From the IMG/VR virus record IMGVR_UViG_3300017978_000178, positions 1-39,581 of that record: a stretch of 39,581 nt of DNA. One strand, written 5' to 3'. This DNA is from a virus. Taxonomy: Duplodnaviria > Caudoviricetes. Under the pieces are notes generated by a model that was not told the origin of the DNA, searched no databases, and saw only the letters and a program-made list of their open reading frames with translations. The position numbers and the translations under genes are program-made. Shown piece by piece: positions 1-39,581 of the stretch (within the stretch, counting starts at the first letter, position 1; each line of letters begins with the position of its first letter).

Positions 1-55
1 CTACGGGCGCTGCTCGTATCGCCTTGATGTTCCACAAAGACGCTTTCGTCTTGGC
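1..55 (+). repeat. Exact 55-nt repeat with 39024-39078 (likely assembly k-mer overlap or circularisation point)
   Basis: CTACGGGCGC...GTCTTGGC is identical at both positions; the sequences diverge at nt 56. Confidence 0.9.
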
Positions 56-188
56 TGAACAGATGGGTGTCCGTTCGCAGACGCAATATAAACAGGAATA
101 TTTGGCTACTCTCTATACGGCAGATATGTTGTATGGTGTCAAAGAGTTGCGCGATGAAGCCGCTGTTGCGATTGCGTTGGCAGCTTAA
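1..188 (+). CDS. 3' end of major capsid protein, allele A (partial, recoded relative to 39024-39211)
   Basis: Frame from nt 3 reads TGAARIALMFHKDAFVLAEQMGVRSQTQYKQEYLATLYTADMLYGVKELRDEAAVAIALAA*, identical to the C-terminus of 38294..39211 except for one residue. Confidence 0.95.
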   Translation, partial: TGAARIALMFHKDAFVLAEQMGVRSQTQYKQEYLATLYTADMLYGVKELRDEAAVAIALAA

Positions 189-198
189 TAGCTGACTA

Positions 199-229
199 GA
201 AAGAGGGGTCTTTATTGACCCTTCTTTTG
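199..229 (+). terminator. Rho-independent terminator after MCP (allele A)
   Basis: AAGAGGGGTC-tttatt-GACCCTTCTT stem followed by a T run. Confidence 0.7.
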
Positions 230-244
230 TAGTTGTGCTATAAT
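215..244 (+). promoter_or_regulatory. Sigma70-type promoter for the HNH gene, overlapping the terminator
   Basis: TTGACC-18 nt-TATAAT with extended -10 TG. Confidence 0.6.
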
Positions 245-273
245 AGAACTAGCTCCACTACAAAAGGAAAGAA

Positions 274-768
274 ATGAAAATATGTGTTACGTGTAAGCAA
301 GAAAAAGAAACTAGCTTATTCAATAACAATAAAAGTAAACCGGATGGAAAACACTCAGAATGTAAAAACTGTTCTACAAAAAGAGCTAAAGACTGGCGAT
401 TAAATAATAAAACAAAAATTAAAGACTATGATACTGAGTGGCGCGAAGCGAATAGAGACAAAAAAGCAAAACACTATAAAAAATGGCAACAGTTAAATAA
501 AGAAACTGTAAGAGGGCTGAACGCTAAAAGACGAGCATATGAACAGTCTGCTATTCCATTGTGGTTTGACAAAGAAAAAGTACAGTATTACTACAATATA
601 GCTGCTTACTTTACTGAGTTAAGTGGCGGGTTTGTTAAATACCATGTTGACCATGTTATTCCGCTAAAAGGAAAGAACGTATGTGGTCTTCATGTTCAAA
701 ACAACTTACAGGTCTTAAAAGCTGTAGATAACTTAAGAAAGTCCAACAAACATGAGTGTAACTTTTAA
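274..768 (+). CDS. Free-standing HNH homing endonuclease
   Basis: N-terminal CxxC...CxxC, C-terminal YHVDHVIPLKGKNVCGLHVQNNLQ...NLRKSNK; AT-rich and Lys-rich. Confidence 0.9.
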   Translation: MKICVTCKQEKETSLFNNNKSKPDGKHSECKNCSTKRAKDWRLNNKTKIKDYDTEWREANRDKKAKHYKKWQQLNKETVRGLNAKRRAYEQSAIPLWFDKEKVQYYYNIAAYFTELSGGFVKYHVDHVIPLKGKNVCGLHVQNNLQVLKAVDNLRKSNKHECNF

Positions 769-949
769 ATGCAATAAGACTGGCAATACGGTCACATTCA
801 AGTCTCAGTACGACATTGAATCCATGCGTCAGCACCCTGAGTACACTGAGGTGCAGAGCACCAATGAGTTGTTTCCTGAGAAAGAACAAGTGTTTCCAAC
901 AGAAGAACAAGTTAAACGTGTAGGTAGACCTAAGAAGGAGCTGGCATGA
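752..949 (+). CDS. Small conserved protein downstream of MCP (GRP AT-hook-like C-terminus)
   Basis: Homologous to 39311..39502 (TFKC..GNTVTF...MR.HPEY.EV...GRP.K). Confidence 0.75.
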   Translation: MSVTFKCNKTGNTVTFKSQYDIESMRQHPEYTEVQSTNELFPEKEQVFPTEEQVKRVGRPKKELA

Positions 950-1275
950 CTCGTCCTACGTCAGTAGCTAACATTCTAACCACGACAACCAAGACTACTG
1001 CTTACACGGTTCCTACTGGCTATTACGTTAAGTGGAACCTTTGCTACGCTGTGAACCATGCAGGTAACAACAAATACATTGATGTGTTGTGGTACGACAG
1101 TTCAGCAGATACTGAATACTATGTTCTTGACAACTACACGATTAGCCCCACTCAGTTCATTAAGTTTGACGGTGGTGCATATGTTGTCTTGGAGGAAGGT
1201 GATGAGATCAGGCTTCAAGCTGAGTCAGGCGCAACCTTTCACGTAATCAACACCTTTGAATTGATTAGGAAATAA
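946..1275 (+). CDS. Hypothetical virion-associated beta-rich protein
   Basis: RBS AAGGAG, ATGA overlap with the previous gene, position in the structural module. Confidence 0.6.
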   Translation: MTRPTSVANILTTTTKTTAYTVPTGYYVKWNLCYAVNHAGNNKYIDVLWYDSSADTEYYVLDNYTISPTQFIKFDGGAYVVLEEGDEIRLQAESGATFHVINTFELIRK

Positions 1276-1278
1276 ATT

Positions 1279-3303
1279 ATGACGATCTACCGTGGCCCCG
1301 GTGGTGGTGGTAACGCTACAACTGACGCTGAACTGACCCTTCTGACACAACTGGAGCAGTCTGCTTCTGCGTCTGCTGCTGCGGCTGATGCCTCTGCTGA
1401 CGCTGCTGCTTCTTCTGAGACTGCTGCTGCTGGTTCTGCCTCGGCTGCTGCTTCGTCGGCTTCTGTTGCTGCAACCAGTGCAACTAACGCAGCCAGCTCT
1501 GCTACTGCTGCGGCCTCCAGTGCTACAGCAGCCTCCAGTAGTGCCTCTGGTGCTTCCACCAGTGCTTCGAACGCTGCAAGCTCTGCTTCTGCTGCCTCGA
1601 CCAGTGCCACCAATGCAGCCTCTAGCGCCACCGCTGCTGCTTCTAGCGCAACTGCTGCGGCTGCTTCTGAGACTGCTGCGGCCTCCAGTGCTACTACAGC
1701 CTCAACTGCTGCTACGAACGCCTCTAACAGTGCTTCTAGCGCTTCTACGAGTGCTTCTAATGCTTCTTCTAGCGCCAGTGCTGCTGCAACGTCAGCTACT
1801 AACGCTTCTAACTCTGCTACGGCTGCTGCTACGTCGGCAACCAATGCATCTAACTCTGCCTCAGCAGCTTCTACGTCTGAGACTAACGCTGCTGCTTCCG
1901 AGACTGCTGCTGCCTTGAGTGAGACTAATGCAGCTACTTCGGAAACTAATGCTGCGTCTAGTGCTTCTGCTGCTAGCACCTCAGCTAGTAATGCTGCTAC
2001 AAGCGAAACCAATGCTGCTGGCAGTGCCAGTGCTGCGGCAGGATCAGCTACGTCTGCTTCTAACTCAGCTTCTAGTGCATCTACTTCGGCTACTAATGCT
2101 AGCAACTCTGCTGGAGCTGCTGCAACGAGCGCCTTTAATGCAGCTACGTCTGCGACTAACGCTGCTGCTTCGGCTGCTGCGGCTGCTGTTTTTGATCCTG
2201 CTTTGTATCTTGCAAAAGCGGATAACTTAAGTGGTTTAGCTAACACAGCTACAGCAAGAACTAATCTGGGTGTAGCTATAGGCACAGACGTTCAAGCGTA
2301 TAGTGCTGTCTTAACTGGTTATTCATCTACTGGTATTGGCTTCCGCAACCGCATCATCAACGGAGATATGCGGATTGACCAGAGGAACGCTGGGGCGAGT
2401 GTGACTTTGAATGGCAGTGAGTCCTATATCACTGACCGCTTTGCTTGTGGCGAGGTGACGGATGGCGCTTTTACGGCGCAACAGGTTGCAGATGCTCCCA
2501 CGGGTTTTGTGAACAGCCTCAAATGCACGATCACATCGGCTGATGCAAGTCTTGGCTCAACGCAAACGGCATACTGCTTTCAGTCCATTGAAGGATTAAA
2601 CGTATCTGACTTGGCTTGGGGCACGGCAAGTGCGTCTGCGATTACGCTGTCGTTTTGGGTTAAATCCAGCCTTACTGGAACTTTTGGCGGCGCTCTGAGG
2701 AACTCGGCTGCAAACCGCTCATATCCTTACAGCTACACGATCAGCTCTGCAAATACGTGGGAGCAAAAGACTGTCACCATTCCCGGCGACACTTCTGGAA
2801 CATGGCTAACAACCAACGGAGTTGGCATCAACCTTCAGTTCAGTTTGGGCGCGGGTTCAGATCGAACCGGCACTGCTGGCGCTTGGAACGCAAACAATAA
2901 TACCGGCGCAACAGGTCAGGTTCAAGTTATTTCCACACTCAGCGCCACATGGCAAATCACCGGAGTCCAACTCGAAGCTGGCTCAGTCGCCACTCCATTT
3001 GAGCGCAGACCTTATGGGACTGAGTTGGCGTTGTGTCAGCGGTATTTTCAAGCTACGTCAGGTTTGACTTACGCGTTTTATAGTGCCATAAACGCTTCAA
3101 TGTATATGCCGATGACTTTGCAAACTGAGATGCGAGCATCTCCAACAGCAACGATAGTTAGCACGGCAAGTATTGGAAGCGGGGGTACTGTTTCACTAGG
3201 GGCAACACCTAAAGCCGCAGTCTTTCAAGTTCTTCCCGGAAGTGCTAGTGGTGCAAGATACGGTTTTGATTCAGGCTCATTCACATTTTCTGCGGAGTTG
3301 TAA
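1279..3303 (+). CDS. Tail fibre: Ala/Ser/Thr heptad-like repeat stalk plus C-terminal receptor-binding module
   Basis: About 280 aa of ASxSAxxA repeats (lambda Stf-like), ARTNLG motif, and RNRIINGDMRIDQR...QLEAGSVATPFERRPYGTELALCQRY typical of phage fibre tips. Confidence 0.8.
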   Translation: MTIYRGPGGGGNATTDAELTLLTQLEQSASASAAAADASADAAASSETAAAGSASAAASSASVAATSATNAASSATAAASSATAASSSASGASTSASNAASSASAASTSATNAASSATAAASSATAAAASETAAASSATTASTAATNASNSASSASTSASNASSSASAAATSATNASNSATAAATSATNASNSASAASTSETNAAASETAAALSETNAATSETNAASSASAASTSASNAATSETNAAGSASAAAGSATSASNSASSASTSATNASNSAGAAATSAFNAATSATNAAASAAAAAVFDPALYLAKADNLSGLANTATARTNLGVAIGTDVQAYSAVLTGYSSTGIGFRNRIINGDMRIDQRNAGASVTLNGSESYITDRFACGEVTDGAFTAQQVADAPTGFVNSLKCTITSADASLGSTQTAYCFQSIEGLNVSDLAWGTASASAITLSFWVKSSLTGTFGGALRNSAANRSYPYSYTISSANTWEQKTVTIPGDTSGTWLTTNGVGINLQFSLGAGSDRTGTAGAWNANNNTGATGQVQVISTLSATWQITGVQLEAGSVATPFERRPYGTELALCQRYFQATSGLTYAFYSAINASMYMPMTLQTEMRASPTATIVSTASIGSGGTVSLGATPKAAVFQVLPGSASGARYGFDSGSFTFSAEL

Positions 3304-3461
3304 TGTATAAATTGATTGCCTTTGACAACGGAACCCTTCTTGTTCAGCGCCTCGCCGACAACGCCTTCATCCCCTTCGACCCCGCCAACACGGATTTTCA
3401 GGAATACCAACGCTGGCTGGATGCTGGAAACACACCTGAACCTGCTAATACACAGGAGTAA
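3303..3461 (+). CDS. Small tail-fibre-associated (chaperone-like) protein, absent from the ORF track
   Basis: MYKLIAFDNGTLLVQRLADNAFIPFDPANTDFQEYQRWLDAGNTPEPANTQE; IPxDPxNxDYxxY..W..GNTP motif; TAATG coupling. Confidence 0.75.
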   Translation: MYKLIAFDNGTLLVQRLADNAFIPFDPANTDFQEYQRWLDAGNTPEPANTQE

Positions 3462-3464
3462 TCA

Positions 3465-3695
3465 ATGCAAACAGAAGAAGTCACTCATAAAGAAATCTAT
3501 GAGCGCCTGATTGCAGTGGAGACTAAGGTAGACCGCATCGACACTAACACTGCTGATGTGGTCACTGCTTTTAAAGCTGCTCAAGGGGCTTTCATAGTCC
3601 TTGAGTGGCTTGCCAAGGCAGCTAAACCTCTTCTGTGGATTGGTGGCCTGATAACCTCTATCGTTGTGATGTGGGAACACATAAAGGTTAAATAA
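3465..3695 (+). CDS. Small membrane protein (coiled coil plus C-terminal TM; XhlA/holin-like)
   Basis: ERLIAVETKVD followed by a hydrophobic C-terminus; RBS AGGAG. Confidence 0.6.
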   Translation: MQTEEVTHKEIYERLIAVETKVDRIDTNTADVVTAFKAAQGAFIVLEWLAKAAKPLLWIGGLITSIVVMWEHIKVK

Positions 3696-3697
3696 CC

Positions 3698-4144
3698 ATG
3701 CTTGCAGAACTTGCTCTCGCCAATGCAGCCTTCTCGGTTATCAAGGAGGCTGTAAGTAATTCTGGTGATATAATGAACGCTGGACAGGCTCTGTTCCAGT
3801 ACTTTGACAACAAGGCGGTAATCCAAAAGAAAGCCAGTAGTAAAGGTGGCTCTGATAGAGGTGATCTTGAAGAGTTCATGGCGTTAGAGCAACTCAAGAA
3901 ACAAGAAGAAGAACTACGTGAAATGATGATCTACCAAGGCCGAGCAGGTCTGTGGACAGATTGGCTAAAGTTCCAGCTTGAGGCTAAGAAGAAGCGTGAA
4001 GAAGCAGAGCGTCAGAGGGTCTTAAAGAGACAGAGAATCATAGACAGGATTAAAGACATAGCCATGATTGGTCTTGTGGTTATCTTGTTGGGTGGTCTAG
4101 GTCTAATCATTGGTGGAGCCATTTGGTATTCAAGGAGCGTATGA
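3698..4144 (+). CDS. Hypothetical protein with coiled coil and C-terminal TM
   Basis: Charged helix followed by IAMIGLVVILLGGLGLIIGGAIW. Confidence 0.7.
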   Translation: MLAELALANAAFSVIKEAVSNSGDIMNAGQALFQYFDNKAVIQKKASSKGGSDRGDLEEFMALEQLKKQEEELREMMIYQGRAGLWTDWLKFQLEAKKKREEAERQRVLKRQRIIDRIKDIAMIGLVVILLGGLGLIIGGAIWYSRSV

Positions 4145-4320
4145 AACATACAATAATAATTCTAATAGGCTTGTTGGCCTTGGTGGGTTGTCAAGACAGG
4201 TATCGCTACCCGTGTCAAGACCCTGCCAACTTCTCCTCTCCTTCGTGTCAGCCTCCTGCTTGTGAAGCTGATGGAACCTGTACCAAATATCTATTGAAAG
4301 AACCTCAGAATGAAAACTGA
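4141..4320 (+). CDS. Small Cys-rich lipoprotein
   Basis: Signal MKHTIIILIGLLALVG-C lipobox, then QDRYRYPCQDP; RBS AAGGAG. Confidence 0.75.
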   Translation: MKHTIIILIGLLALVGCQDRYRYPCQDPANFSSPSCQPPACEADGTCTKYLLKEPQNEN

Positions 4321-4570
4321 TTATGATGCTCTGCTTCGCTTTATCATTGGTGTAACTCTATCTCTCACATTGGCTGGTATCGTTGGAGTAGTTTTGTTTA
4401 GCTTGGTCTTCGTGACCCAACCGATGACAGCTATGGCTCCCAACGATGAGGCTTTCTTCGCTCTGATTACCCCTCTGGCTACGTTTATCACAGGTTCCTT
4501 GGGTACTCTCTTGGCGATGAACAAGAAGCCTCCAGAGCAGTCTCCTCAAGACGAACCACCACAACAGTAA
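4310..4570 (+). CDS. Two-TM membrane protein
   Basis: Two hydrophobic helices; overlaps the lipoprotein gene. Confidence 0.7.
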   Translation: MKTDYDALLRFIIGVTLSLTLAGIVGVVLFSLVFVTQPMTAMAPNDEAFFALITPLATFITGSLGTLLAMNKKPPEQSPQDEPPQQ

Positions 4571-4587
4571 AGAAAGGATAAAACATC

Positions 4588-5247
4588 ATGGCATTGCCTA
4601 CCTATCTTGACCTAGTGAACGATGTGCTTGTGCGTATGCGTGAGCCTGAAGTTACAACGGTCAACGAGAACAACCTTTCTAAGCTGATTGGTAAGTTCAT
4701 CAATGACTCTAAGCGTCAAGTGGAGGATTCCTATCGCTGGAACGCTTTAACCAACACTCTGACTGCTACCACCGCTGCTGGTACATTCAACTATGCTTTG
4801 GTGGGCACTAACCACCGATTCCGGGTGATTGAGGTGTACGACAACACCAACAAGCGACACCTGAACAATATCCCATCCTATGAAATGACCAAGTACTTCT
4901 TGGGTGGGGATGCTCCTCAGACTGGTGCTCCTATGGTCTATAACTTCAACGGTGTGGACTCTAACGGGGATACTCAGGTTGATTTGTTCCCTATCCCTGA
5001 TGCTGCCTATCAGATTTTCTTTAACATCTACGATCCTCAGCCTGACCTCCGGTTGGATTCTGACCAGATTAAGGTTCCAGCGGAGCCTGTGATTCAACTG
5101 ACCTATGCCCGTTCCTTGGTGGAGCGAGGTGAAGATGGTGGTCTTCAGAGCGGTGAGGCTTACGCTTTGTTTAAACAAGTCCTCTCTGACTACATTGCTA
5201 TCGAGAGTTCTCGCTATGTAGAAGAGGATGCATGGGTGGTGGTCTAA
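4588..5247 (+). CDS. Tail adaptor / tail tubular protein A-like
   Basis: TYLDLVNDVLVRMRE N-terminus, size and position before the nozzle gene. Confidence 0.7.
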   Translation: MALPTYLDLVNDVLVRMREPEVTTVNENNLSKLIGKFINDSKRQVEDSYRWNALTNTLTATTAAGTFNYALVGTNHRFRVIEVYDNTNKRHLNNIPSYEMTKYFLGGDAPQTGAPMVYNFNGVDSNGDTQVDLFPIPDAAYQIFFNIYDPQPDLRLDSDQIKVPAEPVIQLTYARSLVERGEDGGLQSGEAYALFKQVLSDYIAIESSRYVEEDAWVVV

Positions 5248-6789
5248 ATGGCGAAAGCACTACAAACACAATCTATCTCTGCTCCGGGCTTTCTCGGATT
5301 GAACACACAGGACAGTTCACTGGATTTGGCTAGTGGTTTTGCTCTACTGGCTAAGAACTGTGTCATTGACAAGTATGGTCGTATTGGCGCACGTAAGGGT
5401 TGGACACCAGAACATGAAGAATCTGCTGAATTAGGAGAAAATTCTGTAAATTCTATGGGTGAGCTATTGACAGATGCTGGAATAAAGTATATAATAGTAG
5501 CTGGCAATCAAAAGCTGTTTAAACTAGATTCTGGTACTCTGACAGAACTGACCTATGGTGGTGGTGGAACTGCTCCAACCATCACAGCAAGTAACTGGCA
5601 GATTGTAGCTCTTAACGAGTGTATCTACCTCTTCCAGTCAGGCCATGATCCCTTGATCTTTGACCCTGCTATTAGCACAACTACTTACAGACGTATCTCA
5701 GAGAAGTCTGGATATGTAGGTACTGCTCAACAAGCAAACACTGTCCTAGCGGCTTATGGTCGTTTGTGGACTGCTGATAAGGTAGACAACAAGGTTACAG
5801 TCTGGTTCTCAGACATCCTTGCAGGTCACGTCTGGGACACAGGCACAGCAGGTTTCCTGAGCGTAGATCAAGTGTGGCAGAACGGGGCTGATAACATTGT
5901 AGCGATGGGCGCTCATAACGGCTTCCTCTACATCTTCGGTACTAACAACATTCTGGTTTATGCCAATGCTACCAGCCCTGCTGACCTGACTCTGGCAGAC
6001 AGTATCACAGGTATTGGTTGTATTGCAAGGGATTCGATTCAGAACATTGGTTCAGACATCATCTTCCTGAGCAGCACTGGTGTGCGGTCTGTCATGCGAA
6101 CCATTCAAGAGAAGTCAGCTCCTTTGCGTGACTTGTCTAAGAACGTGCGTGATGAGATGCTGTCTATTGTCAGTGGTGAGACTGCTGCTAACATCAAGAG
6201 TGTCTATAACCCGTTTGATGGCTTCTACCTCCTGACTTTCCCTTCAGTGAGCCAAGCCTACTGCTTTGACACCAAAGCTGCTTTGCCTGATGGTGCTGCC
6301 CGTGCTACGGTGTGGGAAGGACTTGGAGCTAAGAGCTTCTGCTACACCAGTGACCGCAGGATGCTGATGGGAATGACAGGTTATGTTGGTAAGTACTTCG
6401 GTTTCCAAGACAACGGACAGAAATACTTGTTCCAATACTACACCAACCACACAGACTTGGGGAACCAGAATATCACTTCTATCCCAAAGAAAGTGACAGT
6501 GTATGTGATTGGAGGTAACAACCAAGCAGTGATTGTCAAGTGGGGCTATGACTTTAGTGAGAACTACAAGTCACAGATTGCTACGATTAAAGCACAGGGT
6601 TTGTCTTTCTATAACGAAGACGTTTACACTGTGGCTGAATATGCTGAGGGTGTTCTTACTCAACCGCTGGTGATTTATCCTAACGGCTCAGGTAAGATTT
6701 ATCAGACAGGATATGAGGCAGACATCAATGGTGCTCCTTTGAGTATCCAGAAGATTGAGATTCAGGCCAAAGAAGGCAAACTAATTTAA
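5248..6789 (+). CDS. Tail nozzle / DNA stabilisation protein (tubular B / P22 gp10-like)
   Basis: 513 aa, beta-propeller-like, APGFLGLNTQD start, GCIARDSI motif. Confidence 0.7.
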   Translation: MAKALQTQSISAPGFLGLNTQDSSLDLASGFALLAKNCVIDKYGRIGARKGWTPEHEESAELGENSVNSMGELLTDAGIKYIIVAGNQKLFKLDSGTLTELTYGGGGTAPTITASNWQIVALNECIYLFQSGHDPLIFDPAISTTTYRRISEKSGYVGTAQQANTVLAAYGRLWTADKVDNKVTVWFSDILAGHVWDTGTAGFLSVDQVWQNGADNIVAMGAHNGFLYIFGTNNILVYANATSPADLTLADSITGIGCIARDSIQNIGSDIIFLSSTGVRSVMRTIQEKSAPLRDLSKNVRDEMLSIVSGETAANIKSVYNPFDGFYLLTFPSVSQAYCFDTKAALPDGAARATVWEGLGAKSFCYTSDRRMLMGMTGYVGKYFGFQDNGQKYLFQYYTNHTDLGNQNITSIPKKVTVYVIGGNNQAVIVKWGYDFSENYKSQIATIKAQGLSFYNEDVYTVAEYAEGVLTQPLVIYPNGSGKIYQTGYEADINGAPLSIQKIEIQAKEGKLI

Positions 6790-6801
6790 CAGGAGAGTAT
6801 A

Positions 6802-7551
6802 GTGGCTAATTACACGAAGAGCACTAACTTTGCAGTCAAGGATGGATTGCCTTCTGGCGACCCTCTAAAGGTTGTCAAAGGAACTGAAATTGATACTGAG
6901 TTTAACAACATTGCTACGGCGGTAACGTCTAAGGCTGACATCTCTGGCCCTACGTTCTTAGGTACACCTTTTGCACCTACAGCTTCAGCAGGGACTAACA
7001 CCAACCAGATTGCTACCACTGCTTTTGTCACCACGGCTGTAGCAGCCACTCAGTCTGCTGCTGCTATCACTGGCGGTTCGATTACAGGTATCACGGACTT
7101 GGCTATTGCTGATGGTGGTACAGGTGCTTCTACTGCTGCTAACGCTCGAACTAACCTTGGTACTAACGATGCAGCGAACATTACTACAGGTACTCTAGGA
7201 ACCGCCCGTCTTGGTTCAGGTACTGCCAGCAGCTCAACCTACCTGCGAGGAGATCAGACATGGCAGACGGTGGAAATGCTTGGTGTGTCTCAGACATGGC
7301 AGGATGTCACAGCTAGTCGAACATCAGGGACTACCTACACCAACAGCACAGGTAAGCCTATCATGGTGAACATTCTGGTATCTAACGGTGTCTACACAAC
7401 CACTACTCTGACCGTTGGAGGTGTTGTAGTCGGTAGGTGTTCTAACCCAACAACCAGTAGCGGAGCACAGGCAACCTTATCGGCTATTGTGCCTAATGGA
7501 GTAACTTATTCTTCATCCGGGTACATCGAATACTGGACTGAGCTTCGTTGA
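6802..7551 (+). CDS. Short tail fibre / needle-like protein
   Basis: TEIDTEFNNIATA, TNQIATTAFV, DGGTGASTAANARTNLG and QTWQDVTASR..TYTNSTGKPI fibre motifs. Confidence 0.7.
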   Translation: MANYTKSTNFAVKDGLPSGDPLKVVKGTEIDTEFNNIATAVTSKADISGPTFLGTPFAPTASAGTNTNQIATTAFVTTAVAATQSAAAITGGSITGITDLAIADGGTGASTAANARTNLGTNDAANITTGTLGTARLGSGTASSSTYLRGDQTWQTVEMLGVSQTWQDVTASRTSGTTYTNSTGKPIMVNILVSNGVYTTTTLTVGGVVVGRCSNPTTSSGAQATLSAIVPNGVTYSSSGYIEYWTELR

Positions 7552-7922
7552 GTATGACACAGACAATCAAACAAGCTGCTCAAGAGATGGCAGGAACTTT
7601 TGAGGTTGATCTAGGCATTGTCCATCACTTCTCCAGTGGGGTATATGCCAAACAAATGACGCTACCTGCTGGATACACAGCCTTGAGTCATTCTCATAAC
7701 TTTGACCATATGAGTATCCTTGCCTCTGGTAAGGTTCTGGTCAAGACAGATGACAGTGAGGTTGTGGAATACACAGCACCGACAGTGGTAACGATTAAAG
7801 CTGGTATCAACCATGCTATCTACGCTGTTGAAGATTCTTCTTGGTTCTGTGTCCATGCGACTGAAGAGACTGATGAAGATCACATTGATGAAGTATTAAT
7901 TCACATGAAAGAAGAGGTTTAA
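7548..7922 (+). CDS. Cupin-fold protein
   Basis: HHFSSGVYAKQM..PAG...HSHNFDH...GKV...AGINH His-metal cupin pattern. Confidence 0.7.
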   Translation: MSMTQTIKQAAQEMAGTFEVDLGIVHHFSSGVYAKQMTLPAGYTALSHSHNFDHMSILASGKVLVKTDDSEVVEYTAPTVVTIKAGINHAIYAVEDSSWFCVHATEETDEDHIDEVLIHMKEEV

Positions 7923-7923
7923 G

Positions 7924-8937
7924 ATGCCTATTACAGCAGCACTCATTGGTGGGGGAGCCTCCCTCCTTGGTGGCGTACTATCGGGACGATCCGCTGAGAA
8001 AGCAGCTAATTCTCAAGCAGCAGCTCAAATGGAAGCAGCACGGATTGCAGCAGAGGAATCTCGATTCCGTCCTGTAGCTATCACCACTGGTTTTGGTAAG
8101 TCTCGCTTTGAGACTGATGCGGATGGTCGATTGACAGGCGCTGGCTATGAGCTGACACCTGAGATGCAAGCCTTGCGTGACCGTATCCTCGCTCAGACAG
8201 GGCAAGGCATGGGCCTCACGGAGCAAGGTCTTCAAGCAGCTCAAGGGTTGTTTGGTCTTGGTCAACAATACATGGCTCAGACACCTGAGCAAGCAGCACA
8301 GCAGTGGATGGCTTCTCAACAGGCTGCACTGGCTCCGGGTCGTGAACAGGCCATGAGTGGTTTGATGAACCGATTGGCACAGACTGGTACTCAGGGTCTA
8401 GGTGTCGCTCAAGCTGGTGGTGGTCAGGCTAACCCTCTGGCTCAAGCCTTTGCTAACGCTGTGGCACAACAAGACCTTGAATTGGCTGCTCGCGCTCAGG
8501 AACAAGGACGCGCTCAGACTCAGTTTGGTACAGGTCTATTCAAGGATGCCTTCGGTATTGCTTCTGGCGGCTACGCTCCTCTCAACACTCAGCTCCAACA
8601 AGCTCAAGGTATTGAGACATTGGGCCAACAGCCTCTTGAGATTGGTGCTAACCTTGGTGGTCGTGCGGTGAACACTGCTGGCGCTCAAGCATTGTTCCAA
8701 GGTGGTAACGCTGCTGCTCAGACTCTCGGGAGAGTACAAGGCTATAACCCTCTGGGTGAGAGTTTGATGCTTGCAGGTCAAAACAAAGCATTGACACAAG
8801 GACTAGCTAACTATATTAACCAACCTCAAACACAGTACGGTAACTACGGTAGTGGGTATAACTCACAACAAGCACAGCAAGACTATAACCGAGGATTGAT
8901 GAGTGGTCAGTATACCGCTGGCGGTTTTGGAGAATAA
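7924..8937 (+). CDS. Internal virion (ejection) protein
   Basis: Gly/Ala-rich N-terminal hydrophobic segment, Gln-rich body, position. Confidence 0.6.
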   Translation: MPITAALIGGGASLLGGVLSGRSAEKAANSQAAAQMEAARIAAEESRFRPVAITTGFGKSRFETDADGRLTGAGYELTPEMQALRDRILAQTGQGMGLTEQGLQAAQGLFGLGQQYMAQTPEQAAQQWMASQQAALAPGREQAMSGLMNRLAQTGTQGLGVAQAGGGQANPLAQAFANAVAQQDLELAARAQEQGRAQTQFGTGLFKDAFGIASGGYAPLNTQLQQAQGIETLGQQPLEIGANLGGRAVNTAGAQALFQGGNAAAQTLGRVQGYNPLGESLMLAGQNKALTQGLANYINQPQTQYGNYGSGYNSQQAQQDYNRGLMSGQYTAGGFGE

Positions 8938-8940
8938 ACA

Positions 8941-10047
8941 ATGGCTAACGTAACACAATCTCTATTTGGTTTCACTCCTCAAGACATCCAAGCACAACGG
9001 GATGCAGAGATGCAAAAGCAAGCGTTACAGTTTGCTCGGTTGTCTCCTCTGGAATCAGCTCGTATGGGCTTATTTCAAGGTATTACTCAGCTAGGCAATG
9101 CTGCTGGTGCGGCTCTGGGCTATGAAGACCCTGAGATGGCTCAAGCTCGTGCCCGTCAAGGTTTGCTCGGTGGTTTGGATATTGGTGATCCTAATGCACT
9201 GCGTACTGCTGCTGCTAATGCTGATCCTCAGACTGCTAACCTTTTGATTGGTCGTGCTTTGGAGCTGGAGAAAGGCATTGCAGATGTCGATGCTGCCAAG
9301 GCTTTGGCTAACCAGCGCAATCGTGAAGCTGATCCTGTGCAAGAGCTGGCTAAGACTGGTAAATATACCACTGCTTCGTTGGGTAAATATGCTCAAACCC
9401 GCAACGTGAATGATTTGGTCTTGACTGAAAATCTAACCCAGACTGAAATTGAAAAGCTCCAACTGTATCGTGATAGTTTGACCGATCCTGTAAAGATTGC
9501 TGAAGTTAATAAAGTGATTGAAGGTGTTTCAAAAGGACGAGGAACTACCGTAACTGTCTCACCTACGATTAAACAAGGTGCAAGCGTAACTGACTTGATG
9601 AATAACATTGACAAGTTAACAGCACCTGACCAAGAGATGCTTCGCTCCGTTGAGACTACTAAGCAGTTGATTAACGTAGCGGCTACTTCTAACAACTCTC
9701 AGGCTTGGGAAGCTGCTCGAACACAGGTTGCTAAAGCTATTGGTGAGGGTAAGCTGTCTAACGAAGACATCCGCAGGACTGGTGTTGATCCTCGTCTTGT
9801 TCAAGGTGCTTTGGATTGGGCTAACAAGAAGATTGAGGGTGTTCCTAATCAAGACATTATGAAACAGCTCTATACTGTGGCTTCGCTGCTAGAGAAAACA
9901 AGTGTAGATCGTATCAATAAGAAGATGGGCAAGGCTCGCACTATTGGGGTGAAAGAAGGTAACTTGAGTGAAGATACTGCTCAAACTCTATTCCCTAATA
10001 TAGGGTCAAACACCGACGCTGTTGAGTGGTCTCAGCTTAAAAAATAA
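8941..10047 (+). CDS. Internal virion (ejection) protein
   Basis: Helical Ala/Gln-rich protein in the ejectosome position. Confidence 0.55.
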   Translation: MANVTQSLFGFTPQDIQAQRDAEMQKQALQFARLSPLESARMGLFQGITQLGNAAGAALGYEDPEMAQARARQGLLGGLDIGDPNALRTAAANADPQTANLLIGRALELEKGIADVDAAKALANQRNREADPVQELAKTGKYTTASLGKYAQTRNVNDLVLTENLTQTEIEKLQLYRDSLTDPVKIAEVNKVIEGVSKGRGTTVTVSPTIKQGASVTDLMNNIDKLTAPDQEMLRSVETTKQLINVAATSNNSQAWEAARTQVAKAIGEGKLSNEDIRRTGVDPRLVQGALDWANKKIEGVPNQDIMKQLYTVASLLEKTSVDRINKKMGKARTIGVKEGNLSEDTAQTLFPNIGSNTDAVEWSQLKK

Positions 10048-10062
10048 AGCAAGGAAATTAAC

Positions 10063-12651
10063 ATGGACGTGAAACTGCCAAATGGTAAGATTATTAAAGG
10101 TGTCCCAGAAGGCACTTCTAAAGAAGAAGTAGCTCGGGCTGCCATTCGTAATGGAATGGCTAAACCGGAAGACTTTGGCTTGAACCCACAGACATGGGAA
10201 ATTCCCGGTGAGTCAGCCACTGGCCCACGACAGCAGCCTGTTCCTGCTGAAGCACAAGTTAAACCTCGCACATGGGTGGATGACGCTCTTCAAGGAGCTA
10301 TGGCTGTTCCTATCATGGCAGGGGCTGCTCGTGGTGCTCAACTCCTGACGCAGGGCAGTCGTGTAGCCCCTTACGCTGCAAACCTTGCTTCGGCAGTTAT
10401 TCCACAAACAGGTCGAGGCTTGGCGTTTGAAGGCGCTCTTGGTGCAGCTTCAGGTGTTGCTGCTGGTGCAGCGGAAAGAGCTACCCCTGAAGACAGCGCA
10501 CTGCGGCCTGTTGTTGGCCCCGTAGTCGGTGCTGTAACAGCTGCTCCGTTTGCACTAGGGAAGAACGCTTTTGACTTGTGGGTTTCTCGTGGTATGGGGT
10601 CTGAGTTGTCGCAAACAGCCCAAGGTGCTTCTAATGTCTTAGGGCAAGCTCAAGCCTCTGTTCAAGCTCAGACCGCTTTACGTGCTAACCCTCAGCTCGG
10701 CCCTACGGTTCTTCGAGCTGCTGAGATTGAGCAACAAACTGGTATCAGTCTTCCTATGTTAGCTGCTGCTGACGGGGATACTACTATTAGTACCTATCTC
10801 CAGTCTCAAATGTCACGAGGCTCTAACGTAGAGTTCACTGCTGCTCTAAAACAACAGTATGAAGCTGCTGAAAAGGCTCTTAAAGCTGCTCAACGAGGTA
10901 AGACACCATCCATGCAAGAGGTGGACGCTTACGTTAAAAAGAAGGCACTAGAAGCCCAACAGAAGAACACTCAACTGGTGGCGACTGCTCAACAAAAAGC
11001 AGCTAAACGAGAGATGGGCTTGACTAAGATTGACGAGGCTATCACAAGCCTTACCTCTAAGCTACAAGCTCCGGGTAATCTGGAGACAGGTAAACGGTTG
11101 TCAAGTTTGATTGATGCCAAAGAAGCTGCGATTCGTTCAGAGCTTAGTCCTCAATACGAAGAACTCCTGACTTCAGCAAAAGAAATGGGTATCAGTCTTC
11201 CCGGCGACGCTGCGAAAGAATTACGTAACTTCACCTCAGACCAACTGAACAAAGATGTCTTCCAGAAGTTTCCTCGTTTGTATGGTTTGATTCAGAAAGA
11301 GTTTACCACTCCTGCTACAACCTCGACAAAGATTACTGAAAAGTATCGGGTTGCTAAACAAGCTCCTGTTCCTAAAGATGTTCCTTTGTCTACGTTGGAT
11401 AGCTTGAAACGAGAGGTCAATCGCTCTATTCGTGACACAGACAACAAAGATGATCTTCGTCGTTTGTATCTCTTGAAAGACCAAGTAGAGACAGCTATTG
11501 ATGCAGTTGATCCTGCTTTTGCTCAAGCCTACCGTGCGCTGGATCGAGAGTATGCTACCCGTCTTGGTTTACCTTTCAAAGAGCAAGGCGTGGTGAACAT
11601 CAATCGTGCTAAGTTCGTTGAGGATACTGTCCCTAAAATGACACAGAACGCTTCTTCTTTGAAGCAGACTATGGCTATTGTCGGGGACAATCCTGAAGGT
11701 ATCCAGCTTGTTAAAGATGCTTTCCTGTACGACATCAGTCAGAATCGCTCTATTGTTAACCTTCAAGGACAGATTAACCCTGCCCAACTGAAGCGTTACA
11801 TGGGAGCGAATAAGGACAAAATTGACCAAGTTCCCGGCCTTCGTCAGGAGCTTGAGACTCTCGGTTCTCGCGTGGCTGATTTACAAACCAATCGTACCCG
11901 TATTCTGGAAGCCCAGAAGAACGATAAGATTGCTACTGTGGAAAACCTCTGGACTAAATCCTATGGTACTTCTGATGGTATTTCAGGCGTGGTTCGTCAA
12001 GCTTTGAATAACCCTCAGAAGCTAGACGAGCTGATCTCTATCACCTCTAAGGATAAAGTAGCTCAGGAAGGTGTTAAAGCAGCTTTGCTTAATGACGTTC
12101 TTCAGGCTCAGGGTGATCGTGTGGAGCTGTTCACTACTAACCGTGCAGCTTTTGAAAAGATGTTTGGTCGGAATGAAACTAAAAACATTGAGTTTATTGT
12201 AGAAGCATCTCAACGATTGAAAGACAACCCATTCAAGTTCAACATCAATCCTGCCACCATTGAAAAGACTAAGTTTGAAGAAACATTTGGGACTAAACCT
12301 TCTACCTCTTTAGGTGAATTCAGGAACCAGATTCTTTCTCCTGCCCGTGTTGTAATTAACCACTTGTCTCGTTTCTTCCAAGGACAGTCTAGTAAGACTG
12401 AATCCGAAGAAGTCCAGAAGTTTTTGCTTGATCCTAAGAATCTTGAACTCTCCGCTCAAATGATGGCAGAGTTTGAGACTAAAGGGTTTACAGACAAAGC
12501 TTTTAATATTCTAGGCAAAATGGCTAAGAACAGCGGAAGTGCTTATATGTTTGGCGGTGCGACAGGTGCTCTGGTTGGTTCTCAGCAAGAAGCCGCTCCG
12601 TCCTATCAACCTGACGATGCAACCTTGCTTGAAGGTTTTGGTCAACAATAA
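10063..12651 (+). CDS. Large internal virion (ejection) protein
   Basis: 862 aa, helical, MDVKLPNGKIIKGVPEG N-terminus typical of such proteins; last of a triplet. Confidence 0.6.
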   Translation: MDVKLPNGKIIKGVPEGTSKEEVARAAIRNGMAKPEDFGLNPQTWEIPGESATGPRQQPVPAEAQVKPRTWVDDALQGAMAVPIMAGAARGAQLLTQGSRVAPYAANLASAVIPQTGRGLAFEGALGAASGVAAGAAERATPEDSALRPVVGPVVGAVTAAPFALGKNAFDLWVSRGMGSELSQTAQGASNVLGQAQASVQAQTALRANPQLGPTVLRAAEIEQQTGISLPMLAAADGDTTISTYLQSQMSRGSNVEFTAALKQQYEAAEKALKAAQRGKTPSMQEVDAYVKKKALEAQQKNTQLVATAQQKAAKREMGLTKIDEAITSLTSKLQAPGNLETGKRLSSLIDAKEAAIRSELSPQYEELLTSAKEMGISLPGDAAKELRNFTSDQLNKDVFQKFPRLYGLIQKEFTTPATTSTKITEKYRVAKQAPVPKDVPLSTLDSLKREVNRSIRDTDNKDDLRRLYLLKDQVETAIDAVDPAFAQAYRALDREYATRLGLPFKEQGVVNINRAKFVEDTVPKMTQNASSLKQTMAIVGDNPEGIQLVKDAFLYDISQNRSIVNLQGQINPAQLKRYMGANKDKIDQVPGLRQELETLGSRVADLQTNRTRILEAQKNDKIATVENLWTKSYGTSDGISGVVRQALNNPQKLDELISITSKDKVAQEGVKAALLNDVLQAQGDRVELFTTNRAAFEKMFGRNETKNIEFIVEASQRLKDNPFKFNINPATIEKTKFEETFGTKPSTSLGEFRNQILSPARVVINHLSRFFQGQSSKTESEEVQKFLLDPKNLELSAQMMAEFETKGFTDKAFNILGKMAKNSGSAYMFGGATGALVGSQQEAAPSYQPDDATLLEGFGQQ

Positions 12652-12660
12652 GGAGAATAA

Positions 12661-13122
12661 ATGCAACTAAGTAAAAACTTCAGCGTAGCTGAACTCAGTA
12701 AGTCAGAAGCAGCCGTTCGACAAGGGTTGGATAACACTCCTTCGATGATTGCTATTGACAACCTTCAGTTGTTGGTAGACAACATCCTACAGCCTGTACG
12801 TGATAAGTTTGGGCCTGTGGTTGTAACCTCTGCATATCGCAGCCCTGCTGTGAACAAGGCCATTGGTGGTTCTGCCACCTCTGACCACTGCAAAGGCCAA
12901 GCTGCTGACTTTGAAGTCATGGGTATGCACAACAAGGAACTAGCTGAATGGATTAAGGACAACCTGAAGTTCACACAGCTCATCCTTGAGTTCCCGTCCA
13001 AGACTGATCCTAACGCAGGATGGGTGCATTGTAGCTACGACAAAGACAACCTTAAATGCCAAGTCCTCACTGCTGTGAAGGTTGGTGGTAAGACTGTCTA
13101 TCAACAAGGGTTGGTCGTATGA
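12661..13122 (+). CDS. Endolysin, peptidase M15A family
   Basis: SAYRSPAVN..IGGS.TSDH.KGQAADF...WVHCS Zn-binding motif. Confidence 0.9.
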   Translation: MQLSKNFSVAELSKSEAAVRQGLDNTPSMIAIDNLQLLVDNILQPVRDKFGPVVVTSAYRSPAVNKAIGGSATSDHCKGQAADFEVMGMHNKELAEWIKDNLKFTQLILEFPSKTDPNAGWVHCSYDKDNLKCQVLTAVKVGGKTVYQQGLVV

Positions 13123-13685
13123 TTCCATTAGCAGGACTATTGGAGATTGGCGGCAAGCGTCAAATCTTAGGACTGGATTCTGGAGTGTTTTATAAAGAAT
13201 GTGAAAGCTGTGCGGAGTCAAAACCTTCTAAAAACTTTCGATTAAGAACAGAATCTAAAAACCATTCTAGACGTCCTTTCTGCTTGTCCTGCGAAAAGAT
13301 CAAACGAAATAACAACTACCATAATAAAAAACAAGAGCATATTTCAAAGGTTGTGGAATATCGACTACAAAACTGGGAACTAAAAATGCTGTGGCAAGCC
13401 AAAAGCTCTGCATCACAGAAAGGACTGTCTTTTGATTTAGAGGTGTCCGATATTGTTATTCCAGAGAACTGTAAATATTTAGGTATTCCGCTAACTAGAC
13501 AACTTGGAAACGGTGTTACTTGGAGTAATGCTTCATTGGATAGGATCGACTCTGACAAAGGTTACATCAAAGGAAATGTTGAAGTAATCTCAAGACAAGC
13601 AAATTCAATGAAAAATATGGCAAGTAAAGAAGAACTGTTGACATTTGCAAGAAATGTTCTTGCCTTATATGGAGATAAAGAATGA
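13119..13685 (+). CDS. HNH endonuclease fused to a holin-like N-terminal 13 codons
   Basis: CxxC pairs, SLDRIDSDKGYIKGNVEVISRQAN; begins MIPLAGLLEIGGK, resembling the start of the downstream holin. Confidence 0.85.
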   Translation: MIPLAGLLEIGGKRQILGLDSGVFYKECESCAESKPSKNFRLRTESKNHSRRPFCLSCEKIKRNNNYHNKKQEHISKVVEYRLQNWELKMLWQAKSSASQKGLSFDLEVSDIVIPENCKYLGIPLTRQLGNGVTWSNASLDRIDSDKGYIKGNVEVISRQANSMKNMASKEELLTFARNVLALYGDKE

Positions 13686-14101
13686 TTCCAATCGCTCAGT
13701 TGTTAAATCTAGGTACACACTTAGTAGACAAACTCATCCCTGATCCAGAAGCTAAAGCTCGGGCACAACTTGAGCTAACGAAGCTGGCGCAGGATGGTGA
13801 ACTGGCTAAGATTGCCAATGAGACTGACCTCTACAAGACGGAGCAAAACAACCTCACAGAGCGCATGAGGGCTGATATGGCCTCTGACTCTTGGTTGTCT
13901 AAGAATATCCGTCCTATGACCCTTGTAGCTATCTTCGTGGGCTACTTCCTCTTTGCCTTGATGTCAGCGTTTGATTATGATGCTAACGAGGTTTACGTCA
14001 CCCTGCTTGGTCAGTGGGGTATGTTGGTTATGTCCTTCTACTTCGGTGGTCGCACCTTGGAGAAGATCATGGACATGAAAGCTGGTAAGAAAGGAGAATA
14101 A
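13682..14101 (+). CDS. Holin (3TM GTA-holin-like)
   Basis: DKLIPDP..KA.AQLEL, SDSWLSKNIRP, FYFGGRTLEK; next to the endolysin. Confidence 0.8.
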   Translation: MIPIAQLLNLGTHLVDKLIPDPEAKARAQLELTKLAQDGELAKIANETDLYKTEQNNLTERMRADMASDSWLSKNIRPMTLVAIFVGYFLFALMSAFDYDANEVYVTLLGQWGMLVMSFYFGGRTLEKIMDMKAGKKGE

Positions 14102-14102
14102 T

Positions 14103-14159
14103 ATGCCATGTGGTTCTGGTTACGGTAAAAAAGGCAAGAAGAAGCCTCCTAAGCGCTAA
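14103..14159 (+). CDS. 18-aa basic micropeptide MPCGSGYGKKGKKKPPKR
   Basis: Strong RBS AAGGAG upstream; ends just before the terminator. Confidence 0.5.
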   Translation: MPCGSGYGKKGKKKPPKR

Positions 14160-14170
14160 GTTAAGCTAAT

Positions 14171-14230
14171 AAAAAAAGCCCCTGCAAGGTAGACTCCATA
14201 AGGTCTACTTTGACAGGGGCTTTCTTGTTT
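14171..14230. terminator. Bidirectional terminator between the converging arms
   Basis: AAAAAAAGCCCCTG...CAGGGGCTTT long hairpin with an inner GTAGAC/GTCTAC stem and A/T runs on both sides. Confidence 0.9.
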
Positions 14231-14236
14231 CTAGGG

Positions 14237-14392
14237 TTAGTACATCATGGACAGAGTACCCAGACCTAGATGCAGGTTGATGCAGTTAGCAACGATACCT
14301 TCATCCTTGTCGTCCTCCTCGTTCATGACCAATACTTCCTCGTATTCCAGTCCGAAGACCAGACCTGTTTTCCAACTAAAATCAAAGATCAT
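14237..14392 (-). CDS. Hypothetical 51 aa protein
   Basis: MIFDFSWKTGLVFGLEYEE..., ATGA-coupled to the upstream ORF. Confidence 0.6.
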   Translation of the reverse strand: MIFDFSWKTGLVFGLEYEEVLVMNEEDDKDEGIVANCINLHLGLGTLSMMY

Positions 14393-14568
14393 TCTTGTTC
14401 CTTGTTTTCATAATTAACATAGGCTATAAGGGTTGGCTCCACTTTGATATAGGATATGTCTTTTTCTACCATAAGCTCTTCAATCAAGCGAGAGAGGCTC
14501 TGGTCTTCAACTATGAAAACTAGAGTCTCAAGATACAACTGCCTGTGTCTTTCTACTTTCCACATCAT
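14389..14568 (-). CDS. Hypothetical 59 aa protein
   Basis: RBS AAGGAG; MMWKVERHRQLYLETLVF... Confidence 0.55.
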   Translation of the reverse strand: MMWKVERHRQLYLETLVFIVEDQSLSRLIEELMVEKDISYIKVEPTLIAYVNYENKEQE

Positions 14569-14577
14569 ATCTACTCC

Positions 14578-16497
14578 TTAGCGAACTGGGCAAGCACCAG
14601 AGGCACACTCAGCATCGTCCAGACCAATATCCAGCGAACTGATGCTGGTAATCAATCGGGTCTTAGCCACCAACTCGTCATACTGCTCTTTCGTAATCTC
14701 TTCCAGAGGAGCTTGTTTGAACCCGTGCTCATTGTGCAACAGGAACGACAAACTCTTATGGTTGGTCTTGTAGTTCTTCTTCAAGTATTTCTTGATCTCA
14801 GGCAACTCCTCCATACGATAGTACACGGTACAACTCACACTGTTATCACTCCACTCAGACTGCAACCACTTGATTGTCTCCAACTGGTCAATAGCAGTCA
14901 TGTCTTTAGCCAACACCGCATTGTCAGGGTGTCGGAAGGGGAAAGACACAACCATTGTTGAACGGTCTTCTGAACCATCAAAGTTCTGCTGGTACTCCAC
15001 AGGGTAGCCATGATCTCGACAAGTCTGCACCAACGGGTGATTGGCACTGATACGAATACGACGAATCATGTATCGGGCATAGGCTGGATGGCAACCCGGA
15101 GTCACACCGGGGAGCAACGACAGCGTACCAGAAGGCTTGACCGTGGTAATCTTAATCGACTCAGGGAAACCATTTTTAGCAGAATACTCCTTATCAAACT
15201 CACGCAGTTGCGTATACACATCATTCAACCAAGACTTCTGTTCCTCAGACGACTGCAAGACACCAGTGATACCGATACCCATACGCATATTCTTGTGGAC
15301 AATCTCCTCAGTGACCTTCAAGTGGAAGGGCAAAGCCAGAGAGTGTTTATTCACTCGATACAGCAGTTTAGCAACATCAGCCAGTTCTTCCTTACTCGTC
15401 ACATTGGGCAAGTAAATCTCAGCCAAGCAGCAGGTCTCACCATCAGCCAAGCTCTGCTCCGCACAAGGGTTGTAGCCTTGAACTTCAGGATCAGGATACT
15501 CTGTCTCACCTAGGCGTCCAACTTTACGGGAGAGCTTGAGGTTAATAAGTCCATAAGGTTCTCCTTTGCCTTCGTATCCATCCCAGAAGAAGTCATGAAG
15601 GTCTCCAATGTCGTGGCAAACAACGCTGTTGTTGGACATTGCGCGCCACGATGGAATATTTCCCAAGTCCCATCGTTTAGCAAGCAGATATTCCACATCG
15701 TCAGCATCTCCAATAGCAATCTGAGCACTACGGCGCACGTTACCAGCAACGACAACAGCACCAATGATGTTCATGATGTCCAAGCAATCAACTGGACGGA
15801 GCTTCTTACCTGCTCGTTTCTCCAGAATCTCACCAATCTTACCGATACCCCAAACCAAGTCCTCTGGGCCACTAGCTGTGCCGCCAAAGCCTTTGATAGG
15901 AGCGCCTTTAGAACGAATCAACTGTGTTGAGTAGCTGAACGTCTGCTTACCACTCTTATGGGCTAGAAAGGCCGCTTTGAGCGTTTTGCCGAGTAGTGCC
16001 ACCCATCCCTCACGAGAGTCAGGAACAATAAAGTCAGCATCAGCAGAATCAATACGGGTAGGCCGAACAAAATTCTCATTGACAGGAGGAAGTTTCTCCA
16101 CGTTCTGCTTTTGAATATTGTAACCAACACCAGACCCCAACATCAACAAATCCATTGCCCAAGTAAACGGCTCCACAGGAGAGTTCACCACCTTAAATGC
16201 ACAGTTCTGGAGGCTTGCACCACCCAACTTACCCACTGTGTCTGTACCCAACTGCCACAGGAATCGACCTGCAACAGTACCCTTCAACTCCAGCATATAA
16301 CGCTTCAGACGCTGCTCTTCCTCAGCAGTGAAGTTACATTTCAACTGGTTACGAGCACCATTGACAACACGGTTAATGGTGTCTTCAAACTCTTCTGTTG
16401 GGCTGTCAGCATCATTCTCATTCAAGCGGCGGGAATAGGTGCGCTTGTAGGTCAGGTAACCAACGGAGCTAAACGGGGTAACAATTTCATTCGTCAT
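14578..16497 (-). CDS. nrdJ: Class II (adenosylcobalamin-dependent) monomeric ribonucleotide reductase
   Basis: TYKRTYSR, GRFLW..G, LQNCAF, NVRRSA, NPCAEQ, TTVKPSGT and C-terminal CASGACPVR redox pair; no beta subunit gene seen. Confidence 0.93.
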   Translation of the reverse strand: MTNEIVTPFSSVGYLTYKRTYSRRLNENDADSPTEEFEDTINRVVNGARNQLKCNFTAEEEQRLKRYMLELKGTVAGRFLWQLGTDTVGKLGGASLQNCAFKVVNSPVEPFTWAMDLLMLGSGVGYNIQKQNVEKLPPVNENFVRPTRIDSADADFIVPDSREGWVALLGKTLKAAFLAHKSGKQTFSYSTQLIRSKGAPIKGFGGTASGPEDLVWGIGKIGEILEKRAGKKLRPVDCLDIMNIIGAVVVAGNVRRSAQIAIGDADDVEYLLAKRWDLGNIPSWRAMSNNSVVCHDIGDLHDFFWDGYEGKGEPYGLINLKLSRKVGRLGETEYPDPEVQGYNPCAEQSLADGETCCLAEIYLPNVTSKEELADVAKLLYRVNKHSLALPFHLKVTEEIVHKNMRMGIGITGVLQSSEEQKSWLNDVYTQLREFDKEYSAKNGFPESIKITTVKPSGTLSLLPGVTPGCHPAYARYMIRRIRISANHPLVQTCRDHGYPVEYQQNFDGSEDRSTMVVSFPFRHPDNAVLAKDMTAIDQLETIKWLQSEWSDNSVSCTVYYRMEELPEIKKYLKKNYKTNHKSLSFLLHNEHGFKQAPLEEITKEQYDELVAKTRLITSISSLDIGLDDAECASGACPVR

Positions 16498-16651
16498 TCA
16501 AATAATCCTTTAATTTATCTTGTTGTTCTTCAATCTCGTCGCTGAACTTCTCCACGATGTCCTCGCTTCTGATGTTCAGTAACTCAATTAGCATAGTCTC
16601 TTCTACTTCTCGAAGACGCTCCTTCAGTTCTGGGAAAGTGATGTTACTCAT
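16487..16651 (-). CDS. Hypothetical acidic 54 aa protein
   Basis: MSNITFPELKERLREVEETMLIELLNIRSEDIVEKFSDEIEE..., overlaps both neighbours. Confidence 0.65.
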   Translation of the reverse strand: MSNITFPELKERLREVEETMLIELLNIRSEDIVEKFSDEIEEQQDKLKDYLNDE

Positions 16652-17093
16652 ATGCATCGATCATCTTATCCAAATACCAACGAGCCTTCTTCAGGTCTTC
16701 CACACCATTCTTGTCCATGTAGCGCATGACATACTGCATCATCTGCACATAGTCAGCCTCAAACAGAGGAGCTTCTTTCCAGAAAGGGATAGCATGGCCT
16801 TCACGTACCTTGTTGACCAGCTTCTCAATCACATCTCGAACCTCAATACCTTTATCATCAGCACTTCGCATACCAATCTCTTCAGGAGAGAATAGCATAT
16901 AGTGCTTAGGTTTGTTCACAGTGTCGTACTCCCATGATAGTTTTCCTGTCTGTTTAAACACAGGGCTATCAGACACATCCTTGAACACATCCCGATGCAC
17001 ATACTTAGCCGTAGCAAAGCATGAGTTACACGGAGCCTCTCTAGGGTCTACTTCTTGGTAGAAGCAACCGTTACAATCAGGGTTTTTGCTCAT
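16644..17093 (-). CDS. DUF3310 / T7 gp1.7-like putative nucleotide kinase with N-terminal Cys motif
   Basis: DTVNKPKHY...KNGVEDLKKARWYL; CNGC...CNSC. Confidence 0.75.
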   Translation of the reverse strand: MSKNPDCNGCFYQEVDPREAPCNSCFATAKYVHRDVFKDVSDSPVFKQTGKLSWEYDTVNKPKHYMLFSPEEIGMRSADDKGIEVRDVIEKLVNKVREGHAIPFWKEAPLFEADYVQMMQYVMRYMDKNGVEDLKKARWYLDKMIDAYE

Positions 17094-17865
17094 ATTTCTC
17101 CTCCCCACCGTATTTACGGCTTAGATACTCAATACTGAGGAACATCTCATCGAAGTGACCATCTTCAACCTCATTGAGCATTACAAGACCACGCCAGTGT
17201 TTATTCGACAACTGATCCATGTAATCCTCATCGTGAAGATAGTAACTCCCTGCGATTATACCACAGATTGACTTACCATCAGCTCTCTTTCCATAAGCCA
17301 CCTGCTTACCCTGCATATGTCCAGCAACACAGCTCATGTGGAGCTTATTAACCAAGACAGAGGCACTGGAAGCAGGACGGCCCATTGCGCCAACAGGCCA
17401 GTAGTGGTTGAACCCCACACCATTAATGAACACTGGATGTAAGAACTCATGAACTTCCCAATCCTTCTCATATCCAAGGTCTTTGGTGCTGATAAGCCCT
17501 TCCAACATTGGGTTATTGTTCACCGCACGGTTGATACGATTCTCGTGGTTCCCAAGCGTCAGAATCATCCGAGGCTTGTATACCTTCTCCTTGTTCCGTT
17601 TCAACCGTTCCTGTTCATCTCGCAGAGGCTGTAGAAGAAGCTTCATAGCCTCTTTAACAGCCTCTACGTCCTTCTGGTAGCGTAAGCCTTCAAAGTACTT
17701 AGAACCCTTGATGTCGTGTGTTGAGAGACTAGGCATATCAGCGAAGTCTCCGATGTTCACAACCACATCAGGTTTATAGTCCACGATAGCCTTACCTGCC
17801 CAAGTCAAGTGTTGGAGAGGAATACCCTCCTTCACCTGTGCATCAGGAATGACTAAGATTTTCAT
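17077..17865 (-). CDS. Calcineurin-like metallophosphoesterase
   Basis: IPDAQ, GDFAD, GNHE, FNHY and GHMQ motifs. Confidence 0.85.
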   Translation of the reverse strand: MKILVIPDAQVKEGIPLQHLTWAGKAIVDYKPDVVVNIGDFADMPSLSTHDIKGSKYFEGLRYQKDVEAVKEAMKLLLQPLRDEQERLKRNKEKVYKPRMILTLGNHENRINRAVNNNPMLEGLISTKDLGYEKDWEVHEFLHPVFINGVGFNHYWPVGAMGRPASSASVLVNKLHMSCVAGHMQGKQVAYGKRADGKSICGIIAGSYYLHDEDYMDQLSNKHWRGLVMLNEVEDGHFDEMFLSIEYLSRKYGGEEKYEQKP

Positions 17866-18185
17866 TAGAACTCCTGATTATTCCGACGAACGCCGGGAAC
17901 GTCACCGTAGCCTTCGTCACCCTGTTTATAAACCTTGCCTTCTGTGTGGTCAAACGTAGGACGTTCATCATCAAGCCACAACCCCCAGACCATGCCTCCA
18001 GCAGCTACCTTGTCTCGGATAGAGTAGCCATAGACTTGACCAAGGATGTCTACATACTCACGGAGGTGGTCTGTCCACGGAGCAGCATCATCAATCTCTA
18101 CCTTACGGATAGTAGTACCGTATTCCTCGTGTTCAAATTTGATTGTAACACGGTATTTAGTGATTTCATTCTCGTTCATTGCCAT
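17865..18185 (-). CDS. Hypothetical protein
   Basis: ORF packed within the operon. Confidence 0.6.
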   Translation of the reverse strand: MAMNENEITKYRVTIKFEHEEYGTTIRKVEIDDAAPWTDHLREYVDILGQVYGYSIRDKVAAGGMVWGLWLDDERPTFDHTEGKVYKQGDEGYGDVPGVRRNNQEF

Positions 18186-18480
18186 TTCCTTTCAGGGTTC
18201 CTTTGAGTTTACGAGCAGCCAGTTTGTCTAGGTTCTGTTGAGCAATATCCTCCAACTTGTAACCAAAGACATGAGCACATCCTGCTACTTGCCACAATAC
18301 ATCACCTAGCTCTTTCTTAACTAGGTTCCAGTCTAAATCTCCACCATCTCGCTGATTCTTGGCAAACAAGCTGTGAAGCTCACCCACCTCGCTACTGAGA
18401 TTCAAGAGCATATAAGGAGCATTGTTAGCTGATTCCAACAATGTCCCCATAGCCTTGTTCTGATAGTCATTCATTCTCAT
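18166..18480 (-). CDS. MazG-like NTP pyrophosphohydrolase
   Basis: SEVGEL...KKELGDVLW...NLDKL..R. Confidence 0.85.
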   Translation of the reverse strand: MRMNDYQNKAMGTLLESANNAPYMLLNLSSEVGELHSLFAKNQRDGGDLDWNLVKKELGDVLWQVAGCAHVFGYKLEDIAQQNLDKLAARKLKGTLKGNGNERE

Positions 18481-18683
18481 GTTGTTTTACCTCTTTCAAT
18501 AAAAGCATCAACACCGCCTACCATCTTGGCATAGGATGTTGTTACTTCTTTGTTGCACTTAGAGCAATAAAAGTGATAACTGATCTTTGTAAAGTCTTCA
18601 TCGATTGGAGTCTCAGTTGCGTCTTTCGCTACCTGTAAAAACTCAAAAGGATGCTTACATTTAAAGATGTTCATCTCACTCAC
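18477..18683 (-). CDS. Hypothetical Zn-finger-like protein
   Basis: CKHP...CSKC; start uncertain. Confidence 0.5.
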   Translation of the reverse strand: MSEMNIFKCKHPFEFLQVAKDATETPIDEDFTKISYHFYCSKCNKEVTTSYAKMVGGVDAFIERGKTT

Positions 18684-19389
18684 CATACTCCATAAGAGCA
18701 GCCCACGACACAGGATACAGCGTCTTAGCTTCACCGTCAATCATCCTTGCAATCTCCTGTGTTTCCTTCTGCGTGTGAGGGTCTAGCCGCAGCTTACACA
18801 TCTTAGCAAAAGCAAACAAGGTTCCACTCCAAATCCATTCAGTCATAGTGTTCTGAGGTAGCACCATACGAGCTTGCTCAGGACATACACCAGCTTTGAT
18901 TGCATTTTCGTAGATGAATAAGCAGTCTTTGGTAAAGTCCTGCATAACATCTTTAACTAACCAATCTTCCCCGTGAAGATCAACCATCATATAGGCTGGC
19001 TCCTCACTACTACCCTGCTTCACGTTATCAGCAGCTTTACGCCACACCTCCGGGAAGTAAAACTCAGGCTCCTCTGTCACATACCTACGACTAACCTCAT
19101 TCCAAGGCAAGTATTCGTGCTTCACCAACTGACGAGCTACGAAGATGGGGGCCTTGACTCGGAAAGACATAAAGCAGTGATTGAAAGGACTCTTGTGTTT
19201 GTGCTTTGCAAGGTACTTAATCAGCTTGGCATCCTTCTCAGGTAGCTCCAAATCCCCGCCAGCGTGTTCATACTCACCGACATTGCTCCAACTACTTTGC
19301 TTGGCGAAGGACACCCGTGCTGCGTTAACAACACTGAGATCATCCCCACACCAGTCCAAGAGTTCTACACTTTGTTTAGCTGTCTTCAT
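18676..19389 (-). CDS. thyX: Flavin-dependent thymidylate synthase
   Basis: VVNAARVSF, HKSPF, APIFVARQLVKH, NEVSRRY, EQARMVLP, HTQKET. Confidence 0.9.
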   Translation of the reverse strand: MKTAKQSVELLDWCGDDLSVVNAARVSFAKQSSWSNVGEYEHAGGDLELPEKDAKLIKYLAKHKHKSPFNHCFMSFRVKAPIFVARQLVKHEYLPWNEVSRRYVTEEPEFYFPEVWRKAADNVKQGSSEEPAYMMVDLHGEDWLVKDVMQDFTKDCLFIYENAIKAGVCPEQARMVLPQNTMTEWIWSGTLFAFAKMCKLRLDPHTQKETQEIARMIDGEAKTLYPVSWAALMEYGE

Positions 19390-19555
19390 CGTTAATCACA
19401 AGGTTAGGGTCATACTTAGCAGCATCTTTAAGCGCATCTTCTAGCGCCTTGATGATACCCAATCGAACAAAGAACATCACTTCTTCCTCTGTCAGGTCAC
19501 TGATGCTGAAGTCTGCACTTCCATCAGGATTCTCTGCAAGTTGTTCAAGTCTCAT
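19376..19555 (-). CDS. Hypothetical 59 aa protein
   Basis: MRLEQLAENPDGSADF...; RBS GGAG; fills the gap between endonuclease I and thyX. Confidence 0.65.
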   Translation of the reverse strand: MRLEQLAENPDGSADFSISDLTEEEVMFFVRLGIIKALEDALKDAAKYDPNLVINDEDS

Positions 19556-19952
19556 TTAACCACTCCTGCGGTATCATTTTAGCCGCATATTTAAAGCCAT
19601 ACTTGTCACACCAGTCAGCATAGGTTGTCTTAGATAATTTACTTATCTTACAGCGAGGGTTGCTAAAGACGAACCTAATATCCAACTCAGGGTGTTGCCT
19701 CTTAACCAACAAATGTTTCTTCCTGTCTGCTGTCACAAACCTACCTTTAGTCTCCACAATGATACCATTGGAAAGAACAAAGTCAGGTGTGTAGGTATGC
19801 TTAGATTCAGGCACAGTATAGGAAATCTTTAGCTCCTCATACGTGTACTTGACTCTCATCATATCCAGTTGTTCAGCGACAGTATCCTCCAACCCACTTC
19901 TGTAGCCATGCTTCAGAGCTGCTTTGTGTTTTGCTCTATTCGCTGCCATCAC
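19545..19952 (-). CDS. T7 endonuclease I-like Holliday junction resolvase
   Basis: GYRSGLE, YTPDF, IIVETKG, QHPELDIRFVF, TTYADWC. Confidence 0.92.
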   Translation of the reverse strand: MMAANRAKHKAALKHGYRSGLEDTVAEQLDMMRVKYTYEELKISYTVPESKHTYTPDFVLSNGIIVETKGRFVTADRKKHLLVKRQHPELDIRFVFSNPRCKISKLSKTTYADWCDKYGFKYAAKMIPQEWLNET

Positions 19953-20233
19953 TGCCTTGTCTTCATGTATTGATGTAGGAACCCACCGAACGTATCGACA
20001 AACTCCTCATCATGGTTACTCTTACCCATACTAAACAAGATAGCATGGACTAGCTCATGATACAAAGTGGTTTCCTTAGCCTGTTGGTTCAACTCCTTAC
20101 GGATACGAATCATACATTCTTCAGGATAACACATTCCTTGGTCATAGAACCCTTCAGTCTCCACTACTTTCCATTCACTTCCTGCGAGGGTGAAGGAGGT
20201 TGGTAGAGCTGGTTTCTTTTGCGTCTTAACCAT
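19949..20233 (-). CDS. Small HExxH metallopeptidase-like protein
   Basis: TLYHELVHAIL...EEFV. Confidence 0.65.
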   Translation of the reverse strand: MVKTQKKPALPTSFTLAGSEWKVVETEGFYDQGMCYPEECMIRIRKELNQQAKETTLYHELVHAILFSMGKSNHDEEFVDTFGGFLHQYMKTRQ

Positions 20234-20880
20234 AACAAGTTTCCTGATTCAAGTAACCGTTCATGCGATACTCCATTCTTTTCATATGCAGCCTTAACAG
20301 CCTCATACATCTCTAACTCGGTCTTGGCATCTTTCAATATCTTCTCAGCCTTCTTAGGCCCAATACCGTCCAATCCCAAGATGTTATCTATCCTGTCCCC
20401 AGTTAATAGCTGAGTGTAGAAGCTACGATGTCCTTCTTCCTCCGTAACATAATACTTCTCATCCTTAACAGGGTTGTAGTGCCAGCCCGGAAGCTGGTTG
20501 AGGTCTTTGTCTACATGGACAATCCACCCACCATCTACGGAAGCTTCAGCCACTGCATCATCAGCCTCATCACCATCGGTCATTACAGCCCCTAGGCGCA
20601 ACAAGTGTTCCCTGAGCACCTCATAGTGTGGAGGTCGCTCTAAGTCCTTCCTGTTGCCCTTATAAGGTACTGTAACAGCCATCTCATACCTGTAGTTGTT
20701 CTTCCCTGTGATCCAAGCCTTGTAGTCATCAGCCTTCAGCTTCTCGTACACAATGTCAAACAGTAGCTTAGTGAGCCGACTCTTGGCGATCCCTTCGCTT
20801 GCATCTCTATCTGCAAAGCCAATTCGATACACCAAGAAGTCAGCATCTACTAGAGCCAGTTTTCGTGGCTCATCTGTCAT
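20164..20880 (-). CDS. 5'-3' exonuclease (T7 gp6 / FEN-like)
   Basis: VDADFLVY, YKGNR, EADD, DKDL, GDRIDNI.G..GIGPKKA. Confidence 0.9.
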   Translation of the reverse strand: MTDEPRKLALVDADFLVYRIGFADRDASEGIAKSRLTKLLFDIVYEKLKADDYKAWITGKNNYRYEMAVTVPYKGNRKDLERPPHYEVLREHLLRLGAVMTDGDEADDAVAEASVDGGWIVHVDKDLNQLPGWHYNPVKDEKYYVTEEEGHRSFYTQLLTGDRIDNILGLDGIGPKKAEKILKDAKTELEMYEAVKAAYEKNGVSHERLLESGNLLWLRRKRNQLYQPPSPSQEVNGK

Positions 20881-21296
20881 TACAGAACAACGTCTTCCTC
20901 AGCTTCAACCACAGGCTCATACTTCTTCAAGTCAGTGATGGTAATGGTCTTCAGAGAAGGTGCATTACCGTGCTTGCTAGAGAGCTTGTGAGAGTAGCTA
21001 GAGACAAGGAACACACCTTTAGTGCCGTTGCCAATGTCTTTGATCTCTACAGCCTTACCAGCAGTGTCTTTAGGTTCAAACACAAACTTAGACTTACAGA
21101 CAATGTAGTCGCCCATCTCAGGTTTGTTCTTAACCTTGATACCCAAGCTGGTCAATGCTGCCACTGCACCTGCGCTGAGTTCTCCAATGGTTGCTTCATA
21201 CTTCTCATTGGCATCGTTGAACTTGGTGTTAAATTCACCCATCCAACGGCTCCAAAACAAAGTACCTTCAATCTTCACTGGTTTCAAATCGCTCAT
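20880..21296 (-). CDS. Single-stranded DNA-binding protein (gp2.5-like)
   Basis: OB-like beta pattern, acidic C-terminus EAEEDVVL, position in the replication module. Confidence 0.65.
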   Translation of the reverse strand: MSDLKPVKIEGTLFWSRWMGEFNTKFNDANEKYEATIGELSAGAVAALTSLGIKVKNKPEMGDYIVCKSKFVFEPKDTAGKAVEIKDIGNGTKGVFLVSSYSHKLSSKHGNAPSLKTITITDLKKYEPVVEAEEDVVL

Positions 21297-21351
21297 ATTT
21301 CAATTTCCTTTAAAAGTTTAAACTTGGGAGTCTTTCCTCCCTGCCATACTA

Positions 21352-21543
21352 TTAGTGTAACACACCTGATGCAGGTTTGTCAAGCATTACACCAGCAATA
21401 TCTTCCATTTGTACCTCAGTTTCTTCTAGACAACCAAGGAACACAGCATATGCCTCACCTACGGAGAACTCACCTTCAAAGTCTACCTTGAAGGCTACGT
21501 CATCCACAGTGATAATGATCTTTCTCTCAGAAGGTTTCGACAT
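21352..21543 (-). CDS. Hypothetical protein
   Basis: MSKPSERKIIITVDD..., overlaps the end of the HNH gene. Confidence 0.55.
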   Translation of the reverse strand: MSKPSERKIIITVDDVAFKVDFEGEFSVGEAYAVFLGCLEETEVQMEDIAGVMLDKPASGVLH

Positions 21544-21925
21544 AATCAGCCGCCTTTCGTAAAAGCTCAGGATTGTCTTGAAACAGTCCCAACGCAGTGT
21601 TACAAGACCGACACAGAACACCCCGAAACTTCATCGTACTGTGGTCATGATCGTAGCAAAGATTCTCAGAAGAGGCGCATAGAACACAGGAAGAAGAACT
21701 GTTCATCTTTTCCTTATACTCAGCCGCTGTAACTCCATATCGTTTCTTTACTTGGTGATCTGTCTTCCAGTCCTTTTGTTTAGGATGTGCATCATTGCGT
21801 TTAACCACACAGGAAAGACATAGATTACGCCTTCCATGTTTTGATCCTTTATCTTTTACGAACAAGGATAGGTCGCTCGACTCTAAACCACAGTCCTTGC
21901 ATTTTCTCAGTGGGTGTCCCTCCAT
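21527..21925 (-). CDS. Endonuclease VII-family HNH homing endonuclease
   Basis: CVLC...DHDHSTMKFRGVLCRSCNTALGLFQDN. Confidence 0.88.
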   Translation of the reverse strand: MEGHPLRKCKDCGLESSDLSLFVKDKGSKHGRRNLCLSCVVKRNDAHPKQKDWKTDHQVKKRYGVTAAEYKEKMNSSSSCVLCASSENLCYDHDHSTMKFRGVLCRSCNTALGLFQDNPELLRKAADYVETF

Positions 21926-23625
21926 GACTTACCTTTCTTGTACTCCCCGTCTAACGGGCAGCGTAAATTAAAATACTGACCAGCTTCGATGATGGACTGG
22001 CGACAAGCCTCTCCAACAATGTCTGCGAACTCAGGCAATGTTTCCATTTGAATTTCATCATGGACGTTTGCTACTAGACGCACGGGCCATTTGTTTTGTC
22101 GAATCTTCTTGTCAAAAATCACCAATGCCTGTTTCATCACGATTGCCCCTGCTCCTTGAAGTAGGCTATTGAGCGCCGAATGTTCGGAACGTACCCAAAT
22201 CTTTCTACCATCAAGCCCCGGTACAAAGCCCTTACTCGCATACTTGGCAACTGTATCTCGTAGGCGCTGGAGCGAGGGAGTCGCTTTAAGGAAGGAATCA
22301 ATAAGTCGTTGTCCATCCTTAGCCGATCCACCAACAATAGCACCGATCTTCGCTGGCCCTGCACCATAGAGGAACCCGTAGATAAATGTCTTAGCCTGAT
22401 CCCTCGTTTGTAGACCAGCAGCTTTTTGGTTCTTCGTATGGACATCCGTTCCATCTTTCGAGCTTCCCTCAACGACTGTCTTGACATACTCTTCGTCCTT
22501 CATGTAGTGAGCCAACATACGTAGCTCAAGACCAGAGGCATCAGCCCCTACCAACACATAACCATCTTCCACAGTCCAGCACTCTCGACACTCCGGCCCA
22601 TACAGCGACCCAGAGTTAGGAATCTGAGCCATGTTAGGACTACTGTGTGTCATCCTGCCTGTCACTGCTCCATTGGTCATAACCCTACCATGCACACGAC
22701 CATCAGAACCTACACAGTCAAACCAAGACTTGATCTGAGAGATACGCTTCTGTAAGAGTAGGTAGTCTAGGATCAGCTTTGCTTCTGGGTATTTTAACTC
22801 AGATAGCACAGCTTCATCAACAATCACCTGACCCTTATCCGTATGCTTCTTAGGCCGCCAGCCAAGCTCCATCAGCTTTTCAGCGATTTGTTGTCTTGAT
22901 CCGGGATTGAAAGTAACAACGGAGTCTTTGAGTCGCTTTCCAGTCTTTTCTGAGATTCGCTCAAGGGTGACTGGAGGCCACCTCTGCTGCATCTGCTCAT
23001 AAATTCCGTCCAGCTTCCCTTGAATGTCAACCAACAGATTTGTTGCATATACCTGATCCAGTTTAAAGCCATTCTTTTCCTGCTTCGAGATGATAGCAGC
23101 TACCTTGTGTTCTAACTCAACGGATTGAGTAGAAAACTCTTTCTCATTGAGTAATTTAACCAAGTGGTGATACAACACCTCTAGCACATCTACATCCCTG
23201 ACACAGTAGTGATCCATCAATGCCTCATGTGGCTCATCAAACTCCAGCAGCTTAGGTGTGTCCTTCTCGCTACGGTTAGTCATCCAAAGCCATACAGCTC
23301 GATAGTCAATCTTCTGTAAGCCAAGCCTTTCTCCCCATGCCTCTAGGCTGTGTCCGTTCTCTAGGCTCGGATCGAGTAGTCGGCTTACGATCAAAGTGTC
23401 GAAGCATTGGCTCAAACGAATCTTCGTTTTCCACATACCATTGAGGATCGGAGCATCGTGGGATAGCAGGTTGTGGGCCACTATTGTGTCTGCTTTTTCC
23501 AGATACTCGCAAAGTCCCTTCGGTTCTTTCCATTTCTTAACCTCTTTAGTCTCAAAGTCCTTGGTTACACACACCCAAATCTTACTCTTGTCGATCCGGT
23601 TTTCGATGTCAATTCCGACTATCAT
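21907..23625 (-). CDS. Family A DNA polymerase (T7-like, Tyr at the 762-equivalent position)
   Basis: Exo DIE / HN...D / YCVRD; motif A DASGLELR, motif B RDQAKTFIYGFLYG, motif C VHDE. Confidence 0.97.
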   Translation of the reverse strand: MIVGIDIENRIDKSKIWVCVTKDFETKEVKKWKEPKGLCEYLEKADTIVAHNLLSHDAPILNGMWKTKIRLSQCFDTLIVSRLLDPSLENGHSLEAWGERLGLQKIDYRAVWLWMTNRSEKDTPKLLEFDEPHEALMDHYCVRDVDVLEVLYHHLVKLLNEKEFSTQSVELEHKVAAIISKQEKNGFKLDQVYATNLLVDIQGKLDGIYEQMQQRWPPVTLERISEKTGKRLKDSVVTFNPGSRQQIAEKLMELGWRPKKHTDKGQVIVDEAVLSELKYPEAKLILDYLLLQKRISQIKSWFDCVGSDGRVHGRVMTNGAVTGRMTHSSPNMAQIPNSGSLYGPECRECWTVEDGYVLVGADASGLELRMLAHYMKDEEYVKTVVEGSSKDGTDVHTKNQKAAGLQTRDQAKTFIYGFLYGAGPAKIGAIVGGSAKDGQRLIDSFLKATPSLQRLRDTVAKYASKGFVPGLDGRKIWVRSEHSALNSLLQGAGAIVMKQALVIFDKKIRQNKWPVRLVANVHDEIQMETLPEFADIVGEACRQSIIEAGQYFNLRCPLDGEYKKGKSWRDTH

Positions 23626-24058
23626 TTAGATACTTTCTTGCTTGTAGCAACAGGTCTTCGTTGTCCTTAAAGTAACCCAAACCAGCGTTACACGTGTGAC
23701 AGAGAAGACCACGAACCTTACCTGTTGAGTGACAATGATCTACAAACAAGTTGTATTTCTTGCCACCTCGTAAGGCACTTCCTGCACCACAGATAGCACA
23801 ACTGTTTTTCTGGTCTTTCAAAAGTTGTTCATACATTTCTGGTATTAGTCCATACTTTGTAAGATTGTTTTTAAAAGACCTTTTCTTCTGTTTCTCCTTA
23901 CCTCCCTTGTTGTGGTACGTATCCAAGTGGTCGGCAACTTGACACTTCTTACAACGAGCACGTAAAGCTGATGTTCCATCTTTACGCTTACGCCCAAAAG
24001 AAAAACAAGAGAAATCTAACCACTCACCACAGCACGTACATTGTTTCTTATCTATCAT
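23609..24058 (-). CDS. Endonuclease VII-family HNH homing endonuclease
   Basis: CAICG...VDHCHSTGKVRGLLCHTCNAGLGYFKDN. Confidence 0.9.
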   Translation of the reverse strand: MIDKKQCTCCGEWLDFSCFSFGRKRKDGTSALRARCKKCQVADHLDTYHNKGGKEKQKKRSFKNNLTKYGLIPEMYEQLLKDQKNSCAICGAGSALRGGKKYNLFVDHCHSTGKVRGLLCHTCNAGLGYFKDNEDLLLQARKYLNDSRN

Positions 24059-24070
24059 CTCAGTCCTTGT

Positions 24071-24319
24071 TCACAGCGGAGCCTCCCCGTTGCGGATAAA
24101 CACATGGTCAAACTCATTGTTCTGATGCCACACCTCTGATGGTTCCTGTTCCTTCTCACAGACACCACGATCCACCCAGATAGGCTCAGAGGGGAAAGGC
24201 CAGTGGTCATTGATGACAGACAACTGAATCCTGAAGTCGCTACGACCTACCTCAATGCCTCTCTGACCGTCAAACTTCCAAATAGTTCCATTCATTTTAT
24301 TTGCTCCAGTTAATCTCAA
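24071..24319 (-). CDS. Hypothetical protein
   Basis: ORF within the operon; start may be at 24295. Confidence 0.5.
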   Translation of the reverse strand: MRLTGANKMNGTIWKFDGQRGIEVGRSDFRIQLSVINDHWPFPSEPIWVDRGVCEKEQEPSEVWHQNNEFDHVFIRNGEAPL

Positions 24320-25926
24320 AGAGTAATATCTTCAATTATTTCAAACATTCGACCTGTCATCTTCTCATACTTCAGGTCACAAGCAGGGCCAGTGTAACCG
24401 TTGTAGCGATTCTTAGCAACAGCTACTTTGGTGGTGTGACGTTCTGCCTCATCCTCTGCCATGCTGTTACGCTCCAATGTTATCACAGCATCACTCAACT
24501 GTGCAATAGCACCTGAGCCTCGAAGTTGTGATAAAGACACACTCTGACCATCTTCGTGACCTGAGTTACCTTGTGGTCTACGGAGGTGAGACACACAGAT
24601 CAAAGTAACTTCCAGTTCCTGTACCAGTGTGCGTAGTTTGGTCATCATGTTATCTATGGCCTTCCGTTCGTCACCCACATCTTGACCAGATACAACAATG
24701 CTAATGTGATCCAAGAATACAACACGACAATCACACGCTTTAGCCATGTATCTGATCCGGTTGGCGATGTTGTCCACATCACTGCTACCGAAATGGTCAA
24801 ACAGGTAAATGCGATTAGTACCAAGTGTAGCATCAAACGCTTCCTTCAATTCACTTTCTGTTACAGGTGTGTCTGGTAGGTGCAACAGCTTGTTAGCATG
24901 GAGGCTCATGATACTCCGTGCTGTCTTACGTGTTGACTCTTCCAAGAACAACCCTCCAATGTTCCACGATGTAGTCTTGAGCAGGTGATACAGAATCTCC
25001 CGCAAGAACTGACTCTTACCCAAACCACTGCCAGCAGTGACCGTGATAAGCTCAGCAGGACGCAGACCATAGAGCAGCTTATTCAAGCCTTCCCAAGGGT
25101 ACTGTGCCTCTGCTACAGGCTCAGGCTTAACCACTTCCTCCCACAGGGATGCAGCATTGACGATACCATCAGGGATGTATGTCTCAGCCCTCCACCACTC
25201 ATTAACAAACTCTTTGGTAGCCCCTGCCTTGAGGTAGTCACAGGCATCCTTAAAAGCACCTTTAGGCTTCACAATCTTAGCCTTCTGACCGAACACCTCA
25301 GCCACCTCTTTAGCAGCCTTCTTACCCGGCTCATCGTTATCAAAGCAGATAACAATGTTCTCAAAGCTGTTCAACCACTCGTATTGAGCTTTACAGTCCT
25401 TCAGGGCTGCACTGGCTCCGTTACGGATGGAGACACTAGGCCACTGAGAGCCTGTGAGTTGGTATCCTGCCAGTGCATCAAGTTCTCCTTCGTATACCGT
25501 GACATATTTCCCACCGGAGTGAAAGAGAGACTGACCGAACAGAGCTGCTGATTTGAAGTCTCCGGCAATGGAGAAACTTTTGTCAGCAACTGAGCGCACT
25601 TTAACAGCGACTCTAGTTCCGTCTGCGTCAGCATAAGGGTAATAGTGTTTGCCTTCATCTTGTGTCACTCCAAACTTGTCACAGGTTGCTTGACTGATCC
25701 CTCGTTCAGGGATTGCTTTGATTTGTCCACTTGGGAGCTGCTGCATTACATCTTTCCTTGCTACATTGTATCGAGCTATCTCTAGCTCCTCTTGCTCTTC
25801 CCCGGATGGGGTGTATACATGACAGACATGACAGTAAGCATGACCATCATCGTATAGGCTGTTCCCATCGCTACTGGTGCAATGAGGACAGGCAGTGTGT
25901 TTAACGAACTTAGATTCAACTTTCAT
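24316..25926 (-). CDS. Primase-helicase (T7 gp4-like)
   Basis: CPHC...CHVC Zn finger, TOPRIM EGELD / FDND, Walker A GSGLGKS, LRGSGAIAQLSD. Confidence 0.96.
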   Translation of the reverse strand: MKVESKFVKHTACPHCTSSDGNSLYDDGHAYCHVCHVYTPSGEEQEELEIARYNVARKDVMQQLPSGQIKAIPERGISQATCDKFGVTQDEGKHYYPYADADGTRVAVKVRSVADKSFSIAGDFKSAALFGQSLFHSGGKYVTVYEGELDALAGYQLTGSQWPSVSIRNGASAALKDCKAQYEWLNSFENIVICFDNDEPGKKAAKEVAEVFGQKAKIVKPKGAFKDACDYLKAGATKEFVNEWWRAETYIPDGIVNAASLWEEVVKPEPVAEAQYPWEGLNKLLYGLRPAELITVTAGSGLGKSQFLREILYHLLKTTSWNIGGLFLEESTRKTARSIMSLHANKLLHLPDTPVTESELKEAFDATLGTNRIYLFDHFGSSDVDNIANRIRYMAKACDCRVVFLDHISIVVSGQDVGDERKAIDNMMTKLRTLVQELEVTLICVSHLRRPQGNSGHEDGQSVSLSQLRGSGAIAQLSDAVITLERNSMAEDEAERHTTKVAVAKNRYNGYTGPACDLKYEKMTGRMFEIIEDITL

Positions 25927-26176
25927 TTTTCTTCTCTAGTTCAAACTGTGCTTGAAGAACTTTATCAGCGTACTCTAACAAAGGCCATAACGTACCAATG
26001 TCGTCGTACTCAAAAGGACGAGAACCAATAAACTCAAGGTTGTATCCTTCTTTATCCCTGTCCCACCAACATAAGGTATAACAAAACCATTCATCGTTTG
26101 CACCCACCTTCCAGCAAACAATCTCAGGCTTACGTCCTTCTCCTAGCTGACGAAACTCTAAATCTCGATACTTCAT
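25916..26176 (-). CDS. Hypothetical protein
   Basis: MKYRDLEFRQ..., ATGA-coupled. Confidence 0.6.
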   Translation of the reverse strand: MKYRDLEFRQLGEGRKPEIVCWKVGANDEWFCYTLCWWDRDKEGYNLEFIGSRPFEYDDIGTLWPLLEYADKVLQAQFELEKKNES

Positions 26177-26316
26177 GATGCCAGTTTCCAAAGTCCAATG
26201 TTAGCAAAAGCATACCCCATGTAAGCCATGCACATACCCATGTTGCCCTTCAAACCCTGCTCCAAGGCCACATAAGCATAGATAACCCCTGTGAGTGCTA
26301 TAAGCCACCCGCTCAT
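26173..26316 (-). CDS. 47 aa membrane protein, absent from the ORF track
   Basis: MSGWLIALTGVIYAYVALEQGLKGNMGMCMAYMGYAFANIGLWKLAS; ATGA overlaps on both sides. Confidence 0.7.
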   Translation of the reverse strand: MSGWLIALTGVIYAYVALEQGLKGNMGMCMAYMGYAFANIGLWKLAS

Positions 26317-26588
26317 GTCTCTTTGCCTCTTGCTCCGTGTTCGCTAGAACGCGAACGGATGGCGGCGGCAAGTTTGCTTCTGCATTCTTTCCACAAAACT
26401 GCCACAAGATTCCAGTCAGGCGGCGATTGCAATTCCTCACACACCTTCGCACACGCCTCACGCTCGTTAGCACGGATAAGCGCGGCAAAGCGTTCAATTG
26501 CTTCATTGCCTACAAGTGCAAACTCTTTTGGGCTTTTGTGGATGTGTATAGCTCCAGCCTCCCGCGCCACTTCAATTACGGTCTTCAT
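26313..26588 (-). CDS. EREACA-motif small protein (paralog 1)
   Basis: VAREAG...ERFAALIRANEREACAKVC...AAAIRSR. Confidence 0.7.
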   Translation of the reverse strand: MKTVIEVAREAGAIHIHKSPKEFALVGNEAIERFAALIRANEREACAKVCEELQSPPDWNLVAVLWKECRSKLAAAIRSRSSEHGARGKET

Positions 26589-26833
26589 GTGTTCCCCCTT
26601 GCTCGGATAGCGGCAGACAAATCAACACGCCAAGGTCTTTCAAACTGACGCACATAGTCATGCTCAATAAACTTTGCACACGCCTCACGCTCCTCCGCTT
26701 GCGCGTCAGCACGGACAAGGGCTTCAAACATTTCAAGCTGCTCCTGCGACAGCAGGTACTCAGTGTCCCGGTTCTTTTCTTGCAGACGCTTTGCGCCCAC
26801 AAGGTAGGTCAGTTTGGTCGTGGTGTCACTCAT
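26585..26833 (-). CDS. EREACA-motif small protein (paralog 2)
   Basis: ALVRADAQAEEREACAK...AAIRARGNT. Confidence 0.7.
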   Translation of the reverse strand: MSDTTTKLTYLVGAKRLQEKNRDTEYLLSQEQLEMFEALVRADAQAEEREACAKFIEHDYVRQFERPWRVDLSAAIRARGNT

Positions 26834-27108
26834 GTGTTTCCCCTCGCTTCAATCGTTTCGGCGAACCCGGCAATCGCTGGATACTCTTTCTTCCACTTCT
26901 CTGCGGCGCGTTCGTTGAGCGACTTCACGCCGCTCTCCAAATCAGACTGCACACACATCCACCACTCATCCATGATAGCCTCACGCTCTTCTTCTCTTGC
27001 TTTTTCCTCGATAAGCTCATAAAGCCGATAGAAGTCAAACGCTTTACCAGCATCACAAGCTTCACGCAATGTCTGTTCGAACAAGACGCTGATCTGGTCT
27101 TTAGTCAT
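26830..27108 (-). CDS. EREA-motif small protein (paralog 3)
   Basis: EEEREAI...IEARGNT. Confidence 0.65.
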   Translation of the reverse strand: MTKDQISVLFEQTLREACDAGKAFDFYRLYELIEEKAREEEREAIMDEWWMCVQSDLESGVKSLNERAAEKWKKEYPAIAGFAETIEARGNT

Positions 27109-27314
27109 GCTGTGTTACCCCTTGATTCGTTCAATGCCTTGTGCAGTTCATCCAAGAACTTACTGTAACCATAGTCTTCACGTTTGCACAGCTCTACAGC
27201 CCCTGCAATGACACCTCGCCCCCACATCTCATACATGGCAAACTCATACTCATCCTCATCAAACTTTAAGCCTTGCTCCTGTCTCTCAATGTCCAGTGCT
27301 TTGACTTTACCCAT
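27105..27314 (-). CDS. Hypothetical protein
   Basis: MGKVKALDIE... after RBS AGGG. Confidence 0.6.
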   Translation of the reverse strand: MGKVKALDIERQEQGLKFDEDEYEFAMYEMWGRGVIAGAVELCKREDYGYSKFLDELHKALNESRGNTA

Positions 27315-27315
27315 G

Positions 27316-27528
27316 TTACATACCCCTTTGAAGTAGTCCAACAATGATACCGAACAACAATGATACCACAAAAACAGACAAGAAGAATATCCCCCAAGCT
27401 TTAAGGGTCTTTCTCCAATGGCTAGGTGCTTCGTGTGTCTCAAACGTAGGGATTCTACGGCCTACCTTGGCGGGTTTGGCAGGTGTAACACCTAGTTCAG
27501 TTTCTACCTCTTTACGTAATTCACTCAT
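27316..27528 (-). CDS. Hypothetical membrane protein
   Basis: C-terminal TM; RBS GGAGG. Confidence 0.6.
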   Translation of the reverse strand: MSELRKEVETELGVTPAKPAKVGRRIPTFETHEAPSHWRKTLKAWGIFFLSVFVVSLLFGIIVGLLQRGM

Positions 27529-27569
27529 TCTTCAGCCTCCCACGCCATGCGGATGATGTCGTCGTTCAT
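27525..27569 (-). pseudogene. 14-codon remnant MNDDIIRMAWEAEE of an EREACA-family gene
   Basis: RBS AAGGAG and ATGA coupling; resembles the (D)IIRMAREAG start, compare VIEVAREAG at 26588. Confidence 0.45.
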
Positions 27570-27886
27570 GTGTTCTTCTCCTTACGCTCATTCTTCTCCT
27601 TGAGTTTGTCAGCTATGGCATCGACAAGCACCGCTGGGTAGTTCCACCCTTCAAACTGATCTCGCAAAGCCTCCCTGTCCGTTAGAGTCAGCCCAACCCA
27701 CTCACGCTTTTGTAGCCGTGCCACTTCGTCCATCAGTTGCTGGTTGAACGACACCAAGCGGCGCAGTTCGGCGGCGGCTTCTCCGTCAAGGTGGCCTTGC
27801 GCTGTGCCAGTAGGGAATTGGCGCTCCAACGCATCAGCCAGTCGTTCGGCTTCTACGTTACTTCGTAACTGGGTTTGTGTGGTCAT
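27566..27886 (-). CDS. Hypothetical protein (MTTQT start; EWVGLT...KLKEKN module)
   Basis: ATG at 27886 coupled to the upstream stop. Confidence 0.65.
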   Translation of the reverse strand: MTTQTQLRSNVEAERLADALERQFPTGTAQGHLDGEAAAELRRLVSFNQQLMDEVARLQKREWVGLTLTDREALRDQFEGWNYPAVLVDAIADKLKEKNERKEKNT

Positions 27887-28332
27887 GTGTCGCTCCCTAT
27901 CTGTTTGAAAAGGTCGTTCGTGGTTCTCGCCATAGCCCAAGCCGAACGGAACGCATCGTTCACCTCAAAGCCAACTTCTTTTTCGTAGTCTTCAACGGTG
28001 GGCCAAGCGTAGTCGGGGGCTTGCTGTGGGGCTGGGTACACATCACGCACAGGAACTCCAGCGGCTTCCGTGTTGGCTCGGTGGTTGTTCGTTTCCATGC
28101 CGTTGTGCCACTTACCGTCTTGGTAAAACTGCCACCCGCATGGCTCCCCGCGCTCCGCGCTTTGCTGTGCTAATGTGGCTTCGCCACGGGGCTGCTCTGC
28201 CAGTGCCGCCTCCAGCCTACCGACAATTGTCCATTCTTCTGCGTACATATCCGTAGGCCCGATAGACTTCATGTAATCCAGCGCCAGCTTCGCCGCTTGT
28301 TCCAAGCTAATTGCTTCGGTTTGTGTGGTCAT
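27883..28332 (-). CDS. Hypothetical mosaic protein (MTTQT start)
   Basis: RBS AAGGAG; higher GC than flanks. Confidence 0.65.
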   Translation of the reverse strand: MTTQTEAISLEQAAKLALDYMKSIGPTDMYAEEWTIVGRLEAALAEQPRGEATLAQQSAERGEPCGWQFYQDGKWHNGMETNNHRANTEAAGVPVRDVYPAPQQAPDYAWPTVEDYEKEVGFEVNDAFRSAWAMARTTNDLFKQIGSDT

Positions 28333-28553
28333 TTCGTCACTCCTTTACAATACTGTCGTTGAATGTATCTAAACTTTCTGGTGTCGTTCTGGCTGAATTC
28401 CTTTAGACAATAGTCCGGTGAAATAGCAGCCATTCCATCATCATATCCCTGATTATAAGCCTTATCTTTCTCAATTCCCACTAAATAGTGGTGAGTAATA
28501 ATAGACACTATCCATATAAAGACAACCAAAGCAAATACTTTGATTAAAGACAT
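28329..28553 (-). CDS. Hypothetical protein with N-terminal TM
   Basis: RBS AAGGAG; AYNQGYDDG motif. Confidence 0.6.
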   Translation of the reverse strand: MSLIKVFALVVFIWIVSIITHHYLVGIEKDKAYNQGYDDGMAAISPDYCLKEFSQNDTRKFRYIQRQYCKGVTK

Positions 28554-28569
28554 ACTATCTCCTTTAAGT

Positions 28570-28584
28570 TGGCACGGTTCTTGC
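28570..28584 (+). promoter_or_regulatory. Consensus sigma54 -24/-12 box, antisense to the early arm
   Basis: TGGCACG-GTTC-TTGC is an exact match to TGGCACG-N4-TTGC; intergenic. Confidence 0.65.
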
Positions 28585-28589
28585 TCTTT

Positions 28590-28695
28590 AAAGATACATA
28601 TAAGTAACTTATAATGTATATTACATTAATAGTTAATTAACTTATTAAGTGTATTATACATTAAAGTGTATTAACTTATAATGTATCATTAAAGT
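28590..28695. repeat. AT-rich tract A with repeated motifs (candidate origin)
   Basis: AACTTATAATGTAT at 28606 and 28673; CATTAAAGT twice. Confidence 0.6.
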
Positions 28696-28873
28696 CCGGA
28701 TGCACAGATTCCTCATTTGATCGACTAACCATTAATTGATTAATCAGCTTCTTTGGAACAATTTGTGTCGATACCAAACATTCACAACACATATCCAAAT
28801 AATTCCCTGTTTCAGGGTGTTTCAATACCGATTCACCATCGGACAAGCTCACATCACAACAAACACAGCGCAT
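28676..28873 (-). CDS. Small Cys-rich (Zn-binding) hypothetical protein
   Basis: MRCVCCD..LSD.E....YLDMCCEC; RBS GAGGAG. Confidence 0.6.
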   Translation of the reverse strand: MRCVCCDVSLSDGESVLKHPETGNYLDMCCECLVSTQIVPKKLINQLMVSRSNEESVHPDFNDTL

Positions 28874-28963
28874 AGTCACTCCTCGTTTCCGTGGCCTTAC
28901 CACTTTAAACACGTTTTAAGAGCCTAACAGGGTGTCAGGCTACCCTACCCTTATCCGAGGCTT

Positions 28964-29218
28964 TTAAGAGCCTTCCTGACCCCCTAAAGCCCCTTCTGGA
29001 GGCTTTCCCTTCAAAGGCCAACACTCAGTCCATGCATTTAAGGTGTATTGGTTGCCTTGGAGGTCGTAAACGGTAGCATAAGCACCATCCAGCCAGCCAT
29101 ATTTAAATACCATGCCTTGCATTTCAATGTATTTGTCTTTGTGTCGATGCTCTGCCAGTTGCCAGAGCTGTTGAGGGTTATCTTTTTTATAGTCTTCTAT
29201 GTCAGTTCCTGAAATCAT
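28964..29218 (-). CDS. Hypothetical protein
   Basis: RBS AAGGA. Confidence 0.55.
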   Translation of the reverse strand: MISGTDIEDYKKDNPQQLWQLAEHRHKDKYIEMQGMVFKYGWLDGAYATVYDLQGNQYTLNAWTECWPLKGKPPEGALGGQEGS

Positions 29219-29270
29219 ATTAATTTATCCTTTCGTTTAACGGGCAGAAACAATGCTAATAGTTTATCAA

Positions 29271-29450
29271 TCATATAATATCCCTGATTTTGTTCAAAAT
29301 GTCTTCAAAGTCTTCCTTCTGTTCTTCCTTTTCCTGCTCTAGCTCAATGATTCGAGCAATTAGAGCGGCCTTCTCTGTGTCGCCTTGGTTATAGGCAATA
29401 CGTTCAGCTTCCATATAAGCCAATTCGTTAAAATCGTTAAAGTCAATCAT
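29271..29450 (-). CDS. Hypothetical acidic coiled-coil protein
   Basis: MIDFNDFNELAYMEAE...; RBS GGAGG. Confidence 0.55.
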   Translation of the reverse strand: MIDFNDFNELAYMEAERIAYNQGDTEKAALIARIIELEQEKEEQKEDFEDILNKIRDII

Positions 29451-29511
29451 TTTATTCAATCCTCCAAACAAAGTGAGATTATATAAAGCAATCCAAGGGC
29501 TGTAACCATAA

Positions 29512-29805
29512 TCATAGGCTTAACCCTTCATCGTCTGCTAGTGTATCAATGGCTTCATCAACACAGTCAATCCAAACATTCATTACCTCGCCTTCAGTGA
29601 CTTTGAGGTGAAACGTAGCAACGACACACGTTAAGATAGACTTTAGAGCGTGCTGGGCCTCTGATTCAGTCCAATCTAAGGGTGTACGTCTAATCACACT
29701 GTTTACGCTGTGAATATAGGCCATTACCTCACGTTGGCGCACCATGTCGCACAGTGTCTGTTGTTCATCTGTCCAACGTTCATCGTTTCTTGTGATACTA
29801 CTCAT
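29512..29805 (-). CDS. Hypothetical protein
   Basis: ORF with RBS AAGGA. Confidence 0.55.
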   Translation of the reverse strand: MSSITRNDERWTDEQQTLCDMVRQREVMAYIHSVNSVIRRTPLDWTESEAQHALKSILTCVVATFHLKVTEGEVMNVWIDCVDEAIDTLADDEGLSL

Positions 29806-29975
29806 TTTGTGGGTTCCTTTACTTTTTCAACAACATACATCGGCGGTTCATCCTCACCAAGGTCTAGGGTTGCATTGTTTAGCATTGCCCAGAATAGAGC
29901 ATCCTCTCGGTTTAGAAACCTTATGGCGACAATCTTAGACTGTCGGTGTATAACAGCATACATTTTAAAGACCTT

Positions 29976-30245
29976 TCAATAATCCCAACGAGTAGACCGC
30001 AGCGCAGCAGAATCACGATAAACACGCTCCATCGGTGTATATTCGCCAATCCGTGCATATGTCTCGATCAGGCCGCTAACGTCTTGATCCTTTGGCGGGT
30101 TCTTTAAGCCCCAGTAGTATTCCATACTCGCCTCGGTGTGGCCTTCATCAGGCGACCAACGAACAATCATTCCACGATTGGCCCGAGATTCAGGGAAAAA
30201 CAGAACAAGACCGGAACCTTCACGTTTTACAATGGTTTTTAACAT
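29976..30245 (-). CDS. Hypothetical early protein
   Basis: RBS AAGGA. Confidence 0.55.
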   Translation of the reverse strand: MLKTIVKREGSGLVLFFPESRANRGMIVRWSPDEGHTEASMEYYWGLKNPPKDQDVSGLIETYARIGEYTPMERVYRDSAALRSTRWDY

Positions 30246-30432
30246 GGTTTGTTTTCCTTTACTTAGTCAACACATCAAAATAAGACAATGCGCCAATGGC
30301 AAGCATAAGCCCGACAGCGACAGCTATCAAGACATCAAGCCATGTTGACGCTTTAGGGGTTGATTGTGGCCCGTACTGTAAGGCTTGATTGTATGCTTCA
30401 AAGATTTCTTGTGTAGTGTTGTTTTGCATGGT

Positions 30433-30588
30433 TTATTCTCCAATAATGAATTCAGACGCGCCGATACAGACGACACCACCGGGCACTCGCACCTCGTAAA
30501 GGTTCTCATAGTAGTGTCGAATGATAACGGCACGGAAACCACTATACGTGCCCACTGTGCCGGGTTGAAGTTTAATGGTTTGTTGCAT
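30433..30588 (-). CDS. Hypothetical 51 aa early protein, absent from the ORF track
   Basis: MQQTIKLQPGTVGTYSGFRAVIIRHYYENLYEVRVPGGVVCIGASEFIIGE. Confidence 0.55.
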   Translation of the reverse strand: MQQTIKLQPGTVGTYSGFRAVIIRHYYENLYEVRVPGGVVCIGASEFIIGE

Positions 30589-30591
30589 GGT

Positions 30592-30771
30592 TTAACCTTT
30601 CACAATCTCAAAATCACAAGCGGGGAGACTTATCTTATAAGGATCGACCACCCATTGAACCAACAGACCGCCATTAACCCCCTCTTCGACAGCCAACAAC
30701 AAGGCTTTGCGTCCACTGTGTCGATGTTGGATTACTTGCCCAATGTAAGGCTTGAATTGTTCTTTATCCAT
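30592..30771 (-). CDS. Hypothetical early protein
   Basis: MDKEQFKPYIGQ...; RBS AGGGG. Confidence 0.5.
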   Translation of the reverse strand: MDKEQFKPYIGQVIQHRHSGRKALLLAVEEGVNGGLLVQWVVDPYKISLPACDFEIVKG

Positions 30772-30796
30772 GTTAAACCCCTTTCCGCCTATCGGC

Positions 30797-31063
30797 TTAG
30801 ACTTTAGAAGCATCAAAGCAGAAAGAATAACCCTTGCCATCGGCACTGTCACCGTAGCGCATACCGTCCAGCGTCCAGTCTAGTTTGTTCTTTGCAACCA
30901 AGGCTTTGACGGCCTCAAAGTGGCACAAGTGGCCTGACAATTCACGCGGATAAGGGACAGTGGCACTGAAGCCCTTAGAGTCACCGAAGCCCACAGTATA
31001 GGCTTTGATCCGTGAACCCCGGCTGTTGGTGCAAGGGATGAATTTAGTGTGAATTGCGATCAT
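30797..31063 (-). CDS. Conserved phage early hypothetical protein
   Basis: IHTKFIPCTNSRGSRIKA motif common in phage early regions. Confidence 0.65.
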   Translation of the reverse strand: MIAIHTKFIPCTNSRGSRIKAYTVGFGDSKGFSATVPYPRELSGHLCHFEAVKALVAKNKLDWTLDGMRYGDSADGKGYSFCFDASKV

Positions 31064-31164
31064 GGTGTTTTACCTTTTAAGGTTGATGCTCTATTGAGCG
31101 GGTTTAGTGCAGACAGATGCACACTATAACACACCAGCGAACCAGTGTGCTAGGTGTGTGTATC

Positions 31165-31377
31165 TTAGTTTGTAAGATAGAACTTCAGAAAAGCCTTTGC
31201 CTTGGCGGGTGACTTCATGTTGATATTGAGATAGAACATACCATCTTCAAACACTTCATAAACAGATTGGGACATACTGTAAACCGCCGTGTATGTCTTG
31301 CCTTCATGCTTTAGAACCCAAGGCTTTGCTTTAAGTGCCAGCTTGTGAGCATCGTCTAAAAGTTTATTATAGTTCAT
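31165..31377 (-). CDS. Hypothetical early protein
   Basis: RBS AAGGA. Confidence 0.55.
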   Translation of the reverse strand: MNYNKLLDDAHKLALKAKPWVLKHEGKTYTAVYSMSQSVYEVFEDGMFYLNINMKSPAKAKAFLKFYLTN

Positions 31378-31430
31378 GATGATTGATCCTTGGTTAGTGT
31401 GTTGTGATGAGGTGATTGTATAGGGTTTGT

Positions 31431-31667
31431 TTAGAGCAGGTCAACGATGGTTGTCCCATCATCATCTTGTGATGTCTCAATGATGCGCTCATGCTTGAGG
31501 GTTTGAATGGCTTGAATAGCCTTGGAACCCCCGAAGCCTTGAGCAGTAGCCCAAGACAGAACAGACTTGAGAGCGCATGGGTTAGAGGCTTCGATGTGTG
31601 TCTTGATTGCGTCGTAGTGTGTGAGCATGATCGTTGAAGTATCCCAGTTTGCTTTGATGTGTGTCAT
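31431..31667 (-). CDS. First early gene, hypothetical (possible winged-helix-like)
   Basis: RBS AAGGA; directly downstream of the sigma54 promoter. Confidence 0.6.
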   Translation of the reverse strand: MTHIKANWDTSTIMLTHYDAIKTHIEASNPCALKSVLSWATAQGFGGSKAIQAIQTLKHERIIETSQDDDGTTIVDLL

Positions 31668-31717
31668 GTTGTTTTATCCTTGGTTGAACACAGCGACAAC
31701 TGCTGCGCCTTACGCAT

Positions 31718-31733
31718 TGCACGATCCATGCCA
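31718..31733 (-). promoter_or_regulatory. Sigma54 -24/-12 promoter for the early arm
   Basis: Minus strand TGGCATG-GATC-GTGCA; GG-N10-GC spacing correct; about 50 nt upstream of the first gene. Confidence 0.7.
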
Positions 31734-31762
31734 GTTTATATACTTTTTTGTGATTCGTTATA

Positions 31763-31775
31763 TATCAACGACTTA
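31763..31775 (+). promoter_or_regulatory. IHF binding site
   Basis: TATCAACGACTTA matches WATCAANNNNTTR exactly, with a 5' T tract. Confidence 0.7.
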
Positions 31776-31781
31776 GGTTAG

Positions 31782-31816
31782 TTATCCACAGGCTAGACTT
31801 ATCCACACTATCCACA
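31782..31816 (+). promoter_or_regulatory. Three DnaA boxes
   Basis: TTATCCACA (31782), TTATCCACA (31799), CTATCCACA (31808). Confidence 0.75.
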
Positions 31817-31819
31817 GGA

Positions 31820-31889
31820 TGCACCAACACAGTGAAATTATGCACTATATAAGTGGATGATTGCAAGTAAAATGCACCATTATGGTGAT
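31820..31889. promoter_or_regulatory. Three NtrC-type enhancer boxes
   Basis: TGCACCAACACAGTGAA (31820), TGCACTATATAAGTGGA (31841), TGCACCATTATGGTGAT (31873) versus TGCACCA-N3-TGGTGCA; spacings 21 and 32 bp. Confidence 0.7.
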
Positions 31890-32031
31890 TGTGTGTTGTC
31901 GGTTTAGTATGCTGTTTAGTATGCTTTATAGGTTACGTTATAGGTTCCCGCATCGTCCCTCGCTTGTCTCTTTCCTACAACACTATGTTATGTTAAGTAG
32001 GGACAGATTAGACTCAAGCCTAGATCGAAGT

Positions 32032-32050
32032 GCTAATGAGAATCGTTATC
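32032..32050. promoter_or_regulatory. Fur box
   Basis: GCTAATGAGAATCGTTATC matches GATAATGATAATCATTATC at 16/19 positions, followed by further GTTAyC hexamers. Confidence 0.65.
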
Positions 32051-32320
32051 GTTACCGTTTGAGGGCCGGGGGGCCGGTTGAGTATGATGAAATGTTTGTG
32101 TAGCCACCGTAGTTCATAAAAGGTAAAAACTAAGAAAAATAACAATAAAAAATAGACACTCAAGAAACAGGTAAGTCTTTGTCACTAAAGGAAAAAGGTA
32201 AGGAATAGACAAGTAGAATCCGTGCACCCTGAAAGGGGAATGTTTAAGGTACTTTAAAGACTATACTCCGTTGTAAAAAAACGACAATATCAACTATTTT
32301 ACATAAAAGTGAAAAAAGAC

Positions 32321-32349
32321 TTGACTTTTGTCTCGAAATGTGGTATAAT
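32321..32349 (+). promoter_or_regulatory. Strong sigma70 promoter for the structural arm
   Basis: TTGACT-17 nt-TATAAT with extended TG and an A-rich UP element. Confidence 0.85.
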
Positions 32350-32379
32350 ATATACCTATGTAAGACAGAACAAAGTAGA

Positions 32380-32518
32380 GTACTTTAAAGTCACTAGGAC
32401 ATTTCATAGATGTTAAATACTCTTTATAAGTAATATACTATTAATAGTTATACTACTATAAGTAATAAACTTATAATGTATCTTTAACTTATATGATACA
32501 TTAAAGTACTTTACTTAA
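32380..32518. repeat. AT-rich tract B sharing motifs with tract A
   Basis: AACTTATAATGTAT (32468), ATTAATAGTTA, TACATTAAAGT, TATAAGTAA. Confidence 0.6.
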
Positions 32519-32585
32519 ACAGAATCTGAGCACAGATTGTCTAAAACTGATACCCTGTCTAAGGGATAATATCTTTAAGGAATGA

Positions 32586-33050
32586 ATGATGCTGATGGTT
32601 GTCGAAAAGAAGTGTTATTGCTGTGGTGAGGTTAAAACACTGCCTGAGTTTGGAAAAAATAAAAGTAAAAAACAAGGTGTGTCTGATGAATGTCGTGCCT
32701 GTCGTGCTGTTCAAAGAAAAGAATACAAGCAGAAAAATAAACTTAGCGTATTAAAACACAAAAGAACTTATAGACAAAAATACAGGGCTGAGGAAACAGC
32801 AAGGAAAAAAGAAAGAGAAGTCAGAAAGCTAAAAGCTACTCCTCTTTGGGCAGACAGAAAAGAAATTAGTCTTGTGTATGAAGCAGCCGCTGCTTTTAAA
32901 CTGTACACCGGACTGGAATACCATGTAGACCATATCGTACCTTTGAAAGGGAAAACGGTTTGTGGTCTTCACTGTGAGGCGAATCTTCAGGTTTTACCTG
33001 CAAGTGTAAACCTTAGTAAAAGCAACAAATATTGGCCTGATATGCCATAA
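32586..33050 (+). CDS. Free-standing HNH endonuclease (same family as 274..768)
   Basis: YHVDHIVPLKGKTVCGLHCEANLQ...NLSKSNK. Confidence 0.9.
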   Translation: MMLMVVEKKCYCCGEVKTLPEFGKNKSKKQGVSDECRACRAVQRKEYKQKNKLSVLKHKRTYRQKYRAEETARKKEREVRKLKATPLWADRKEISLVYEAAAAFKLYTGLEYHVDHIVPLKGKTVCGLHCEANLQVLPASVNLSKSNKYWPDMP

Positions 33051-33082
33051 CGCTCCCTTCGGGGGTAAAGCAAAGGAATGAC

Positions 33083-33448
33083 ATGACAAAGCCCTCTGGT
33101 AATCCCCGAGGTCGTCCTAAAAAGACGGCTATTACTGAAATAAAAGAAAATAGGTCTGTAGGTCGCCCAAAGGGAGACAAAGCCATTATGGACGAGTATA
33201 AGCTGCGTATGCTTAACTCACCTAAGTCCTCAAAGGTTTTAGAAAAAGTATATGAAGTAGCTCTAACAGACGGACATCCGGGGCAGTTAGCTGCTATGAA
33301 ACTAGTCATGGATAGGATTGTACCGTCCAGTATGTTCGATGCTACAAAGGCATCTGGCTCTGCTCCAACCATCTCCATTAATATCAGTTCCCTTGGAACA
33401 CCAAAGGTTGAGCGAATGGAAGATGTTATTGACGTGGGGGAATCATAA
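33083..33448 (+). CDS. Terminase small subunit (putative)
   Basis: PRGRPKK / GRPKG N-terminus, AMKLVMDRI; directly precedes terL. Confidence 0.7.
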   Translation: MTKPSGNPRGRPKKTAITEIKENRSVGRPKGDKAIMDEYKLRMLNSPKSSKVLEKVYEVALTDGHPGQLAAMKLVMDRIVPSSMFDATKASGSAPTISINISSLGTPKVERMEDVIDVGES

Positions 33449-34710
33449 TGGAACTTAATTGGCAGTTGTTGCCGTGGCAAGCGACCGTATGGCAATCAAA
33501 AAAACGCTTTAAGGTGTTGGCTTGTGGTCGAAGAACAGGTAAATCTAACCTAGCTATCAAACTTACCCTTGCGAAGGCTTTAGAGGCTCCAGAAGGCTCT
33601 GCGGTGGTGTATGTAGCCCCTACCCTTGGACAGGCCCGCCAAATCGCTTGGGATGCCCTTTTAGACCAAGGAAGGGACATTATCAAGTCTGCCCATGTCA
33701 ACCAGTTGGATATTACTCTGGTTACAGGGCGTAAGATTCACATCCGTTCTGCTGAGAACCCTGATACCCTTCGAGGTCTTAAACTGTATTTTGCAGTGTT
33801 AGATGAAGCAGCGTTTATCAAGGATGACTCTACATGGACTAAGATTATTCGTCCTGCCTTGTCTGACTTGGAGGGTGAGGCTTTGTTTGTGTCTTCCCCT
33901 GATGGTCGTAACTGGTTCTATGATCTGTACAACTCAGCGTTAAAAGGTGAGGATGATGATTGGGTAGCGTTTCACTTCACTACGAAGGATAACCCTACCA
34001 TCTCAGAGAAAGAGATTGAAGCTGCTAAGAAGACTCTGAGCACATTGGTGTTTAAGCAGGAATTTGAAGCTTCATTTGCTGTATCTGGACAAGAGATATT
34101 TAAAGAAGAGTGGATCAAGACAGGCCCGGAGCCTCAGTTTGGTTCTTACTACGTAGCTGTGGACTTAGCAGGTTTTGAGGATGTCGCTAAGAACGCCAGT
34201 GCTTCCAAGAAGCGTCTTGACGAGACAGCCATTGCTGTGGTCAAGGTGTCGGATGAAGATGGTGTCTGGTGGGTGAAAGAGATTCAGCATGGTAGGTGGG
34301 ACATCAAGGAGACAGCCTCTAAGATTCTCTCTGTCATGAAAGAATATCAGCCTACAGCTATCGGCATTGAGAGGGGGAGCTTGAAGAACGCTGTTCTACC
34401 GTTCCTCTCTGACTTGATGCGTAAATATAACACGTTCTCGCACATCCATGACCTGACTCACGGTAACAAGAAGAAGACAGACCGTATCGTCTGGGCTTTA
34501 CAAGGTCGCTTTGAGCATGGTCGCATTGTCCTCAACGAGGATGGTGACTTTGAGGATTTCAAGGAACAATTACTTCTTTTCCCAACAGCCGGGGTTCACG
34601 ATGACTTACCGGATGCTCTTTCCTACATTGACCAACTGTGTGTAACAAACTACCAGTCGGATTATGAGGAAGAGGAATGGGAAGTCTTAGACAATCTTTC
34701 AGGATACTAA
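33448..34710 (+). CDS. terL: Terminase large subunit
   Basis: GRRTGKS, YVAPT, LRGL, VLDEAAF, QEFEASF, VDLAG, HDDLPDAL. Confidence 0.96.
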   Translation: MELNWQLLPWQATVWQSKKRFKVLACGRRTGKSNLAIKLTLAKALEAPEGSAVVYVAPTLGQARQIAWDALLDQGRDIIKSAHVNQLDITLVTGRKIHIRSAENPDTLRGLKLYFAVLDEAAFIKDDSTWTKIIRPALSDLEGEALFVSSPDGRNWFYDLYNSALKGEDDDWVAFHFTTKDNPTISEKEIEAAKKTLSTLVFKQEFEASFAVSGQEIFKEEWIKTGPEPQFGSYYVAVDLAGFEDVAKNASASKKRLDETAIAVVKVSDEDGVWWVKEIQHGRWDIKETASKILSVMKEYQPTAIGIERGSLKNAVLPFLSDLMRKYNTFSHIHDLTHGNKKKTDRIVWALQGRFEHGRIVLNEDGDFEDFKEQLLLFPTAGVHDDLPDALSYIDQLCVTNYQSDYEEEEWEVLDNLSGY

Positions 34711-34714
34711 CATT

Positions 34715-34813
34715 ATGAAAACAACTCCAATCAAACCCTTTAAGCCTTGCGCGGGTTGTCCTACTCCTGCTAAGTGTAAGAAGGCAGGTAAATGCTTGAA
34801 GAAAGGTAAATGA
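34715..34813 (+). CDS. 32-aa Cys/Lys-rich micropeptide
   Basis: MKTTPIKPFKPCAGCPTPAKCKKAGKCLKKGK; exactly fills the terL-portal gap with ATGA overlap. Confidence 0.6.
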   Translation: MKTTPIKPFKPCAGCPTPAKCKKAGKCLKKGK

Positions 34814-36810
34814 TGGATTACGAAAAAGATAATGACTTTATCCAGTCATCCTTAGCGGGATGGGTTATGGATAAGCAGGAGCGGTGGCGAGATCACTACA
34901 ACTCAAACTACAAAGATAAGTTTGATGAGTACTACCGTACTTGGCGTGGTATCTGGGCTGCTGAAGACTCTATGCGCTCCAGTGAACGCTCTAAGCTCAT
35001 CTCCCCTGCCACTCAGCAAGCTGTTGAGAGTGCAGTGGCTGAGGTTGAGGAGGCTACGTTTGGTCGAGGCCGCTTCTTTGACATCAAGGATGACCGTAAA
35101 GACCAAGACAACAGCGATGTAGCGTACCTGCGTGAGCAACTGATGGAAGACTTCAGTCTCACCAAGGTTCGTAAAGCCGTTGCTGAGTGCGTATTGAACA
35201 GTGCTGTGTACGGGACTGGTATTGCTGAGTTGGTGATTGAAGAGATCAACGACATGAAGCCAGCAACACAACCTATCATGGATGGCGCTCTGCAAGCTGT
35301 TGGTGTCACTATCGAGCCACGGGTTATCGTCCGTATTCGCCCTGTGCTCCCGCAGAACTTTTTGATTGACCCTGTGGCTTCCTCGATTGAGGATGCTGTT
35401 GGTGTGATTATTGATGAGTTTGTGCCTATCCACAGCGTCCACAAAGCTCAACGAGATGGTGTCTACCGTAAGGTGGATATTGGTATAGCGTCTACTGACA
35501 CTGACCTTGAAGCTGACAAAGAGTTGGCTAGCTACGACGATGACAAGGTTCGTATCACCAAGTATTTTGGTCTTGTGCCTAAGAACTTGTTTGATGAAGC
35601 TATGCGACTCCAAGACGGAGAAGAGGATAGCGAACTCTCAGCGATGGCCTTTAACGAGACTGAAGACGCTGAAGAGAACTTCGATTACGTCGAAGCTATC
35701 GTGGTGGTGGGTAATGATGGGGTTCTGCTCAAAGTGGAAGAAAACCCCTACATGATGCAAGACCGACCAGTGATTGCTTTCCCTTGGGATGTGGTTCCTA
35801 ACCGCTTCTGGGGTCGAGGTATCTGCGAGAAGGCATACAACAGTCAGAAGGCTTTGGACGCAGAGCTTCGCGCTCGTATTGATGCCTTGGCATTGACCGT
35901 TCACCCGATGATGGCAATGGATGCTACCCGACTGCCTCGTGGCAGTAAGTTTGAGATTCGTCCGGGTAAGACGATCCTGACCAACGGTAATCCCTCTGAG
36001 ATCATGATGCCGTTTAAGTTTGGTAGCTTGGATCAGGTTACTTTCGCTCAGGCTGCTGAGTTGCAGAAGATGGTTCAGATGGCTACAGGCGCTGTTGACG
36101 CTGCTGGTATCCCCGGCTCTATCAACGGTGAAGCCGCTGCTGGTGCAGTTAGTATGTCTCTGGGTGCAATCATCAAGCGACATAAGCGCACACTGATTAA
36201 CTTCCAAGAGTCCTTCTTGATTCCTTTGGTTCAGAAGGCTGCATGGCGTTATATGCAGTTTGACCCTGACAACTACCCTGTTCGAGACTTCAAGTTTGTT
36301 CCTCACAGCTCTTTGGGTGTTATCGCCCGTGAGTATGAGGTTACACAGCTTGTACAGCTCCTACAGACACTTGGACAAGATAGCCCTATCTATCCATTAC
36401 TAGTAACAGCAGTTATTGACAACATGGGCTTGGCTAATCGGGAAGAGCTGATGGCTAAGATTCAAGAGATGTCACAGCCTAACCCTGAAGCACAGCAACA
36501 GGCTCAAATGGCTCAACAGGCTCAGATGGCTACACTGCAAGCCAACCTCCAGTTGACTCAGGCACAGACTCAAAAGGCTATGGCTGACGCTAACAAGGCT
36601 CAGGTTGACGCTCAGTTGGCTCCTCAGATGGCCCAAGCTAAGTATATCTCTGCATTGTCTAACAACCTTGATGAAGATGATGAGTCGAAAGACTTTGAAC
36701 GTCGCGTCAGGATTGCTGAATTGGCGATTAAAGAGAAAGACATTGATACGAACGTAGAGATTACTCGTATGCAAATGGCTAATAGCAGTCGAAACAACCC
36801 GACTCAATAA
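34810..36810 (+). CDS. Portal protein
   Basis: 666 aa after terL; YGTGIAE, FWGRGICEK, Gln-rich C-terminal barrel as in P22-like portals. Confidence 0.9.
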   Translation: MMDYEKDNDFIQSSLAGWVMDKQERWRDHYNSNYKDKFDEYYRTWRGIWAAEDSMRSSERSKLISPATQQAVESAVAEVEEATFGRGRFFDIKDDRKDQDNSDVAYLREQLMEDFSLTKVRKAVAECVLNSAVYGTGIAELVIEEINDMKPATQPIMDGALQAVGVTIEPRVIVRIRPVLPQNFLIDPVASSIEDAVGVIIDEFVPIHSVHKAQRDGVYRKVDIGIASTDTDLEADKELASYDDDKVRITKYFGLVPKNLFDEAMRLQDGEEDSELSAMAFNETEDAEENFDYVEAIVVVGNDGVLLKVEENPYMMQDRPVIAFPWDVVPNRFWGRGICEKAYNSQKALDAELRARIDALALTVHPMMAMDATRLPRGSKFEIRPGKTILTNGNPSEIMMPFKFGSLDQVTFAQAAELQKMVQMATGAVDAAGIPGSINGEAAAGAVSMSLGAIIKRHKRTLINFQESFLIPLVQKAAWRYMQFDPDNYPVRDFKFVPHSSLGVIAREYEVTQLVQLLQTLGQDSPIYPLLVTAVIDNMGLANREELMAKIQEMSQPNPEAQQQAQMAQQAQMATLQANLQLTQAQTQKAMADANKAQVDAQLAPQMAQAKYISALSNNLDEDDESKDFERRVRIAELAIKEKDIDTNVEITRMQMANSSRNNPTQ

Positions 36811-36844
36811 CTAGTAACAGCAACTTATAGAAAGGTTCTCCGTC

Positions 36845-37087
36845 ATGGATAAAGAACTTGAACGGTATTACAACACTTATTTTGATCTGTTTTCGTCTGA
36901 AGGCTGGAAGCAATACGTACAGGATGTTCGGGATAACCGAGTCATGATGTCCGATGTGCTGACTGTTAAAGACGGAAACGATCTTTTTTATCGCAAAGGT
37001 GTCTTAGAGACTCTGGATCGAATCCTTAACTTTGAATCTGCTATTGAAGCAGCACACGAGGAGGCTAAAGATGCGGAGATTCTTTGA
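36845..37087 (+). CDS. Conserved hypothetical protein
   Basis: LFSSEGWKQ...LFYRKG; typical post-portal small gene. Confidence 0.7.
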   Translation: MDKELERYYNTYFDLFSSEGWKQYVQDVRDNRVMMSDVLTVKDGNDLFYRKGVLETLDRILNFESAIEAAHEEAKDAEIL

Positions 37088-37304
37088 TTTCAAATGCGAT
37101 AACGACCACGTTCATGAGGCTTATGTGGAATCCGAACTTCGGATCAACCCTTGCCCTGAGTGTGGTCTTCCTGCTGCACGATTAATCAGCACTCCTATGG
37201 TCAAGTTGGAGGGAACCTCTGGGGCGTTCCCCGGCGAGGCTATGAAATGGGAGCGGAAACGAGCTGAGAAACTGAAGCAAGAGCAAAAGCGCAGTGGCGA
37301 ATGA
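37071..37304 (+). CDS. FmdB-like zinc-ribbon protein
   Basis: FDFKCDNDH...CPECG...RLISTP; RBS GGAGG. Confidence 0.7.
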   Translation: MRRFFDFKCDNDHVHEAYVESELRINPCPECGLPAARLISTPMVKLEGTSGAFPGEAMKWERKRAEKLKQEQKRSGE

Positions 37305-37428
37305 CACGAGCACCCTCCACAGAAGGTTCTCGATGCTGACGCATCTGCGAAAAGCGCAGTGACTCCCTAACTGGGATAACCACTATTTTCTTCCACAATA
37401 GTACTAGCTACTACGGAGTATAAGACAT

Positions 37429-38253
37429 ATGGCAAACTTTCTTGACGAAGACTTGAATAAAGGTTCTGAAGAATCAGACGTAAACGAAATTGACCAACAA
37501 GAGGAACAGATTTCTCAAGTTGATGACGGTGGACAAGTTTCTAGTTCACAAGAGCAACAAGAGGAAGAGGACATTCCTGAGAAATATCGAGGCAAGAGTG
37601 CCAAAGAGATTGCTCGGATGCACCAAGAGGCTGAAAAGGCTCTGGGTCGCCAAGGTTCCGAAGTCGGTGAGCTTCGCCGTTTGGTGGATGACTTTATTAA
37701 AGCCCAAACCGTCCAACACAAACAACAACAAGCCCCCAACGATGATGAGATTGACGAAGTAGACTTCTTTGCTGACCCTAAAGCAGCCATGAGCAAGGCT
37801 ATTGAACGGCATCCAAAGATTCGAGCTGCTGAAGAGTTGACTTTGAATATGCGTAAAGCAGAAGCACTGGCAACACTGAAGAATGAACATCCAGACTTCC
37901 AAGATATTGTAGGTTCTCCTGACTTTCAGGACTGGATTGGTAAATCTAAGGTGCGCCAAGAGCTGTTTGTACGTGCAGACAAAGCCTTTGACTTCGATGC
38001 TGCTAATGAACTCTTGAGTACGTTCAAAGAGCGAAAGGCTGTTGTAGAGAAGACTAAGGCCGTAGAGCAGGTGGAGCGTAAACAAGCTGTAAAGGCTGCT
38101 TCCACAGGCGCTGGTAAAGGCTCTGGTGAGTCGATTGGTCGCAAAACCTACCGCCGACAAGACATCATTGATCTTATGGTTCGTAATCCTGACCGTTATG
38201 CTGCGCTAGCCGATGAAATCATGGCTGCGTACTCAGAGGGTCGCGTGAAGTAA
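37429..38253 (+). CDS. Capsid scaffolding protein
   Basis: Acidic N-terminus, PEKYRGKS, helical body, AYSEGRVK end; precedes MCP. Confidence 0.85.
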   Translation: MANFLDEDLNKGSEESDVNEIDQQEEQISQVDDGGQVSSSQEQQEEEDIPEKYRGKSAKEIARMHQEAEKALGRQGSEVGELRRLVDDFIKAQTVQHKQQQAPNDDEIDEVDFFADPKAAMSKAIERHPKIRAAEELTLNMRKAEALATLKNEHPDFQDIVGSPDFQDWIGKSKVRQELFVRADKAFDFDAANELLSTFKERKAVVEKTKAVEQVERKQAVKAASTGAGKGSGESIGRKTYRRQDIIDLMVRNPDRYAALADEIMAAYSEGRVK

Positions 38254-38293
38254 TTTTCACATTCTTTGTACTATTCTGAAAGGAAATTTTAAA

Positions 38294-39211
38294 ATGGCTG
38301 GTGAATTCTCTCCTACTAACAGTGTTAATAACACCCGTGCAGCAACGTTCATTCCTGAAATTTGGAGTGATGAGGTTATCGCTGCTTATAAGTCCAACTT
38401 GGTGATGGCTAACCTCGTCAACAAGATGAGCTTCAAGGGCAAGAAGGGTGATACCCTGCACATCCCTAAACCTACCCGTGGCGCTGCTTCGGCTAAGGCT
38501 ACTGAGACCCAAGTGACTCTGCAACAGAGCACCGAGTCTGAGATTCAAGTCTTGGTCAACAAGCACTATGAGTATAGCCGCTTTATCGAAGACATTACCG
38601 AAGTGCAAGCTTTGGCTTCTTTGCGTAAGTTCTATACCGCTGACGCTGGTTACGCCTTGGCTAAACAAGTTGATACCGACTTGTTGCAGTTGGGTCGTGG
38701 CGTTAAGGGTGGTGACGGTACTATCGCCTATGACAAGGCTGTTATCGGTTCCGATGGTTCGACCTTGTACACTGGTTCCAACGAAGCTGCATTGACTGAT
38801 GCTGCTATCCGTAAGGTTATCCAGACTTTGGACGATGCTGACGTGCCTATGGATGGTCGCGTGTTGGTGATTCCTCCTGTTGCTCGTAACACCTTGATGG
38901 GCTTGGCTCGTTTCACCGAGCAGTCGTTCACTGGTGAAGCTGCTGGTGGTAACACCATCCGTAACGGTCAGATTGGTGATGTGTATGGCGTTAAAGTCTA
39001 CGTGTCTACCAACTGCGAAACCGCTACGGGCGCTGCTCGTATCGCCTTGATGTTCCACAAAGACGCTTTCGTCTTGGCAGAGCAGATGGGTGTTCGTTCG
39101 CAGACCCAATATAAACAGGAATATCTGGCTACCTTGTACACCGCAGACATGCTCTACGGTGTTAAGGAACTGCGTGATGAAGCTGCCGTGGCTATTGCCT
39201 TGGTCGCCTAA
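38294..39211 (+). CDS. Major capsid protein
   Basis: FIPEIWS, GDTLHIP, GYALAKQVD, LDDADVP..GR, G.IG.VYGVKVY, ADMLYGVK. Confidence 0.93.
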   Translation: MAGEFSPTNSVNNTRAATFIPEIWSDEVIAAYKSNLVMANLVNKMSFKGKKGDTLHIPKPTRGAASAKATETQVTLQQSTESEIQVLVNKHYEYSRFIEDITEVQALASLRKFYTADAGYALAKQVDTDLLQLGRGVKGGDGTIAYDKAVIGSDGSTLYTGSNEAALTDAAIRKVIQTLDDADVPMDGRVLVIPPVARNTLMGLARFTEQSFTGEAAGGNTIRNGQIGDVYGVKVYVSTNCETATGAARIALMFHKDAFVLAEQMGVRSQTQYKQEYLATLYTADMLYGVKELRDEAAVAIALVA

Positions 39212-39260
39212 TCGCCTTCGGCTTGTCCTCACTTTGTTGCGGGTAAGTAGGTAAACGGTT

Positions 39261-39286
39261 GCCCCTTCTTAGGAGGGGGCTTCCTT
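39261..39286 (+). terminator. Terminator after MCP (allele B)
   Basis: GCCCCTTC-TTAG-GAGGGGGC-TTCCTT. Confidence 0.6.
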
Positions 39287-39310
39287 GTGCATACTAGAAA
39301 GAAAGAAAAC

Positions 39311-39502
39311 ATGACTGCTACGTTTAAATGTAAAACTAACGGCAACACCGTTACTTTCCGAGATGATGTTGATATTGTAGGTATGCGGATGCACCCTGAA
39401 TATGAAGAAGTGTACCCAGAAGAGGTACAATCGTACCCAGAAACAGAACAAAAACCTGAACAACCAGTTGTTAAGCGGGGACGACCCGCCAAGAAGGACT
39501 AA
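39311..39502 (+). CDS. Allele B homolog of 752..949
   Basis: MTATFKCKTNGNTVTF...HPEYEEV...RGRPAKK. Confidence 0.75.
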   Translation: MTATFKCKTNGNTVTFRDDVDIVGMRMHPEYEEVYPEEVQSYPETEQKPEQPVVKRGRPAKKD

Positions 39503-39504
39503 CT

Positions 39505-39581
39505 ATGGCGATTTATCGTGGTGCAGGAGGCTCTGGGGAGAGCACTACAAACACCCTAGCTAACGAAGTAGCTGCTAACTC
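39505..39581 (+). CDS. Start of allele B tail-fibre-like gene (partial)
   Basis: MAIYRGAGGSGESTTNT versus MTIYRGPGGGGNATTDA at 1279. Confidence 0.7.
   Translation, partial: MAIYRGAGGSGESTTNTLANEVAAN

Follow-up and report, generated by a model that had tools for sequence, protein, structure and literature searches.

A putative sigma54/NtrC promoter and candidate docking sites for host proteins at the predicted first-entering end of a podovirus genome

Why should a podovirus without an RNA polymerase of its own carry, in a few hundred base pairs of non-coding DNA, sites for several unrelated regulators of its host? The question is raised by the window (by which we mean the whole 39,581-nt stretch of viral DNA that was analysed), whose early and replication arm runs leftward from 31667 (primase-helicase, family A polymerase, ThyX, MazG and B12-dependent RNR) and whose late arm runs rightward from 32586 (HNH, terS, terL, portal and capsid). 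The site region lies between these diverging arms of a podovirus-type genome, and no RNA polymerase was found among the 55 ORFs scanned. The window makes up an entire virus record, rated 100% complete by CheckV, in which no repeat was found at the ends. A strong sigma70-type promoter (11/12; 32321–32349, + strand) heads the late arm (HNH gene, terS, terL), and a rightward match of at least 10/12 was found in 98/117 loci.

Searches with the terminase, primase, capsid, endolysin and tail fibre returned no close cultured relative or host: identity to cultured phages was 28–30% for the terminase among the matches listed, and at most 35% for the capsid among its matches. DNA from 31400 to 32600 gave only 43-nt chance matches to cultured phages, a search of genome contigs gave a single distant match, and Rfam returned nothing of note (one chance match, E 0.82, outside the site region). 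The sequencing runs that contained parts of the site region were labelled aquatic or freshwater.

Five genes of endonuclease VII/HNH type are dispersed over the 39.6-kb genome (274–768, 13119–13685, 21527–21925, 23609–24058 and 32586–33050), and a very A/T-rich, imperfect 45-bp inverted repeat (32404–32496) separates the late promoter from the HNH gene. An A/T-rich element at 28588–28690 matches 32410–32487 in inverted orientation (78%), and a second, perfect sigma54 box (28570–28584, + strand) is directed into it. Many relatives have an A/T-rich stretch, a candidate origin, a few kb inside the early end; the adjoining sigma54 box is not conserved.

The site region and the predicted genome end

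The preliminary description of this DNA had counted nine near-consensus sites for five host proteins, and all nine are present. A sigma54 −24/−12 box (31719–31733, − strand; GG at 31732–31731, GC at 31720–31719, with the correct GG-N10-GC spacing) faces the early arm. Between it and the NtrC boxes lies an IHF core match without mismatches, with an A/T tract 5′ of the core (31763–31775, + strand). Three DnaA boxes follow (31782–31816, + strand), of which those at 31782–31790 and 31799–31807 are exact and that at 31808–31816 has one mismatch, and then three NtrC-type palindromes at 31820, 31841 and 31873 (31820–31889), each at most two mismatches from TGCACY-N5-RGTGCA. The ninth site, a Fur box (16/19; 32032–32050, + strand), lies within the predicted terminal repeat.

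The total of nine compares with a mean of 0.20 and a maximum of 3 in 3000 dinucleotide shuffles of 31717–32080, and outside this region three sites is the most that any 363-bp segment of the genome contains. Both of the exact matches to TTATCCACA in the 39.6 kb fall in this region, and the one place within five mismatches of the Fur box is 32032–32050. Such window-only figures are post hoc, because the region was picked for holding these sites, and it is the relatives that provide an independent test. For IHF, Fur and DnaA, sites were called with the general consensus strings. Those for sigma54 and NtrC came from the available text of PMC8743547.

The region had also been placed at the probable end of the genome, and four contig starts on one base agree with this. 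A conserved motif, P (31942–31962, + strand; defined from a motif logo and contig starts), is likely where the terminase cuts to make the right end, at 31946–31947. It lies 81–257 bp left of a conserved G-rich run in 89 loci; a pattern scan that proved too narrow picked it up in 12. Fourteen contigs begin in the 330 nt to the left of the G-run, and in three of them, each from a different sample (L051, L059 and L150), the first base is exactly the fifth of P; L226 is among those that start elsewhere. A contig of run X5 starts at 31947, the base of the window that matches this fifth base. On the strength of these starts, the right end of the linear genome is predicted near 31947.

The G-run itself (32063–32075, + strand) is a landmark near the predicted left end, which by analogy with ICBM1, where a C-run starts 20 nt inside the genome end, would fall at about 32095–32103. 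A G+C-rich 5′ end, reported as conserved in cobavirus repeats in the accessible part of PMC6775973, and one contig (L246) that stops 40 nt past the first G of the G-run point the same way. The predicted direct terminal repeat would then span about 150 bp (31947–32100), its outer boundary being uncertain within about 32095–32103. Contig ends at 32096 in two runs were considered as the left terminus and rejected, being explained by a variant at 32066 and the 31-mer graph; depth steps in the contig data were left unused for placing the termini.

In T7 the early end of the genome enters the cell first, and by analogy with T7 and the cobaviruses the early end of the present genome would do so too. 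The sites sit in the predicted repeat and just inside this early end: among the 89 loci with a clear P motif, all 16 Fur boxes were on the repeat side, and all 66 sigma54 boxes fell inside the early end. A distant clade (L113–L125) has divergent sigma54 boxes, or 4–6 DnaA boxes in a run, less than 100 bp from the G-run, and these are probably inside the terminal repeat.

Sites in the corresponding region of relatives

Relatives were gathered by terminase (80 loci), terS (45), first ORF (1) and the pattern of the G-run with its right flank (92), the putative terminase small subunit and the terminase large subunit of the window (33083–34710, + strand) serving as baits; the first-ORF locus was the only one chosen from the early side, and none was chosen by its sites. 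With the window counted, 179 entries allowed the G-run to be anchored; 700 nt of left flank were available in 146, and dereplication reduced these to 122. In each of these 122 loci the 400 bp to the left of the G-run were scanned, with 30 dinucleotide shuffles for comparison; since the loci are related, the counts are not independent events.

Enrichment held across the 122 dereplicated loci as it did in the window. Exact DnaA boxes numbered 146 against 0.6 in the shuffles, sigma54 boxes 75 against 0.9, IHF sites 22 against 3.1 and Fur boxes 17 against 0.3, and NtrC boxes 129 against 8.1, a count inflated by 16 matches that take one half-site from motif P. Further regulators were represented in the same zone by NrdR (30 against 2.8), LexA (26 against 8.0), SdhR (17 against 0.4, using the motif given in the available portion of PMC4494728) and parS (5 against 0.0). 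For CRP, FNR, PhoB, CtrA and ArgR, pattern counts in this zone of the 122 loci did not exceed the range seen in the shuffles. The presence of SdhR boxes and of LexA boxes of the form CTGT-N8-ACAG, without enrichment of CRP or CtrA, may point to a betaproteobacterial host, given the ranges of these motifs.

Repeated motifs without a name were also seen left of the G-run (in the L024–L062 clade, L077, L080, L095 and L099), comprising the palindromes TGTTG-N8-CAACA, AGGG-W4-CCCT and GATAG-N7-CTATC, TetR-like palindromes, and TGTAAG repeats spaced by 10 bp. These are probably sites of further host regulators and are treated as candidates. The three named palindromes and two TetR-like strings were enriched and have been left out of the counts, the patterns having been derived from the relatives themselves, which makes the test circular.

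The preliminary description had offered a decoy array as one option, in which the boxes would titrate host regulators as the genome amplifies, DnaA to halt host initiation and Fur to derepress iron uptake; with the sites of the relatives included, titration of NrdR and SdhR would do likewise for dNTP and TCA genes. The sites are indeed near-consensus, several of their targets are repressors whose loss could help the phage, and a DnaA box within one mismatch occurs in 71/122 loci. A sponge would be indifferent to position, yet the late (right) side of the G-run, as non-coding as the early side (ORF cover 8% versus 14%), held no sigma54, no exact DnaA and no Fur sites in 118 loci; exact IHF matches were equally common there (26, against 22 left of the G-run). 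Moreover, the window offers between one and three sites per regulator, and the targets differ among close relatives. The one-sided placement weakens the decoy idea, and we allow it a slim chance.

The DnaA boxes bring to mind an oriC-like origin, at which they, with IHF and the A/T tract, would open the DNA for a first round of replication. The window does have three same-strand DnaA boxes adjoining an IHF site and an A/T tract, but 51/122 loci have no DnaA box within one mismatch and the positions of the boxes vary, so that conserved DnaA boxes phased with IHF and an unwinding element, as in an oriC/datA-like module, were not found. The phage also encodes its own primase-helicase and polymerase, and the A/T-rich element of many relatives stands apart from the sites. 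An origin is accordingly the least probable of the roles considered here, and a very improbable one.

A predicted promoter and interchangeable sites

Three of the five kinds of site fit together in a manner that had been missed in the preliminary description: sigma54, IHF and NtrC sites are laid out as one ordinary enhancer-type promoter facing the first gene. The sigma54 box of the window lies 51 nt before the first ATG (31667), with a predicted start site at about 31707, and the NtrC boxes are 101, 122 and 154 bp upstream of it. Directly behind the box is the first early ORF (31431–31667, − strand), of 78 aa, which has no Pfam or PHROG match. A winged-helix fold is predicted for it, comparison with the ESM Atlas giving MarR/Fur-type winged helices (TM 0.65–0.70 by query, model pLDDT 0.70); its homologues are 62–67 aa long and begin at residue 14 of the window ORF. 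An internal sigma70-type promoter (10/12; 31415–31444, − strand) at the end of the first ORF faces the later early genes.

Among the relatives, a leftward sigma54 box was found in 50/122 loci, 43 of these 50 having NtrC boxes 78–200 bp upstream. It ended 27–59 nt before the first ATG in 29 of the 100 loci with a usable first ORF (22 were skipped), and it is kept while the gene downstream varies widely. An exact TTGACA promoter filled the sigma54 slot in 10/67 loci without a box and in 0/33 with one, a mutual exclusion that is weak (Fisher p 0.13 with looser −35 matches in 100 loci, p 0.029 in 101 loci); neither kind of promoter was seen in 55/100 loci. A sigma70 match of at least 10/12 within the first ORF plus 400 nt was present in just 2/50 leftward-box loci, of which the window is one, and for this reason the early arm appears to be led by the sigma54 box in most such loci.

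The offsets of the NtrC boxes cluster near 88, 100, 112, 122, 133, 143 and 154 bp, that is, in steps of about 11 bp, although the evidence for helical phasing depends on the period assumed (distinct offsets, p 0.001 at 11 bp and 0.23 at 10.5 bp, among related loci) and one DnaA-rich lineage is out of step. An exact IHF site between box and enhancer is confined to the window (1/43 loci), and matches with one mismatch are no commoner in that interval of the 43 loci than in shuffles (8 versus 7.0). A TGTAATACT-type motif recurs at the place of the window's IHF site, one 8-mer being found between the sigma54 box and the first NtrC box in 24/43 loci. In 12 loci (L099, L109, L112, L132, L152, L153, L175, L178, L186, L207, L208 and L210) a rightward sigma54 box begins 23 bp past the start of the last NtrC box, such that divergent boxes surround one enhancer.

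Judged by its geometry, the promoter part is well supported. The sigma54, IHF and NtrC boxes likely form a predicted nitrogen-limitation promoter of enhancer type for the first gene, assuming a host with RpoN and NtrC, and in about one relative in three the early arm appears to be headed by an NtrC/sigma54 promoter of this kind. A more passive view would be that the sigma54 box merely parks inactive polymerase, as part of a protein coat on the DNA, and that none of the nine sites regulates transcription. It can point to 10 loci with rightward sigma54 boxes but no NtrC, to 29 in which NtrC boxes have no leftward sigma54 box, and to phage VpV262 (L270), which has six sigma54 boxes on both strands (at 173–346, close to the inner edge of the annotated 138-bp left repeat and outside it, where 0.008 would be expected). 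Most sigma54 binding in E. coli is, moreover, by transcriptionally inactive holoenzyme, according to the accessible text of PMC4591121. A passive coat does not explain why the leftward box stands at set distances from the first ATG and from the NtrC boxes and takes the slot used by sigma70 in other loci, nor why most leftward-box loci have no strong sigma70 promoter nearby, and we consider it unlikely. The six boxes of VpV262 are absent from the annotation of its record.

The remaining sites behave differently. Site combinations among the relatives numbered 44, and the interchangeable set includes, with the DnaA and Fur boxes, sites for LexA, NrdR, SdhR and parS. Among relatives with enough flank, the one closest to the window by terminase (L003, 90%) has DnaA, SdhR, LexA and NrdR sites and a rightward sigma54 box, and neither NtrC nor Fur; a deep contig of run X3 matches the window on both flanks with the panel between them replaced. 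A FastTree built from 115 TerS rows requires 15 changes of the promoter cassette, 10 of these forced by strong branches, compared with 32 changes when the labels were shuffled, and two sets of identical TerS differ in their promoter cassette; few columns enter the tree, and on the linear genome terS and the cassette are at opposite ends. What is conserved in the region is the type of structure rather than one set panel.

Nor, with rare exceptions, do these sites coincide with the early promoter. Within −20 to +60 of it were found 0/14 Fur, 0/6 SdhR, 0/9 NrdR and 0/3 parS boxes, with 1/17 for LexA and 5/139 for DnaA, and the distance from Fur box to early promoter has a median of 282 bp over the loci and is about 300 bp in the window. 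This bears on the claim that the region is a single device, one version of which is a sensor that would read nitrogen, iron and replication state together at the promoter and time the start of the lytic programme. The DnaA boxes of the window, lying as they do between sigma54 and NtrC boxes, could alter looping, and this order is common to L093, L147, L181, L199 and L205; control of lytic phage genes by a host regulator, CtrA, has been shown (PMC9437464, in the portion available). All five kinds of site occur together in 1/122 loci, however, namely the window; its Fur box sits far off in the predicted repeat, repressor boxes almost never overlap the early promoter, and the regulators differ among loci with identical TerS. 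These observations do not support the single-device claim, and an integrated sensor seems improbable.

Because they interchange, miss the promoter and lie on one side, the DnaA and Fur boxes are likely docking sites for host proteins on entering DNA, and of the options raised in the preliminary description a landing pad is the best reading for them. Two points tell against a holding role: a ratchet would need no sequence-specific sites, and RecBCD strips bound proteins from DNA. That docked proteins would hold the entering end is the reading that best fits the one-sided placement.

A role at the concatemer junction or in packaging fits the asymmetry too, the proteins positioning or gating the cut by terminase and the way the repeat is copied, much as IHF acts at lambda cosB. 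In the 89 loci with a clear P motif, 19 sites (16 NtrC and 3 LexA) end at the predicted cut, and the DnaA boxes on the repeat side share one orientation (42 versus 1). The sequence of P could by itself produce the overlap, though, and the shared orientation could have been inherited from a common ancestor; the site of the window that comes nearest to the cut ends 57 bp away from it, and no conserved promoter leads from the late side through the repeat (18/117, scattered). We give a junction device a small chance.

Docking combined with the promoter makes up the two-part reading that we prefer, and to which we assign an even chance: a sigma54/NtrC promoter joined to a host-protein docking zone at the first-entering end, with binding, transcription, nitrogen dependence and the holding role all read from sequence. 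On this proposal, the stretch would be the first-entering end of a podovirus without an RNA polymerase. DnaA and Fur boxes would load host proteins onto the incoming end and retain it in the cell at a stage when phage proteins have yet to be made, while sigma54-RNA polymerase would park at the −24/−12 box. Phosphorylated NtrC on the upstream boxes would loop to the parked polymerase, which would then fire into the first gene, encoding the predicted winged-helix protein, and in the window the sigma70 promoter would afterwards serve the later early genes. A broader and more speculative extension, which we think rather unlikely, would see the swappable, gene-free end cassette as a host-state entry gate throughout a widespread family of aquatic lytic podoviruses, in which the end is clamped, sigma54 polymerase parks, NtrC-triggered transcription reels in the early arm, and swaps to sigma70 divide hosts by nutrient state.

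This locus offers a mapped and comparative handle on two broader matters, namely the means by which phages lacking an RNA polymerase retain and draw in their DNA, and the possible timing of lytic onset by the nutritional state of the host. VpV262, a cultured phage carrying a sigma54 array at the corresponding place, makes the docking idea accessible.

Comparison with known promoters and phages

The predicted promoter resembles glnAp2 and glnHp2, NtrC-activated sigma54 promoters of enteric bacteria in which a −24/−12 box is served by several NtrC boxes 100–170 bp upstream with IHF between, an IHF site between enhancer and promoter being typical of the glnHp2 subtype. The 32-bp spacing of the second and third NtrC boxes of the window is also that of glnAp2. 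Unlike those promoters, the predicted one is on a lytic phage, heads a variable early gene rather than nitrogen-assimilation genes, and has DnaA boxes between promoter and enhancer.

In layout, the genome is that of cobaviruses and VpV262 (Zobellviridae), which have diverging arms, no RNA polymerase, a B12-dependent (class II) RNR, ThyX and MazG, as described in the accessible part of PMC6775973, and a short repeat with a G+C-rich end, here a predicted repeat with one boundary placed from four contig starts and the other by analogy. The term cobavirus-like, used in the preliminary description, stands for this shared layout and fails for sequence: identity to ICBM1 is 27% over 147 aa for the terminase and 23% over 298 aa for the capsid, so that the close terminase and capsid kinship of the cobaviruses ICBM1 and SIO1 is lacking, as is CtrA enrichment, and the phage belongs to a different, uncultured lineage. 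A bidirectional terminator where the arms converge is a trait of Cobavirinae, and a simple scan of 13900–14700 gave one terminator-like site, inside the holin gene. The site array is not general in podoviruses without an RNA polymerase, since the scanned ends of other cultured phages gave one LexA match in LUZ24, one NtrC-like match each in RIO-1 and ICBM1, and none in phiEco32.

The injection-stop region of T5 is alike in having boxes for host proteins in non-coding, first-entering DNA, where they are proposed in silico as an anchor (10.1101/866236, in part). There, eight DnaA boxes in a fixed arrangement of paired inverted repeats lie about 9–10 kb into a 10-kb repeat with the pre-early A1/A2 genes, and injection proceeds in two steps. 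The window differs from T5 in having three DnaA boxes less than about 400 bp from the end, a repeat of about 150 bp, and interchangeable sites. No long inverted repeat surrounds its DnaA boxes among the 25 longest listed, and, as to A1/A2, the early ORFs scanned matched no named PHROG or Pfam family. Fur, NtrC, LexA and sigma do not occur as whole words in the main text of the T5 paper (10.1101/866236).

Dense host-regulator sites in intergenic DNA, read as sensing of host state, are also known from the CtrA clusters of lytic alphaproteobacterial phages that defer lysis (PMC9437464, as far as its available text goes). Those clusters serve one regulator, with binding and regulation established by experiment, whereas the present sites serve many regulators, lie mostly off promoters, are tied to a terminus and are known from their sequences. 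Pseudomonas phage YuA is a virulent phage with a host sigma54-like promoter; unlike the window, its account names neither an NtrC enhancer nor a terminal array in the text available (10.1101/2023.10.13.562163). A literature search, the coverage of which mostly excluded subscription papers, found neither NtrC-enhancer promoters nor mixed panels of host sites at phage termini.
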